64,000 nt of DNA from a bacterium (GTDB lineage Bacteria > Bdellovibrionota_B > Oligoflexia > Oligoflexales > RGVZ01). The DNA lies in NCBI GenBank assembly GCA_043757325.1, contig JAYVPO010000110.1, positions 2,386-66,385 on the forward strand. Direction: 5' to 3'. The translations under genes were made by a program, and so were the position numbers. Below the pieces are notes generated by a model. It saw only the letters and a program-made list of their open reading frames with translations. It did no database searches and was not told the DNA's origin. This document shows, piece after piece, positions 1-64,000 of this stretch (position 1 is the stretch's first letter; each line of letters opens with the position of its first letter).

Positions 1-1598
1 GGTGCTGGATTCCACGCAGTTGCATTTCCAGTTGCTTGACTTAAAGCAGCAACATATGTACGAGCCTGACCGCCAATTGCAGTAAAAAGCCCGCCTGCAT
101 AAATTATTGACCCAGAGCTCGCGAGTGTGAAGACAACATTATTTGGAGCTGGATTCCAAGAAGTTGCATTGCCTGTAGTCCTATCCACTGCGCCTAAATA
201 GGATCTCGCTTGTCCGCCTAAATTAAAAAAATTACCTCCAGCGTACAATGTTGTACCCGAAACCATTAATATATTGACTTGATTGTCAGCTACCGGATTA
301 AAGGAAGTGGCTAATCCTGTGGCTAAATTTAATTCTGCTATTCGCGTCCGCGCTTGACCACCTATGTTGAAAAATCCTCCACCTGCATAAATACTGGAGC
401 CCGATATGACCAACGTTAAAACATTGGCATCTGCATTTGGATTCCAGCTTGTTACACTCCCTGAAACAGCATCTACCGCACCTAGATTATTTCTTGTTTG
501 GCCGCCGATTGAATCGAAGTTCCCACCTATGTAAACTGTTGAACCATTCATCACCAAGGCCGAAACAGTCTTATTAACGTTAGGATTCCAAGTTAGATCC
601 AGCGATCCGTCATTTTTTATATGGGCGATATTACTTTGTAAGTTTGAACCTATCGCCGTAAAAGATCCGCCGATATACCAACCGCCATTGCCGTCGGATA
701 TCGAAGCACTCACTTGACCGGTAACCGCTGGAATCGCCGCACGAGCCTGCTGAGGTTTGGCAGTCGATATATCTAGTGAAATACCACTGCCAACGCAAGG
801 TCCAGCGGACTGAAATTGCCCGCCTAAATAAACGCGGCTTGCGCTTGTCGCAATGGCGTAGACTACATTGTTAAAACAAATAGGCCCCACAAGTCCGCCA
901 GTCATTGCGGTTTCGGTGCTTGACAGCGGACCTTCGCCGTATGCATTAACCGCGGAAACACGGTAATAATATATTTGATCTGCAGTCGTACCAAGATGAC
1001 TGTAGGTTAGCCCAGCAGTAGAAACAACATTCGGGCTTGCTTGCAAACTAGAAGGAGAAAGACCCCAATAAACTTTATAACTAGTCGCTCCAACTACAGC
1101 CTGCCAATAGAGGGTATTGCTTGTAAGGGTTGTTGATTCTGGCCAAAGCCCAGTTACCTGGGCCGGCAACGGCGAAGCGACAACTTGTGGAGCCGCAGGT
1201 GTAATTACGGTAAGTTTTGTGGGGGTGGCAGACGCAATATCGACTGACATTTGGGATTCGACGCCAGACAGCAGCGCGGTGAAGCGGTAATAATAAGTTA
1301 TTCCGTTGGTTAATGACGAATGAACACATTGGTCTGATGCCTTGCAAGATATCTTTAGGCTTTTATCGGAAACTTCTGTAGATGTACTCCAGTAAATCGA
1401 ATAGGACGAGGCACCTGCAACTTCGGTGAAAGAAATTTTAACAGCTGAATCAAGGGCAGTTGCGGTAAGTTTGCCAACCGTGGAGGGCGCCGCTGGTGAG
1501 GCAGCAGAAACTTTACCTGATTCTCTTATTATAGCTTTTTTACAAGTTGAAAATGAAACCAAAAGCACAAGCAACCAAGTATAATGATGTGCACGCAT
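1..1598 (-). CDS. secreted/lipoprotein repeat protein, 3' end cut by the window edge (FN3-like modules followed by ~48-aa propeller-type repeats)
   Basis: Absent from the ORF track because it runs off the window. ATG at 1598-1596 is preceded by GGGAGGGAG (reverse complement of 1603-1611). The N-terminus MRAHHYTWLLVLLVSFSTC looks like a lipoprotein signal. Two segments with ..YYYR.. resemble FN3. The part encoded by ~1-900 is a ~145-nt periodic repeat (..YAGG.F..IGG..R..vAaL....G.at.WNP..) resembling delta-60/DUF5122-type blades (family recalled from memory). Confidence 0.6.
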   Translation of the reverse strand, partial: MRAHHYTWLLVLLVSFSTCKKAIIRESGKVSAASPAAPSTVGKLTATALDSAVKISFTEVAGASSYSIYWSTSTEVSDKSLKISCKASDQCVHSSLTNGITYYYRFTALLSGVESQMSVDIASATPTKLTVITPAAPQVVASPLPAQVTGLWPESTTLTSNTLYWQAVVGATSYKVYWGLSPSSLQASPNVVSTAGLTYSHLGTTADQIYYYRVSAVNAYGEGPLSSTETAMTGGLVGPICFNNVVYAIATSASRVYLGGQFQSAGPCVGSGISLDISTAKPQQARAAIPAVTGQVSASISDGNGGWYIGGSFTAIGSNLQSNIAHIKNDGSLDLTWNPNVNKTVSALVMNGSTVYIGGNFDSIGGQTRNNLGAVDAVSGSVTSWNPNADANVLTLVISGSSIYAGGGFFNIGGQARTRIAELNLATGLATSFNPVADNQVNILMVSGTTLYAGGNFFNLGGQARSYLGAVDRTTGNATSWNPAPNNVVFTLASSGSIIYAGGLFTAIGGQARTYVAALSQATGNATAWNPA

Positions 1599-1771
1599 TT
1601 TACTCCCTCCCTTGTGACCTATTAATGCTCTCGGAAGAATCAACAAAACACTTTAACGATAATTTAAGTCGTCTATTATCAGTGGCTTGAAAGTCAGGCT
1701 CGGGCATTTTCGTTCAAGCTTCAGTCACAGGCCAAACCGTGTTACACTGTAAGAAAATTGGCGTTTTACTG

Positions 1772-3178
1772 ATGTTTAGACAAGCCTTCTTTATTTGTGT
1801 TTTTCTGGCTGCTCCACGGCTAGCCTTCTCGGCGCAAAACTCGGTTGCGGCCTTAACAATTTCTATTAGTTCACCACTCCTAAATGTCGGACAAAATAAA
1901 TTGTGCAGGGAATTGTCGAAGCGATTCACTCACGGAACTTTTGAGATGGGAATGGGTCCATTTGCGTCGGTGACGTGCGCCAACCATGCGATACACGATC
2001 CAAAAAATTGGCAATTAGATATTGCCGAAGTGAATGGCGAAATTCATTTTGTAATAAATTTCTTGAAGAAAAAACGTGCTTCCATTTATTTGGTGTCAGA
2101 TCCTGTGAATCCGCATTTTTTGCAGTCGAAAGATATCCTCGACCTGATCGTTTACGGTCTTCTCGATCAACTGCCGTTTCTAGGTTTTATTGATCAAAAC
2201 AACATCAGCGGCGAAATGCTTGTTTTGCAAGAAAAACACAACTCTATTATTGAAGAACAGCTTCCCCGGAATCTTGTGTTTTATGATTTAGAAGCTTTTG
2301 AATCTTCCGAGTTGATTACAGCCAAAGTCCATGATTCCAGCGCAGTGGAAAGTGCTGACGGCCTGGTAGCGATTCAACGGCCTACGTTATTAAAAAAAAT
2401 CAGGAATACCAACTTCATCTGGTTCCACAGCGCCCTCGGTCCTGGCAAAAAAAATCCGATCATACAGCAGAAACTTTTAACCCTGCAAAAAATAAAGCTG
2501 CAAGAAAATAAGCGCGAAATAGTCTCTCACCGGAAATATTTTTCACTTAAATTAGGCAAGCAATTAAACATCCAAGATTCCGTGATTAAAAAATCCATCC
2601 TTGTGGGATTTAAAGCTGAATTCAACGTCGGCTTTATTTTGGGTTTGCAATTTTCCTACGAAAGTTCACCCTTTGTTTCTTATGATGTTAATGCGGGCAC
2701 AGAAACATTTAAGTGGCAAAAAATTCGCTTAGGGAAGTCCGTCGTGAAGCGCTTTGGTAGTTTTGCTTTTGATTTTACTCCGCGCTTTCAGCACCTAAAC
2801 TACCGAACGCAGCTAACAACTGTTGTTGATAACACCGAAATTGGAATCACAGAGTTTGATGTTGTGAATAGCTTTGGGTCAGTCGTAGAAATAGGTATCG
2901 AGCAAATAAGCAAAAATAAGTGGCTACGATTATTCTACGGATATGACTTTCCATTCACTCAAAAAACTTCCACAAAAGTTCGGGCGATTCATCTTGGATT
3001 TGATTATTTTATCCCCATTTTTTTTAAAGACGATTTCAGCGGTAGCCCGTTGTTACAAATATTTGGAGAATACGAGAGAAATGTTTTTCAAAAGCCATCG
3101 CAGCTAACTGACAACGAAATAAGCGTACTAGAATTAGATACCTTTTACCTGGGGGCCGGCGTCGGGTATCACTGGTAA
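1772..3178 (+). CDS. hypothetical secreted protein, possible outer-membrane beta-barrel
   Basis: ORF 1739..3178. The internal ATG at 1772 gives MFRQAFFICVFLAAPRLAFS/AQ, a typical signal peptide. The C-terminal third is beta-rich and ends ..GAGVGYHW (aromatic terminus). The start could instead be GTG 1739. Confidence 0.5.
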   Translation: MFRQAFFICVFLAAPRLAFSAQNSVAALTISISSPLLNVGQNKLCRELSKRFTHGTFEMGMGPFASVTCANHAIHDPKNWQLDIAEVNGEIHFVINFLKKKRASIYLVSDPVNPHFLQSKDILDLIVYGLLDQLPFLGFIDQNNISGEMLVLQEKHNSIIEEQLPRNLVFYDLEAFESSELITAKVHDSSAVESADGLVAIQRPTLLKKIRNTNFIWFHSALGPGKKNPIIQQKLLTLQKIKLQENKREIVSHRKYFSLKLGKQLNIQDSVIKKSILVGFKAEFNVGFILGLQFSYESSPFVSYDVNAGTETFKWQKIRLGKSVVKRFGSFAFDFTPRFQHLNYRTQLTTVVDNTEIGITEFDVVNSFGSVVEIGIEQISKNKWLRLFYGYDFPFTQKTSTKVRAIHLGFDYFIPIFFKDDFSGSPLLQIFGEYERNVFQKPSQLTDNEISVLELDTFYLGAGVGYHW

Positions 3179-3220
3179 AAAATTTAAATCTGCGCCTGTT
3201 CCCTAGGAATTTTGTTGCTT

Positions 3221-4354
3221 TTAAAAGATCTTTTGATAAACGTCGACAATATTATTCCAGTCATATTTCTTCGACTGTTCGATAGAAAGTTTTGACCAGT
3301 CGGAAAAATAATTTGCTTGGCATATAATATTTTTAATGGCGTCGTTTAATAGACTTTGATTTTCAAAAGGTACCAGCACTCCATTGCCGTTAAACATTTC
3401 TCTATTACCGGGGACATCGGAAGTTAAAATTGGAAGTCCGTGTCCCATTGCTTCTGCCATGGCGAGAGACGTGCCTTCTGGAGACGAGTAAAACACAAAT
3501 ATATCTGCTTTCGATAAATATTTCCCAACATCGCCCTGCTGTACCTCGCCGACAAATGTCACACATTCTTCTATATTGTTTTCTTGTATAAATTTTTGAA
3601 GCGGTTCCAGCAATGGACCAGCACCAACAATAATCCACCGAATCTTCACGCGATCTTCAGAAGATAATTGAGCTAGGCTCCGCGCAACTTGCAAGAAGCC
3701 TTTTCGTTCAATAAGTCTACCCACCGTAATCAACGTCACTTTGTCCGACTCGCGTGGCGGCGGCGGCAGGCGTTCAATCGCTTTTAGATCCGCACCGCTC
3801 GGGACCACAACTATCTCTTTGTTAGTGGTAAGTTGACCCACAAAATGGTCTAGACCTTCGGCCGCAATAATCTTCGTGGCGTAGTTTAAAATAATCGAAA
3901 CCAACAGAGTGAAAAATTTTTGGACACGTGAAAATTTTGAAGCGACTTGCGGAAGATCGGCTCCTCCAACATAAACAAAATGGGGTAGCTTATAGAGACA
4001 TTTCAGCACGGTTCCGATAAGTCCTGATGGAATAATAAATATCGACCAAATTTTATCAACCTTAAATTTTTTAGCCAGGTACATTGCATGAAAACTACCT
4101 AATACACCAAATAAAATTAATTCAATAAGTGCCGCATTTCCTGTTGATCGCCGAAAAGTTTGTACCCGAACAACCTTTACTCGCGGATCATGACAGATCT
4201 CATTACCTCCTGCGGGATGATTTAATTTAGGAGCCATAATGACAATTTCAAAGCCCCGTGCTGCCAATTTGCTTGTCAATTCGCAGATAAGCGTAACCCC
4301 ACCGGAGCGAATGGGAAGATATTCATGTGTTATTAAAAAAAGCTTGGGTTTCAC
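3221..4354 (-). CDS. glycosyltransferase family 4 (GT-B fold)
   Basis: 377 aa. The C-terminal motif EGTSLAMAEAMGHGLPILTSDVPGNREM is typical of GT4/GT1 retaining transferases. Its start overlaps the stop of the upstream gene by 4 nt. Confidence 0.8.
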   Translation of the reverse strand: MKPKLFLITHEYLPIRSGGVTLICELTSKLAARGFEIVIMAPKLNHPAGGNEICHDPRVKVVRVQTFRRSTGNAALIELILFGVLGSFHAMYLAKKFKVDKIWSIFIIPSGLIGTVLKCLYKLPHFVYVGGADLPQVASKFSRVQKFFTLLVSIILNYATKIIAAEGLDHFVGQLTTNKEIVVVPSGADLKAIERLPPPPRESDKVTLITVGRLIERKGFLQVARSLAQLSSEDRVKIRWIIVGAGPLLEPLQKFIQENNIEECVTFVGEVQQGDVGKYLSKADIFVFYSSPEGTSLAMAEAMGHGLPILTSDVPGNREMFNGNGVLVPFENQSLLNDAIKNIICQANYFSDWSKLSIEQSKKYDWNNIVDVYQKIF

Positions 4355-5619
4355 AATTGTTTTAGAGCTTCACAGACACTTCGAACATGATCCAAAGGGA
4401 TATCAGAGTAAATCGGTAATAGCACACATTCCGCACGTGCTTTTTCAGATTTTGGAAGTGAAAATGGTGATTTTAGATAAGGTTTTTCTTGATGGGCGTT
4501 CATCACACCTCTGCGACTCCCAATACCTTTGGCATGGAGATATTGAATAAATGCGTCGCGTTTTAAAGGTGCGTGATCATTTAACCAAATAGGAAAAGAT
4601 TGCCAGTTAGACCGCGAATTCTTGGGGATTTCGCGCAACCTGAGCCAACTTACATTGAAAAGCTCGCTGTAATATATTTCAGACGCTTTACACCGGTGTT
4701 CGATAAAAGAATCTAATTGCTTAAGTTGCGTTAAACCAAGTGCGGCTTGGATGTCGGTTAAACGGTAGTTAAATGCGGTGGTTAAATACTCTTCGAACAT
4801 GACGTTTTGCGCTTTGTGGCGATCGGCATCGGAAATACTCATGCCATGTTGCCGACCAAGATCGCAACTCGAGTGCACAGCAGCGCTGTTGGTTGTAATC
4901 ATTCCACCATCTCCAGTGGTCAAAACTTTACGTGGGTGAAACGAAAAACAAGCAGACTGACCGAATGGTTGGCCAATTTTTCGCCAGATATTTTCAATTT
5001 TTATTTCGCTACCAACGGCGCAGGCAGCGTCTTCTATTAAAGGAATATTATAGTTTTTTGCAATATCAGCAATCTCTACGATAGAACATGGTAGCCCTAA
5101 TTGATGCACAGGCATAACCGCAGCAATGCGTCCGGTCAACTCGGGCTTAATTCTATGCAAAGGTGATTCAGGCATCGTCAGAATCGCGTCTACATCCTTA
5201 AAATAAATCCCATTATTTCCTTGATGACAGCGCTCAGCTAAAAACACCGCTAGGGCATCTGGATCCATATTTAAGGTTCTGTCATCAATATCAATAAATC
5301 CGGGCTCGGCTCCGCAAGCTCTAATTGCGTTGGCTGTGGCGATAAAAGAATGGCTGACTGTCAGTACTATATCACCGGCACGCACCCCTGCAGCAAGTAA
5401 TGCTAAATGCATTGCCGTCGTGCAACTGGATACACTGGAAGAAAATTCACAGCCCACATACTTGGAAAATTCTACTTCAAATTCCTGACACTTTGGACCG
5501 CGCGTAATCCAGCCTGACTCAACGGTTGCTTTTACGGCTGATGAATCAAATGAACTCATGGTCGGTTTAGCAAATGGGATCAGCATATTTTTTATGGGCT
5601 TAAACCCAGTTCCTTTCAT
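4351..5619 (-). CDS. DegT/DnrJ/EryC1/StrS-family PLP-dependent sugar aminotransferase
   Basis: 422 aa. The family pattern is visible (..FEVEFSKYVG.., ..SCTTAMHLAL.., ..CFSFHPRKVLTTGDGGMITT..). It lies in a sugar-nucleotide operon. Confidence 0.8.
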   Translation of the reverse strand: MKGTGFKPIKNMLIPFAKPTMSSFDSSAVKATVESGWITRGPKCQEFEVEFSKYVGCEFSSSVSSCTTAMHLALLAAGVRAGDIVLTVSHSFIATANAIRACGAEPGFIDIDDRTLNMDPDALAVFLAERCHQGNNGIYFKDVDAILTMPESPLHRIKPELTGRIAAVMPVHQLGLPCSIVEIADIAKNYNIPLIEDAACAVGSEIKIENIWRKIGQPFGQSACFSFHPRKVLTTGDGGMITTNSAAVHSSCDLGRQHGMSISDADRHKAQNVMFEEYLTTAFNYRLTDIQAALGLTQLKQLDSFIEHRCKASEIYYSELFNVSWLRLREIPKNSRSNWQSFPIWLNDHAPLKRDAFIQYLHAKGIGSRRGVMNAHQEKPYLKSPFSLPKSEKARAECVLLPIYSDIPLDHVRSVCEALKQL

Positions 5620-6598
5620 TTTCTGTGGTTAATAGATTTTGAAAGCCCTGCGGGTGCGAACGAAATGATTCAATGGTTGATGCGAGGCCGCTGCTTAACG
5701 AAACTTCAGGCCGCCATTTGGTTATCGAAAAAAAATTGCCGGAATCAGCGCACAGCCTTAATACATCTCCAGGGCGCGGATCCAAATGTTTCAATTCGTA
5801 TTTGTTATGAAAATTTTGGCCGATTTTCTGGCATATTTCTAACACAGTATGTTCGGAGCCGCTTCCGATATTATAGGTTTGCCCGATTGTCCCGTGGAGA
5901 GCTAATTCCACCAAAGCTTGCGCCATATCGACAACATAAGTAAAGTCTCTGGTTTGTAAACCATCACCAAAAGCAACCATGGGTTTGGAATTTAAAGCTC
6001 TCACGATACATTTTGGAATAAGCTCACCTGCATCACCTTCGTGATGGCTACGCGGACCGTAAGTATTAAACGGCCGCGCAATCACTACTGGAAATCCATA
6101 AGTGCGAAAATAAGCTCGTGAGTAGCACTCACCAGCTAATTTACCGCCACCATAAACCGTGCAAGGAAATGTCGGATGCATTTCAGACATAGGAGCCGAA
6201 AGCGCCGTCCCATAAACCTCAGACGATGAAACATGAATGAATTTTTTTATCCCCGCGGCGCGGGCCTGAAGCAGCAAAAGTAACGTACCTTCAGCATTGA
6301 CTCGGTGATTTTCAAACGGGTTGTGTAGCGAATGCCTAACCCCCAAGCAAGCCAGATGAAAAATTACAGAAACGCCGTCTACGGCTTTTTTAATATCAAT
6401 CTCTTTGGTTATGTCACCTTCTAAAAGCTCAACTTTGCCAGTTTTCAAATGCTGCTCAAGATTTTCTCGTTTGCCGTTACTAAAATTATCCAAGACTTTA
6501 ACCTGAACATTCCTATTCACAAGTCGATCTACAAGGTGGGAACCTATAAATCCCGCTCCGCCAGTCACAAGAATCTTTTCGTGAGCCAAATTAATCAT
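5600..6598 (-). CDS. NAD-dependent epimerase/dehydratase (extended SDR); substrate not determinable
   Basis: 332 aa with VTGGAGFIGSHL Rossmann motif, SSSEVYG and YGGGKLAGE (YxxxK). It overlaps both neighbours. Confidence 0.75.
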   Translation of the reverse strand: MINLAHEKILVTGGAGFIGSHLVDRLVNRNVQVKVLDNFSNGKRENLEQHLKTGKVELLEGDITKEIDIKKAVDGVSVIFHLACLGVRHSLHNPFENHRVNAEGTLLLLLQARAAGIKKFIHVSSSEVYGTALSAPMSEMHPTFPCTVYGGGKLAGECYSRAYFRTYGFPVVIARPFNTYGPRSHHEGDAGELIPKCIVRALNSKPMVAFGDGLQTRDFTYVVDMAQALVELALHGTIGQTYNIGSGSEHTVLEICQKIGQNFHNKYELKHLDPRPGDVLRLCADSGNFFSITKWRPEVSLSSGLASTIESFRSHPQGFQNLLTTENERNWV

Positions 6599-7698
6599 TT
6601 ATAAAAATCCATAATTTTGTTGGCCACGTACTCGATTTCTTTGACTTCTAGCTCTGCAAACATCGGCAAAGATAATCCCCGATTAGCAAAATCTTCGGAT
6701 TGAGGAAAATCACCTTTTTTGTGACCAAGGTGGGAATAAGCTTTTTGTAAATGACAAGGAATTGGATAGTGAATGCCCGTTGCGATGCCATTTTCTCCGA
6801 GAAAGTCTTTTAGACGATCTCGTTCATCTGTTCGCACAACAAACAAATGGTACACATGCGTTGACGAAGGATCGTTTTGAGGCAGAGTTATTTGCGAAGT
6901 ATTCCCGAGTAATTCTGAATAAATGGCCGCATTCCTTCTACGAGCAGCGGTCCAAGTGCCAAGATGCGAAAGTTTTATATCTAAAAAAGCGCCCTGAAAA
7001 CCCTCCATACGATAGTTGTGCCCGATTATATCGTGGTGGTATTTTTTCTCTGCTCCATGATCGCGAATTGCCGAGATCTTTTTTGCAAGGCCTTCGTTTT
7101 GGGTCAAGACCGCACCACCCTCACCAAGTGCGCCCAAGTTTTTGCCAGGATAAAAACTGAAACATCCCGCATCTCCCCAAGTCCCAACGGATTTGTTTTT
7201 ATAAGTCGCCAAGTGAGCTTGCGCACAATCTTCGATTACAAAAAGTTTATGTTTTTTAGCAATAGTGCAAATTTCTTCCATGGGTGCAGCTTGGCCGTAA
7301 AGGTGAACTGGAATAATTGCTTTTGTGCGAGCGGTCACTGCCTGGCTAATTAATGCGGGATTGATTAAAGCATACTTTGGATCACAATCCACAAAAACAG
7401 GAGTTGCACCACAAAGGCTAACCGCTTCTGCTGTTGCAAAAAATGTCATAGAAGGTACGATTACCTCGTAACCAGATCCAATATCTAAAGCCATTAATGC
7501 TGCATGAAGTGCGGACGTTCCATTATTAACCGCTACACAGTTGGCTGCATTATGAGCCGCCGCAAAACGCTTTTCAAAAGCCTGGACAAAAGGACCGCCG
7601 GAAAATGCATTTGCCGACAAGACTTTCTCAAATGCCGCCCGCAGTTCGTCGCGAATTCCTTCGTGTTGGCGCGTGAGACTAATAAATTCAACTTGCAT
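6595..7698 (-). CDS. DegT-family aminotransferase (WlbC/WbpE-like)
   Basis: 367 aa with DegT family motifs (..NGTSALHAALMAL.., ..CFSFYPGKNLGALGEGGAV..). It follows an oxidoreductase and an acetyltransferase in WlbA-B-C order. Confidence 0.8.
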   Translation of the reverse strand: MQVEFISLTRQHEGIRDELRAAFEKVLSANAFSGGPFVQAFEKRFAAAHNAANCVAVNNGTSALHAALMALDIGSGYEVIVPSMTFFATAEAVSLCGATPVFVDCDPKYALINPALISQAVTARTKAIIPVHLYGQAAPMEEICTIAKKHKLFVIEDCAQAHLATYKNKSVGTWGDAGCFSFYPGKNLGALGEGGAVLTQNEGLAKKISAIRDHGAEKKYHHDIIGHNYRMEGFQGAFLDIKLSHLGTWTAARRRNAAIYSELLGNTSQITLPQNDPSSTHVYHLFVVRTDERDRLKDFLGENGIATGIHYPIPCHLQKAYSHLGHKKGDFPQSEDFANRGLSLPMFAELEVKEIEYVANKIMDFYK

Positions 7699-7710
7699 AA
7701 AGTAACTTTC

Positions 7711-8178
7711 TTAGTGACGCAAGCGTAGGAATCGAGCGGGATTTCCTGCCCATATTTCTTGTTGCGGAATATTTTTGGTTACGACGGCACCAGCTCCGAT
7801 TAAAACTCCATCCCCAATATGCACGCCACCGATAATAGTTGCATTTGTGCCGATTGAAACCCCAGTTCCAATGATAGTTTTTTTAAATCGATTTTGCCAG
7901 TCCTGCGGTTCTTCAAGTTCACCCTTAGCATTAACTGACCTTGGGAAGTTATCATTTACGAACATGACGCCATGACCAACAAAACAATCGTCGCCAATTT
8001 CAACTCCATCGCAAATAAAACTATGTGACGAAATTTTGCATCGCTTTCCTACCACTGCTCCACGCTGGATTTCAACGAAGGGGCCGACTTTTGTGTTGTC
8101 TCCAATCACACACCCATAAAGATTTACAAAATCGTGAATTTTTACGTTGCTACCAAGTTTGACATCTGCGCTGATCAT
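7711..8178 (-). CDS. left-handed beta-helix (hexapeptide) N-acetyltransferase (WlbB/WbpD-like)
   Basis: 155 aa with repeated [LIV]G..... hexapeptides (IGDNTKVGPFVEI, IGDDCFVGHGV, IGTGVSIGTNATI, IGDGVLIGAGAVV). Confidence 0.75.
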   Translation of the reverse strand: MISADVKLGSNVKIHDFVNLYGCVIGDNTKVGPFVEIQRGAVVGKRCKISSHSFICDGVEIGDDCFVGHGVMFVNDNFPRSVNAKGELEEPQDWQNRFKKTIIGTGVSIGTNATIIGGVHIGDGVLIGAGAVVTKNIPQQEIWAGNPARFLRLRH

Positions 8179-9176
8179 AAAATAACTTCCCGCCCACGAT
8201 GTTCCAGTGATTCATTGCAAGCAGCCAATAACCGCACAATTCTCAAGCCTGCTTCGCCGCTACATAAGCACTCTGTTTGGTTATTTATGGTCGCTATAAA
8301 ATGCTCGACAGCAGCCTTTAGCGGCTCAGTTTGATCGAGGTGCGGAATAAAAATATCCCCGGACCGATAATCCCATTTTAATTTATGAATGCCTTCGGTC
8401 GTGGTATTGATGGCACCTTTATCATACACTCGAAGCTTGTCGTCACTGGCAAGATCGTCCCACACAAGCATTTTTTGACTACCGCCAACCAAGGTTTTGC
8501 GGATTTTTACCGGTGATAACCAATTGACATTAAAGTGGGCAATCATATCGTCATAATACACGCAGCAATAAGCCAGATTAACCAGTCCCCGATTGTAATG
8601 ATCAAAGCCGGTAGCCACAACGGAATGCGGTTTTTTTTTGACGATGTAATCGAGAATTGAAAAATCATGAGGAGCCAGATCCCAGATAACATTGACATCG
8701 TGCTGGAATAATCCAAGATTCACTCTGGTCGAATCGAAATAATAAAGTTTACCCAGATCTCCATTGTCGATCATCGATTTCATTTTGGAAACAGCGCCGG
8801 TAAAAATAAAAGTATGATCAACCATGATTTTTAGATTTTTTTTCGCAGCCAAATCGATAAGGATTTGTGCTTGATCCGAGTTGGCTGTGAATGGCTTTTC
8901 AACAAAAATATGTTTATGGTTTTCTAAAGCGGCTCGCGCCAACTCAAAATGACTGCCAACCGGAGTTGCTATAGCGACAATATCCACATCAGTTTTTTTT
9001 AAAACCGAGTTGAAATCATTTGACACATCAATGTTAGGAAACCTTTTTGCTGCGCTCTTACAAGCTTCCGGGTCAAGATCGCAAATGTATTTAGTCCGAA
9101 CACCCTCTATGCCGTTAAAATTTCGGACCAAGTTTGGTCCCCAATAACCAAACCCTAAAACAGCTACGTTTAACAT
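8175..9176 (-). CDS. Gfo/Idh/MocA-family sugar-nucleotide oxidoreductase (WlbA/WbpB-like)
   Basis: 333 aa with N-terminal Rossmann VAVLGFGYWGPN and EKP motif (VEKPF). First gene of the leftward operon. Confidence 0.75.
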   Translation of the reverse strand: MLNVAVLGFGYWGPNLVRNFNGIEGVRTKYICDLDPEACKSAAKRFPNIDVSNDFNSVLKKTDVDIVAIATPVGSHFELARAALENHKHIFVEKPFTANSDQAQILIDLAAKKNLKIMVDHTFIFTGAVSKMKSMIDNGDLGKLYYFDSTRVNLGLFQHDVNVIWDLAPHDFSILDYIVKKKPHSVVATGFDHYNRGLVNLAYCCVYYDDMIAHFNVNWLSPVKIRKTLVGGSQKMLVWDDLASDDKLRVYDKGAINTTTEGIHKLKWDYRSGDIFIPHLDQTEPLKAAVEHFIATINNQTECLCSGEAGLRIVRLLAACNESLEHRGREVIL

Positions 9177-9284
9177 CGGCCACCCTTCAATTTAAGCACT
9201 AGGCAATGCTTTTAATGTACCCTAAGATTATTGGACAATCTAGTAAAAGGTCATTTGTTTTTGACCACCTATTGGCGAGGTTTT

Positions 9285-10223
9285 ATGCTATCACTTGTTT
9301 TTATTGGGAGCACCAGGCGAGGATTTGAATCTTTGACGGCGCTTTTTGACAGCGGATATCACATTAAAGCTGTAGTCAGTCTTACTCAGTCTCAACATGA
9401 AAACGAACGCTATGAATCATTTTTTGAAGAATTTACGCAGAAAAATCACATACCGCTTTTTAACAACGAAGCATTAAAGCCGCAATCTCACGCTCACCAA
9501 ATCATTAAAGAAATGGCGCCTGACTTATTTATCGTTGTCGGATGCCGGGTTTTAATCGGTATGGATTTATTCGAAAAAAGCCGATTGGGAGCTGTAGCGG
9601 TTCACGATTCACTACTGCCAAAATACCGGGGCTTTGCTCCACTTAACTGGGCCATCATAAACGGCGAAAAAAATACTGGAGTGACACTTTTTTTCTTAAC
9701 TGCAGAAATGGACCAAGGTGATATTATCGCGCAAGAAGTTTTTGATATTGAAGATCAAGAATATGCTGCGGAAATTTACGAAAAGACCATAGTTGCCACC
9801 AAAAAAGTACTAGTGAAAAGCTTACAGCAATTCGACAAAAATTCCTTAAGTTTAACGAAACAAGACTCTACACAAGCTACCTACTGCTGCAGCAGAGCAC
9901 CAGAAGATGGTGAGATCAATTGGAACTTAAGTACTACAAACATTTTTAACCTTGTACGCGGCCTGTCATCTCCTTATCCGGGTGCTTACACATTTTACGA
10001 AGACCAAAAATACATTATTGAGAAAGCTGAAGTTGTAGATTCGGATTACCAGAATTATGTGGGCCGAATAGTCGGAAAAATAGTTAAATTAAATCGAAAT
10101 GATGGTTCTGTAGATATTCTCACCGCGACTGGAGCATTGCGAATTCTGTTTTTAAGAAACGAAAAAAGTGAACTTATTGCCGCAGCAAATATTATTAATT
10201 CCGTACGAAAAAAGTTAGGTTAA
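9285..10223 (+). CDS. formyltransferase (Fmt / ArnA N-terminal-domain-like), probable sugar N-formyltransferase
   Basis: The ORF opens at TTG 9231. I prefer ATG 9285, which follows GGCGAGG. HDSLLPKYRGFAPLNWAIINGEKNTGVTLF...MDQGDII matches the formyl_trans_N catalytic core. An Fmt-type C-terminal domain is present (PEDGEINW...PYPGAYTF). Confidence 0.7.
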   Translation: MLSLVFIGSTRRGFESLTALFDSGYHIKAVVSLTQSQHENERYESFFEEFTQKNHIPLFNNEALKPQSHAHQIIKEMAPDLFIVVGCRVLIGMDLFEKSRLGAVAVHDSLLPKYRGFAPLNWAIINGEKNTGVTLFFLTAEMDQGDIIAQEVFDIEDQEYAAEIYEKTIVATKKVLVKSLQQFDKNSLSLTKQDSTQATYCCSRAPEDGEINWNLSTTNIFNLVRGLSSPYPGAYTFYEDQKYIIEKAEVVDSDYQNYVGRIVGKIVKLNRNDGSVDILTATGALRILFLRNEKSELIAAANIINSVRKKLG

Positions 10224-10225
10224 AA

Positions 10226-10993
10226 ATGCCTCATATCGATTTAAGGACAGAAAGTTTAATTTGTTTCACAGTGGATGTAGAATGGGCGCATCCCGAAGTT
10301 TTGAATGATCTTTTGGAAATGTTTAAAGTGGCTCAAGTTCACGGGACATTTTTTTGTACCCATTCAGGTATCGCTGTCGGCCCGCAAAACGAGCGCGCAC
10401 TGCATCCGAATTATCGTCGAAATGGAGACACTTTGCGTAGTTTAAGAAATGAACTTAATTCAGATAGTGAAATCTATTCCCACGTGATTTCTAAAACCAA
10501 AGAATTTTGCCCAGAAGCTATAGGCGCGAGGAGTCACTGCTTATTTTATGATTCCGAAATGCTAGTCGCCTATAAAAAGCATGGGATTAAATACGATAGC
10601 TCCTATTATATGCCACTTGCACAATATTTGGTTCCGATCGTCAAAGAGCATGATGTTGTCGAATTTCCGATTTTTTACATGGATCATTTGGATTTGGTTA
10701 GCAAAATGACCGGATTCAATATAGCGGATTTAAAGCTTGAGCAGCCTGGGTTAAAAATATTTGATTTTCATCCAAATATTGTTTTTATCAATGCCGCTTC
10801 AGAAGCAGACTACGTGAATAGTAAAAGCGCCTACCATCTGCCAGAAAAACTTATTGATTACAGGCGATCAGGCCGTGGCGCTCGCACACTTCTGCAAGAC
10901 CTTTTAAAATACTGCTCAGCCCACCAGACTCACGGAAAATATCATCTGCAAGAAGTTTATTCTTTATTCATCGCGGGAAATATTATCACCTGA
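10226..10993 (+). CDS. polysaccharide deacetylase-like protein (ArnD/WbmS-like; weak call)
   Basis: 255 aa. The N-terminal ..ICFTVDVEW...VHGTFFC.. resembles NodB/CE4 motif 1. The start lies 2 nt after the formyltransferase stop. Confidence 0.4.
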   Translation: MPHIDLRTESLICFTVDVEWAHPEVLNDLLEMFKVAQVHGTFFCTHSGIAVGPQNERALHPNYRRNGDTLRSLRNELNSDSEIYSHVISKTKEFCPEAIGARSHCLFYDSEMLVAYKKHGIKYDSSYYMPLAQYLVPIVKEHDVVEFPIFYMDHLDLVSKMTGFNIADLKLEQPGLKIFDFHPNIVFINAASEADYVNSKSAYHLPEKLIDYRRSGRGARTLLQDLLKYCSAHQTHGKYHLQEVYSLFIAGNIIT

Positions 10994-11083
10994 CTTCGAA
11001 ATTTCACTTTTTCGGCCTGATTTATGCTGACACATAAGCATGATCAGTTTATTCTCTCGCTTTAAGACAACTGGAGAAATTTT

Positions 11084-12013
11084 TTGGATTCTTTAGGCAT
11101 TTCAATAGTCATACCAATTTATAATGAAGTTAAAGCCGTTGCGGAGCTGAAGGAATTGCTCGAAGCCACTTCCGAAAAATTAAATATTCTTCATGAGTTT
11201 ATCATTGTCGATGATGGGTCCAATGATGGCACACCACAAATACTAAGCGAGCTCTCTAAGTATTTTAGTAATCATAGAATTTTGGTGCGATTTATTGCCC
11301 ATGCGGAGAACACAGGATACGGAGCTGCTTTAAAAACGGGGATTACTGCGGCGCAGTTTCCTTGGATTGCTATTACCGACTGCGACGGAACCTATCCAAC
11401 TCCTCGAGTTGCGGAATTTTTAGAGATTGCGCAGTCGCAAAATTTCGATATGGTGGTTGGTTCTAGGCATACAAAAGATGCAAATATTCCATTAATTCGG
11501 CGCCCTGCCAAGGCGTTCTTAAATTTGGTTGCAAATTTTTCGACAGGTCGTATTATTCCTGATCTAAATTCCGGCTTTCGAATCTTTACGAAGGAATTGG
11601 CTCTGCGTTTTTATCATCTGTACCCCGACGGTTTCTCTTTTACTTCGACAATTACTCTGGCGTCGTTGCATTCTGGCTTAAGAGTACTTTATGTCCCAAT
11701 TGTATATCTAAAGCGCGCGGGAGTTTCCAAAATAAGGCCTATTCGGGATACTTTAGGTTTTCTCCAACTGACTGTGCGGATTACGGTTTATTTTAATCCT
11801 CTACGGTTTTTTTTACCGGTTTCCGTGTTCATTTTTTTTGTCGCGGCGATTGTTATGGCAATGGATCTTCGCGAGGGTAAGCTTAATGATTCCACAACGA
11901 TTATAGTAGTTTGTGGACTTATTATATTTTCTTTTGCTTTGATTTCTGACCAGCTTAATACCCTCCGAAAAGAACTCCAGGATGTCCGGGTTCGTGAGAA
12001 CCGTAAAAAGTGA
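11084..12013 (+). CDS. family-2 glycosyltransferase, polyprenyl-phosphate sugar synthase type (ArnC/GtrB/DPM1-like)
   Basis: TTG start 8 nt after GGAG. SIVIPIYNE, VDDGSNDGT and TDCDGTYP motifs are present. Two C-terminal TM helices (FFLPVSVFIFFVAAIVMAM, IVVCGLIIFSFALI) are typical of the ArnC/GtrB class. Confidence 0.75.
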   Translation: MDSLGISIVIPIYNEVKAVAELKELLEATSEKLNILHEFIIVDDGSNDGTPQILSELSKYFSNHRILVRFIAHAENTGYGAALKTGITAAQFPWIAITDCDGTYPTPRVAEFLEIAQSQNFDMVVGSRHTKDANIPLIRRPAKAFLNLVANFSTGRIIPDLNSGFRIFTKELALRFYHLYPDGFSFTSTITLASLHSGLRVLYVPIVYLKRAGVSKIRPIRDTLGFLQLTVRITVYFNPLRFFLPVSVFIFFVAAIVMAMDLREGKLNDSTTIIVVCGLIIFSFALISDQLNTLRKELQDVRVRENRKK

Positions 12014-12082
12014 TTTATACCTACCTTCATTGAGGCGCCCAACATTAGCTGGATCACACCTCAATAACCTCCTGTTCATATT

Positions 12083-12499
12083 GGATGCAATTTTCTGCGA
12101 CTCAAGCGGGTTCATGTTTTCCAGACATGTTACCTTTACGTATATTCTTGACCTGGACATCGGCCTTTTTTATTGCCCTTTGGGTGATCCTGAATTTCGC
12201 CGGAAGGCATAGCCCGGAAAGCATAGCCCGGAAGGCATTGCCCGAAAAACATTGCCCGAGAAACATATCCAACCGGGCTACCGAAAGCGTAACCCAAAAG
12301 ACTTGCAGTACAAATATCAAACGGGAGTTTCAATATGCTAAAACAACGCTTGAAAAAGTAGATGGCAAACGCCTCTAGGCGACAATCAGGTTCACCTCAA
12401 AGGCGAGGGCGACAAAAAAGCCAATGTCGAAGACAAGGATGGACGTCTATGAGTCAAGGCCAGCAAATATAAAACCCCGCGCCGCGAAAGATTTCATCC
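12083..12499. repeat. long imperfect palindrome, element A (structured RNA or MITE-like element)
   Basis: 12156-12201 pairs with 12378-12428, and 12083-12099 pairs with 12483-12499. It is homologous to element B at 23754-24100. Confidence 0.65.
12202..12270. repeat. tandem 14-nt repeat array (about 4.9 units) at the apex of element A
   Basis: Units: ggaaggcatagccc / ggaaagcatagccc / ggaaggcattgccc / gaaaaacattgccc / gagaaacatatcc. The period is not a multiple of 3. Confidence 0.8.
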
Positions 12500-12607
12500 G
12501 GTGTGAACCCGAAGTTATTAAGAAGTTACAAATCGGATCACATATCACTTTGACATTGTGCAAAAATGCCAGTAGTTTGGCCGGGTCTTTGAAACTAGTA
12601 ATTTTTT

Positions 12608-13990
12608 TTGAGCGGGTGTTTTGTGACAAAAGTATATGCACTAATAGTTATTTTTCTTTTTCGTTGCGAGGGCCAGCGTTTTTCGTCTGGTAAAATTTCT
12701 ATTTTAAAAACTTCAGCGGAGCAAGAACTTACAATTCAGACTATCGATGCGTTGATACAAAAGCAAAAAATCACTACCATTGACGAGCTGCTAAATAAGC
12801 TACCGACAGAATATTTGAAATACCATACAGCTCTTTACGAAAGCATTTCGGAACAAGAAGCAAGCCCAGAAAATCCGCGTTTCATTCATTTCGGTGAAAC
12901 CGGTGAATTGATTCTTGCTTACCATGGGAACGAAAAAGCAAAAAACTATGACACTCTAGAAGTAATCGCATTCAATAAAACATCGAACCAGACAGAATTT
13001 TATCAAATCAAACAGAATAATACTGAAATTTTAAAACTAAAGACGGAACCTAACAGTTGTCGGACCTGTCACGGCGCTGAAGGTTCTTATATCTTAAGCT
13101 CATACCCATTTTGGCCTGGTCATTTTGGCAGTTCAGATGACCTTCTTGATGGTGAGGAGCTTGAAAACTTTGTCACCTTCAAAAGAACATCGATACCGAA
13201 GAAGCGGTACGCGGCTATTAATAAAATCTATGCGGACAGAAGTACCACATTTCCATTTTATGGAAATCAACAGTCATCGCGCAAATTCGTAAATATGCCA
13301 AATTCCATGTTGACGCTTTTAACCTCAAGATTGACCGCTCAAAAACTAGCTGCGCATCTTTTTAGCTCAGCTAAATTCGCAAAGGAAAAAAACCTATTAA
13401 TTTTGACAACAGCTTTAACTTACCTTTCCGACGCTCAAACCGATCCCTGTCTGAAAAAAATTGATAGCCGTGAAAACTTACAAAAGAATAACTATTTCCT
13501 ACATAGAATCAGCAGATTGGCTGAAATCCGGTTTTCTGAATTTGCCATATTGCAGCCACGTTTTTTTGGCTTCGATAGCACAATTCCACTTTCCAGCGAG
13601 CGCAAAATTAACATCAAAAGTCTGCTAAAAAGCCATACTCCAGTTTTGGATTGGACTATTTCTGCAGAAAACAAAAATATCGGTTTTATGTCTTTTCCGT
13701 TTAATGACGGCCTGACTTTTTTTGTTAACTCTCTACGATACGAAATTTTGTCTGCTGATGTCGTTGCGAAAAAAGACCTTGATGAGACAATTGTTGCTTT
13801 AGCAACTGGCTTATTGGCTCGTTTTAAAAAAGATCATTTATTTCGATTCTCAGAAAATTTATATTCAGGTTTTTCAAATCCAGACGTTCTGGCTCGATTT
13901 GCAAAAGACGGCACAGGAGTTCGTTTGGCGGAGATTTTCCCTGAAGGTACACAAAAATTAACGGAAGTTTGCAATTTATTGACTCGATAG
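12608..13990 (+). CDS. hypothetical secreted protein with a single CXXCH motif
   Basis: 460 aa with a hydrophobic N-terminus (VYALIVIFLF). The motif NSCRTCHG is a c-type haem attachment consensus. The start is uncertain (TTG 12608 or GTG 12623). Confidence 0.5.
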   Translation: MSGCFVTKVYALIVIFLFRCEGQRFSSGKISILKTSAEQELTIQTIDALIQKQKITTIDELLNKLPTEYLKYHTALYESISEQEASPENPRFIHFGETGELILAYHGNEKAKNYDTLEVIAFNKTSNQTEFYQIKQNNTEILKLKTEPNSCRTCHGAEGSYILSSYPFWPGHFGSSDDLLDGEELENFVTFKRTSIPKKRYAAINKIYADRSTTFPFYGNQQSSRKFVNMPNSMLTLLTSRLTAQKLAAHLFSSAKFAKEKNLLILTTALTYLSDAQTDPCLKKIDSRENLQKNNYFLHRISRLAEIRFSEFAILQPRFFGFDSTIPLSSERKINIKSLLKSHTPVLDWTISAENKNIGFMSFPFNDGLTFFVNSLRYEILSADVVAKKDLDETIVALATGLLARFKKDHLFRFSENLYSGFSNPDVLARFAKDGTGVRLAEIFPEGTQKLTEVCNLLTR

Positions 13991-14199
13991 AAAATTTAAA
14001 ATGCAAACTCGTATTGCGATATAAATGAATTCGTGACGAAAGTAGTTACTGAAATCTATTGAGATATTCTTGGCGGCAATGGCGTGTTCGACGGGCGGTG
14101 AACTCAGCGTTTGCAGCGCGTTGTGCCACAGCAGAGACAAGACTTTGATGAATTAAAAAATAAATTCAAAACATCCCCTACATTCTAACCATACGTCGT

Positions 14200-16008
14200 T
14201 TAAAACTCAGTCGCGAGACTAACAACCCATTGCCGACCAGGTTGGGGGACAGAAGCCGAGTCAGAGAAACTCGTGCGACCAACGTTTCCAGCAGTATCGG
14301 GCGAGGAAATCGGAGTCGAGATAGTATCGAAAACATTTAAGACCTGAATTCCTAAATTTAATTTCCAGTCTTTTTGATATTTATAGTCAAAAGAAGAATC
14401 ATGAATCCAAGCACCTGGCAATTCGATGGAATTTCCCGCATCCCGATAAATTGAACTGCGATATCGAGAAAACCAGCGTATGCTGCAGTCGTAAAACCTC
14501 ATAACCGGCTCTAGTACAACCGTATGTTCTGGTATACCGGGAATTTTTTTGTCCTCTGAGGTACTGTTATTTAACGCAATAATTCGTGCATAAGACGCAT
14601 TAAGACTAAAAAACCCTGCTGTGAATTCATTAAGAATTTCAAAGCCCCGACTTTGAGTACTTCCTAAACTTCCTGCTTTTAAAGAATTTCCAAGACTCGG
14701 CATAAAAACAATTTTGTCGATTGTGTCATCCACAAAAAAAGCAAATTGATGCGCCGAATAAAAATTCCTTCCGAGTCCGTAGTTTTGCTTTACGCGAGCA
14801 CCAACTTCGCGGTGCAAAGTTTTTTCACTGGTTAAATTATCTGCTGGCCTAATTGTTCCGCCATTGCCAAACTCCTCGAGCAAACTAGGTAGCCGATCGG
14901 CTGTTCCGATTTGAGCGAACCCCGAGTACTGATCGACGCCTACGCTGACCGCAAGCTGCTTTCCTGATGCCGACTTAGCGCCTGCAACTGACTTTTCTTC
15001 TGCACTTCGAGTAACGTCGCTTAAAACATCGATCACATCTGAATTTTTTGAGATTTGAAATTTGGGCTCAACAAAAACATATTGCAATAAATTCCAACGC
15101 CCACCAACCGTTGCGATTTGGTTTTTTCTACGCAATTTAAATACGGTTTGCTCGTCTTGATCGGTCGAGACTTTGGTGTCCCCAAAAGAAATTTGCGGAA
15201 AAATTTCTACAGTCTTGCTCACTAAAGGAGCTTTAAAAACATGGGTGGTACTTTCGCTGCGAAAAATCGACTCTGAATGACTTGCTAAATACTCACGATT
15301 TGCGTCGAACGTCTGGTTTGCACCAAAATTTTGGCTCAAGTGGTACATCGGAATAAAGGTCCATTCTCCGGCAGCAAAAGGCCTTTTAATCTTCAACCCA
15401 TAAAATTGATATTTGGATTTTTCTCGGGCAGAGTTTGATTCTGAAAAGTTTGAAATACCCGCATCGGAATGATTAGCAAGCCCTAGAATTTCAAGCTCAA
15501 AGCCTGCAGCGATGGCTTTAAAATGGGGAATCAATTCATAACTTCTTTTATCGTTATTTTCGCGACTACTTACGGTATCATCGGCGGTGTTAAATGGTGT
15601 TTTTTCATCGTTGTAATAGTTATATCTGCCATTCGACTGAAAACGCCTAAGATAAACTTCCGCCGTTAAATTATTTCGAGAATACTTAGGAAAGATCCAA
15701 GTAGAATCGCCAAACGGCCTTCCAAAATTTTCGCCGCCTTCAAACACTAAACTATCGGGGCTTTGTCCTTTAAATTTGTATGCCAAAACTCCCGCCGATT
15801 GGACACTTGGTATTTCGGCAGGAGACAAGCCGGTATAAATTTCCAATTTGCCAAAAGCCTTTAAATCCAGTTCGTCAATAATGGGCAAATGAGTAAACGG
15901 ATCTTGCACCAAAAAGTCATCAATATAAACTTCGGTGGCTTTAATATCGTGGCCACGAATTCTTGGTATATTAAATCCAGATGCAGAGATTTTTCCAGTT
16001 TCGGGCAA
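14200..16008 (-). CDS. TonB-dependent receptor-like outer-membrane protein (true N-terminus probably further upstream)
   Basis: It is beta-rich and ends in ..VSLATEF (terminal Phe). The plug-like N-terminal part includes ..RIRGHDIKATEVYIDDF... The frame stays open upstream to 16227 and there encodes ..KKYKSRSGVNALFRCCILILWLCSLLFA/ADNEITIYAP.., but no ATG/GTG/TTG occurs between 16008 and 16227. Confidence 0.65.
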   Translation of the reverse strand: MPETGKISASGFNIPRIRGHDIKATEVYIDDFLVQDPFTHLPIIDELDLKAFGKLEIYTGLSPAEIPSVQSAGVLAYKFKGQSPDSLVFEGGENFGRPFGDSTWIFPKYSRNNLTAEVYLRRFQSNGRYNYYNDEKTPFNTADDTVSSRENNDKRSYELIPHFKAIAAGFELEILGLANHSDAGISNFSESNSAREKSKYQFYGLKIKRPFAAGEWTFIPMYHLSQNFGANQTFDANREYLASHSESIFRSESTTHVFKAPLVSKTVEIFPQISFGDTKVSTDQDEQTVFKLRRKNQIATVGGRWNLLQYVFVEPKFQISKNSDVIDVLSDVTRSAEEKSVAGAKSASGKQLAVSVGVDQYSGFAQIGTADRLPSLLEEFGNGGTIRPADNLTSEKTLHREVGARVKQNYGLGRNFYSAHQFAFFVDDTIDKIVFMPSLGNSLKAGSLGSTQSRGFEILNEFTAGFFSLNASYARIIALNNSTSEDKKIPGIPEHTVVLEPVMRFYDCSIRWFSRYRSSIYRDAGNSIELPGAWIHDSSFDYKYQKDWKLNLGIQVLNVFDTISTPISSPDTAGNVGRTSFSDSASVPQPGRQWVVSLATEF

Positions 16009-16169
16009 TACAAAGGCTGGATTTTTTTTTAGATGTGTTTCCGCACCGAATTGCGAGGCATCTTCTGGAACAATTGATTGTCTTAAACCTAGTGAGTATT
16101 CTGTTAATTTCGGCGCATAAATCGTAATTTCATTGTCCGCGGCAAAAAGAAGACTACATAACCACAGAA

Positions 16170-17402
16170 TTAGAATACAACACCTGAATAAGGCATTAAC
16201 GCCAGATCTAGATTTGTATTTTTTTGTTTACCGGTAGTATCAATAATTACAAAGCGGCCTTTCAAAGCAGAATTTAAGTCTTGGGCATTAGAAGTCCAAA
16301 GTTGCTTTACAGAATCGATGTAAAATAGCGGCCCATAGCCGAAATTGTTGTTATTAAAGATATAAACTGTCTTAAATGCTTTATCTAAAGGTTTTACTTC
16401 GATGATTTTTCTGGTCACCACATCGCCAACTTTATCTTCTACGGATTGATAAAAAAGTTTTTCATCGGCACCCGCAATCACTGGCCCGTTCATAAAAATT
16501 TTATTTTCCCATTCTTTTAAGTCCCAAATTTCTTTAACTTGTAAAGTCGTCGTATCGAATTCTTCAAAAGAATTTACGCATGTTTTGCCAGCCCGTAAGT
16601 CCACGTCAACATACCGCGAACAAACAGACCAAAGCGATAATTTAGATACGTCCGCGTTGGCTAACGCAATAGGAAACGACCCCTTTATTCTAATTCCTTG
16701 CACGCCTTCGGCAGAAATATTTCGGTCATCCGCAGATAATTTCTTGTCGGACCACGTAAAAGTAAAAATTTGCTGAGAGCCGTTGGCTGTCATGGAATTA
16801 TTTTCAAAATCCAAAGCTTGATGCACAACAAAAACTCGGGATGTTTTCTCGTCGATTTTTTTAACAAATATTTTATCTGGATAGAATTTTCCAGTTTTTG
16901 TTTTGGCAGCATTGGTTAAATCCAACTTGTGTCCAGAGATTTTCTGTAATTCATTGCCACTTGGCCATTCTAGAACACTTATCCCGTGACCACTATAGTT
17001 AGCCACCAGCGCACGGTCACCCAAAACAACAATATCGTGCGGATCTCCAAAAGCTCCCGACTGATACTTAACTTGCTCCGTTGTGAACTTTTTTGCTACG
17101 ACATCGATCGCACGAAAGTTTTTTTGCGAGCCCGTTCGGTTAAATAAAACGGCGGTATTTTTACCGACAGAAAATAAACTCGCATCACTGGATTCCCCCG
17201 AAGAAATACTCTCAACAGTTTTGGACTTGACATCGACTAAAAATACGCCTGCAGCCGATGGCATTGCATAGGGATCCGAAGCAGAAAATAAAATCTGAGG
17301 ATTGGCATTTGTTAAATCTTGTACCACTGGAATTGGTTTTTGAGAGTCTTCGCCTGTTGGATTACAGCCGAAGAAAACAAGCACTAGTAATATCTTTCGC
17401 AT
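16170..17402 (-). CDS. lipoprotein, possibly beta-propeller (YncE-like)
   Basis: MRKILLVLVFFGC has a lipobox. The ATG lies 3 nt after the carB stop. No family is recognised with certainty. Confidence 0.55.
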   Translation of the reverse strand: MRKILLVLVFFGCNPTGEDSQKPIPVVQDLTNANPQILFSASDPYAMPSAAGVFLVDVKSKTVESISSGESSDASLFSVGKNTAVLFNRTGSQKNFRAIDVVAKKFTTEQVKYQSGAFGDPHDIVVLGDRALVANYSGHGISVLEWPSGNELQKISGHKLDLTNAAKTKTGKFYPDKIFVKKIDEKTSRVFVVHQALDFENNSMTANGSQQIFTFTWSDKKLSADDRNISAEGVQGIRIKGSFPIALANADVSKLSLWSVCSRYVDVDLRAGKTCVNSFEEFDTTTLQVKEIWDLKEWENKIFMNGPVIAGADEKLFYQSVEDKVGDVVTRKIIEVKPLDKAFKTVYIFNNNNFGYGPLFYIDSVKQLWTSNAQDLNSALKGRFVIIDTTGKQKNTNLDLALMPYSGVVF

Positions 17403-17405
17403 AAA

Positions 17406-20400
17406 TTATCCTTCCAAACAAGTTGGGACGTGAGACGTTCTAAAGTCGCGAACGTACGCTAATGCCCGCATATATTCCACTGATTTTTCAATATTTGTTA
17501 GCAGTGGGATGCCAAAACGCAGGGCCGCTTGCCGTACGTAACTTCCCCGTAAAAGTTCCTCAGGATCGGAAGTCTTTGGCACGTTGATAACTAAGTCCAC
17601 TGTCTTGAGGCGGATAAGTTCAATAGCCTGAATTTTCCAGTCGACTTCTTGGCACTTTACTTTGTGCTCTGTTAAGTAGACAAAGGTGCCCGGAGTGGCA
17701 TAAATTTTGAGTCCTAATTCTTCCAAAATTTTTGCGGCTTCAAGGAATTCTAACTTTTGTCTTTCGGGTCCGGAACTTACAAGAACCGCTTTCACCGGCG
17801 CATAGATTTTTGAAGATTCCATAGCTAGTAAAAATGCCTCTTCAAACTGATTTGCCACACACCCCACTTCACCAGTTGAAGCCATTTCAACGCCGAGGAC
17901 TGGATCGACTCCAGCAAGCCGCGAATAACTAAACAACGGCGCTTTGACCCCAACTTTCTTCAAAGCACCCATATCGATTGGTAGCACACTAAGCTTTTTT
18001 TCTATCAAAACCTGACTGGCGATTTTTGCCAGATTGTGGCCAATTACTTTGGACACAAATGGAAAAGACCGAGCTGCCCGGGCATTGCATTCAATTACTT
18101 TGATGTGATTAGACTTAGCAAGAAACTGAATGTTAAACGGCCCGTTAAGTTTTAATCCGCGTGCTATTTTCTGGCCAGCTTGCTGCACTCGACGCACGGT
18201 TTCGTAATAGAGCTTCTGCGGCGGTATCACCATGGTGGCATCACCCGAATGAACTCCGGCATTTTCAATATGTTCTGTAACTGCAGAAATAATCACTTCA
18301 CCATTTTGAGCGACGCCATCGAGCTCAATTTCTTTTGCTCCGACGATATACTCAGAAATAACCACTGGATGATCGCGATTAATTTCGGTGGCAAGTTCTA
18401 AATTGATTTGCAGTGATTTTCGGTCATAAACCACACTCATTGCCGCACCAGAAAGTACGTAACTTGGTCGAATTAAAATCGGGTAACCCACATCGCGCAC
18501 AAAATTATCAATTTCTGCCAGGGACGTAGCCGAGGCCCATCGCGGCTGGTCGATTTTAAGCTCGTCAAGAATTTTAGAAAAACGCGAACGATTTTCAGCT
18601 AAATCAATGGTCTCACTAGAATGGCCTAAAAGTTTAATATTATTTTTGGCAAGATCCATTGCAAGTTTATTAGGAAGTTGGCCGCCCATGGAGGCAATGA
18701 CGCCGGCTGGATTTTCTAAGTCGCAAATATCAAGAACGCGTTCAATAGTCATTTCATCGAAATAAAGTCGATTGCTGTTGTTAAAATCCGTGGAAACTGT
18801 CTCGGGATTGCAATTTAAAATGATGCTTTCATAGCCATGTTTTTGTATTTCAAAACTCGTACTCACAGCACACCAGTCAAATTCTACGCTGGTTCCTATA
18901 CGATAAGATCCGCTTCCTAAAATTAAAGCCGAGATCTTGTTTTTAGCTGGCATAGGGTCATGAAAAGCCGCTTCATAAGACAAATAAAAATAATTTGTCA
19001 TCGACGGATGTTCAGCAGCAGTGGTGTCAATTTTTTTGACGTATGGGAGGATTTTTAAACCTTTACGATATTCGCGTACGGTTTTGGTTTCGACTTTTAA
19101 AAAGCCTGCGATCTGATCATCGCTAAAGCCAAGCCTTTTCCAGCTGCGAAGCTCGTCCGCAGAAATTTCTTTTAGAGCTTTCTTTTTTTTAATTGCACTT
19201 TCTGCCGTAACGATATCAAGGCATTGGGTTAAAAACCACGGGTCGATTGCTGAAAGCTTATAAATTTCTTCAACCGAAAGACTTTCATGCAATGCATCGA
19301 AAACTGCGTAAATCCTGGTGTCAGTAGGATTTTGTAATTCTAGTTTTACTTCTTGCAACGTTTTTTTTCCGCGCAAATTTGAAGAAATTCCCATGGAATT
19401 TTCGGTAACCATGCGCACGGCTTTTTGCAAAGCTTCACAAAAATTACGCCCGATTCCCATTACTTCACCGACGGACTTCATAGTCGATCCAAGAGATCTC
19501 GTGGCGCCCTTAAACTTCCCCAAATCCCACCTGGGAATTTTTACAGTAATATAATCTAGCGCGGGTTCGAAAAAAGCAGAAGTCACTCCATTAACTGGAT
19601 TTCTTAATTCGAGCAAATCAAAACCACATACAACCTTAGCCGCAATGGCCGCAATAGGATATCCGGATGCTTTGCTAGCCAAGGCACTTGAACGAGAAAG
19701 TCGGGCGTTCACTTCGATCACACAGAACTCTAAACTTTTAGGATTTAATCCAAACTGAACATTGCATTCACCAACCACTTCACAGGATTGCACAATTTTA
19801 AGCGCCGCATTACGAAGCATCTGATAGTCGTCATCGTTTAGAGAAAGACTTGGGCAAACTACGATGGAATCACCGGTGTGAATTCCCAGTGGATCAAAAT
19901 TTTCCATATTGCAAATTGCAATAATATTTCCACGACTATCGCGCATCACTTCGTATTCAATTTCTTTCCAACCGCGCAAAGATTTTTCCACCAGTACCTG
20001 AGGCGAAGTTGCCAAAGCACCTTCTACAAGTGTTTCCAGCTCGTTTTCATTATCTGCAAAACCGCTCCCCAGGCCACCAAGAGCGTAGGCAGCGCGCACA
20101 ATCACCGGGTAACCAATTCCTGCTGCGGCTTTTTTAGCGTTGGCAACCGTTTCTACAGCCACACTATCTGGAATAGGAATTTGAATTTCTTTCATGCGTT
20201 GGGCGAATAAGTCACGATCTTCGGTCATCCGCAAAGTTGCCACGGCGGTGCCAAGGTTTTTCACATTATATTTTTCTAAAATTCCAGCGGCCTCTAATTG
20301 GCAAACACAATTTAATGCAGTTTGCCCGCCAAAACCCGCTACAATTCCCGCCGGTCTTTCGATCGCAATAATTTTTTCGACCCAATGAAGTTCCACCGGA

Positions 20401-20612
20401 TAAAGATAAACTTTCACACCCTCTTGAGGGTCTGTTTGCACAGTAGCGATATTAGGATTTATCACGATCACGGTCAATCCAAGCTCGCGCAAAGACTTTA
20501 CGGCTTGGGTGCCGGAATAATCAAATTCACCAGCCTGACCAATGGTTAATCCACCTGAACCTAAAAGAAGAACTTTTGAATTTTTTTCCGAAAATATTTT
20601 ATTTAAAGGCAT
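17406..20612 (-). CDS. carB: carbamoyl-phosphate synthase large subunit
   Basis: 1068 aa with duplicated ATP-grasp halves and a C-terminal MGS-like domain. It overlaps carA by 10 nt. Confidence 0.95.
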   Translation of the reverse strand: MPLNKIFSEKNSKVLLLGSGGLTIGQAGEFDYSGTQAVKSLRELGLTVIVINPNIATVQTDPQEGVKVYLYPVELHWVEKIIAIERPAGIVAGFGGQTALNCVCQLEAAGILEKYNVKNLGTAVATLRMTEDRDLFAQRMKEIQIPIPDSVAVETVANAKKAAAGIGYPVIVRAAYALGGLGSGFADNENELETLVEGALATSPQVLVEKSLRGWKEIEYEVMRDSRGNIIAICNMENFDPLGIHTGDSIVVCPSLSLNDDDYQMLRNAALKIVQSCEVVGECNVQFGLNPKSLEFCVIEVNARLSRSSALASKASGYPIAAIAAKVVCGFDLLELRNPVNGVTSAFFEPALDYITVKIPRWDLGKFKGATRSLGSTMKSVGEVMGIGRNFCEALQKAVRMVTENSMGISSNLRGKKTLQEVKLELQNPTDTRIYAVFDALHESLSVEEIYKLSAIDPWFLTQCLDIVTAESAIKKKKALKEISADELRSWKRLGFSDDQIAGFLKVETKTVREYRKGLKILPYVKKIDTTAAEHPSMTNYFYLSYEAAFHDPMPAKNKISALILGSGSYRIGTSVEFDWCAVSTSFEIQKHGYESIILNCNPETVSTDFNNSNRLYFDEMTIERVLDICDLENPAGVIASMGGQLPNKLAMDLAKNNIKLLGHSSETIDLAENRSRFSKILDELKIDQPRWASATSLAEIDNFVRDVGYPILIRPSYVLSGAAMSVVYDRKSLQINLELATEINRDHPVVISEYIVGAKEIELDGVAQNGEVIISAVTEHIENAGVHSGDATMVIPPQKLYYETVRRVQQAGQKIARGLKLNGPFNIQFLAKSNHIKVIECNARAARSFPFVSKVIGHNLAKIASQVLIEKKLSVLPIDMGALKKVGVKAPLFSYSRLAGVDPVLGVEMASTGEVGCVANQFEEAFLLAMESSKIYAPVKAVLVSSGPERQKLEFLEAAKILEELGLKIYATPGTFVYLTEHKVKCQEVDWKIQAIELIRLKTVDLVINVPKTSDPEELLRGSYVRQAALRFGIPLLTNIEKSVEYMRALAYVRDFRTSHVPTCLEG

Positions 20613-21694
20613 GCAATAAATTCCTCTAATATCCAGCCGGTTTCCCGCGGGCCACCTGCGGCTTCAGGGTGAAACTGCACACTGCGAATATTTTTTGTTT
20701 TGTGTTTGATGCCTTCGCAGGTTTCGTCATTTGCATTGCGAAACCAAACCGAAAAATCATTTGGCAAAGAATTCTCTTCGACCACATAGCCGTGATTCTG
20801 ACTTGTGATCGCACCACGGCCCGTGTCGACTTCGTAGACCGGTTGGTTGTGACTGCGATGACCGAATTTCATTCGAGATGTTTTGGCACCAGCCGCAAGC
20901 GCAAGAATTTGATGACCAAGGCAAATTCCTAAAATAGGCTTACTTTTGCTTAACAAAGCTTCGACCTGAGAAATTAAAATTTCGGCTCGTTTCGGATCAC
21001 CAGGACCGTTTCCAAATAGCCAACCGTCACACTCTACCTGTTTCAGATCTGCATTCCAGGGAAGAAGTTTAACGTCGCAGCCTGTTGCTAATATTTGCCT
21101 TAGAATATTCCATTTTACGCCGCAGTCGACCAATGCCACGGTTTTATTTTTGCCATTATTTTTAATCGGTGATTTTATAAATTCGATTTTTTTGGTGCTG
21201 ACTTCATCTAAAATATTTACTGCGGAGGGATCAAAGTAATCTTTTTTAGCTTGAATTCCTTCAGGCTGAATTTTTCCAAAAAGTGGGCTGTGATCTCGAA
21301 TAAGGTGAGTCAGATGTCGCACGTCGATTCCAACAATGCCAGGAACTTTCTGGTCTTTAAGCCAAGCGTCGAGGGTCAAAACACTTGACCAGTGAAAAGC
21401 TGCGCGACTATTTAACGCACACACCACACCCCGGGCATGCACTCGATTGCTTTCAAACCCTTTGGAATGAAACACTTCAAGATGCTGCGGCAATTTTGGA
21501 ATTCCATAATTACCGATTAGAGGAAAAGTAAAGGTCAAAATTTGGCCGGCATAAGACGGGTCGGTTAATGCTTCACTATAGCCAACCATTCCGGTTGTAA
21601 AAACCATTTCTCCGGAACTTGCAGACTGATCTCCAATCGAAAAACCAGTCATTATCACGCCATTTGATAACTCCAGCGTGCAATTTTCTTTCAT
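20603..21694 (-). CDS. carA: carbamoyl-phosphate synthase small (glutaminase) subunit
   Basis: 363 aa with the GATase-1 motif GICLGHQ and a ..VQFHPE.. triad. Confidence 0.95.
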   Translation of the reverse strand: MKENCTLELSNGVIMTGFSIGDQSASSGEMVFTTGMVGYSEALTDPSYAGQILTFTFPLIGNYGIPKLPQHLEVFHSKGFESNRVHARGVVCALNSRAAFHWSSVLTLDAWLKDQKVPGIVGIDVRHLTHLIRDHSPLFGKIQPEGIQAKKDYFDPSAVNILDEVSTKKIEFIKSPIKNNGKNKTVALVDCGVKWNILRQILATGCDVKLLPWNADLKQVECDGWLFGNGPGDPKRAEILISQVEALLSKSKPILGICLGHQILALAAGAKTSRMKFGHRSHNQPVYEVDTGRGAITSQNHGYVVEENSLPNDFSVWFRNANDETCEGIKHKTKNIRSVQFHPEAAGGPRETGWILEEFIACL

Positions 21695-21797
21695 GCCTTT
21701 TTTCCTTTTTTAAAATCCACTTGAGGCTAGCGTATTTTAAAATAAATCGCTACGCTTTACGGTCAGGATTTCTTAAATATTCAGGAGATTTTCACCT

Positions 21798-23000
21798 ATG
21801 CGCGATCCCCAAAATCCAACTGTAATTTTTTACGCAGGCAGAACTGCAATCGGAAAACTTTCCGGAGGGCTTGGGACAATTCCCGCCCCTCGGCTTATGG
21901 CGACATTAATTGCCGATGCTTTGCAGAAGACCAAAGTAAATCCAGCCGCGGTAGACGAAGTCATTTTTGGGCAGGTTTTAACCGCAGGTGTCGGCCAAGC
22001 ACCAGCGCGCCAGGCCGCTATTTTCAGTGGTTTGCCAGATTCTGTCCGCGCCACAACTATCAACAGGGTCTGTGGAAGCGGCTTAAAAGCGGTCATGCTG
22101 GCTGATCAAGCTGTTCAGTTACAAGATGCAAAAATCATTTTTGCAGGCGGCCAAGAAAACATGACTTTAGCACCACATTTACTGATGAATTCACGCGCGG
22201 GATTTAAATTTGGCAATGTGGAAATGAAAGATCATTTGCAGTGGGATGGACTCTGGGATCCTTATAGTCAAATTGCAATGGGTCAATGCGGTGAAATTTG
22301 CGCCGCAAAATACGACTTTTCACGGGAAATGCAGGATCAGTTTGCACAAGAAAGTTACCTGCGAGCGCGAGCAGCAAGCGACTCAGGGCAATTTGCTAAA
22401 GAAATCGTCCCGATTAAAATTGCCGGAAAAAAAGGTGATATTTTCATCGACAAAGATGAAGAACCATTTGCTTCTGATTTAGCAAAATTAAAAGATCTGC
22501 GCCCGGCGTTTGAGAAAGCGGGGACGATAACTGCAGGAAATGCTTCCAGCATTAATGATGGTGCCGCGCTACTTGGAATCACCGACTTAAAAACAGCACG
22601 GGAGAATGGCCTGCATCCTTTGGCAAAAATCGTAGCCTCCGCATCCCATGCTCAGGCACCCAATTGGTTTACAACCGCGCCGGTTTCGTGCATCGAAAAA
22701 GTTTTGCAAAAAGCAAATCTAAAATCCAGCGATATCGATTTATTCGAAATTAACGAAGCCTTTAGTGTTGTTCCTATGGCAGCAATGAGAGAATTAAAAC
22801 TCAATCCTGAAAAGATAAATATCTACGGCGGAGCGGTAGCTTTAGGCCACCCTATAGGTGCCAGCGGGGCGCGTGTTCTTGTAACTTTATTAAATGGACT
22901 TAAAAGTACTGGAAAATCCCGCGGACTTGCAACATTATGTATCGGCGGTGGCGAAGCTTCCGCTGTTATCGTGGAATTACTAGTCGCTGGCGCGAAATGA
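21798..23000 (+). CDS. acetyl-CoA C-acetyltransferase (thiolase II)
   Basis: 400 aa with NRVCGSGLKAV (active-site Cys), ..NEAFS.. and ..GLATLCIGGGEASA... The last ~20 nt, including the stop, lie inside repeat element C. Confidence 0.9.
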   Translation: MRDPQNPTVIFYAGRTAIGKLSGGLGTIPAPRLMATLIADALQKTKVNPAAVDEVIFGQVLTAGVGQAPARQAAIFSGLPDSVRATTINRVCGSGLKAVMLADQAVQLQDAKIIFAGGQENMTLAPHLLMNSRAGFKFGNVEMKDHLQWDGLWDPYSQIAMGQCGEICAAKYDFSREMQDQFAQESYLRARAASDSGQFAKEIVPIKIAGKKGDIFIDKDEEPFASDLAKLKDLRPAFEKAGTITAGNASSINDGAALLGITDLKTARENGLHPLAKIVASASHAQAPNWFTTAPVSCIEKVLQKANLKSSDIDLFEINEAFSVVPMAAMRELKLNPEKINIYGGAVALGHPIGASGARVLVTLLNGLKSTGKSRGLATLCIGGGEASAVIVELLVAGAK

Positions 23001-23155
23001 TAAAAATGACTGCGTTGACTTCAAAAAACCCTCCTCGCCGTGCGCATAGCTGCGCATAGCATTGTCTTCGTTGGTTTTTTTTCGCCGCCTTGTCCTTTTC
23101 TCATTTGGCACCAGCTTAGTTTGTTAGTTACGAGCCCAATACATAATTATAAGGA
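22981..23155. repeat. ~175-bp imperfect palindrome, element C (ERIC/MITE-like), copy 1 of 2
   Basis: Aligns along its whole length with 29057-29228 (first ~100 nt nearly identical by eye). Contains the tandem tgcgcatagc x2. Confidence 0.8.
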
Positions 23156-23161
23156 AATAAA

Positions 23162-23701
23162 ATGAATAAGCAAAACTGCAAATCTGAAGTAACTGAAGCT
23201 CAAAAATCTATCGATTTTGAGAAAAACAAATATCAAATTAAATTCGAGACTTCGATGGGCGACATACTTTTAGATTTGTATGCCGATAAAGCTCCATTGC
23301 ATGCAAAAAACATCATTGGATTGTCGAAGGTTGGTTATTACGATGGCTTAACTTTTCATCGGGTGATTCCAAATTTTGTGATTCAAGGCGGTTGTTCTGT
23401 TGGAAATGGAACTGGGGATGCTGGCTATAAAATCAAAGCCGAATTTAATTCTGAAAAACATGAGCCAGGTGTTCTATCCATGGCTCGGGCACAAGATCCA
23501 AATTCTGCGGGCACTCAGTTTTTTCTGTGCACGGGAAAATCACCTTTTTTAGACAATCAGTACACGGTTTTTGGAAAAACCGCAGACGAAGAAAGCTTGG
23601 CCACTGTTATGCGCATTGCAAAAGTGCCGACGAGCGCAGGCGATAAACCCAAAGAGCCGGTCACAATTGAAAAAGCGCTTGTGATTGAAACAGGTCTTTA
23701 A
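23162..23701 (+). CDS. ppiB: peptidyl-prolyl cis-trans isomerase, cyclophilin type
   Basis: 179 aa with FHRVIPNFVIQGG, ..SMARAQDPNSAGTQFF.. and ..TVFGK... Confidence 0.9.
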   Translation: MNKQNCKSEVTEAQKSIDFEKNKYQIKFETSMGDILLDLYADKAPLHAKNIIGLSKVGYYDGLTFHRVIPNFVIQGGCSVGNGTGDAGYKIKAEFNSEKHEPGVLSMARAQDPNSAGTQFFLCTGKSPFLDNQYTVFGKTADEESLATVMRIAKVPTSAGDKPKEPVTIEKALVIETGL

Positions 23702-23753
23702 TATTTAGCAAGATTCACAATTTGTATATATGGTATCCCAATTGCGTTAGCTT

Positions 23754-24100
23754 AACATTGGGTTCAACTTTTTGCGCGCGGCATAATGTTTTGTAGAATT
23801 GCGGCCTTTACGTCTATATTTGCCTTCGGCCTTTTCCTTACCTTTAGGATGATCGTGATCGTCTACGGAAGGCATTGCCCGAAAGACTTTGCCAGACAGC
23901 TTCCATGAACTAAGCCAGAAAAACTCGCCATGTAAATATCAAAGTCTTTATGTTGTTAAAACAACGCATGAATACGCGAAGGGCAATGTCTGTCGTCGAC
24001 GATCAAGATCACCCGAAGGCCGATGTGGAAGTCAAAATCAGACGTAGAAGTGCCAAGACTTAGGATGAATTAACCCGCGCAGAAAATTGATGCCAATGTT
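23754..24100. repeat. long imperfect palindrome, element B (diverged homologue of element A)
   Basis: 23754-23781 pairs with 24075-24100. 23847-23880 pairs with 23981-24014 (28 Watson-Crick, 2 G-U and 4 mismatches over 34 positions, hand count). 23882-23890 pairs with 23941-23949. Confidence 0.7.
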
Positions 24101-24219
24101 GACCTGAGGTTATTCAAAAGCGGCTAATATGTGCTGTAACGTTCTGAAAATTTTGAATTTAAATTAAAAATCACGAAAGGCTAAGTTACCCGCCGATAAG
24201 GCAAACGAGGAGGACTTCT

Positions 24220-25038
24220 ATGTCTTATTCTTTGTTAGCTATGGTTTTATTGTCGGCCCTTAACAGTTCCTTTTTAGAGGCAAAAGCTACAACCGTCACC
24301 ACGTATGTAACTACCGTTCAAGAGGAACGCGAGTCAACGCGTTGGACATTGACGAAGTGGCTAGAAATCAAAGAACGCATGAAATTGATGGATGTGTGGC
24401 TTGCGATGTTTTCCGATCCACAAAAGGATAGGTTTGCGCCTGAATTAATGCTGAGCTTCGGAAGAATGCGTGGAGATTTCTCGTACTTGGCAGACTCCAA
24501 TTCCGAAAAACTTACTAAAACCGATAGTCAGGCAGGACAGGCGCAACTTTGGCTTACGAATATTGTTTCAAGCACCATCGGAATTCGGAGTCTTAATATT
24601 GATTTTGGTGGAGAAGGATTCGCCAAAGAAACGAATACTGCGTTGTCAAGTGACGTTGAATTAAATGAAAAAACTTCTAATTTGCAGCATTACACCGGCA
24701 ATCTGCGTATATTCGGTAAACATGTGCAGGATTCTTCGCTGGTTTTAAAGTATGGCGGTTATAAATTTAAATCTCCTGTGCTAAACATTGAGCAAAAAGG
24801 CGAAGCTGTCGGCGCCGAGTTGCAACTATATCTTATAAAATGGTTAGGGGCTGAAGGTCATTTCATGCAGTACGGTAAAAAATCTGGTACTTACTACGAT
24901 TATCAGGCGTATATTGAAATTTCTATTTTGCGATTTTCGGTTGGTCCTTATTCGGAAGACTGGACAACAACTCGTGACAACATTGACCTAAAGACCACAG
25001 AGCGCGGTTTAATGGGTAGCCTAAAAGTTAGTTTGTAA
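24220..25038 (+). CDS. hypothetical secreted protein, possible small outer-membrane beta-barrel
   Basis: Strong SD (GAGGAGG) before the ATG. The signal peptide is MSYSLLAMVLLSALNSSFLEAKA. The rest has alternating beta-type sequence. Confidence 0.5.
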   Translation: MSYSLLAMVLLSALNSSFLEAKATTVTTYVTTVQEERESTRWTLTKWLEIKERMKLMDVWLAMFSDPQKDRFAPELMLSFGRMRGDFSYLADSNSEKLTKTDSQAGQAQLWLTNIVSSTIGIRSLNIDFGGEGFAKETNTALSSDVELNEKTSNLQHYTGNLRIFGKHVQDSSLVLKYGGYKFKSPVLNIEQKGEAVGAELQLYLIKWLGAEGHFMQYGKKSGTYYDYQAYIEISILRFSVGPYSEDWTTTRDNIDLKTTERGLMGSLKVSL

Positions 25039-25046
25039 TTCACACT

Positions 25047-27023
25047 TTAATTTACAATTAAAGAAGCTCCAAATTTCGAGGTCGCATTTTTTTCGGTCAG
25101 TAAAACAGTTCCTGACAGCAATTTTCGATGCCTATCTTGAACAACTTCTGCTTCGGAATTAAAATTTTTAAGAGGCCCTACATTTAAAAAAGCTGATCTT
25201 CCCGGTGCGATTTTCTTCTCTATTTCCGCGGCTATATGCGCAAAAGTATAGCGAACATTTAAGTCGATCATTGGAATAACACCAAGATCACCTTTTGCGG
25301 TTTCGTATACAAAGCCGTCTACTCCAAAAGGGCCAGAATACCCAAGCGAACCCAAATAATTTGCCGTATCGTTAAAAATCCTAGTTGACAATATAGCCAC
25401 TTTTTCATGCCAAAACCTTGTGACTTTTTCATTGAGATCCGCAAATTTTTTGCCTAAATAGTGGCCATAATACTGGCCTTGAAAAGTTGTTTTAAAACGC
25501 GCAACATAGCCCTTTTGTACAATTGCTAAATTATTTTGCGAAACAAAACCACTGTGCGAGAAATCAATTATCACTTTATACAGCGGTTCGACAATAAGGC
25601 GCCGGTGTTTTTTAAATTGATTTTCAATCCAGTTTTTTTGATTTTTCGAAATTTGCAATTTCCTATCTTCAGAGAAAAATAACCGAATATTTCCACGACC
25701 GCTGGCACCATGCATCGATTTTAGAATAATTCCAGAGTGATCTTGTAGTTTACTCGCAAATCTTACGATCTCCTCTTCCGAGGAAACTGATTCGGCACAA
25801 TAAAAAATATTATTTACTTCGCAAAAGACTTTTGCCAGCTGCAAGACAATTACCTTTTCGTATATCTCTGTATTCTCTAACTGTGAAATTTTTTCTTTGA
25901 CGTACGGCGTAAATGTTTTAGTCAAAAAAGGTGAGTGTCCCCAGGGAATGACTTTTGCATAATTTTCTAGCTGCTCAAACTCAACAAACTTCGGCAAAAC
26001 AAAACCTAGTTTTCCCAATTTTTCGGAGTGCTCTTTTGTCGGCTTTGCGCCTAAAAAATAATCCTCCGGCTTTGCGAGTAAAGCAAACAAAATGCCAACA
26101 TCTTTTGTGAATCGCTCCACAACTTTAGCTACACATATATCTTTATCCGCTCGTTCCATTTCACACTGCGGATTAAAAATAAAAAGTCTTTTAGTATCTC
26201 CGCTTTTAGTATCTCCGCTTTTTTTATCTCCGTTTCTGTCTTCTCCAAATTTATCGATGTTTTCGATAAAATCTTGCGGCAAACCAGCCTTTAATCGGGG
26301 CTCTGCTTGCACTCGCATTCCTTTTCCCCTGGCTGGACTTAATGGCAATATCAAAGCTTCAGCGTAGGCTTGCCAAAGGGATTTTTCGGGATCCTGCCAT
26401 TTTTTAAACCACTGGACTCCATGAGCCACATGCCCAATTTCATCAGTCAAAACAGTATTCATAATTTCCGCAGTCTCAAAATCTCGGACTTCGGTAAATT
26501 TTTCTAAATAAAAACAGGAATAATCTAAATTGGCCTGCTCAAAAGTTAAAGACATCCGAGCCGTAAAATCAAACGGTGAAGTTATGTTTTTTGCCAATTC
26601 CCAAAAATGACCGTTTACAGAAATCTCCCCAAATTCAAGGCCAAGCGCCCTCATTCGGTGCAAATATAACCGCATATGAGACTGCTCTTCCAGCATAATT
26701 CGGCTTAGTCCTAAACGAAACTTTAAGGGTGCCTCGGGGAATTTCAAAAGACATACCGCCATCAATTCCAACGCCAATAGCTCGTGATTGGCAAAGAAAT
26801 GCAAAGCCTCGGCGCGGGCTTTTTCGCTTTCAAAATTTCCGGGAAATCGCGTTTGAGACTTACGATTTGAGAATTTCAAACAGTTCGGCCTTGCAGGTAA
26901 AAAATCTTCTGGAAAATCAAAAGTTATTTTTGGCAGATTATCCGAAAAGAATTTACTTCCGGTTAATTTTATTTCCAGATCGGACTCAAACAAAATATTT
27001 CGCGCAAACTGGTTTAATTCCAT
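25047..27023 (-). CDS. two-domain protein: N-terminal DUF455 (ferritin-like di-iron fold) fused to a C-terminal ATP-grasp-like domain
   Basis: 658 aa. The N-terminal ~260 aa (..HFFANHELLALELMA..EEQSHMRLY..DEIGHV..) resembles DUF455/MiaE-like. The linker is GDKKSGDTKSGDTK. The C-terminal part has ILKSMHGASGRGNI, LIVEPL and GVDGF...IDLNVRYT, arranged as in ATP-grasp enzymes. Confidence 0.55.
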   Translation of the reverse strand: MELNQFARNILFESDLEIKLTGSKFFSDNLPKITFDFPEDFLPARPNCLKFSNRKSQTRFPGNFESEKARAEALHFFANHELLALELMAVCLLKFPEAPLKFRLGLSRIMLEEQSHMRLYLHRMRALGLEFGEISVNGHFWELAKNITSPFDFTARMSLTFEQANLDYSCFYLEKFTEVRDFETAEIMNTVLTDEIGHVAHGVQWFKKWQDPEKSLWQAYAEALILPLSPARGKGMRVQAEPRLKAGLPQDFIENIDKFGEDRNGDKKSGDTKSGDTKRLFIFNPQCEMERADKDICVAKVVERFTKDVGILFALLAKPEDYFLGAKPTKEHSEKLGKLGFVLPKFVEFEQLENYAKVIPWGHSPFLTKTFTPYVKEKISQLENTEIYEKVIVLQLAKVFCEVNNIFYCAESVSSEEEIVRFASKLQDHSGIILKSMHGASGRGNIRLFFSEDRKLQISKNQKNWIENQFKKHRRLIVEPLYKVIIDFSHSGFVSQNNLAIVQKGYVARFKTTFQGQYYGHYLGKKFADLNEKVTRFWHEKVAILSTRIFNDTANYLGSLGYSGPFGVDGFVYETAKGDLGVIPMIDLNVRYTFAHIAAEIEKKIAPGRSAFLNVGPLKNFNSEAEVVQDRHRKLLSGTVLLTEKNATSKFGASLIVN

Positions 27024-27110
27024 AGTTTTTTCATATTATTTATTTACTGGCCAAATTTTGCGAAGAAATAGTTAGCACGTTTTCCAGAAATCCTACCGAT
27101 CAATAACAAA

Positions 27111-29012
27111 ATGAATTCTAACTTTGCCAAATTAGCTAAAACCATCCGAGACTTCCAACTTCATCCCAAAGTGGTTTCGAGTCTGATTGGTCTTGCTCCT
27201 CTTTCTGCCTTTGTCATAATTATTTTTCAAGTTTATAGCAATGCCAATGTGGATTTTATCCAATCTTCTGCACAAGTCAAAGTATTAGGACCGCTGCAAC
27301 CAGAAACCGTCTCTTCAAATGATTTATCTTATCGCTTGGATTTCTCATACGAAAACTTAAAAAATCTTCGCAGTCCTTTGCTGTACCTACCGGGAATCAA
27401 AGCAGATCATGTAAAAATCGAAGTTAACGGTAATACTGTGATTGATTCTGCTGGCAATCTTCCCTATTTTGTAAGCCTTGTTCCGCTGCAAAATAACACC
27501 GTTAGTATCCTGGCGCGAATCAAATCCGGTCAAAAGTTTCAAGGAGCCATAAATCAGGACCTGCTATTAGGCGAAACATCAGAAATTTACAAAACCCATC
27601 ACCGTCTTGCTCAAAAAAGCTTTCCACGCCACGCGACTATTATTTTTCTTCTGGCGACCGCAGCGATTACATTCGCCTTTTTTCTTTTTCTCGACAAGAA
27701 GCAAGAATTATTTGCTTTGGGTGTTGCGTTGAGTCTACTTGGCTGTGCCGAAGCGATCCGAGTCGGCCTGATGCCTGGTCTATCTACAAGACATTATTTC
27801 GTGCTTTTTTGTGCGCATATTGCAGCACTCACCTGGTACGCATTCGCAATGGCTAAACGCTCATTACCAAAATTTGTGTTTTTCTTAATTTTTTTACTTA
27901 TGCTTGCTATGTATTTTTTATCATTTGTTTTTGAAGGTTCTGTAGGTGCAAACTTTCGTTATGCAATTCTACAAATTCTAAACTATTTACCTTTAATCAG
28001 TAGCGCCGTAATCGTTCAGTATTTGCGTCAAGAAAGGTCTAAAGAAGTCGACGGCCGCAAATTTATTATTCTCGCTGTGATAGCTTTGATTGTTTATTCC
28101 ATATACTTAGGTGTTGAAGATTTCGAAAAAATTGGACCCTTTAAAATTCACGACTACAATCAAATTCCAGTGCTTTTTTGTGCGATGATCTGGATGATTG
28201 CAGCGATTGCTTCGCTTGGTTCCTTAGAAAAAAGAGTTCAAATTGCGGTCATAGATAGAGAAAAAAGATTGCAACTAGAACAGGAGCTCGCACTTGCCAA
28301 AGAAGTTCAAGAAAATTTTATTAAAATCGGCGTTCAAAGATCAGATTATTATGATGTGCGAACAATTTACAAAGCCGCAAAAACCGTCGGAGGAGATTGG
28401 ATCGCCTGGCGCGAATTAGGCTACGGTTATAGCTTAGGAGTTATTGGAGATATTGTTGGAAAGGGAATCCAAGCGGGTCTTGTTGTTTCAGCATGTGATG
28501 CGGCACTACAAAATTTTGTCCGTCAAACTGAAGCCAATATTTTAAATTTAAAACCTGAATATATTTTAAAACAGGCTGTTAAGACCATCTACCAGGCGGT
28601 GATTGAAAATCGCAGCCATCGGGCCATGACAGCTGTAATGATCTTAGCGCATAAAGATGCGCAACTTCATATCGTTACGCTGGGGCACCCACCTATTTTA
28701 TGTTTTTCCCCAGCTGAATCTCGTGTTGTGATGACTTCCAATAGGTGGCTTGCAAATGGATTTGATTTTGCAAAATTAAAAATCGCAAGTGTCGAAACCC
28801 ATTCCGACGAAGTGCTGGTGGCTTATACTGACGGTGTTTGTGACGGTTCAAAGCAACTAAAACAATTCAAAAGAAAGCTTGAACTGCTTTCGGGGAAACC
28901 ACTGGAAGAATATGAGAATTTTTTTGCAGATTTAATTCCTGAACATGACGATCAGTCGGTATTTCTTATTCGCTATCGAGGCAATCGGAGAACTTTGCAA
29001 AGGCCTGCCTGA
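27111..29012 (+). CDS. membrane sensor with C-terminal PP2C/SpoIIE-type phosphatase domain
   Basis: 633 aa: a periplasmic N-terminal part, about 7 TM helices (aa ~170-370), a coiled coil, then the SpoIIE pattern GGDWIAW...GDIVGKGIQAGLV...AYTDGV. Confidence 0.7.
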   Translation: MNSNFAKLAKTIRDFQLHPKVVSSLIGLAPLSAFVIIIFQVYSNANVDFIQSSAQVKVLGPLQPETVSSNDLSYRLDFSYENLKNLRSPLLYLPGIKADHVKIEVNGNTVIDSAGNLPYFVSLVPLQNNTVSILARIKSGQKFQGAINQDLLLGETSEIYKTHHRLAQKSFPRHATIIFLLATAAITFAFFLFLDKKQELFALGVALSLLGCAEAIRVGLMPGLSTRHYFVLFCAHIAALTWYAFAMAKRSLPKFVFFLIFLLMLAMYFLSFVFEGSVGANFRYAILQILNYLPLISSAVIVQYLRQERSKEVDGRKFIILAVIALIVYSIYLGVEDFEKIGPFKIHDYNQIPVLFCAMIWMIAAIASLGSLEKRVQIAVIDREKRLQLEQELALAKEVQENFIKIGVQRSDYYDVRTIYKAAKTVGGDWIAWRELGYGYSLGVIGDIVGKGIQAGLVVSACDAALQNFVRQTEANILNLKPEYILKQAVKTIYQAVIENRSHRAMTAVMILAHKDAQLHIVTLGHPPILCFSPAESRVVMTSNRWLANGFDFAKLKIASVETHSDEVLVAYTDGVCDGSKQLKQFKRKLELLSGKPLEEYENFFADLIPEHDDQSVFLIRYRGNRRTLQRPA

Positions 29013-29056
29013 AAAGTTAGGTCGATTAAACCAATCCATGCGATAATTTAGAAAAA

Positions 29057-29228
29057 TAGTCGCTGGCGCGAAAGGATAAAAATGACTGCGTTGACTTCAA
29101 AAAACCCTCCTCGCCGTGCGAATAGCTGCGCATAGCACTGTCTTCGTTGGGTTTTTCTCGTCGCCTTGTCCTTTTTCCATTTGGCGCCATCTCAGTTAGT
29201 TAGTTACGCGCCAACTACAAAATAAGGA
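29057..29228. repeat. ~175-bp imperfect palindrome, element D, copy 2 of 2
   Basis: Homologous to 22981-23155. Internal pairing includes 29064-29070 with 29207-29213 and 29100-29107 with 29149-29156. Confidence 0.8.
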
Positions 29229-29237
29229 TTTTTTATC

Positions 29238-30539
29238 TTGTCCAAACTCATTTTTTTAGCCTGCTTTTTTTGTTCTTGTTCTCCGCCTAAGAGTGCAAAC
29301 GACCCAGACGGGAACACCCCTGGACCCAAGTCAGGAGGTTCCTCGCAAAACAATTCCAAACAAAGTCCTCCTTTTCATCAGCAAAAAAGCTCGAGTTGTG
29401 CCCGAACTGGGGCCCAATTAACAGGAACTAAACTCAAAAACGATTCGCTTAGTTTAGATGACAGTGTTGCGGTTGATTTTTTTTCCGGGGATGAGTTATT
29501 ATCCCAGTTAAAAGCCGTAACGGTTGAAGTTCAAATCAAGAAGAAATCAGGCAAATCAGCATCCTGCACCGGCATTGTCAGTTTTATTGTTTACCAAGTC
29601 TGGATTCCCAGAGGAAACTCAGGTTCAAAATCGAATATTATTTTTCCAAAAATAGAAACTGCTGCGCACTGTATCGCAACAGATAATGATACGGAATTGG
29701 AAAGTATAGGATTTGTCTTGTCATCCGACACGGCAAAAAAAGCCGCCTATACGGTTCAAGTAAAAGCTCCTCAGATAAGTTTTTTGCAAGACGGAGTAAA
29801 TACTATTTGGCAATTTGACCAAAGCAAAATCGGCCTTGGGAGGCCTCGGGTAGGTTGCGCCCAAGAAAAAGGGGCTTGTTTTTCGGCGTTTCAAGATCGG
29901 GTGGAATTTATCACCACAGCCGAAAATAGTTTTAAGACCGAGATCTATTCTCCTGCTCTCAATGGTGTCAAAAGCCATGGTGTTCCGATTGTGGAAGCAA
30001 GCGCAAAACTCGCTCCGTACTTTGAAAAGGACGCTTTTGAATTTCTGCCGGAAGAAAGTCAGAGCCTGAATTATAAATTCATTTTAAAGTCAGCGATCAA
30101 TCACGCTTTTTCTTCGTCCACAAGTGATCAGCATTTTCTCTTACGCGATCCGATTAAATCCAAAGAAGAGTTTGTGAAGAAATTCGACGAGCAGGTCGAG
30201 CAGATAATTGTTGTACGGCCGGTACACGGAAAAGATGAACTGCCCTTCTTTGAAAGAGATAAACCTGCCTCCGGATGGAGCGAACTATTTAGTTTTAATT
30301 TGGAAGAACATGCAACAGGGGTGTTATTCGATTCGTTGGTATTAAAAGAAAATGCGCCTAGACTTGGATCAGGAGATAGCGGTTCAAAACTTGTAGCGCG
30401 CTACAAATCCGTTCATGTAGATTCCGGGGTTTTATTTAAGGCGGAATACGGAGTTGAGACCATTGGAACGCTGTCCTATGTTGACCAAAAGCCCGTGTGC
30501 TCTGGCGATGATTTGCTCTGCTGCGAAAGGAGCGAATGA
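29238..30539 (+). CDS. lipoprotein with divergent trypsin-like (S1/PA clan) motifs
   Basis: TTG start after AAGGA. The N-terminus is MSKLIFLACFFCSC. ETAAHC (His ~144) and GSGDSGS (Ser ~381) match chymotrypsin-family catalytic motifs, but with unusually wide spacing. Confidence 0.5.
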   Translation: MSKLIFLACFFCSCSPPKSANDPDGNTPGPKSGGSSQNNSKQSPPFHQQKSSSCARTGAQLTGTKLKNDSLSLDDSVAVDFFSGDELLSQLKAVTVEVQIKKKSGKSASCTGIVSFIVYQVWIPRGNSGSKSNIIFPKIETAAHCIATDNDTELESIGFVLSSDTAKKAAYTVQVKAPQISFLQDGVNTIWQFDQSKIGLGRPRVGCAQEKGACFSAFQDRVEFITTAENSFKTEIYSPALNGVKSHGVPIVEASAKLAPYFEKDAFEFLPEESQSLNYKFILKSAINHAFSSSTSDQHFLLRDPIKSKEEFVKKFDEQVEQIIVVRPVHGKDELPFFERDKPASGWSELFSFNLEEHATGVLFDSLVLKENAPRLGSGDSGSKLVARYKSVHVDSGVLFKAEYGVETIGTLSYVDQKPVCSGDDLLCCERSE

Positions 30540-31393
30540 TGTTTTTAAAAACTCTTCTTTTGTTACTTTTTTGTACTGGTTGCAAATATATAAATCGAGA
30601 TAACAAAACCAAAGACGACGATTCCGTTGCACCCGAATCGGCTCTTATCGAGCTATTTAAACGCTCACTTCCGCAGGCAGGACTTGGTCTTGTTGTGCCG
30701 GCAAGCACACTTTCGTTGGTCAACGAAAAGGACACACCAATTACTTCCGAGTCAATAAAGACTTTAACCACTGGAACGGTAAAATGGAATGCCAATTTGC
30801 GAGCACAATTTGTGGCTGCAGGATTAACGAATGCGCTTTTACAAGAATCCATGAAAGATTATTTTTCGTCGGTTTCCGACCTGGTTTTTTATAACAAAGG
30901 TGGCAAATTTTTCGAAGATTCTGCCGACAAGCAAGTTGTCGATTACGAAAAAGCCTTTAGCCAGTCGGTGAATCCTGGGGTGACTGAAACATCTGCTTTT
31001 TATTTGATTCCAACGATTCGATTTGTCGAGCAAGATAAAATTTGTTTTCATTTTGTTTTTGAACGGTCCTCACCAAAAGCTATTCAAGTAAAAGAAATGA
31101 AAAAAGGCTCACCGATGGATGATGGCACAACCAAACATGTTGAGTTTGATGATTATTTGTTTTCAAATCCGCTACCAGATCGAAATATTGTTACGGTTCC
31201 TGTTGCTGTCACTTACTTTAAAACAACTTCGGCTAGTTTAAAGTATGAATTAAAAATGACACCAACCGGCAAACTTTTAAGCTATTTTAGTGCGCCAAAT
31301 ATATTTCCCGAGTGTGACAGTGGCTCTTGCCTTGTGGCAGTAGAAGGAAACGCAACTGCAGGTGGAACGTGTCAAAAGTTTTACCTTCCTTGA
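30536..31393 (+). CDS. hypothetical lipoprotein
   Basis: ATGATG overlaps the stop of the upstream gene. The signal is MMFLKTLLLLLFCTGC (lipobox-like). No family recognised. Confidence 0.5.
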   Translation: MMFLKTLLLLLFCTGCKYINRDNKTKDDDSVAPESALIELFKRSLPQAGLGLVVPASTLSLVNEKDTPITSESIKTLTTGTVKWNANLRAQFVAAGLTNALLQESMKDYFSSVSDLVFYNKGGKFFEDSADKQVVDYEKAFSQSVNPGVTETSAFYLIPTIRFVEQDKICFHFVFERSSPKAIQVKEMKKGSPMDDGTTKHVEFDDYLFSNPLPDRNIVTVPVAVTYFKTTSASLKYELKMTPTGKLLSYFSAPNIFPECDSGSCLVAVEGNATAGGTCQKFYLP

Positions 31394-31449
31394 ACGGTAA
31401 TCGCTGTTTTCTTGACCAAACTGCCAGTCTACCGTATACTTAGCCAAAT

Positions 31450-32646
31450 ATGTGGATTGAAAGAGATTTATATCGAAGATTTACCGATTCTGCTGCACAG
31501 CCGATCAAGATTTTAATCGGCATGCGGCAAACCGGGAAGTCCGCATTTCTAGAAAAACTTAAAACATCTAGTCGACTTGTTGTCACTTTCGACGATTTAG
31601 GCGCTCGAACAAGCGCCATGAATAACCCGAAACAATTTTTGAAACAACTAGGTGCCGAGTTTGTTATTGATGAAGCTCATTATGTACCTGAAATTTTTTC
31701 ACAATTAAAAATCGCGGTCGATCAGTGGAAAACTTTAAGATTAAATAATAAAAATTCCCCACAGCCATCCTACTGGTTAACGGGGTCAAACCGTGTCCTA
31801 CTCGACAAAAACGTTGCTGAAACCCTTACGGGCCGAGCTCAGTATTTTAAACTACACACGTTGAGTATTTCAGAAATATTTCGCAAATTGCCGGATACAA
31901 ACTTTGCAGATTTTTTAATCCGAGGCGGGTGGCCCGAGTTATATGTCAATCGTGAACTGTCTCCGGTTACTTATTTGAACGACTATATTCAAACATCTTT
32001 AGAAAAAGATATCGCTGCAATTGGCATTGAAAAAGTTTTTGAATTTACCAAACTACTTCGTTTTGTAGCTGCAAGAGTTGGAAGAATATTCGACGCCACG
32101 GAAGTTTCTCGAGACGCTTCGGTAAAAGTCCAAACTGTTCAGAGTTGGCTACAATTTGCTGCAAGGATGATGATTTTACACCGCGTCGAGGCCTACACTA
32201 GCAATCTGACAACGCGGCTTATCAAATCTCCAAAATATTATTTTTTAGACACAGGTCTAGCAGTTCGGCTCCAAGGATGGTCGCAGGTTGAGCCTTTGCT
32301 CATCAGCCCTTCGGTAGGATTTTTGTTTGAAAATTTGGTGCTGTCAGAAATTGTGAAACTCAAAGATTATTTTTTATCAGAGATAGAAATTTTTCATTGG
32401 CGCACTAAAGATGGCGAAGAGGTCGATTTTATCTTAACTTGCAACGGCAAAATTTTGGCGGTCGAAGCTAAACTAAGTCACTCCGAAGCGGAAACAACCA
32501 AACTTCCCAAAGAAATAAAAAAAATTCCAAATTTAGAAGCAATGGTAGTAAGTTATTTAGGGCCCGAATCATTTCACAAATCTCAACTTCCGCATGTTTC
32601 TATTTTTGAATTGCGCGAAAAACTTCAACGCTATTTTGCAGCATAG
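31450..32646 (+). CDS. AAA-family ATPase with DUF4143 C-terminal domain
   Basis: 398 aa with Walker A GMRQTGKS and Walker B VIDEA. The C-terminal ..GEEVDFIL...AVEAKLS.. resembles a PD-(D/E)xK nuclease motif. Confidence 0.75.
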   Translation: MWIERDLYRRFTDSAAQPIKILIGMRQTGKSAFLEKLKTSSRLVVTFDDLGARTSAMNNPKQFLKQLGAEFVIDEAHYVPEIFSQLKIAVDQWKTLRLNNKNSPQPSYWLTGSNRVLLDKNVAETLTGRAQYFKLHTLSISEIFRKLPDTNFADFLIRGGWPELYVNRELSPVTYLNDYIQTSLEKDIAAIGIEKVFEFTKLLRFVAARVGRIFDATEVSRDASVKVQTVQSWLQFAARMMILHRVEAYTSNLTTRLIKSPKYYFLDTGLAVRLQGWSQVEPLLISPSVGFLFENLVLSEIVKLKDYFLSEIEIFHWRTKDGEEVDFILTCNGKILAVEAKLSHSEAETTKLPKEIKKIPNLEAMVVSYLGPESFHKSQLPHVSIFELREKLQRYFAA

Positions 32647-32704
32647 CTAAAAACAATATGGTATCAAAATTCAACAGATGTTATTTTACTGCGCTTTAAT
32701 AACT

Positions 32705-33778
32705 TTAAAATAGCGCGATCATTCCTGATCCCAAACATGTTTCGTTTAAGTAAAAAATACAATACTGACCATCGGCTAGACCGGCATCAGGCTTGAGAAT
32801 TTCTACTTCAAGTTCACTGGACGAATGGTATGTAATAGTTGCTTCGATCAAATTTTTCCCGTGCCGAACCTTGACAGTTAAATTTTTGGATTCTTTAAAT
32901 TCGTTTATCCAGTGACAAGACGTGACTTTAAAAGTTGTCTGCGAAAACTGCGGTAAATCTTTTTCGTGTGCAACAAAAATTTTGTTAGTTTTGACGTCTT
33001 TTTTAACCACAAACCATGGTCCACCGTGGAGTTTAAGCCCTTTTCTTTGACCTGACGTGTGAAACCAAAAGCCGCGATGAAATCCAAGTTTTTTCTGCGA
33101 AACGATATCGATAATGTCGCCTTTTTTTTCGCCCAGATAATGACCAACGAAATCGCTGTATTTAATTTTCCCCAAAAAACATATTCCCTGACTATCTTTT
33201 CTGGAAGCATTAGGCAATTTCCATTCTTCGGCCATGGCTCTAACCTCTGCTTTCAAATAACTTCCAAGCGGAAAAAGACACCGCCGCAACTGGGCTCCAG
33301 AAATATGGCCAAGGAAATAGGTTTGATCTTTTACTTCGTCAGCAGCACGTTTTAACTCTGAAATGACTTCTCTGTGTTCTACAACTGCGTAGTGTCCCGT
33401 GGCGATAAAATCAAAATTTTTACCCACAGCTTCATAGAACGCGCCAAATTTAATTCGTTCGTTACAAAAAATATCAGGACTTGGGGTGCGGCCTTCTTTT
33501 AATTCTTGAATCGTGTAATCGACAACGCGGTCGTAATATTCTTTCTGCAAAGACACGACTTCTAAAGGCACTTCAAACTGTTCGCACACAGCCCTGGCAT
33601 ACTGTAAGTCTTCCTCCCAAGGACAAGTTCCCAAAAATTGGGTTTCGTCTTCTAGCCAAATTTTTAAATAAAAAGCGGTAAGATTGTACTGGCAAGTTTT
33701 TTTTAAAAGCGCCAAAACAACTGAACTGTCGACTCCACCAGAAATTAAAACAGCGACTCTTTTATTTTGGGATGTCAT
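32705..33778 (-). CDS. mnmA: tRNA 2-thiouridine(34) synthase
   Basis: 357 aa with the PP-loop VLISGGVDSSV and ..ATGHYA.., ..KDQTYFL.., ..DSQGICF... Confidence 0.9.
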   Translation of the reverse strand: MTSQNKRVAVLISGGVDSSVVLALLKKTCQYNLTAFYLKIWLEDETQFLGTCPWEEDLQYARAVCEQFEVPLEVVSLQKEYYDRVVDYTIQELKEGRTPSPDIFCNERIKFGAFYEAVGKNFDFIATGHYAVVEHREVISELKRAADEVKDQTYFLGHISGAQLRRCLFPLGSYLKAEVRAMAEEWKLPNASRKDSQGICFLGKIKYSDFVGHYLGEKKGDIIDIVSQKKLGFHRGFWFHTSGQRKGLKLHGGPWFVVKKDVKTNKIFVAHEKDLPQFSQTTFKVTSCHWINEFKESKNLTVKVRHGKNLIEATITYHSSSELEVEILKPDAGLADGQYCIFYLNETCLGSGMIALF

Positions 33779-34142
33779 GACTTTCTACAACTCGCAGGCT
33801 TTCTAAGTGTGAGCCCATACGATATTGAAAAGCTTTAAAAAGAACAAGTCTTCCGGTGGATTTACCACGTAAAAGTTCTGGAAACGTTTTAGTGTCTTTA
33901 AAAGGAACTTTGCAACCGCCCAAAAACACTGATGATTTCCGTTCGTCATCCAATTCATACGCAAAGTCAAAATCAAAAACCACTTGCGGAAATTGCTCCA
34001 TCAAGGCGTCAACTATGATTTTTAAAGGAGTAACTTTAATCGGGAAAAGATAGGCACCGCTGTCGTGAAGAACTGAAATTTTATCGTCCACAACTGAGGT
34101 AATAATTAGGTATGCCGAGTCTTTTTTGAAATATGTTTTCAT
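33762..34142 (-). CDS. hypothetical protein (126 aa), translationally coupled to the MglA-like gene
   Basis: Its ATG overlaps the stop of the upstream GTPase gene (ATGA). Its own 3' end overlaps the mnmA start by 17 nt. No family recognised. Confidence 0.4.
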   Translation of the reverse strand: MKTYFKKDSAYLIITSVVDDKISVLHDSGAYLFPIKVTPLKIIVDALMEQFPQVVFDFDFAYELDDERKSSVFLGGCKVPFKDTKTFPELLRGKSTGRLVLFKAFQYRMGSHLESLRVVESHDIPK

Positions 34143-34729
34143 ACGGGGTAATTTTTCATTTTAAAAACAAGCTGCTCCCTAATCGCAGCCAAGGTTTCCA
34201 TAGTGCCAATGTTTTGATGAGCAACTGCTTCAATTTCAGGCTTATTTTGCGGATTAAATATTTCGCGAAGTCTTTCTACCGGTAGATTGTGATTAAGGTC
34301 ACGCTTATTATACTGATAAACTCCAAACAAATTTGAAAGCTGCATTCCTTCATGGTTTAAAAGCCGCTTAAATTTCTCGAAAGCTTCGTTATTTTCCATA
34401 AGTGCTTCAACCCGGGCATCAATAACAAACACAAATCCATCAAGGCCTCGCAACATAAGTGAACTTGTGGTCGTTAGGGAACTGAGCTGCGGCAAAGTGT
34501 ACAGATGAAGCCGCATCTGAAAACCTTCGTAATCGTCAAGTTTTAGCGGCAGAAAATCAAAATAAAAATCACTTCCCGATCCCATATGAAGGTCGAGCAT
34601 TCCGCTTTTTAGTTCCACGGAAGTTTGCTTTAAAAGCGACCTTAGATTTGCCGACTTGCCGCTGCCTTTGGCACCAAAATAAACAACTTTTGCGTAGATC
34701 TCTTTTGTTTCAAAATTTGTAATAGCCAT
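34139..34729 (-). CDS. MglA-family Ras-like small GTPase paralogue with degenerate catalytic residues
   Basis: 196 aa, gap-free collinear with M. xanthus MglA as I recall it (IYAKVVYFGAKGSGKSANL; YFDFLPL; RLHLYTLP; VYQYNKRD; EIEAVA). Confidence 0.75.
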   Translation of the reverse strand: MAITNFETKEIYAKVVYFGAKGSGKSANLRSLLKQTSVELKSGMLDLHMGSGSDFYFDFLPLKLDDYEGFQMRLHLYTLPQLSSLTTTSSLMLRGLDGFVFVIDARVEALMENNEAFEKFKRLLNHEGMQLSNLFGVYQYNKRDLNHNLPVERLREIFNPQNKPEIEAVAHQNIGTMETLAAIREQLVFKMKNYPV

Positions 34730-34739
34730 ATCTTTAAGA

Positions 34740-36404
34740 CTACAGTGCGCTATCAGGGATGTCGATATGTTCGATTCGCGAATTAAAATTTTCTTGCATA
34801 AATTTCACAGCGGGGCTTTCGCGCAGCTTTTTTTCTAGATTATCCCGGAGTTCTTTCAAATCTTGTTCGCGACGATCTAAAATTGATGGGGCAGCCGGCG
34901 CTCGATCATCTAAAACTTTGATGTGAAGTTCACCGTCAAACAAAAAATGTTCTTTAAAAATTCCTTTAAGTTTTACTATCTCTTCATTTTTAACAAAAAC
35001 GGCACTCACAAAACTAGCTTTTTTGACCAATAGTCGGATAATTTCCTGGGAATAACACTCCACCATTAATTCTTCTAATTTCCGCGCCTGCAATGGCAAA
35101 AATTTGCGAAGTTGTAACACAAGATTTTCCCATGAATCCGGAAAACTTTTCGCCGCAGCAACAGGTTGAATCGTTTTATTAGCGATAGTAGTGGTTGGAG
35201 TAATCAACGGTGAAACTAAAACTTTTTCTGTTTTTGCCGACTCTGAACTTTGCGAAGTGTGACTTAAAGATTCTGACCAATCAGGTAGCCCCGGATCGAG
35301 ACACCATTCCACGCAGTAATTTTCTAAAATGTACCGATCCATTTCTGAACCATCAAGATCCTTTCGGCACTGCACCAAAAAGCGAAAAATTCGGTTTAAT
35401 TCTAACGTTTTTGCAGACGTGGCTAGGTCTTTATAGACTTTTATTTCGGAGTCGGTTGTGCTGATTTGGAATTTGCGAAAAGCATTTTCTCCAAGTTGTT
35501 TAAAAACAAAAGAATTGCGAAGATGGTGACAGAGGTTTTCGATCAGATCCCCAAAATCAACTCCGGTTTGCTCATATTGATCGACACAAGTAAAAATCCC
35601 TCCGGCATTTTTTGCGACCAGCGTTTGCAAAAAATCATGTAGTTTTTCGATGGAAGCCCCTGGAATAATTTCTTCGACATTTTTTCTAGTGACTTCATCT
35701 TTGGCATTAATTCCACCACCGCCTAGAGCAATAACATGATCTAAAAGTGTAAGCGCATCGCGCATCGAACCTTGGCCTTCGGTGGCAATCAACTTTAGAG
35801 CAGAGGTTTCATAAGGTATTTCTTCTTGACGTAAAATATTTTCGAGTCTTGCTTCAATCGTGTCTAACGGGATTTTTTTAAGATGAAAAACCTGACAGCG
35901 ACTCAAAATCGTTTCGGGAACTTTCTGTAGTTCCGTTGTGGCAAAAATAAATATTACGTGACTAGGCGGCTCTTCGATTGTTTTTAACAACGCATTAAAG
36001 GCACTGCCAGATAGCATATGCACTTCGTCGATCATAAAAACACGAAATTTTGAACGCTGGGTTGCAAACTGTACAGATTCGATCAGACTTCGAATATTGT
36101 CCACGCTTGTGTGTGAGGCGCCGTCGATTTCTAAAACATCTTCATGCGTTCCATTGGCAATAGCTACGCAATTTTCACAGGTACCACACGGTTCGGGTGT
36201 TGGGCCTGATATGCAGTTTAATGCCTTGGCATAGATCCGAGCTAAAGTTGTTTTACCCACACCTCTGACGCCGGTTAACATTATTGCGTGGGGTTCTCGT
36301 TGAATCGAAACCGCATGAGACAAAGCTCGCGCGGTAAGTTCTTGTCCAACCAAGTCTTTGAAAGTTTGAGGGCGGTATTTTCGCGCAAGAGAAAGATAAC
36401 TCAT
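34740..36404 (-). CDS. dnaX: DNA polymerase III subunit gamma/tau
   Basis: 554 aa with LARKYRPQTF, GVRGVGKTT, a Zn module CGTCENC, and FATTELQKVPETILSRCQ. Confidence 0.9.
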   Translation of the reverse strand: MSYLSLARKYRPQTFKDLVGQELTARALSHAVSIQREPHAIMLTGVRGVGKTTLARIYAKALNCISGPTPEPCGTCENCVAIANGTHEDVLEIDGASHTSVDNIRSLIESVQFATQRSKFRVFMIDEVHMLSGSAFNALLKTIEEPPSHVIFIFATTELQKVPETILSRCQVFHLKKIPLDTIEARLENILRQEEIPYETSALKLIATEGQGSMRDALTLLDHVIALGGGGINAKDEVTRKNVEEIIPGASIEKLHDFLQTLVAKNAGGIFTCVDQYEQTGVDFGDLIENLCHHLRNSFVFKQLGENAFRKFQISTTDSEIKVYKDLATSAKTLELNRIFRFLVQCRKDLDGSEMDRYILENYCVEWCLDPGLPDWSESLSHTSQSSESAKTEKVLVSPLITPTTTIANKTIQPVAAAKSFPDSWENLVLQLRKFLPLQARKLEELMVECYSQEIIRLLVKKASFVSAVFVKNEEIVKLKGIFKEHFLFDGELHIKVLDDRAPAAPSILDRREQDLKELRDNLEKKLRESPAVKFMQENFNSRIEHIDIPDSAL

Positions 36405-36465
36405 TGCCCACGACTTTACTGGAAATTTGCTCGATTGCGAACAACAAAGCGAACATTAAAAGGAA

Positions 36466-36560
<95 letters not shown>

Positions 36561-36711
36561 TCTGTCCATTTTTAACCATGAAATACAATTAACTTCAACT
36601 GCATTCAAGGACTTGGCCGAAACTTTGTCAATTCCCTAAATTAAACTTGATTTTTTGGCGCATCTACTTCAGACTTCCGACAGAAATCGCGTTAAACATT
36701 TAAGACTTCGT

Positions 36712-37149
36712 TTAAACAGAATGTTTAAACGATCTTATTCCAAGTCCTACGATATGCATTAGAATTGCCGCCAATGCTAAACTTAAAAATAGGCCGATAA
36801 AACCGCCTAAAAAATCGATTCCGACCTTGGGCAAACCTGATTTTGCTCTTGCGATCATCAAAGGTCCCATGGCAAATGTACCGCAGCCAAGAAAAAAACT
36901 TTGCAAAATCTGCCATTTTTTAGGCAATGCAGAAAAAGCAAATGTCAGCCCAAAACAAATATGCAAAAGCCCAAATAAATTAGTATGTCCGTGAGAACTT
37001 TTTACCAATGTGTTTCCCCAACTAAGCATTTCCATTGGCGCCCTAGCCATAGTGTCGGCGGAATCAAACGCCATCACCGCACCATATATGGCCGCAAAAA
37101 AAATCACCGTAAAACCAAAAATAATATTCCCAAATGCTATCCGACTCAT
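36712..37149 (-). CDS. hypothetical integral membrane protein (about 4 TM)
   Basis: 145 aa and hydrophobic throughout. Its start overlaps the rppH stop by 4 nt. Confidence 0.5.
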   Translation of the reverse strand: MSRIAFGNIIFGFTVIFFAAIYGAVMAFDSADTMARAPMEMLSWGNTLVKSSHGHTNLFGLLHICFGLTFAFSALPKKWQILQSFFLGCGTFAMGPLMIARAKSGLPKVGIDFLGGFIGLFLSLALAAILMHIVGLGIRSFKHSV

Positions 37150-37613
37150 TTCTTAGCTCCTTCAAGTAAACCTAATGAACTTAATCCTTGGATATAAGAT
37201 TCTTTTTTCCAATCAACAATATGATCTAAAACAAATTGCAGTGTTTCCCATTTGCAACTTTGAAATTCACCGTCGGAGTTTTTCAAATCCGGAACATTCC
37301 CGTCCTCGAATTCAGTTAAAAACCACAGCTGTGACTGGCCCGAAAAATTCCGTACGATTTTAGATTTTAAATCCGGCGGAAACAGATACTGCACAAAATC
37401 AGGCGCTTGTTTAAGAATCTTAAATTTATCACAGCCCAATTCTTCTTTCATTTCACGAAAAAGCGTTGCGATCGGAGTCTCACCTTGGTCGATGCCACCT
37501 TGGGGGAACTGCCAGGCGTTCTTTGCATCGCCCCGTTCACAAACCAAAAAAAGTCCGGTTTTGTGATTTTGGAAAACCGCCGTAACTCCTGGTCTGAATT
37601 TAAGATTTGTCAT
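37146..37613 (-). CDS. rppH: Nudix hydrolase, RNA pyrophosphohydrolase-like
   Basis: Nudix box GGIDQGETPIATLFREMKEELG. ATG 37613 is preferred (MTNLKFRPGV..). The ORF opens at TTG 37640. Confidence 0.8.
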   Translation of the reverse strand: MTNLKFRPGVTAVFQNHKTGLFLVCERGDAKNAWQFPQGGIDQGETPIATLFREMKEELGCDKFKILKQAPDFVQYLFPPDLKSKIVRNFSGQSQLWFLTEFEDGNVPDLKNSDGEFQSCKWETLQFVLDHIVDWKKESYIQGLSSLGLLEGAKK

Positions 37614-37723
37614 TTTGTGTCCAATGAAGTCAGAAGGCAAACTCTGCCCGCAGTTATATGATGCGAAGTCTCGTAAACTATAATAGAGAAACGCGAGCCA
37701 GAAAAATAGGAGACTCTAGTCCC

Positions 37724-38323
37724 ATGCAAAAAAATATTTTAATTTTAACACTGATCTGTTTGGCCACAAACGCCAGCGCTGCCACTCAGGTGTCTATTGA
37801 AGGCGATCAGGTGCGCAACAATACAGGCCTTTCCACTAAAACTTCCGGTGGAATTGGTGGCTCCATTTCACAAGATTTAGGCAGTTATTTTCGCCTCGGT
37901 TTAAAATTTCGCCAAGAAGAAGACCACGAAGTTGGATTTATGGAAGAACGCGACCAAAATGACAAAACTAAAAAGATTTACTACAAAATTGACAATCGGA
38001 TTAAAATGGGAATTACGTCCTTAAATCTTTTTATCATTTTATATAACGGTGAAGTTTTCACACCTTATGTTTTTGGCGGAGTTGCTCGAATTCAGTACGA
38101 TATTCACAAAGAAATTGATGGTTCGGTTTTTGATGACTCCTTTTACATCCCATCCCCCACAGGAGGCCTCGGAATGGCTTTTAGACTATCGCAAAGATTC
38201 TCTATAAAGTTCACTTACACTATGCGGCAAGGCATTCTCTATTCAGATCCTAATGACAAACTTACAGCCGCGAGGACTATCGATTTCACGCTCGAAGGCG
38301 GACTCCAGTATTCATTTAACTAA
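37724..38323 (+). CDS. hypothetical outer-membrane beta-barrel protein
   Basis: The internal ATG 37724 after AGGAG gives the signal peptide MQKNILILTLICLATNASA. The rest is alternating beta pattern and ends ..GGLQYSFN. Confidence 0.5.
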   Translation: MQKNILILTLICLATNASAATQVSIEGDQVRNNTGLSTKTSGGIGGSISQDLGSYFRLGLKFRQEEDHEVGFMEERDQNDKTKKIYYKIDNRIKMGITSLNLFIILYNGEVFTPYVFGGVARIQYDIHKEIDGSVFDDSFYIPSPTGGLGMAFRLSQRFSIKFTYTMRQGILYSDPNDKLTAARTIDFTLEGGLQYSFN

Positions 38324-38456
38324 ATAAATCAGAAGGATGATTTACATGGAAAACGATTCTACCAGTTACTTGATTACGATTAGTCAGACAACGAGTTTTT
38401 ACGGTTATGCTTTGTTAAGCTAAGAGAAACTTAAGGACAAAATCGGAGTAAGTACC

Positions 38457-38606
38457 ATGGCTCATAAAAAAACAAACCTTCCCGAAAAAACTTGTGTCAC
38501 ATGTAAACTTCCATTTACCTGGCGAAAGAAATGGGAGAAAAACTGGAACGAAGTAAAATACTGCAGCGACAAGTGTAGCAGGAGAAAAAACCAAATCGTC
38601 AAATAA
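38457..38606 (+). CDS. DUF2256-like small zinc-ribbon protein (49 aa)
   Basis: Below the ORF-track length cutoff. [49 protein letters not shown] matches the K.C..C...F.WRKKW...W..V.YCS..C pattern of DUF2256 (from memory). Confidence 0.7.
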
Positions 38607-38862
38607 ACATGATCCGACTTTTTTGATTGTCGGCCCCAGAAAGTGGAGCACCTTGCTTTAAAGACCAACCCAGAGAATCCGCGCGGGGTTTTCGACGAAG
38701 AATCCAGAGAGTTTACTAATATGCTCATACACTGTTCTATTGACAACGATCCGTCAAAAAAAATATTCCGTGGGCGATTTTTCTCAGAGATTTTGCTCGG
38801 TCTCAATGCTAGTGTTCGGGGACAGATTAGGGGGAAGATACCCTTGATACGGCTATTTGTGA

Positions 38863-40371
38863 GTGAACATCTTGTTAGTTTTATTTTTTATTTTTCTGGT
38901 AAACCTTTCGCAGGCTTCATTATGCGAAAAGTTGCTAAATCTTTACACGGGAACTTCGCGGCAAATCGACCTTCAAAAAGTTGAATCTGCGGAGGCTGTC
39001 TATCAAGATTATGCAATAGACTCGACTGATCAAAATGGAAAGCTCATAACGTCGTACAAGCCTTTGCCCGAAAATCTCAAGCCAAAATCACCGGAACAAA
39101 ATCTCGCATTGGTGACGGTACTGGCAAATGCGGGTGGTAGAAAAAACTTGGATTTAAGTGTGATCTTTTCGAAATCTGAACAAGACACAAGTAGACAAAA
39201 ACGCCTGCAAAATAGACTTATTTTTACTTTAAATGAACTTTATTTCGCACCAGGTGTGAAAGTCTCGTGGGACCCCCAGGGCTTTCGCGGCCTAAGACTA
39301 ATAAGTGGAATCTTACCTTGGATTCGGATTTCAATTTCTGGAAAACCAAAAATAACCGCACTTGTAGACGTATTTAACTCACTTTATAAAATAAATCTTG
39401 CGACAAAAGCCCTGTTAGATGAACGAGCAGAAATTCCAGTCTCTCGCATGGGCGGCATAAAAGCCCTACTAAAAGCCACATTTACACAAAATAACGAAGA
39501 ATTTATTAGTGCGCGTATTGAAAAAGAATTGTGGTTACAAAATTTGGCTGACGGCATGGAAAAACTTGATCAAATTACACCGAAGCAGGCAAAAATTCTA
39601 AAGAATCAATTTGGCCACAAGACTTATTTTCCGTATGCGAGAAACACTTTAAAGATTCTTTTCTCAGCAGTCGTAAGTTGGGCAAACTATGATTTGACCG
39701 GGGTTCCGATCCCATTTATCTATTACCTACGACTTACCGAACGTCGAAATATTCCAAAAGAAGTGCTGAACCAGGCGGGAATTTTGCCGCCGAAACAAAT
39801 TTTAAAACTCGCGGCGCCGCATTTAGATTATGATTTTGTCACCTTTGCGGATCGGATCATGCTGGTTTCTCGAAAGACTTTATCGAATATCTTTATCGCC
39901 ATGGCAGGATTTGCGATGCTGGATTTTGCAAGTCACGCGGATGTTATAATCGACGGCACTCGTTTTGGCTCCCAAGGTGCTGTCTCAACCCATGAATCAC
40001 GCGCTAGTCAAGAACGCGAGTCATTTAATTTAGACGCCATAAGGGCCGAACAGGTTATGCAAGTTAAGAAAGGATTTTTAGCCGGTCAGCGAATTAGTAA
40101 AACCGATTACGATGCTATTTTAATCAAGCTTCTTGTTGTAGATCAAAAACTTATTGAGATTTCAAACACTGATCCGTTCCCATTAAAAATTCCACCTAAA
40201 CATAAAAACGCATTTTTTAAAGCATGGACAGAAAAACATTCCGAAGAGATCTCAAAACTGCAAGATGACTTGCAACTTCCGTGGTTAAAACTTTATGCCA
40301 GAAGTTTTCTGGAATCTTACCATTATAATTATTTCGAATTAACTGAAAAAGACTTTAGACTTTATCCTTAA
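38863..40371 (+). CDS. hypothetical secreted/membrane protein
   Basis: 502 aa with a GTG start and signal-like MNILLVLFFIFLVNLSQAS. No family recognised. Confidence 0.45.
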   Translation: MNILLVLFFIFLVNLSQASLCEKLLNLYTGTSRQIDLQKVESAEAVYQDYAIDSTDQNGKLITSYKPLPENLKPKSPEQNLALVTVLANAGGRKNLDLSVIFSKSEQDTSRQKRLQNRLIFTLNELYFAPGVKVSWDPQGFRGLRLISGILPWIRISISGKPKITALVDVFNSLYKINLATKALLDERAEIPVSRMGGIKALLKATFTQNNEEFISARIEKELWLQNLADGMEKLDQITPKQAKILKNQFGHKTYFPYARNTLKILFSAVVSWANYDLTGVPIPFIYYLRLTERRNIPKEVLNQAGILPPKQILKLAAPHLDYDFVTFADRIMLVSRKTLSNIFIAMAGFAMLDFASHADVIIDGTRFGSQGAVSTHESRASQERESFNLDAIRAEQVMQVKKGFLAGQRISKTDYDAILIKLLVVDQKLIEISNTDPFPLKIPPKHKNAFFKAWTEKHSEEISKLQDDLQLPWLKLYARSFLESYHYNYFELTEKDFRLYP

Positions 40372-40382
40372 AACTAGGCCCA

Positions 40383-41783
40383 TTAATAGGCATTTTTATT
40401 AATAAACCCCTTCAAAACAGTCTGAGTTAAAATTTTTAAATCAAAGACTAGCGACCAGTGCTGAATGTAGTAAAGATCACATTCAATGCGTGCTTGAATC
40501 GACGTGTCGCCACGCCATCCGTTGACCTGTGCCCAGCCTGTAATCCCAGATTTGACTTTGTGCCGAATCATATAGCCTGGAATCTCGTGTTTAAATTTTT
40601 CCACAAATACAGGTCTCTCAGGCCGTGGACCAACGAGGCTCATTTCACCTTTTAAAACGTTATAAAATTGCGGCAATTCATCAAGACTTGTTCTGCGAAT
40701 GATTTTTCCAATCCAAGTGGCGCGGCTATCTTGAGGATTCGAGAACACAGCACCTGTGCCACTTTCCGCGTCTAAGGGCATGGAACGAAATTTCAACATT
40801 TGGAATGTTTTTCCATCTAAACCCATTCTTTCTTGCCGAAATAAAACAGGTCCTGGCGAAGATAATTTTACCAAAATTGCAATGAATAAAAATACCGGCG
40901 CAAAAATTACAATCGCAACTGCCGAGCCGATAATATCCATCAATCTTTTGGCAAGCGATCCGAGGCCAGCCAAAGGACTTTCATGGATAACAATAACCGG
41001 AGTTCCTGAGATCATTTCCATAGAGGAAGAGAATTTTCTAAAATGCTCCAAATCTGGAATCAACTTCACATCGACTATTAAATTTGCGATCTCTGTTATA
41101 TCTTTTGCAAATTTATCGACCAATTCGCCGTTTAAACTAAAAATTACGGTTTGAGTGGGATTAACATCAAAAAATGCCGACCAAGTTTGTGGCCGAGTTA
41201 ACAGAGTAATCTTTTTTTCCTTTAAGATTTCAACACTTTCAGGGTCGACTTCTTCTAGTAACACAACCCCACAAATATCGGCGCGGGCGATCTCACCTAA
41301 AAGTCTTAACTGCAAAGCTTTTTTTAGGCCTTTTTTCGAGGAAATAATCAATGTCGTCCGGGCGGTTGCTCGGTTGCGATACCAGCGCAAGAGCTTACGA
41401 ATAATGCTTCTTCCAGCCATAATTGCGAACGGATGCACCGCGGCAAAAATTAAAATCAATGCTCTTGAATAGCGAAATTCCGCATAGAAATAGGTAAAAG
41501 ACAAAAAAACCAACAGCCCCACAAACGAACCACGAATAATTTGACTGCCTTCAAGCAAAGCCGAACGGTTTTGAGCTGTGCGATTATAATAACCAAGTGA
41601 CATAAATACAAAAAACCAAATCACACAGATAAACGGCAAGAGCTTGGCGTACGCAACATACCCGACGTTTCCTTTTGGAGCATCAAGATACGCAAACCGA
41701 ATAAAATAGGTAACGATCCAAGCGACAGAAATGCATACCTGGTCACTGATAATTCGAATTGCCGTTAGTGAGTCTCTATTCAT
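40383..41783 (-). CDS. undecaprenyl-phosphate sugar phosphotransferase (WcaJ/WbaP-type priming enzyme)
   Basis: 466 aa with N-terminal TM helices. The C-terminal bacterial sugar transferase domain is recognisable (..KFRSM..DELPQ..NVLKGEMSLVGPRP..). Confidence 0.85.
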   Translation of the reverse strand: MNRDSLTAIRIISDQVCISVAWIVTYFIRFAYLDAPKGNVGYVAYAKLLPFICVIWFFVFMSLGYYNRTAQNRSALLEGSQIIRGSFVGLLVFLSFTYFYAEFRYSRALILIFAAVHPFAIMAGRSIIRKLLRWYRNRATARTTLIISSKKGLKKALQLRLLGEIARADICGVVLLEEVDPESVEILKEKKITLLTRPQTWSAFFDVNPTQTVIFSLNGELVDKFAKDITEIANLIVDVKLIPDLEHFRKFSSSMEMISGTPVIVIHESPLAGLGSLAKRLMDIIGSAVAIVIFAPVFLFIAILVKLSSPGPVLFRQERMGLDGKTFQMLKFRSMPLDAESGTGAVFSNPQDSRATWIGKIIRRTSLDELPQFYNVLKGEMSLVGPRPERPVFVEKFKHEIPGYMIRHKVKSGITGWAQVNGWRGDTSIQARIECDLYYIQHWSLVFDLKILTQTVLKGFINKNAY

Positions 41784-42919
41784 TGGTTGTCCAAAGAACG
41801 CACTATTTCTTTAAACCTTTGCTGAAAAGCAAGCTTCGAGAATTTTTTGGCTGAGTTTTGAATCTCTGACCGAGACCAATCAAGGGTCTCAAAGTTTTTA
41901 ACCGCATGAACACACGAGTCGATATGGTCGGGCTCAAAAAAAACACCATTTTTAAATTCTTCAATATAATCCAATGCGCCACCTGCGCGGGCCGCAATGA
42001 CCGGTGTTCCTAGAGCGAGGCTTTCCACAGCCGATAGCCCAAAATCTTCCACGCCCGTAAATAGCAAAGCTTTGGCCTCACCTATTAGAGTCATTAGATC
42101 ATCATCACTCGGAGAATGGACAAACTGAACCCGCGGATCTGCAAGTTTGCGCATTTTTTTTTCTTCTGGGCCACTGCCTGCAACAATGAGCCTGCGATCT
42201 AAGCGCCGGCAAGTTTCTATGGCAATATCAAATCGCTTGTACGGAACCCACGCTCCGAATGCCAGGTAGTAATCTTTTTTTACAAAATTAGATTGTCTAA
42301 AAAAGCGCTCTTCTAAAGGTGGATAAAGAACTTCACTGTCGCGGCGATAAAATCTTTGAATGCGCGACTGGACAAACGTTGAATTCGCAATTAAAAAATC
42401 CACTCGCGACGTGGCTACCACGTCCCAAATGCGAAGGCGCGACAAGAAGAAATCAATCAACATCCGAATCGGTAATTTTTCAAAAATCGACCGGGTAAAA
42501 TAATGTTTTTTCTGGTCCCAAGCGTAACGCATGGGCGAATGCACGTAAGAAATATGCTTGGCTTCTGGGTGAGGAATGACCCCTTTTGCGACACAAGACG
42601 ATGTGCTAATAACCAGATCGAATTCCGACAGATCAAAAGATTCCACGAGAGAGGGCAAAAACGGCAATAATATTTTTCTTAGCGCACCTAGGCGCTGGAG
42701 TCCAGCTGGCACGTGAATCTTTCTTCGTAAAAAGCTATCGGGAAATTTTGCAGAATTATAAAAAAGCGTAAAAATAGGAGCATCCGGAAAGAGTTCAAAG
42801 AGCGCCTCGAGAACTTTTTCGCCGCCTCGATAGGTCACGAGCCAATCATGTGCAAAAGCTACGCGTACCGGTGGCTTTTTATTCAGGGGTTTGTCTTTAT
42901 CGATTTCAGTTGAGGTCAT
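41780..42919 (-). CDS. glycosyltransferase family 4
   Basis: GT-B pattern ..EDFGLSAVESLALGTPVIAARAGGALDYI... ATG 42919 (MTSTEID) is preferred over TTG 42931. It overlaps the downstream transferase by 4 nt. Confidence 0.8.
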   Translation of the reverse strand: MTSTEIDKDKPLNKKPPVRVAFAHDWLVTYRGGEKVLEALFELFPDAPIFTLFYNSAKFPDSFLRRKIHVPAGLQRLGALRKILLPFLPSLVESFDLSEFDLVISTSSCVAKGVIPHPEAKHISYVHSPMRYAWDQKKHYFTRSIFEKLPIRMLIDFFLSRLRIWDVVATSRVDFLIANSTFVQSRIQRFYRRDSEVLYPPLEERFFRQSNFVKKDYYLAFGAWVPYKRFDIAIETCRRLDRRLIVAGSGPEEKKMRKLADPRVQFVHSPSDDDLMTLIGEAKALLFTGVEDFGLSAVESLALGTPVIAARAGGALDYIEEFKNGVFFEPDHIDSCVHAVKNFETLDWSRSEIQNSAKKFSKLAFQQRFKEIVRSLDNQ

Positions 42920-43164
42920 AAAAAAAACCAAACTACGAAATTGAAGTTATTTTTCCAATTGATAATGAAAGTTATCATGCCTCGCGCCGTTGTTCCTACC
43001 AAAAAATGCGCACTGGTGATTTGCTAGAGGGGAATCCATCTTGATATGATCAATAGTAAGAACCAACAAAGTTTAACGTTTTTTAATAAATGCGAGAACA
43101 GACCGCTAAGAATTTCTTTTGAAGAAATGAACGACCGAAAACCTAAGGTGTGAAAAAAGACTAA

Positions 43165-44256
43165 ATGATTTTTGAAGAAATGAAATTGAGATCTCGCAGT
43201 GAAGCGCTAACGAAACTTTTTCCAGAGTTTGTCGGAAGTAGTGTGCAGATGAGTGCTCTTTTGGAGCTGGTAGCTAAAGTTGCGCGGTCCGATAGTTCCG
43301 TTTTAGTGCGTGGCGAAAGTGGCACCGGCAAAGAACTCATCGCGAAATCCATTCATCGATTGTCGATGCGTGCGGAACGACCTTTTATTGCTCTTAATTG
43401 CAGCGCTATTCCAGAAAACCTTTTGGAATCAGAACTATTTGGCCATGAACGCGGAGCTTTTACCGGAGCCGACAGAAAACACGCTGGGGTTTTTGAGCGG
43501 GTTAATGGCGGGACGTTATTCTTGGATGAAATCGGCGATATGGCCTTGTCCTTACAAGCCAAGTTATTGCGGGTATTGCAGGAAAAAAAATTCACACCCG
43601 TCGGTGGAATTGAACTTAAAAAAACCGACGTGCGGGTCATCGCCGCTACCCATGTGAACTTGCACGAGGCCATGCGTAAAAATTTATTTCGGTCGGATTT
43701 ATTTTACCGAATCAACGTTCTGCCGGTCGACGTTCCGGCTCTTCGCGAACGCAAAATGGATATTTATGAGTTGGTGCAGTTTTATCTAGAACTCGCCAAC
43801 CGCATGCACACCGAGCAGTCAGAGTGCACCCTTTCAGAAGAAGCTATTAAAATGCTTGTGCAATACGATTGGCCGGGAAATGTTCGCCAACTCCAAAATG
43901 TGATTGAGCGGATGGTTGTAATGGCTGCAGGCGGGGAAATCTCCAGCGAATTTATTCCAGATGAAGTTAAGACATTTGTCGACAAAAATTCTGCGGGCGA
44001 GCAAGTTACGGAGAAAAAGCTAGAATTAATCGTTCCGTTACGAGCTGGAGCTTCAATCTCGTATCCTGATCAATTTGGAAAACTTCCTGATTTGGGGCTT
44101 AACTTAGATCATTATATCGAAAATTTAGAAAATAACCTGATTGCGCAAGCACTCGAGCGCACTCAAAATAATCGCAACCAGGCAGCCAAACTTCTGGGAA
44201 TGAACCGTACGACCTTAGTCGAAAGATTAAAAAAACGCAAAATCGCTACACTTTGA
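43165..44256 (+). CDS. sigma-54-dependent transcriptional activator without an N-terminal sensory domain
   Basis: 363 aa. The AAA+ domain starts ~20 aa from the N-terminus (GESGTGKE, ERGAFTGA = GAFTGA loop, LFLDEIG). The C-terminal Fis-type HTH is NRNQAAKLLGMNRTTLVERLKK. Confidence 0.85.
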   Translation: MIFEEMKLRSRSEALTKLFPEFVGSSVQMSALLELVAKVARSDSSVLVRGESGTGKELIAKSIHRLSMRAERPFIALNCSAIPENLLESELFGHERGAFTGADRKHAGVFERVNGGTLFLDEIGDMALSLQAKLLRVLQEKKFTPVGGIELKKTDVRVIAATHVNLHEAMRKNLFRSDLFYRINVLPVDVPALRERKMDIYELVQFYLELANRMHTEQSECTLSEEAIKMLVQYDWPGNVRQLQNVIERMVVMAAGGEISSEFIPDEVKTFVDKNSAGEQVTEKKLELIVPLRAGASISYPDQFGKLPDLGLNLDHYIENLENNLIAQALERTQNNRNQAAKLLGMNRTTLVERLKKRKIATL

Positions 44257-44263
44257 CAGAATG

Positions 44264-44821
44264 TTAAAGTGTTAAAATTTCTTTTTCTTTAGCAGATAAT
44301 TTGTCGTCGACAGTTTTTACGAATTGATCGGTAACTTTTTGAATTTCGGCTTCGATTTTTTTAAATTCATCTTCGGCGATTTTTTTGTCTTTTTCCAATT
44401 TTTTGGCGGCTTCATTAGCCTCGCGGCGAATAAGGCGCAAAGCTACCTTCACATCTTCACCGATTTTTTTGAGGCCTTTAACAATATCCTTACGGCGATC
44501 TTCGGTTAATGGCGGAAAAGGCAAACGAATCACATTGCCATCGTTGGTTGGATTTACTCCAATATCGTAAATTCGAATGGATTTCTCAATTTCTCCGATC
44601 ATTTTTTTTTCAAATGGAGCCACAGCAACGGTTCTGGCATCAGGCGTAGAAATAGTCGCGACCTGACTAATTGGTGTTGGTGTACCGTAATAATCGACTC
44701 GCACGGCGTCTAAAATAGAAGCCGACGCCCTACCCGTTCGAGTTTGGCGCAATTCATTTTCGAAAGCCTTGATTCGTTTATCCATATTTAATTTGCAGCT
44801 GGTAACAATTTCTTGCGACAT
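44264..44821 (-). CDS. frr: ribosome recycling factor
   Basis: 185 aa with typical RRF sequence (..RTGRASASILD.., ..LPFPPLTEDRRKD..). Confidence 0.95.
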   Translation of the reverse strand: MSQEIVTSCKLNMDKRIKAFENELRQTRTGRASASILDAVRVDYYGTPTPISQVATISTPDARTVAVAPFEKKMIGEIEKSIRIYDIGVNPTNDGNVIRLPFPPLTEDRRKDIVKGLKKIGEDVKVALRLIRREANEAAKKLEKDKKIAEDEFKKIEAEIQKVTDQFVKTVDDKLSAKEKEILTL

Positions 44822-44841
44822 ATTTTTTCCTTAAGCAAGTT

Positions 44842-45558
44842 TTAAGATTTTACTATGGTACCGTTTAATTTACCCAAAATGACGTCGGCAACGCAATATG
44901 GATCACCCATTTTAAAAACTACAATGGGCATATGAGCTTCCATGCACATAGTAATCGCAGTAGCATCCATCACGTCTAGTTTTTTGGAAATAACATCTAA
45001 ATAAGTCAACTCAGAGAACTTTTTGGCGTTGGGATTTTTGTGCGGGTCGCTATCGTAAATGCCGTCAACTTTGGTGGCCTTCATAATCACGTCGGCGTTG
45101 ATCTCGCGAGCACGAAGCGAGGCCGCCGTGTCGGTGGTAAAAAGAGGATTTCCAGTTCCCCCAGCAAAAATAACAATATGACCAGACTCCAAATGTTTAA
45201 TGGCGCGTCGTCTAATATAGGGCTCGGCTAACTCAGTCATAGTAATAGCTGTCATAACACGAGTTTGTAGTTTAAATTTGTTCTCGAGCACCGACTGCAA
45301 TGCAAGACCGTTAATGATTGTCGCAAGCATTCCCATATAATCGGCTGACGTGCGGTCCATACCCCAATGGGCGGCCGTGGAACCTCGAAAAATATTGCCG
45401 CCGCCGATAACTATTGCGACTTCGATTCCAAGCTCTTTAGCGCGCGACACTTCCAAGGCAACGGCTTCGATGGCCGCGCCGTCGATCCCGCCTTTGGTGC
45501 CACCAAGCATCTCGCCGGAAAGTTTTAACATGACTCGTCGATATAGCGGTTTGCTCAT
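44842..45558 (-). CDS. pyrH: UMP kinase
   Basis: 238 aa with KLSGE, ..[11 protein letters not shown].. and ..[16 protein letters not shown]... Confidence 0.95.
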
Positions 45559-45590
45559 TTTAAAGAAATCCTTTTCTTGTTTTTTTAGAG

Positions 45591-46490
45591 CTAGCTTTTA
45601 AGCTGGGCTGCGACTTCCGCAGCAAAATCTTCGGTCTTTCGTTCGATACCTTCGCCTAATTGAAACCTTGCAAACTTAATGGCTTTTAGATTAGCGCCAG
45701 CTTTTTTGATTAAATTTCCAACGGTGGTATCTGGATCTTTTACAAAAGCTTGATCAAGCAAACAAACCTCTTGAAAAAACTTGCGCATTTTTCCCTCGAG
45801 AATTTTTTCGATCATCGCTTCAGGCTTTTTTTCTTCCAAAAGCTTTTTGCGCTCAAGTTCGCGCTCTTGCAAAAGCTCATCTTTTTTAACAATTTCACTA
45901 TTAAGATAGCGTGGATTTGCTGCCGCGATATGCATGGCAATGTCTTTTGCCAGCCCAATTGTTTCGGGGGATTTTTGACCTTCAAGCACTATAGCAGTAC
46001 CGATTTTTCCGCCCATATGGACGTAACCTGCGATGCAACCATTGGTTGTAGAAAAATACTCAGCACGACGCAGTTTCATATTTTCTCCAATAGTTTGGAT
46101 CAACTGGCTCATAGTTTCAGAGATAGTTTTACCGGAGGATAATTTTTCTTGTGCGAGTTTTTCGACGTCTTGAATTTGCTTTTTCAAGGCGATGGCCGCA
46201 ACATCTTTGACTAGCTTTTTGAAATCGTCATTTTTGCTAACAAAATCTGTTTCGCAATTCACTTCTAACACAATAGCAGCATTCGAATCATCGTTTACCA
46301 GAACTTCAACTAGGCCCTCAGCTGCAATGCGGTCGGCTTTCTTAGCTGCACGCGACATGCCGCGCTCACGCAGCCACAAGATAGATTTCTCGAGGTCGCC
46401 GCTATTTTCCTCCAAAGCTTTTTTACATTCCATCATTCCAACCCCAGTTTTTTCCCGGAGCTCTTTTACTTGACTTGCAGAAATACTCAT
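45591..46490 (-). CDS. tsf: translation elongation factor Ts
   Basis: 299 aa with ..[19 protein letters not shown].. as the UBA-like N-terminus. Confidence 0.95.
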
Positions 46491-46514
46491 AACGATAGTC
46501 CTTAAGTTTTTAAA

Positions 46515-47315
46515 TTAATGTTCAAGCCGAGATTTTTTCGAAACCGAAACAGCATTACCTGACTCATCGAAGAATTGGCCGACTTCGACTTTTGAATTTG
46601 CACCGTCGTCGGATTCTGATTTATCACGCATTCGGGACTTTCCTTGCAAGCAGGCTTCGGCAACCGTGGAAATAAAAAGTTGCAAAGATTTCATGCTGTC
46701 GTCATTGCCTGGAATGACATGATCGAGCACGTCGGGATCAGCATTGGTATCGGCAATAGCAACAACGGGAATATTTAGCCGGCGGGCTTCTTTAACGGCA
46801 ATGTCTTCTTTGTGTGAGTCTACGACAAAAAGGGCTCGTGGTAATCCCGGCATGTCTTTGATGCCACCAAGGTTTCGCTCTAATTTTTCTTGCTCGCGAG
46901 TTAGGTTTAATACTTCTTTTTTTGTTAATTTATCGTAGGTTCCGTCGCTTGCCATTTTCTCAATTCTTTTGAGACGATGAATGCTCTGGCGAATGGTTTG
47001 GAAATTTGTCAGGGTGCCACCAAGCCAGCGGCTATTGACAAAATACATTCCGGCGCGGCGTGCTTCAGTTGCGACGATTTCTTTGGCCATTTTTTTAGTT
47101 CCTACAAACAAAACGTGGCCACCGCGAGAAGTTAGGCCTTCGAGAAATTCGCAGGCTGTTTGGAATTGTTTGACGGTTTGCTGCAAGTCGATTATGTGAA
47201 TACCGTTGCGTGCGCCGAAAATGTAAGGTTTCATTTTTGGATTCCAGCGTTTGGCTTGGTGACCAAAGTGGACTCCGGCTTCTAGTAGATCTTTCATGTT
47301 TACGGTAACAGGCAT
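46515..47315 (-). CDS. rpsB: 30S ribosomal protein S2
   Basis: ATG 47315 after GGAG gives [20 protein letters not shown]... The track ORF extends 20 codons further upstream, probably beyond the real start. Confidence 0.95.
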
Positions 47316-47492
47316 CGATTTCTCCGAAAGTTTGACTTCGACGGCTTTCAAAATAGACCTTTTATAAAGATCCACTTTCGTACAATAAAGCGCGTCTGTT
47401 TATTTCTTATGGCATCCACGATTGGTTGCAACAAAAGATTGAATGAAGAAATTATAAGTTTTAGAGAATTTAAACAATGATTTTGTAGAAGA

Positions 47493-49049
47493 TTATTCGA
47501 CTTTTTCTACAATAATTTGCGTCAGACCATCAATATTTTGGATTCGGCCTTTAATTTGAGCGCGACCTTTCTTTTTTCTAAAGGCGTCGGCGTACGCAAC
47601 TTTGAAAAACACCGCCATCATTTCTTCACCTTTCGCTGACAAAACGGGAAGTCGGCATTTTGCATTACAGCGTTCAATGGCCGCCGGATTGTAAGTGAAA
47701 AGCGACGCTGACGAAATCAAGGGCTGAGGCGAAACTTTTGGCTCTAATTTGGTCGTTGGATTTGTCGATGACTTGGCAGATGTTATTGTCTTGGCAGACA
47801 CCCTGCTTTGATCTGCTGATTTTCCGACCACGCCAGTCTCAGCCGCTGTCTTGGCAGACACCCTGCTTTGATCTGCTGATTTTCCGACCACGCCAGTCTC
47901 AGCCGCAGCAATTTTTGTTATGGAAGGTTTCATCAATATTGGTGATTTGGAGTTCAGATTAGCTTTTGCGACAGGAAAGTTTTTGGTTTTGGGAGGATCG
48001 ATTTGTTTAGGTTTTTGTCGCAACCTATTGATATTTCGAGGTTTGCTTTTTAAATTCTTCCTGGGTGTCTGCTGAGAATCCCTGGGTGTCTGCTGAGAAT
48101 CGATCGCGGAGCGCAATTTCTGAGTGTCTGGTAACAATTTTTCTGGTGACAATTTTGATGACAATTCTTTCTGGGTGTCTGATGGCAGTTTGGGATTTGA
48201 TGGCTGGGTGTCTGCCGTTAAAGGACTCTGCGGCGGACTTGCAGACACCCTATCAATCTGCGGAGTTTGGACAGTTGAAGTTACGGGTTTTGGCTGTGGA
48301 GATTTTTTCCCGTGAGATAGCAGGATATAAAACCCAAACCCCAATAAAATCGTGATTAGAACTAAAATTATTTCCAGCGGAAGATTAGATAGTGAATTCT
48401 GAGAATGAGGACTTGCAAACTCCAAAGGCTGTAGCGCTTGAATAAATTTATCCATTTTAACAGACAAACCATCGGCGATAAGTTCCACGCGAGCATTTTT
48501 TGCCACCAAACCTCGGTTCCATAAATCTAGAATGGACGCGCTATCAACGGGACCAAGAAATTTTGTTTTCGAAATTCGAACAATGTATTTTTTAGCCGAA
48601 GCGGGCCTAATTGCCGGACGGGATTGAATTTTTTTTAATAGTGCTGAATGCGCCGCCAAGGCCTGAAATTGCCGAGGACGTTGGATTAAAAGAGGCTTTG
48701 TGATTTTTATTTCATCACCCGCAAGTTGCGCGGGCAGTTCCGGAAGTTTAAACGCCTGAGGAGTGTCTAGTATCATCGTAGACTGATTTGCTTCGACCAA
48801 ATGAGATTGCGCAGCAGAGACTGACGTTCTCTGTTCGGGTTTTTCACTACCAAATTGTTCGGCGCGGGGACGCTCTTCGGCACCAAAAAGTTCATCTGCT
48901 TCGATAATGCGAACTTTGATATTTGAATTTTCCGCTGACACAAAATCAAACGGATCAATACGACCCGATCGCAGGTAGTCTTGAACTTCCTGCGCGGTCA
49001 AAAATCCGATTGGCAGATTCTTATTATGAACAATCCATCTTTTTGCCAC
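47493..49049 (-). CDS. membrane protein with N-terminal GYF_2-like domain and a long S/P/T/Q-rich repeat region
   Basis: 518 aa. The N-terminal WIVHNKNLPIGFLTAQEVQDYLRSGRI resembles DUF4339/GYF_2. There is one TM helix (LEIILVLITILLGFGFYILL). The low-complexity region contains exact tandem repeats. Confidence 0.55.
   Translation of the reverse strand: MAKRWIVHNKNLPIGFLTAQEVQDYLRSGRIDPFDFVSAENSNIKVRIIEADELFGAEERPRAEQFGSEKPEQRTSVSAAQSHLVEANQSTMILDTPQAFKLPELPAQLAGDEIKITKPLLIQRPRQFQALAAHSALLKKIQSRPAIRPASAKKYIVRISKTKFLGPVDSASILDLWNRGLVAKNARVELIADGLSVKMDKFIQALQPLEFASPHSQNSLSNLPLEIILVLITILLGFGFYILLSHGKKSPQPKPVTSTVQTPQIDRVSASPPQSPLTADTQPSNPKLPSDTQKELSSKLSPEKLLPDTQKLRSAIDSQQTPRDSQQTPRKNLKSKPRNINRLRQKPKQIDPPKTKNFPVAKANLNSKSPILMKPSITKIAAAETGVVGKSADQSRVSAKTAAETGVVGKSADQSRVSAKTITSAKSSTNPTTKLEPKVSPQPLISSASLFTYNPAAIERCNAKCRLPVLSAKGEEMMAVFFKVAYADAFRKKKGRAQIKGRIQNIDGLTQIIVEKVE
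47787..47906. repeat. perfect 60-bp tandem duplication inside the GYF-like gene
   Basis: 47787-47846 is identical to 47847-47906. It encodes AAETGVVGKSADQSRVSAKT twice on the minus strand. Confidence 0.9.
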
Positions 49050-49183
49050 AAAATCCTCTTCTCCTTGACTTTTTCGGTATTTTTAGGCAAAAGTTGCGAA
49101 GCGTATTCAGCAAGCCCCTTAAGTTTTTTGGAATTTTTTAAAAAAAACCTATTTAAACGTCACATCCCTGGAAGTCAGAAACC

Positions 49184-49726
49184 ATGAAAATTAAGCTTAA
49201 AGATCTCGATCGCGCCAAAGATATTTCATTCTCTGGCCAGGAGCCTTGGCTCGAAGGCATTAAAAAATCTTTTAGCAATAGAATCGTAAATCCACTGGAA
49301 GGTTCTTTTCATATTGAACGAAAAAGTCCTTCGCAGATTTTGGTCACAGGCCAAATGACTGGAAAAGTCGAAATGCCATGTGCTCTTTGTGGCGATTTGG
49401 TGCCATGTGAAATAAACGAAAACTTTACCGCGGAATATGTCGACGAAGTAGCGTCGTCTGAAAACTGGGAAGATCCAGAATTTATTAAAACTTTAAACTC
49501 TTCAGAACAGGAGACCTACCCAATTGAAAAAGACGAAATCGATTTAGAATTATCTCTTAACGATGCGGTTCAACTTTCCCTGCCAGACCGCGTAGTCAAA
49601 ACTGACGCCGACAAAAAATGTCTGACGTGTGGCGATGATACGCGTTTAATTTCGCAAAATTTCGTTACCCCGCTAGAAAAACTGAGTCCGTTTGCACGGC
49701 TGAAAGATTTTAAGACAAAATCCTAG
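49184..49726 (+). CDS. yceD: YceD/DUF177 family protein
   Basis: 180 aa and acidic, with CALCG and CLTCG motifs. It sits immediately upstream of rpmF, as in many bacteria. Confidence 0.8.
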   Translation: MKIKLKDLDRAKDISFSGQEPWLEGIKKSFSNRIVNPLEGSFHIERKSPSQILVTGQMTGKVEMPCALCGDLVPCEINENFTAEYVDEVASSENWEDPEFIKTLNSSEQETYPIEKDEIDLELSLNDAVQLSLPDRVVKTDADKKCLTCGDDTRLISQNFVTPLEKLSPFARLKDFKTKS

Positions 49727-49791
49727 TTGACGCACGCGGCGAAAATCGCTAGCTTAATGAACTTGAACATCGTTTATACAGGTTAATTTTT

Positions 49792-50004
49792 ATGGCAGTC
49801 CCAAAATTTAGAACATCTTCTTCAAAAAGAGATTTACGTCGCTCCCATCATGCTCTTAAGAGTCCGAACTCGGGCCTTTGTTCCAATTGTGGCGAGGTAC
49901 GAAAACCTCACACTATTTGCGAAAAATGCGGATTTTACAAAGGCGCTCAGGTACTGGATGTTAAGACTTCCAAAAGCTGGGAAAATTCACAGTCTTTCGA
50001 ATAA
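49792..50004 (+). CDS. rpmF: 50S ribosomal protein L32
   Basis: MAVPKFRTSSSKRDLRRSHHAL...CSNCGEVRKPHTICEKCGFYKG. Confidence 0.9.
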   Translation: MAVPKFRTSSSKRDLRRSHHALKSPNSGLCSNCGEVRKPHTICEKCGFYKGAQVLDVKTSKSWENSQSFE

Positions 50005-50135
50005 ATCTCAACATTTCCGAATAATTCTTCAAAACGCTGGAATCCGGCTTTTAAAACACTTACCATCAGTAAGTGAATTGTCAGCGCGCGACAGTTAAAA
50101 TATTTGAAATTCGGGTTTTACAAATCGGGTAGTTG

Positions 50136-51461
50136 TTAGTGGTATTTGTGAATTGGTACTACCCAGTCCGATTTAAATTTATCCTTTCCAAAAACGACGC
50201 CGGTGCGGAAATTTTTTAGATTTTCCATTGCATACTTTTGGATATTTTCTCCGGTAATGGATTCAAGTTCTTTTGGTAACTCGTAAAAAGTTTTCACATC
50301 TCCAAATCGAATGACTGCTTCACTAAGTGCTGCCGCCAGAGAGCCGTGGGATTCAAGATTAAGAAAATAAGAAGTTGTAAACCCCATTTTAAATTCATTG
50401 AGTTCGGTAACTCCCAAAGGTTGTGAACGCATTTTTTGTATAATCTGGGCCAGTGCTACCAAGGCTTCTTCTGGTTTAGGTGTTGAAAGCGAAATCATTC
50501 CCACACCAATCGAGTGAAAAATTGGCGAAGCAAATGCAGAGTAGGAAAGAGATCTCTTGGTGCGGATCTCCTGCCACATTTCCTCACTTAAGATTTCAAA
50601 AAATAGTTTTCCGAGCATATATTCCCGAGGCGTTCCTAGGGGAATATTAAACTTAGTACGCACATAAGCTGTCGGTACATCACGGTCCTCATATGAGAAA
50701 TCATGGGCGTTTTCGTAGACTGGATTTTCGACCTTTTTGCGAGCAGACTTAATGTGGTTTAGACCGCCAAAAGCCGTGGCTAAATTTGTTAAGATTTTGT
50801 TGTTCGGAAGCGAGCTAACCACAACAAAATTTAAACTTAATTCCTTGATCAACTGCTGATGCACGCGTTTGACATCTTCCAAAGTCGCTTTACTTAATTC
50901 GGAAATAGCCATTTTTGCAGACAAACTATAGGCATGTTGGTCGCCATAAAAAACAGAATTTACTAAGTCATTAACGGATTTTTCGGAATTTTGTAGCGTA
51001 GATTTTTGCTCGGCCAGCAGCCGACTTCTTAAAAGTTCAAAATCCTTACTGGTAAATGCGGGATTAAGAATTCCATCACGAAGAATACTCATTGCCAATG
51101 GCATTTGATCGCTAACGGTTGCAATCATACAGTTGGTGGACTCGATACCTCCTTCACATTCAAAGTCGATATTATTCTTCTCTAAAACTTTAAAAAGCTG
51201 CCCTTTAGGAAATTTTTTTGAACCAACCGAAAGAAACTTTGGCATCAGCAATGCATAAGACTTACTTCCAACCGGAAGATCTCGCACCCCAAATTTAAAT
51301 GTGGCTTGGATCACCAGCACTTTTGAACTTTGAGCCTGTCGCAATACTACATTTACTTCATTTTTAAGGCTTGTTTGCTGGGTTAAACTGATTTGTTCAC
51401 GGATGGCTTGAGGGCTAATACCGGCGCTAGCTTTAAGACTAAATAACAATAAAAAAATCAT
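50136..51461 (-). CDS. M16-family peptidase-like protein (no HxxEH motif; probable non-catalytic partner)
   Basis: 441 aa with a signal peptide and insulinase-fold pattern. It follows the catalytic M16 gene after a 6-nt gap. Confidence 0.7.
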   Translation of the reverse strand: MIFLLLFSLKASAGISPQAIREQISLTQQTSLKNEVNVVLRQAQSSKVLVIQATFKFGVRDLPVGSKSYALLMPKFLSVGSKKFPKGQLFKVLEKNNIDFECEGGIESTNCMIATVSDQMPLAMSILRDGILNPAFTSKDFELLRSRLLAEQKSTLQNSEKSVNDLVNSVFYGDQHAYSLSAKMAISELSKATLEDVKRVHQQLIKELSLNFVVVSSLPNNKILTNLATAFGGLNHIKSARKKVENPVYENAHDFSYEDRDVPTAYVRTKFNIPLGTPREYMLGKLFFEILSEEMWQEIRTKRSLSYSAFASPIFHSIGVGMISLSTPKPEEALVALAQIIQKMRSQPLGVTELNEFKMGFTTSYFLNLESHGSLAAALSEAVIRFGDVKTFYELPKELESITGENIQKYAMENLKNFRTGVVFGKDKFKSDWVVPIHKYH

Positions 51462-51467
51462 CGGGTA

Positions 51468-52865
51468 CTATTCCTTTATGGTTTTCAAAGAAGAATCTTT
51501 TACCGCAGAAAATTCCTTTGAATTGTCTTGAATTTGAAACTTTTTGGCATCTTCTGGGCTCAAAAGAGCGCTAGAAAAATAAGTCTGATCGGCAAAATAT
51601 TTTTTTAAAAAATCCGAAATATTTTTTAAACTTACTTTTGCGATTCCAGACAAATAACCTTCGTAGTAATCAAGCCCCGCAATCGCCCACCAAAAGGCTA
51701 AGTTTTTAATGGTTTCAGAAGGTTTATTGAGTTCTAGTTCATACTGAACTTTAATTTTTCGTTGAGCATCTTTAAGTTTTTGTGCAGAAAAATATTTCTG
51801 AAATGTTTTGGGAGATTGCCAAAGCAAAATTTCTGATTTAAGCCTGCTTCGCACTTCTAAAATTTTTGCAGGTTCAGCTAACGCATAAAGTGTCAGCTCT
51901 CCCGACCGACCTTGGGTGTGATAAGAAAGACTGGCGTCGAGAGCAACGCCGCTATCGACTATTTGTTTGTAAAATTCTCCGGACCGACTCGAAAGAATTG
52001 TGGTTAAAATATCTGCCGTGTAAGTATCTATTTTTTGTCCTCTAGTGGTTGGGCCTCGGTAAGTTAAAAAGACCTGAGCATTTTGCACAAGTGGTCTGGT
52101 CATAACAAATTCGCTTGATTGGAATTTTCTTGCATCTACTTCAGGAATGCTAACAGGATGCCAATTTTCGGGCTTTTTCCAGCGCCCAAAATACCGGTCA
52201 ATTAACGGTGGGACTTTCTTTGGGTCAAAGGCCCCAGAAATTAAAATTGCAGAATTATCCGGAACAAAAACTTCGTCTTTAATTCTTAAAAGCTGTTCCT
52301 TAGTGGCTTTTTCAATGAGCGGTCTTTGACCCAATGCATTCCTACGAAACTCCTCACTTCCGTACATTAGCTGTCGAATTAAGTTGTAAAAGTCAAAATT
52401 TGGCTTAGAAGCAGCCCGGTCGTATTCATCGAGAACAACTTTTCTTTCGCGCTCTAATTCGTTTTGTTCAAGCAAAGGTGAAATAATTGCATCCGACATA
52501 AATTCTAAGCCTTCGCTTAAAAATTCTGCGGGTAAGGTGAAAAAATACCGCACCATTTCTGACGAAGTGTCACCATTAAAAACAATTCCAAGCTGACGAA
52601 TGCGCCGCGTAAAAGCTTCTTGGTTAGGTAGTTTTGCATTACCTTTAAAAAACATATGTTCCCATAAATGCGTAAGCCCATTGATGTCTTTGGTTTCGGT
52701 CATTGCACCCGCTTTTGATACCAAAACAATCGTTACAAGTGGAACTTTAGGTTCGTGAAACAAAATAATATCAAGATTATTTTGTGTTTTCAAAGACGTG
52801 ATATTTGCAAAAATCACAGACGCTGAAAAACAAATATAAAAACTAAAAAATAATTTCGGAATCAT
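51468..52865 (-). CDS. M16-family zinc metallopeptidase (insulinase/pitrilysin type)
   Basis: 465 aa with a signal peptide and the HLWEHMFFKG inverted zinc motif HxxEH. Confidence 0.8.
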   Translation of the reverse strand: MIPKLFFSFYICFSASVIFANITSLKTQNNLDIILFHEPKVPLVTIVLVSKAGAMTETKDINGLTHLWEHMFFKGNAKLPNQEAFTRRIRQLGIVFNGDTSSEMVRYFFTLPAEFLSEGLEFMSDAIISPLLEQNELERERKVVLDEYDRAASKPNFDFYNLIRQLMYGSEEFRRNALGQRPLIEKATKEQLLRIKDEVFVPDNSAILISGAFDPKKVPPLIDRYFGRWKKPENWHPVSIPEVDARKFQSSEFVMTRPLVQNAQVFLTYRGPTTRGQKIDTYTADILTTILSSRSGEFYKQIVDSGVALDASLSYHTQGRSGELTLYALAEPAKILEVRSRLKSEILLWQSPKTFQKYFSAQKLKDAQRKIKVQYELELNKPSETIKNLAFWWAIAGLDYYEGYLSGIAKVSLKNISDFLKKYFADQTYFSSALLSPEDAKKFQIQDNSKEFSAVKDSSLKTIKE

Positions 52866-54856
52866 GTGTAACTCTCTGCGATAATTTCTGCGATATCTTT
52901 GATCTGAACTTTATCGCTTGCGCCTTCGCTTTTCACTCCGTCTGTCATCATCGTCAAGCAAAATGGACACGCAGTTGCGACCATTGAAGCGCCTGTGGCA
53001 ATGGCTTCTTTTGCGCGATTTACATTGACGCGCTCACCAATATTCTCTTCCATCCACATTCGCCCACCACCAGCGCCGCAACAAAAACCTTTTTCTTTAT
53101 TACGCGGCATTTCAATCAACGTTAAATTACCAAGTGATTGCAAAGACTCGCGCGGCGATTTGTAAACAGAATTGTGACGACCTAAATAGCACGAATCATG
53201 ATACGTCACATTTTGAGCTTCCACAGGAACGTTCTCGGGTGCAATTTTTTTGGTTTGAATAAGATCTTCTATCAACTGCGAGTGATGAATCACCTCGGCT
53301 TTAAAGCCAAAATCCGGGTATTCATTCTTAATAGTATTGAAACAATGGGGGCAACCTGTGACTACTTTTTTCACGTTGTATTTTTTTAGTATGGCGATGT
53401 TTTCTGTAATCGCTGCGTTGGCCAAATACTCGTTCCCTAAACGGCGCGCCGTGTCACCATTGCATTTTTCTTCGGTTCCTAATATGGAAAACGAGATGTC
53501 GGCTTTTTGCATAATTTTAACAATCGACTTCGATACTTTTTTGTAGCGATCATCATAACTTCCCGCACATCCGACCCAAAATAAATAATCTACGTCGCTT
53601 TTTTCGGCCATGGTCGATACATTCAGATCTTTTGCCCAGTCCCCTCGCGTTGCATGAGGCATGGCCCAAGGACTAAAATTGTTTTCAAGATTTTTAAATG
53701 TGTTTTGTAGCTCCGGCGGAAACTGACCTTCTGTCATTGTCATGTAACGCCGCATGTCCACAATTGCTGGAATATGTTCAATATATAATGGACAAGCTTC
53801 CATGCAGGCGCCACAAGTTGTGCAAGACCATAATTCTTCACGCGAAACAATTCCTTCAATTAAAGGTCTACGATCTTCGACTTTCGGCTTATTTAAGGCC
53901 TCATGCATAGATTCTTTCAAATGGTGAATTATCAGCCTTGGGTCGAGTGGTTTACCTGTATTTGTTGCTGGACATTGTTCCGTACAGCGGCCACATTCAA
54001 CGCAGGTGTAGCCATCTAAAAGCTGTTTCCACGTAAAATCTTCGGTTTTTCCTGCGCCAAAACTTTCGGCATCATCCTTAAATTCCATTGGACGAAGGCG
54101 ACTTCCGCCCGTGTGTTTTCTAAAGAAAATATTTGGTAGGGCCCAAATTAAATGCTGGTGTTTTGAGTAGGGCAAAAAAGTCGTAAAAGAAAACAGTATC
54201 ACACAGTGAAGCCACCAAATTGTTTTGTAAAATACATCCCAAGTTTCAGCTTCCGTAACGTTAAAAATCCCTCCAAGAGCGCTAGCAATGGCCGCAGATA
54301 CTGGGACAAAAGTTGCAACAACTGTGGAAGCCGTATGGGATTTTGCACCCATGTAGATTAACGTTGTAAGAACAAGGCCTAAAATAAGGCACAAAACAAT
54401 ATAGCCGTCAATTTTTGAAGCTTTTTGCAGACCTTGCAGCCTTTTCGGTGCGAAAAAAAGCCGCCGTGAAAGTGCATAGGTAATCGCAAGAGCCACCATG
54501 GCATTGCCTAAATCTTGCGACAGCAGATAGGTATGATAAATCGACCCATTTCCAAGAATCATAGTGAAATTGAAAGTCGGAAAAATTCCGTAGAGTAAAG
54601 TTTCGAGAGTGCCGAGACTTACGGTTATAAAACCCCAAAAAATCATCGTATGCATTATTCCAGAAATCACATCTTTAAACATCCGCGGCTGCAAAAGCCC
54701 AAATGTGAGAGTTTCTGCAACCCGCAAATGCAGATTGTCCATGCGGCCTTCTTCGGGTCCGACTCCGATCTGAAATCTTTTCCAAATTTTTAGAACATTA
54801 AATCCAAAAAATCCAAACGTTCCAGCTGCCATACAAAAAAATAAAAAATGCGTCAT
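52862..54856 (-). CDS. membrane-anchored (Fe-S)-binding oxidoreductase, DsrMK/HdrD-like fusion (NarI-like TM domain, 2x[4Fe-4S], CCG domains)
   Basis: 664 aa with about 6 N-terminal TM helices. Motifs: CVECGRCTEQCP, CTTCGACMEACP, CPHCFNT, GFCCGAGGG, CPFCLTMM. Confidence 0.75.
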   Translation of the reverse strand: MTHFLFFCMAAGTFGFFGFNVLKIWKRFQIGVGPEEGRMDNLHLRVAETLTFGLLQPRMFKDVISGIMHTMIFWGFITVSLGTLETLLYGIFPTFNFTMILGNGSIYHTYLLSQDLGNAMVALAITYALSRRLFFAPKRLQGLQKASKIDGYIVLCLILGLVLTTLIYMGAKSHTASTVVATFVPVSAAIASALGGIFNVTEAETWDVFYKTIWWLHCVILFSFTTFLPYSKHQHLIWALPNIFFRKHTGGSRLRPMEFKDDAESFGAGKTEDFTWKQLLDGYTCVECGRCTEQCPATNTGKPLDPRLIIHHLKESMHEALNKPKVEDRRPLIEGIVSREELWSCTTCGACMEACPLYIEHIPAIVDMRRYMTMTEGQFPPELQNTFKNLENNFSPWAMPHATRGDWAKDLNVSTMAEKSDVDYLFWVGCAGSYDDRYKKVSKSIVKIMQKADISFSILGTEEKCNGDTARRLGNEYLANAAITENIAILKKYNVKKVVTGCPHCFNTIKNEYPDFGFKAEVIHHSQLIEDLIQTKKIAPENVPVEAQNVTYHDSCYLGRHNSVYKSPRESLQSLGNLTLIEMPRNKEKGFCCGAGGGRMWMEENIGERVNVNRAKEAIATGASMVATACPFCLTMMTDGVKSEGASDKVQIKDIAEIIAESYT

Positions 54857-56115
54857 GCTGATTCTCTCCTTTTTTCCCCGGTTATGAGTCTAGCGCCGCG
54901 CTGAAACGTCACATAAGACCAGGTCCACTGAAACAAAACCAAAACCCTATTTCTAAATCCAATTAAATAATAAATATGGACCACCAACCAAATAAGCCAC
55001 GCAAAAATTCCCGAGAATGTAAAGCGACCCATTTCGCCAACAGCAAATTTTCGCCCGACAGTTGCTAAATTGCCTTTATCCAAATATTTAAATATACGCG
55101 TAAATTTTTCCCCGTTAGTTAGAGAAAGAATCTTTTTTGCAACATAAATTCCCTGTTGCATCGCAACCGGAGCAACTCCAGGCAGTGGTCTACCTTCGGA
55201 ATCTCTTACCAATGCGGTATCACCAATCACAAAAATATTTGGAAATTTCGGAACACTTAAATCCTGATTTACCACAACACGTCCACTTTTATCGACTTCT
55301 GCATCAAGCCACTCGCCCGCCGGAGACGCCTTTACACCTGCGGCCCAGATAATATTTTGTGCACTGATCTGTTCATTGTCCAAAGTTACTTGAATCCCAT
55401 CGATATTTTGAACCCGCGAATTCAACCTCACTTCGACACCGAATTCTTCGAGCTTCTGCTGGGCTTTTTTAGCTAGCACCTTGGGAAAAGTTGCAAGCAC
55501 TTGACTGCCAGCTTCAATTAAAATCACGCGCGTGGATTTCGGATTGATATGCCTGAAGTCAGAAATTAGTGCGCGATACGATAATTCTGCGATTGCGCCA
55601 GCCATTTCAACACCAGTCGGCCCAGCTCCAATAACCACAAAAGTTAACCACTGGTTCTTTCGCACTAGATCTGTTTCGGTCTCGGCTTTTTCAAAGGCTG
55701 ATAAAATTTTCTGACGAATAAAAACAGCATCATTAATGGTTTTTAATCCTGGCGCGCTTTTGGCCCAAGTTTCGTGAGCAAAGTAACTATGATAAGCTCC
55801 GGTCGCACAAATTAAATAATCAAAAGGAAAGTTTTTGTCTAAAATCGACACGATCTTATTCACTGGGTCGATAGATAAAACTTCACCCCAAACCACTTCA
55901 ATATTTTTAAAATCACTTAAAATACTTCGAATCGGATAGGCAATATCAGCAGGCGACAAACCCGCCGTTGCAACTTGATATAATAGAGGCTGGAATAAGT
56001 GATGGTTACTTTTGTCGATCAGCGTGACTTCCAGATCAGAATCGCCAAGATGTCTTGCGGCGCGAAGTCCGCCAAAACCACCTCCAATTATCACAACTTG
56101 TAATGTGCGCTGCAT
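54853..56115 (-). CDS. ndh: type II NADH:quinone oxidoreductase (NDH-2)
   Basis: 420 aa with VVIIGGGFGG and a second Rossmann motif VVIGAGPTGVE. The C-terminal amphipathic/TM tail is FAWLIWLVVHIYYLIGF. Confidence 0.85.
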   Translation of the reverse strand: MQRTLQVVIIGGGFGGLRAARHLGDSDLEVTLIDKSNHHLFQPLLYQVATAGLSPADIAYPIRSILSDFKNIEVVWGEVLSIDPVNKIVSILDKNFPFDYLICATGAYHSYFAHETWAKSAPGLKTINDAVFIRQKILSAFEKAETETDLVRKNQWLTFVVIGAGPTGVEMAGAIAELSYRALISDFRHINPKSTRVILIEAGSQVLATFPKVLAKKAQQKLEEFGVEVRLNSRVQNIDGIQVTLDNEQISAQNIIWAAGVKASPAGEWLDAEVDKSGRVVVNQDLSVPKFPNIFVIGDTALVRDSEGRPLPGVAPVAMQQGIYVAKKILSLTNGEKFTRIFKYLDKGNLATVGRKFAVGEMGRFTFSGIFAWLIWLVVHIYYLIGFRNRVLVLFQWTWSYVTFQRGARLITGEKRRESA

Positions 56116-56116
56116 A

Positions 56117-57232
56117 TTATTTTACAATGACCCTTGGAATTATTCCGTTAATTCGAGATACCACTTCATAGTTAATTGAATCACACCAACTTGCAATATC
56201 TTCTACACTTAAATTTTCTTTTCCATCGTTTCCAATTAAGGTAACCGTATCACCAACTTTAGCCGAAGATATTTCACTCACATCAACCATCATCATATTC
56301 ATACAAACTCGTCCAATTATAGCACATCGTCTGCCGGCAATAAGAACGTAGGCTTGAGATTTTCCGGCTGCTCTTGGAAATCCTTCAAAATAGCCAACGG
56401 GAATAACCCCAATCGTCATTTTGTGCGCGGCCTTAAAAGTACAGCCATAGCCGACAAATTGTCCTGCGGCAACGGGTGTGAGCTGAGTGATTTCGCTTTT
56501 CCAAGTTAATGCGGGTTTTAGCTCAAGAAGTTTATTTGCAGATTGAAAAAAAGAAAGTTTGGTCAAAGCCGAAGGCCATAAACCGTATACTGCAATTCCC
56601 GCTCGACATAAATCAAAACGACTTTGTTTCAGAATCAAAGCCGGAGCACTTGCCGCCGCATGAAAAAGACATTTTGGGAATAACTTTCGCAAAGATTTTC
56701 TTACAGCTTCGAATTTTTGCAATTGTAACAGGGCATAACTTTGGTTTGATACATCTTCAACGTTGGAAAAATGCATACAGGCTCCGACAATATTTAAACT
56801 CGCGATATCTTGTTTAATGTTGTCAATAGATTCGGGCGGAAAACCCAGCCTTGACATGCCCGTGTCAAATTCTAAGTGGATTCTTAATCTGGTGTTTTTG
56901 GAATGCAAAATTTCATACAAGGTTTCGTAACTTCCAACAAAAATATCTAACTTGAGGCTTGTTGCTCGCTGGGTGTCTGATCGAATAACGGGGCCGCAGA
57001 CAAGAAGATTTTTTTTAAATCCTGCGTTCCGTAAAATTTCCGCCTCATTTATATCATTGACACAAATCCAGCTTAATTGACTATTTTTTAGGCACAGATA
57101 TGTTTCGAGGAGACCATGGCCATAGGCGTTGGACTTTAAAACTGGTACTAATTGAGATTTACCGGTAATTTGTTGCAACATCGCAACGTTATGTTTTAAT
57201 GCAGAGCTGCTAATTTCAATGTGATTATGCAT
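56117..57232 (-). CDS. alr: alanine racemase
   Basis: 371 aa with the PLP-lysine motif VLKSNAYGHG. The C-terminal beta domain contains ..GYGCTF.. and ..GRVCMNMMMVDV... Confidence 0.9.
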   Translation of the reverse strand: MHNHIEISSSALKHNVAMLQQITGKSQLVPVLKSNAYGHGLLETYLCLKNSQLSWICVNDINEAEILRNAGFKKNLLVCGPVIRSDTQRATSLKLDIFVGSYETLYEILHSKNTRLRIHLEFDTGMSRLGFPPESIDNIKQDIASLNIVGACMHFSNVEDVSNQSYALLQLQKFEAVRKSLRKLFPKCLFHAAASAPALILKQSRFDLCRAGIAVYGLWPSALTKLSFFQSANKLLELKPALTWKSEITQLTPVAAGQFVGYGCTFKAAHKMTIGVIPVGYFEGFPRAAGKSQAYVLIAGRRCAIIGRVCMNMMMVDVSEISSAKVGDTVTLIGNDGKENLSVEDIASWCDSINYEVVSRINGIIPRVIVK

Positions 57233-57444
57233 ACATTCTATATGTTAAACCATAATTCAGTTGAAGTCTTGTAATCCTCCGATGATTTTATGTTGCAAAA
57301 GATTCTGAGAAACTATAATTTTACCAACTCGAGTCGAATGTTAGATTTTTGACCAATTTAATAGATGTACTGTCAGTTATTACGATAGCGACAAATTCAA
57401 CCTGTAATTGAAGCGAATCGTTAAAATTTTTGAAGGAGTAAGAT

Positions 57445-57597
57445 ATGACTAAAAGAACCTACCAACCCCATAATAAAAGAAGAATTCGGGTGCACGGCTT
57501 TCGTGAAAGAATGGCCTCACCAACGGGTCGGGCTGTTTTAAGCCGTCGACGATCGAAAGGCCGCAAAAGACTTGCCGTTTCGATTTATTCCAAATAA
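57445..57597 (+). CDS. rpmH: 50S ribosomal protein L34
   Basis: Below the ORF-track cutoff. GAAGGAG lies before the [53 protein letters not shown]. Confidence 0.95.
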
Positions 57598-57607
57598 CAA
57601 ACACTTT

Positions 57608-58003
57608 ATGCTTCCTAAAAAATACCGACTGCACAAGTCGAGCGAGTTTGACCTTGCGTTTGCGCAAGGACGTAAAGTCGTTAGCGGGTGGCTTGTTCTA
57701 TACGGGCTCACTCATTCGCAAGATAGTTTAGAACTTTCATTGCCAAAACTTGGCGTGGTTGTCACCAAAGCTCTGGGCTCGGCTGTGGAACGAAACAGGG
57801 TTCGACGAGTAGTGCGTGAAACTTTTCAAGATAATGCTGTAAGAAATCAAAGATATAAAAATCTTTCAAATGTTGTGGTTGTCGTTCGACCGAAAGCAAG
57901 CCAGATTAAAAATCCCGAATTAAGAAAATCTTTAGAAGACAGCTTAAAAAAGCTCGATCAATGTTTATCAAAATTCGAAAAACCTATTGAGACCAAGAAA
58001 TGA
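57608..58003 (+). CDS. rnpA: ribonuclease P protein component
   Basis: The internal ATG 57608 gives MLPKKYRLHKSSEFDLAF... The RNR-like motif is AVERNRVRRVVRE. It follows rpmH. Confidence 0.85.
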   Translation: MLPKKYRLHKSSEFDLAFAQGRKVVSGWLVLYGLTHSQDSLELSLPKLGVVVTKALGSAVERNRVRRVVRETFQDNAVRNQRYKNLSNVVVVVRPKASQIKNPELRKSLEDSLKKLDQCLSKFEKPIETKK

Positions 58004-58239
58004 CCCGAATCTTGCAATCATTGCAGAATTTAGTTTTGATGTGTCTTTTAGTTTCAATAAAAACATACCAAAAAGTTGGAATATATTTATTTGGGCCACG
58101 TTGCCGATTTTTTCCTTCGTGTTCGGAGTATACAGCCCTTTCTTTAACAAAACATGGAATTGTCAGAGGTGTTTTTATGGCGTTTAAACGCATAATAAAA
58201 TGCCAACCTTTTCACGCAGGCGGAGTTGACTTTCCTTGA
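58000..58239 (+). CDS. yidD: membrane protein insertion efficiency factor
   Basis: ..YQKVGIYLFGPRCRFFPSCSEYTALSLTKHGIVRG.. is the family signature. Confidence 0.9.
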   Translation: MTRILQSLQNLVLMCLLVSIKTYQKVGIYLFGPRCRFFPSCSEYTALSLTKHGIVRGVFMAFKRIIKCQPFHAGGVDFP

Positions 58240-59888
58240 ATCAAGAATCAAAAAACTGGTTTCTGGCTATTATTGCTATCGTAGGATTTTATGTTCTGTA
58301 CACGCAGTACTTAAATACAAAATACCCAAAGCCTGTAGCCGAATTATCGCCAGTGAATCCAAATCCTGTTTCCAATCCTGTTGTAAATCCTCCTGTGGTT
58401 TCTGTAGCTTCTGAAAGTATTTCGACTATAAAACGTTTAACCGACGCAGAAATGACCTTTGAAACAGCCGAATTCGTTGCCAAGTTAAACCAAGATAGCG
58501 GTGGATTTCAGTCGATAAAATTAAAAAAATATAAAAAAGACATCAAAACAGAAATTCCTGGTGATCTTCGCGAGGCCGAACTAGTCGATTTATCGGAAGC
58601 CGGTTATTTTGTGTTGCAGCCGCACATCAATGCGGCACCCGCGCAAATTTCCAGTGTTTATCTAAAAGGTTTTGAGGCAAAACGCGAAGCTAATAGCATA
58701 ACGTTTGCGAGACAAATTCCCGGTTGGAATCTGGATCATAAAATTACTTTTCCTGCTGAAGGTTTTGTGGGCAAAGCCGAAGTTTCATTTAAAAATACTT
58801 TGGTGACAGCCCAAAACTTAAAAGCCCAAATCTTAATCGAGAAAGCATCACTTCCAGAAGTTAAGAAACAATTTCAGTTTATCCCAGGTGGCCCGGTTTT
58901 TAAGCCGCGGTTTATTGGTACTTTTTCTAATGAAGATGAATTTATTGAGACTGAGAAGTTTTGTGATGCCGAACCTAAAACATTTTCGGGGAGGGAGACT
59001 CTTTTTGATTTTGTCGGGTTTGATAACCATTATTTCCTGACGACTTTTCAGCCTAAAGATAAATTCGATTTTAATGTGATGAAAACCACTTCTGGGCCGG
59101 TAGATAACAAGACTTGCCCGGTGCAAATCGCCTTGAACCAAGACCGAGGTATGGTGCAACCTGGTGAGGTTGTAAAATTTGAAATGGAGTACTTTTTCGG
59201 TCCAAAAGACTTAGAAGTACTGACAAGCTACCGCGAAGTTATGCGCGTTACCCTAGGTCTTGGTTGGCTTGATTTAGTTGCCAAACCTCTACTTCTTGCG
59301 ATTAAGGGGCTTTATAAAGTTACATTTAATTACGGCATCGCGGTGATTCTTTTAACTCTTTTAATCAAAATTCTTTTTTACCCTTTGGCCAAAAAATCCG
59401 CACAGTCAGCCGCCAAAATGAAGGTTCTTAACCCACAGATGACTGCTATTCGCGAACGATTTAAAGACGACCCTCAGAAATTGCAGCGTGAGATGATGGG
59501 TTTTATGAGCAAAAATAAAATCAATCCAGTGCAAGGTTGTTTGCCTATTTTGCCTCAGATTCCGGTGTTTTTTGCCTTGTATCGTGTTCTATCGGCATCC
59601 ATCGAGCTGCGTCATGCGCCATTTTTTGGATGGATTCAGGATTTATCTGCGGCTGATCCGTATTTAATTACGCCTTTACTTTTGGGCGCAGGAATGTTTG
59701 TCCAGCAACGGCTAACGCCTACTCCAGGCATGGATAAAACCCAACAAAGGGTGTTATTATTTATGCCTTTGATTTTTACCGTAATGATGTTGACACTGCC
59801 ATCGGGGCTTGTCCTTTATATGTTGACCAACACTCTTACCTCTATTGCACAGCAGTATTGGCTCAACAAAAAACTCACCACCGCATAG
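58236..59888 (+). CDS. yidC: membrane protein insertase
   Basis: 550 aa with an N-terminal TM helix, a periplasmic domain, and the 60 kDa IMP core (..PLAKKSAQSAAKMKVLNPQM.., ..GCLPILPQIPVFFALY..). Confidence 0.9.
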   Translation: MNQESKNWFLAIIAIVGFYVLYTQYLNTKYPKPVAELSPVNPNPVSNPVVNPPVVSVASESISTIKRLTDAEMTFETAEFVAKLNQDSGGFQSIKLKKYKKDIKTEIPGDLREAELVDLSEAGYFVLQPHINAAPAQISSVYLKGFEAKREANSITFARQIPGWNLDHKITFPAEGFVGKAEVSFKNTLVTAQNLKAQILIEKASLPEVKKQFQFIPGGPVFKPRFIGTFSNEDEFIETEKFCDAEPKTFSGRETLFDFVGFDNHYFLTTFQPKDKFDFNVMKTTSGPVDNKTCPVQIALNQDRGMVQPGEVVKFEMEYFFGPKDLEVLTSYREVMRVTLGLGWLDLVAKPLLLAIKGLYKVTFNYGIAVILLTLLIKILFYPLAKKSAQSAAKMKVLNPQMTAIRERFKDDPQKLQREMMGFMSKNKINPVQGCLPILPQIPVFFALYRVLSASIELRHAPFFGWIQDLSAADPYLITPLLLGAGMFVQQRLTPTPGMDKTQQRVLLFMPLIFTVMMLTLPSGLVLYMLTNTLTSIAQQYWLNKKLTTA

Positions 59889-59898
59889 GAGAAAATTC

Positions 59899-60873
59899 AT
59901 GCAAGACAAAGTATCTATCGTCGCAAAAACCGTCGAACAGGCTATCGTGATAGCCTCAGGAAAATTGGGTGTCGCCCAGGAACAAATCGATTTTAAGGTT
60001 ATAAAAAAATCTGGCGGTGGTTTTTTCTCTTTTTTAACCTCGCCCAAAGTGGAAATCGAGGCTTGGAAAAAATCCGATTCAAAAAACAATCAATCTTCGC
60101 GCGGACAGCATGAAAATGGACGTGGGAATGGGCGAGATAACGGAAGAGATAACAGACGAGGGGCAAAATCGCAGCAGGACTCAGGCCGCGAGGATAAACC
60201 TCGAAACTCAAATAACAGTGAAGGCGCAAACCGTAGCGAAAATAGAGGCGGCCGGGGAAACGGCGGTGGACGTCACAACAAAAATAGTGCGGAACGCGCC
60301 GACAGGCAGGAACGTTCTCGTGAACCTCGCGAAGCAAGAGATCCGAATGCTATTCCAGCAGAGCCTTTAACAACTGCGCAATTAGACGTTTTGCGCACGG
60401 AGCTCAAAGATTTTTTAGCGAAAACATGCACTTTGATATCGGGAGAACCCACCGAAGTAACCGCCACTTTAACCGATAAAAGGCTGCAGCTTGATATTCA
60501 AAATGAATTTATTCAAGAAGAAATTCAAAAAAACCCAAAACTTGTTGAAGCGTTGGAACATTTAGTACGAAAAAAACCTCGCCATCTTAAACAAGAACTT
60601 CCATTTCGTGTTTTTATCGATGCCAACGGCAATCGTAAATCTCGCGAGCAAGAACTTTTAAAAGTTGCGGCCGAAATGTCGAACGAAGTATTCGAAACCA
60701 AAAAATCTATGGTTTTAAATTATCGTAGTTCTTACGACAGAAAAATCATTCATATGGCGCTTGAAAAAGACGACCGAGTTGTAACTAAGTCGATTGGTTC
60801 CGGTCCGCAGCGTAAGCTTATGATTCTTCCAGCCGATGATCAGGAAGCGGCTTCACAATCAGCTGCCGAGTGA
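59899..60873 (+). CDS. jag: Jag/KhpB-type RNA-binding protein (Jag_N, KH, R3H) with an Arg/Gly/Asn-rich insert
   Basis: ATG 59899 after AGGAG. The Jag_N part is MQDKVSIVAKTVEQAIVIASGKLGV. The C-terminal R3H part is ..YDRKIIHMALEKDDRVVTKSIGSGPQRKLMI... Confidence 0.8.
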   Translation: MQDKVSIVAKTVEQAIVIASGKLGVAQEQIDFKVIKKSGGGFFSFLTSPKVEIEAWKKSDSKNNQSSRGQHENGRGNGRDNGRDNRRGAKSQQDSGREDKPRNSNNSEGANRSENRGGRGNGGGRHNKNSAERADRQERSREPREARDPNAIPAEPLTTAQLDVLRTELKDFLAKTCTLISGEPTEVTATLTDKRLQLDIQNEFIQEEIQKNPKLVEALEHLVRKKPRHLKQELPFRVFIDANGNRKSREQELLKVAAEMSNEVFETKKSMVLNYRSSYDRKIIHMALEKDDRVVTKSIGSGPQRKLMILPADDQEAASQSAAE

Positions 60874-60903
60874 AAAGCCGATTGATTTTGGTTTGAAATA
60901 AAT

Positions 60904-62220
60904 ATGTTTCCAATTATAGCTGCACGCTCCACAGCCGTAGGATCTGGTGCTGTATGTGTAATCCGCATTTCTGGGTTGTCGTGTCACAAAATTTGCGCAC
61001 CTTTTTTCTCGTTGTCTAAATTTGAAATTCGCCATGCGCATTATTGTTATTTTCTAGACCCTAAAACCCAGACGAAACTTGATGACGTTGTGGCAACTTT
61101 TTTTGCCTCACCACATTCGTACACCGGTGAAGATTCCATAGAATTTTCTTGTCACGGTGGAAGTTTTATCTCTGAAAAGCTTTTAACAGTTCTCTATACC
61201 AATGGCCTAAAGCCGGCCGAACCAGGAGAATTTTCTCGTCGTGCTGTGTTAAATGGCCGGATGGATCTGACCCAGGCTGAAGGTGTGAAAGCGTTGATCG
61301 AAGCCGTTTCCGAACAAGAGTGGCGTGCAGGTCGAAGTCTTTTAGATGGTGGCTTAAAATTAAAAGTAGCGGATTTAAGAAGTAAAATTATTTCGGTATT
61401 GGCATATTTAGAAGCTCGCATTGATTTCCCAGAAGAAGATGATGTCAAAGTGGATATGTCGGATGTTAATAACCAGCTCCTAAAAATTCAAAGTGATTTG
61501 GAAGCTTTAAAGGAATCCTACAAAGATGGAAAAGTCGCCTATGAAGGCTTAAAAGTTGCCATTATCGGACCGCCAAATTCAGGAAAATCAACGCTATTAA
61601 ATTTCTTACTTAAAAAAAATCGGGCATTAGTATCGGACGTTCCAGGAACAACCAGAGATTATATCGAAGAAAAATGCCTGATAAAAGGACGGCTACTTCG
61701 CCTAGTTGACACAGCGGGCGTGCGCGAGACGGCAGAGACCATCGAAAAAATGGGCATAGCGTTGAGTTTTGAAATCGCTAAGCTTGCCGATGTGGTCGTT
61801 CTGCTTTCTGATGGAACGGCGGAAGTGGGCATTGACTCACTGCAAAATAAAAAAATTCTTCGAATTCAAACTAAAAGTGATCTGAATATGAAATTAAAAG
61901 GTGGGACAGAGTTCGCTATTTCTTGTCATACCGGCGAAAACTGCAACAAACTTCTGGATCGTTTGGCAGGAATCTGTGATTCGCATCTGGTCGGGGTTGA
62001 AGATCAGGTTTTTTTGGCAAACGAAAGACAGTTTTCCGCAATTAAAAATGCATTAAGCTTCTTTGAAAAATATTGGCTAATAAATCTATCTAAAGGAGTA
62101 GACGAATGCTTAGCCTTTGAGCTTCAAGAAGCAGTTCGTGCCCTTGAAAGTTTAATTGGGACTGTGACCAACGATGCGGTGCTTGATAAAATCTTTTCAG
62201 AGTTCTGTGTAGGCAAATGA
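60904..62220 (+). CDS. mnmE: tRNA modification GTPase
   Basis: 438 aa with the G domain GPPNSGKSTLLN, ..DVPGTTRD.., ..DTAGVRE.., and the C-terminal FCVGK motif. Confidence 0.92.
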   Translation: MFPIIAARSTAVGSGAVCVIRISGLSCHKICAPFFSLSKFEIRHAHYCYFLDPKTQTKLDDVVATFFASPHSYTGEDSIEFSCHGGSFISEKLLTVLYTNGLKPAEPGEFSRRAVLNGRMDLTQAEGVKALIEAVSEQEWRAGRSLLDGGLKLKVADLRSKIISVLAYLEARIDFPEEDDVKVDMSDVNNQLLKIQSDLEALKESYKDGKVAYEGLKVAIIGPPNSGKSTLLNFLLKKNRALVSDVPGTTRDYIEEKCLIKGRLLRLVDTAGVRETAETIEKMGIALSFEIAKLADVVVLLSDGTAEVGIDSLQNKKILRIQTKSDLNMKLKGGTEFAISCHTGENCNKLLDRLAGICDSHLVGVEDQVFLANERQFSAIKNALSFFEKYWLINLSKGVDECLAFELQEAVRALESLIGTVTNDAVLDKIFSEFCVGK

Positions 62221-62226
62221 GTTGTT

Positions 62227-62664
62227 TTAGTTTTCCAAAGTGAAAATCACCTCTCTGGCGTCGTCTTCAAGAAAATTCAAACTAACTAAATTTGACTGCC
62301 CACGCTCTAGTGAAAAATAAATCGGGTGCATTCCTACCTCACAATTTTCTAAATTCGATAACGCAAGAATTCGAGCTAAATCACAACTTTCCAAAAAAAA
62401 TCTTATTTTTGCGGGCGAAAAAATCTCAATTTCAACTGGGATTTTTGCGAAATGAGTTATTAAAAATTTTCTTAGACCCTTTGAGCCATCTTCCAAATGC
62501 CAAAAGTCGGTTCGTTTTTCAGTGATCGCGAGGATTGGAGCAAAGCGGCCATGACGCTGCCGATTAATTTGAATATGAACACGAATATCGTCGGGCGCAG
62601 GTTTCGCGAAACTAAGTGATTCACAAAGATAGAACGCCAAAAATGCCGGAAAAAAATGTTTCAT
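62227..62664 (-). CDS. hypothetical secreted protein
   Basis: 145 aa with signal peptide MKHFFPAFLAFYLCESLSFA. No family recognised. Confidence 0.4.
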   Translation of the reverse strand: MKHFFPAFLAFYLCESLSFAKPAPDDIRVHIQINRQRHGRFAPILAITEKRTDFWHLEDGSKGLRKFLITHFAKIPVEIEIFSPAKIRFFLESCDLARILALSNLENCEVGMHPIYFSLERGQSNLVSLNFLEDDAREVIFTLEN

Positions 62665-62728
62665 ATTTTGTAATCGGATATTTTAAAGTATAATTTCAAC
62701 TTAACGAATTAAGTATATCATTTTATTT

Positions 62729-64000
62729 ATGATTAAAATATTTTTCTTGTTTTTGATTATTCTGAGTCGCAGTGAATTCGCGATCGGCGCCGGCGTTCAT
62801 ACAGCCCCGATTATTATTCCTGGAAAATTAATTCGCGCGGCCGTGCGCTACCCGCTTTCAATGTATCGACTATTCCGTTGTGGACCAACTGGGAAGGCCG
62901 AATCAATTCCTTTTCAGATTGACGAGCTTAATGAATTTGGAGATTTTATTCTCGACAAAGGGTCGGAACCAAATGCAAAAGAATCTAATGGAATATTCGA
63001 CGAGGTTGACGAACTTAGTTTTATGGGAGACGACGTCGGTCCCGCTCAAAAACCAACTTCTTGGCCTGAGGGGCAGCCTAGTAGTGTTTACGAAATCAAA
63101 CTAAATCCGCCTCGTACACCGTCGGTCAATAATGCGAATAACACATCAAATGCGGCACCTGGACAAAAAGATGGGGCCGTTTACCTGGCTGTTTTTTTGC
63201 GCAATGCGCCCCCATATTCCCCAAAAAAATACGTTGTTTTTGATGCCCAGCAGTCTGAAGTTACTACTTCAAGATATCGCTACGGTTTCGATCAGAAAAA
63301 TTGGCTTGTGTCGAGGCGAGTAGAAGTTACCAATCCAAATAACCCAAGGTCTTTTGATCCTATTCTGTCTACAACAACCTTCTATCTGCGCGCAGATTTT
63401 AAATATTTTTTGACGTTTGAATTGAATCATAATTCTATCGAGTCAAAACTTGAGGCCTTTAAAGCTGGGGCTATTCGTACAATTGTCCGTATAAGTTTTC
63501 ATTATAATATTTTGCGAATGAAGCTCGATTTAGGCATGTTTACGGAAGTCTCGTTTTTTTCAAATGCGGTTTATTTGCCTGCGGTATTATTTAATCCAGT
63601 CGATTCACCAAAAAGCTTGAACAACGGAAGTGGACTTTATTACGGTATGTCATTTGTAGAAAACCCCGAGAAATACGACATACAAACCAATATGCCAGAA
63701 TATGATATTGGGAGTGCAGGCAAGATTTTGGATTTTTTCAAAAGTAAAAAACCAACGGCTATTTCTAACGACTATTGGATTTCGGCCCGAGGAAAAGATC
63801 GTATGATGTACTTGGAATTCACACCTTCCAAAAGCCTGCAAGAATCTGGTGTCATGCCAATGCTCTATAAAGAAAATGCAGCAGCCAAAGATATTTTAAG
63901 TCGCGACAACAAGATTCCAAATCCACTAGGAAAAAGCCCGGTAAATCTAGGAGTTTATTTTGATGTGACAAAATTCAAGGAAGGAAATCACGTTATGGGA
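62729..64000 (+). CDS. hypothetical secreted protein, 3' end cut by the window edge
   Basis: Not in the ORF track. ATG 62729 gives MIKIFFLFLIILSRSEFAIGAG.. (signal peptide). The frame stays open for 424 codons to the window end. Confidence 0.5.
   Translation, partial: MIKIFFLFLIILSRSEFAIGAGVHTAPIIIPGKLIRAAVRYPLSMYRLFRCGPTGKAESIPFQIDELNEFGDFILDKGSEPNAKESNGIFDEVDELSFMGDDVGPAQKPTSWPEGQPSSVYEIKLNPPRTPSVNNANNTSNAAPGQKDGAVYLAVFLRNAPPYSPKKYVVFDAQQSEVTTSRYRYGFDQKNWLVSRRVEVTNPNNPRSFDPILSTTTFYLRADFKYFLTFELNHNSIESKLEAFKAGAIRTIVRISFHYNILRMKLDLGMFTEVSFFSNAVYLPAVLFNPVDSPKSLNNGSGLYYGMSFVENPEKYDIQTNMPEYDIGSAGKILDFFKSKKPTAISNDYWISARGKDRMMYLEFTPSKSLQESGVMPMLYKENAAAKDILSRDNKIPNPLGKSPVNLGVYFDVTKFKEGNHVMG

Follow-up and report, generated by a model that had tools for sequence, protein, structure and literature searches.

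The intergenic sequence between ppiB and the following gene of the same strand folds into a long hairpin, here called element B. The question raised by this locus is what such a palindrome represents: an RNA with helices kept by selection, a site that works at the DNA level, a pair of small genes, or the eroding remains of a mobile repeat. The last of these is preferred, with a probability of about 0.55. According to it, B is one of two old copies of a lineage-specific non-coding repeat of ~0.4 kb. The repeat could be described as MITE-like or foldback-like at the same level of confidence; its fit to these types is incomplete, and membership in a MITE family is not claimed. The coordinates (Table 1) refer to the window, i.e., the whole 64-kb stretch of DNA that was analysed.

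Table 1. Positions of elements B and A, their parts and the genes adjoining B in the window
Feature	Position	Strand	Description	Basis
Element B, whole palindromic repeat	23740..24115		~376 bp; the initially annotated feature plus 14–15 bp per side	nhmmer arm matches and both-strand fold
B left arm	23740..23880		+ strand pyrimidine-rich; terminus degenerate, AATTGCGTT...	four-arm alignment
B centre, non-palindromic	23881..23980		1–2 more degenerate 14-nt units; apical helix of 9 bp	
B right arm	23981..24115		+ strand purine-rich; terminus ...GAGGTTATT	four-arm alignment, nhmmer
Element A, other copy	12063..12519		~457 bp	direct repeats, nhmmer, fold
14-nt tandem array CCGGAAGGCATAGC	12200..12267		inner end of A left arm; 3–4 units	Tandem Repeats Finder
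Candidate target-site duplication, left (A only)	12051..12058		GGATCACA; weak	8-mer flank match
Candidate target-site duplication, right (A only)	12535..12542		GGATCACA; offset from palindrome ends	
ppiB, cyclophilin-type peptidyl-prolyl isomerase	23162..23701	+	upstream of B	ORF, PF00160
272-aa gene	24220..25038	+	downstream of B; no Pfam family; signal-peptide-like N-terminus	

The location of B between two co-directional genes of the + strand, as given in the initial annotation, is correct: these are ppiB (PF00160) and the 272-aa gene. The element starts 38 nt past the ppiB stop codon, and the 272-aa gene, which has its own ribosome-binding site (GAGGAGG), starts 105 nt past the end of B. 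Among the neighbours of the two elements are genes for a thiolase, PpiB, a likely secreted protein, a DUF455 protein and a GT2 glycosyltransferase. Homologues of the 272-aa protein are labelled Oligoflexales, Oligoflexaceae, Oligoflexus and Pseudobacteriovorax (the nearest is 56% identical), and the host is therefore assigned to an uncultured member of Oligoflexales (Bdellovibrionota). At least 240 homologues of this protein occur across Oligoflexales and other Bdellovibrionota; their consensus C-terminus is ...GVKLQF, and they possibly form an uncharacterised family of outer-membrane proteins.

The same neighbourhood contains a direct repeat of another kind, 167 nt long and 90% identical between its copies (22981–23147 and 29057–29223). 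The first copy overlaps the final 20 nt of the thiolase gene and ends ~15 nt before ppiB. The second begins 45 nt past the stop of a SpoIIE-domain gene and ends ~15 nt before a + strand gene for a 433-aa protein without Pfam family. This repeat contains TTGACT... and a 10-nt tandem TGCGCATAGC in two units, folds modestly (z −2.2) and is not matched in Rfam; a promoter or leader common to its two sites is one possibility, a second family of repeats another. Elsewhere in the window, a 60-nt unit is present as a perfect tandem duplication (D4, 47787–47906).

Three helices had been paired by hand in B, and all of them are present exactly as claimed. The longest joins 23847–23880 to 23981–24014; of its 34 positions, 28 form Watson-Crick pairs, 2 form G-U pairs and 4 are mismatched. 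The apical helix (23882–23890 with 23941–23949) is formed by Watson-Crick pairs at 9/9 positions, and the outer one (23754–23781 with 24075–24100) by 21 Watson-Crick pairs and 1 G-U pair. These helices are portions of a single imperfect hairpin, which occupies the whole length of the element (23740–24115) and whose arms are matched by nhmmer at 23740–23880 and 23981–24114. Compared with the reverse complement of the right arm, the left one shows 70% identity; Watson-Crick pairs are found at 70% of 129 aligned positions, and G-U pairs raise the proportion to 79% for the + strand and to 73% for the − strand. The description of the helices as strongly maintained is therefore apt for the best 34-nt stretch only. 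About 30% of the arm positions are unpaired, a point against a functional RNA. Between the arms, the centre carries a small hairpin GTTGTTAAAACAAC at 23952–23965.

B was also regarded from the start as a diverged second copy of another sequence, element A, and this was borne out by repeat families, nhmmer and the overall identity. A is the sole other match to B in the 64-kb window. The copies lie 11.7 kb apart. Repeat families connect them in direct (D5, D18) and in cross-complementary orientation (I1, I4), and the arms are matched by nhmmer with E-values between 1e-33 and 1e-41. Overall, the elements are ~66% identical, with 66% for the left arm, 69% for the centre and 63% for the right arm. 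Both centres are asymmetric and contain the motifs AAATATCAAA and TAAAACAACGCnTGAA in the same orientation, and the elements are likewise oriented alike relative to the + strand genes at their sides. A begins 49 nt beyond the stop codon of a gene for a family-2 glycosyltransferase (11084–12013) and ends ~90 nt before a 460-aa gene. The difference in length between the copies is mostly due to the 14-nt array: up to 5 degenerate units are found in A (12201–12273, repeat family D2), and in B one clear unit, CGGAAGGCATTGCC at 23866–23879, with 1–2 degenerate ones.

A hairpin of this size could belong to a functional, strand-specific RNA, namely the 3' UTR of ppiB, the 5' UTR of the 24220 gene or an independent transcript, with its helices kept by selection. 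Such a reading is considered unlikely. The high stability of the fold speaks in its favour: on the + strand, B has a minimum free energy of −133.3 kcal/mol, compared with −92.6 +/− 5.1 for dinucleotide shuffles (z −8.0), and 0/100 shuffles are equal to it. However, the fold of the − strand is about as stable (−130.3 kcal/mol, z −7.4), and for A it is the more stable of the two: −166.7 kcal/mol (z −5.6) against −147.5 (z −4.9) on the + strand. Thus, A favours the − strand by 19 kcal/mol and B slightly favours the + strand. The B hairpin is far beyond chance, yet strand-symmetric. Approximately equal folding of the strands, with the better strand not the same in A and B, would be expected of a DNA palindrome and not of a strand-specific RNA.

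Searches for known RNA elements point in the same direction. At the Rfam gathering score, no match for A or B was obtained in the whole window, and at E <= 10 only chance-level matches were found in 23650–24250, which counts against a functional RNA. The large structured RNAs of Rfam share with B a length of 370–460 nt, an intergenic position and long-range pairing of the 5' and 3' parts; B differs from them in having no Rfam match, no clear strand specificity, no covariation above the null and no conservation in relatives. The expected signals for transcription do not favour an RNA either: the scan of the element region gave no promoter-like site above shuffles, including sigma-70-like ones, and the hairpin is not followed by a T-run (U-tract) on either strand, as would be required for an intrinsic terminator. 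Only one site in B resembles a terminator, namely a 5-bp stem of the − strand located in the centre, and it is within shuffle expectation. The window's only Rfam match at the gathering score is the bacterial small SRP RNA (RF00169, 68.4 bits) at 36464–36559 on the − strand.

The arms themselves bear on the choice between a maintained structure and a decaying palindrome. The initial annotation had stated that both arms changed together. Four arms were aligned: A-left, the reverse complement of A-right, B-left and the reverse complement of B-right. Selection on pairing, or conversion of one arm by the other, would make an arm resemble its partner in the same element more than it resembles the arms of the other element. 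Within-element identity is 64% for A and 70–71% for B, and between-element identity is 61–70%. The four arms are thus approximately equidistant and form a star (61–71% identity), and sharing an element does not make two arms more alike, contrary to what both the claim and the RNA reading would require.

Site patterns were compared with a null in which a perfect palindrome decays, each of its four arms taking 17–21% substitutions independently. The alignment has 118 ungapped columns, 52 of them invariant (46–56 in the simulations, which reproduce the arm identities too). Among the 2:2 patterns, 5 columns are of the within-element, i.e., compensatory, type, 1 is of the arm type and 2 are crossed. 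The neutral simulation yields 1.8–2.4 compensatory columns (about 2.1), with P(>=5) = 0.04–0.10, or ~0.06. Compensatory columns are therefore nominally in excess (5 vs ~2), which could be put forward for the RNA reading, but the counts are inside the neutral null. Two compensatory positions noted earlier in the GGTGATC...GTCG helix are real, and their number is about that expected by chance.

The joint fold of A and B agrees with this. For the + strand, RNAalifold predicts 75 pairs, of which 11 are doubly changed; for the − strand it predicts 74, of which 7 are. The 11 double changes of the + strand could be regarded as support for a maintained RNA; in simulated neutral palindromes, 74–88 pairs with 6–9 double changes are obtained, and P(>=11) is 0.13–0.32 at the divergence that fits the data. 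The proposal that the helices are kept by compensatory change is not upheld, as the substitutions show no enrichment of compensatory pairs, the very outcome that had been named in advance as speaking against it. No excess of compensatory change over neutral decay is seen. In conservation, the centre (69% identical between A and B) does not stand out from the arms (63–66%), a further point against a functional RNA.

One possible sign of strand specificity is left. G-U-type mismatches in B number 12 on the + strand and 4 on the − strand (the latter being of A-C type when read on the + strand), a bias that favours an RNA of the + strand but is missing in A (13 vs 11). It is a weak hint, and strand-biased mutation could be its alternative source. 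Two other properties would also suit an RNA function: A and B have the same orientation, next to co-directional + strand genes and shortly past a stop codon, and the element has persisted despite its age. On the other side, it is missing from relatives.

An eroding repeat remains the preferred interpretation of these data. It is supported as a neutral relic by the equidistance of the arms, by the uniform divergence and by site patterns and RNAalifold counts that fit the neutral null. The indels between arms (5, 7 and 12–18 nt) and the 14-nt microsatellite of variable copy number are usual in unconstrained DNA. At the same time, weak selection acting on an RNA would be compatible with the similar orientation and distance from the stop codon, the G-U bias of B and the nominal compensatory excess. 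Weak structural selection, if real, would explain the nominal excess, the G-U bias of B, the shared orientation and the persistence. Accordingly, A and B might be lineage-specific long-hairpin RNAs of ~400 nt in 3' UTRs under such selection, or else the first bacterial foldback transposon; either of these stronger versions is thought rather improbable.

Strand-symmetric folding would also be expected of a palindrome retained for a role in DNA. A cruciform, a protein-binding site, an origin folded in single-stranded DNA or a recombination site (sso-like or attC-like) could be proposed, and all of them together are given little credence. Besides the symmetry, the repeated GATC-containing words GGTGATCnTGATCGTCG in the reconstructed arms and the 14-nt tandem units at the inner end of the left arm are consistent with such a role. 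However, A has lost the GATC words, pairing is not preserved, given the independent decay of the arms, no recombinase, Rep or relaxase gene is adjacent, and nothing similar was found in the plasmid or phage collections (blastn of B with a distant setting).

Coding capacity could be suggested by reading the arms outward. On the − strand of the B left arm there is an open reading frame MPSVDDHDHPKGKEK... (42 aa), and on the + strand of the right arm another, MSVVDDQDHPKADVEVK...; outward arm readings are MPSVDDHDHPK... and similar. Two divergent small protein genes, one per arm and each starting from an inner ATG, would fit the presence of such frames in both B arms and in the left arm of A and the similarity of the first 11 codons in the four arms, yet this is the least credible of the readings and hardly plausible at all. 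In a variant of it, a small hydrophobic toxin-like protein would be encoded on the + strand of the left arm. The + strand frames are indeed hydrophobic (97 aa in A, 40 aa in B), and the one in A (12085–12378, +, wholly inside the element) appears as a predicted protein in public collections. Against both variants, indels between arms (5, 7 and 12–18 nt) interrupt the frames, the right arm of A has no start codon and contains an in-frame stop, and variation by codon position (3/12, 6/11, 7/11) is unlike that under purifying selection. The ATGs are not preceded by a ribosome-binding site, no Pfam family is matched, and the hydrophobic or basic character results, whichever frame is read, from the pyrimidine/purine skew that the arms have. 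The 97-aa frame of A was compared with protein collections of 1.84 billion representatives and 5.8 billion clusters, and only itself and one weak match were found. The latter (E 5e-6) is to 10 short stretches of a repetitive 1148-aa protein and was set aside as probably unrelated. The readings as small proteins, a type I toxin or divergent genes are discarded on the grounds of the frame breaks and the codon-position pattern, and the 97-aa gene call inside A is almost certainly spurious.

Further copies were sought with nhmmer profiles of the arms and of the full-length element. No third copy is present in the window, none in the closest loci (L003–L005), and no homologue of the element was found in 59 loci of Oligoflexales and Bdellovibrionota (~930 kb). 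The host genome is represented in public collections by short contigs only, all inside the window, and the number of copies given here covers the 64-kb window. The combined centre motif AAATATCAAA...TAAAACAACGCnTGAA has 0 matches in genome contigs and 0 in viral contigs; its single match in metagenome contigs lies inside a phage gene and is due to chance. Four matches of the terminal motif in viral contigs are confined to the seed and are not elements.

In L003–L005, other neighbours stand beside the homologue of the 272-aa gene, and the upstream intergenic region, 100–320 nt long, is without the element; in more distant Oligoflexus genomes, any nearby cyclophilin gene is on the opposite strand. 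The lack of the element beside the homologous gene in relatives is in line with a lineage-specific repeat. Comparison through the 272-aa homologues (<= 56% identical, with other neighbours) gave no usable empty site. A de novo search for long local palindromes in relatives revealed only an unrelated REP-like cluster in an Oligoflexales MAG (JBFWNG010000004.1, locus L015, 10789–11147). It is situated directly downstream of the 272-aa homologue and consists of the unit TTGGGCGTTCGACTGTCCCC, present twice and, ~200 nt on, twice inverted; its sequence is unrelated to A and B.

B is a palindrome present in two copies with equidistant arms; its coding frames are not conserved, compensatory change is not in excess, and it matches none of the known RNA families. 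Its mobility and the part played by a transposase are inferred. The ancestor would have been a nearly perfect palindrome with two arms of ~140 bp and an asymmetric centre of ~100–150 bp. It would have been copied to at least two intergenic sites, each 38–49 nt past a stop codon, presumably by a transposase acting in trans and recognising the inverted ends AATAACCTC...GAGGTTATT. Each arm would then have gained ~19–20% substitutions and small indels independently of its partner, and the present hairpin would be complementarity left over from the origin and not a selected structure.

Read-through from ppiB, if it occurs, would produce an imperfect RNA duplex of ~130 bp, whatever the origin of the element. 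This duplex could act as a 3' stabiliser or as a target of RNase III, as in other bacterial intergenic repeats, and such an effect would be a by-product.

Two traits typical of MITEs are present in the elements. They are small (< ~500 bp) and non-coding (376 and ~457 bp, no Pfam family, frames unconserved), and they have terminal inverted repeats, AATAACCTC... and ...GAGGTTATT, which remain complementary inward for ~140 nt, the left end of B being degenerate. Traces of insertion are fainter. The candidate target-site duplication of A, an 8-bp repeat GGATCACA offset from the palindrome ends, was equalled in 35/2000 flank shuffles (P ~0.02). The flanks of B share a 5-mer only, at chance level, and contain no counterpart of this direct repeat. 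No partner insertion sequence with matching ends was detected by nhmmer in the window. The mobile interpretation is weakened by these points, i.e., by the presence of only two copies within the window, the lack of a flanking repeat at B and of a partner insertion sequence, and also by the length of the arms, since 140 bp greatly exceeds the usual 20–40 bp of MITE terminal repeats. In addition, bacterial genomes have a deletion bias, and it is somewhat surprising that ~0.4 kb of functionless DNA should have lasted until a divergence of ~35% was reached, which weakens the view of B as a relic.

Bacterial MITEs are intergenic non-coding elements of up to ~400–435 bp, composed of inverted ends and a core without a transposase gene (PMC3184786). 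In size and in the predicted stability of their RNA hairpins, A and B match Chunjie of Geobacter uraniireducens (hairpins of −98 to −130 kcal/mol), MaeMITEs of Microcystis, Nezha of cyanobacteria, Correia and ERIC (PMC3184786). MITEs, like A and B, can lie in operons or between co-directional genes. Unlike known MITEs, A and B have complementary arms of ~140 bp, which make up nearly the whole element, instead of terminal repeats of ~20–40 bp. They also differ in being represented by two old copies (~66% identity), without a clean target-site duplication or a partner insertion sequence, and in resembling, at the sequence level, none of the entries in the collections that were searched.

In eukaryotic foldback (FB) transposons, long inverted arms constitute most of the element, with internal tandem repeats and a short asymmetric middle. 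FB transposons and other long-inverted-repeat elements have the same architecture as A and B, a likeness of form only, as the former are eukaryotic and their arms reach hundreds to thousands of bp. To our knowledge, there is no established family of the foldback type in bacteria.

REP and BIME sequences share with B an intergenic palindromic nature and a position after genes, and roles in mRNA stabilisation and termination have been proposed for them. REPs are G+C-rich stem-loops of 20–40 bp in hundreds of copies, whereas B is a single palindrome of ~376 bp with approximately genomic G+C content. Identity of B with REP/BIME was rejected: it is a long palindrome in two copies and has no sequence in common with the REP-like units of the L015 cluster.

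For the study of structured RNAs, the case has a methodological meaning. Two diverged copies of a palindrome will always yield a very negative z-score of folding and some apparently compensatory pairs in RNAalifold. The proper null is independent decay of a palindrome and not a shuffle, and the proper test is whether an arm is closer to its partner than to the arms of another element. When applied to A and B, this four-arm test leaves no case for an RNA structure maintained by selection. The consequence for annotation is minor and concerns the spurious 97-aa gene already called in A.

As a feature, B is of an ordinary kind, though its lineage has been poorly sampled. If the mobile interpretation is true, a barely sampled bacterial order would possess an unusually long-armed family of palindromic repeats, and in two intergenic regions of this organism read-through transcripts would carry a long duplex.
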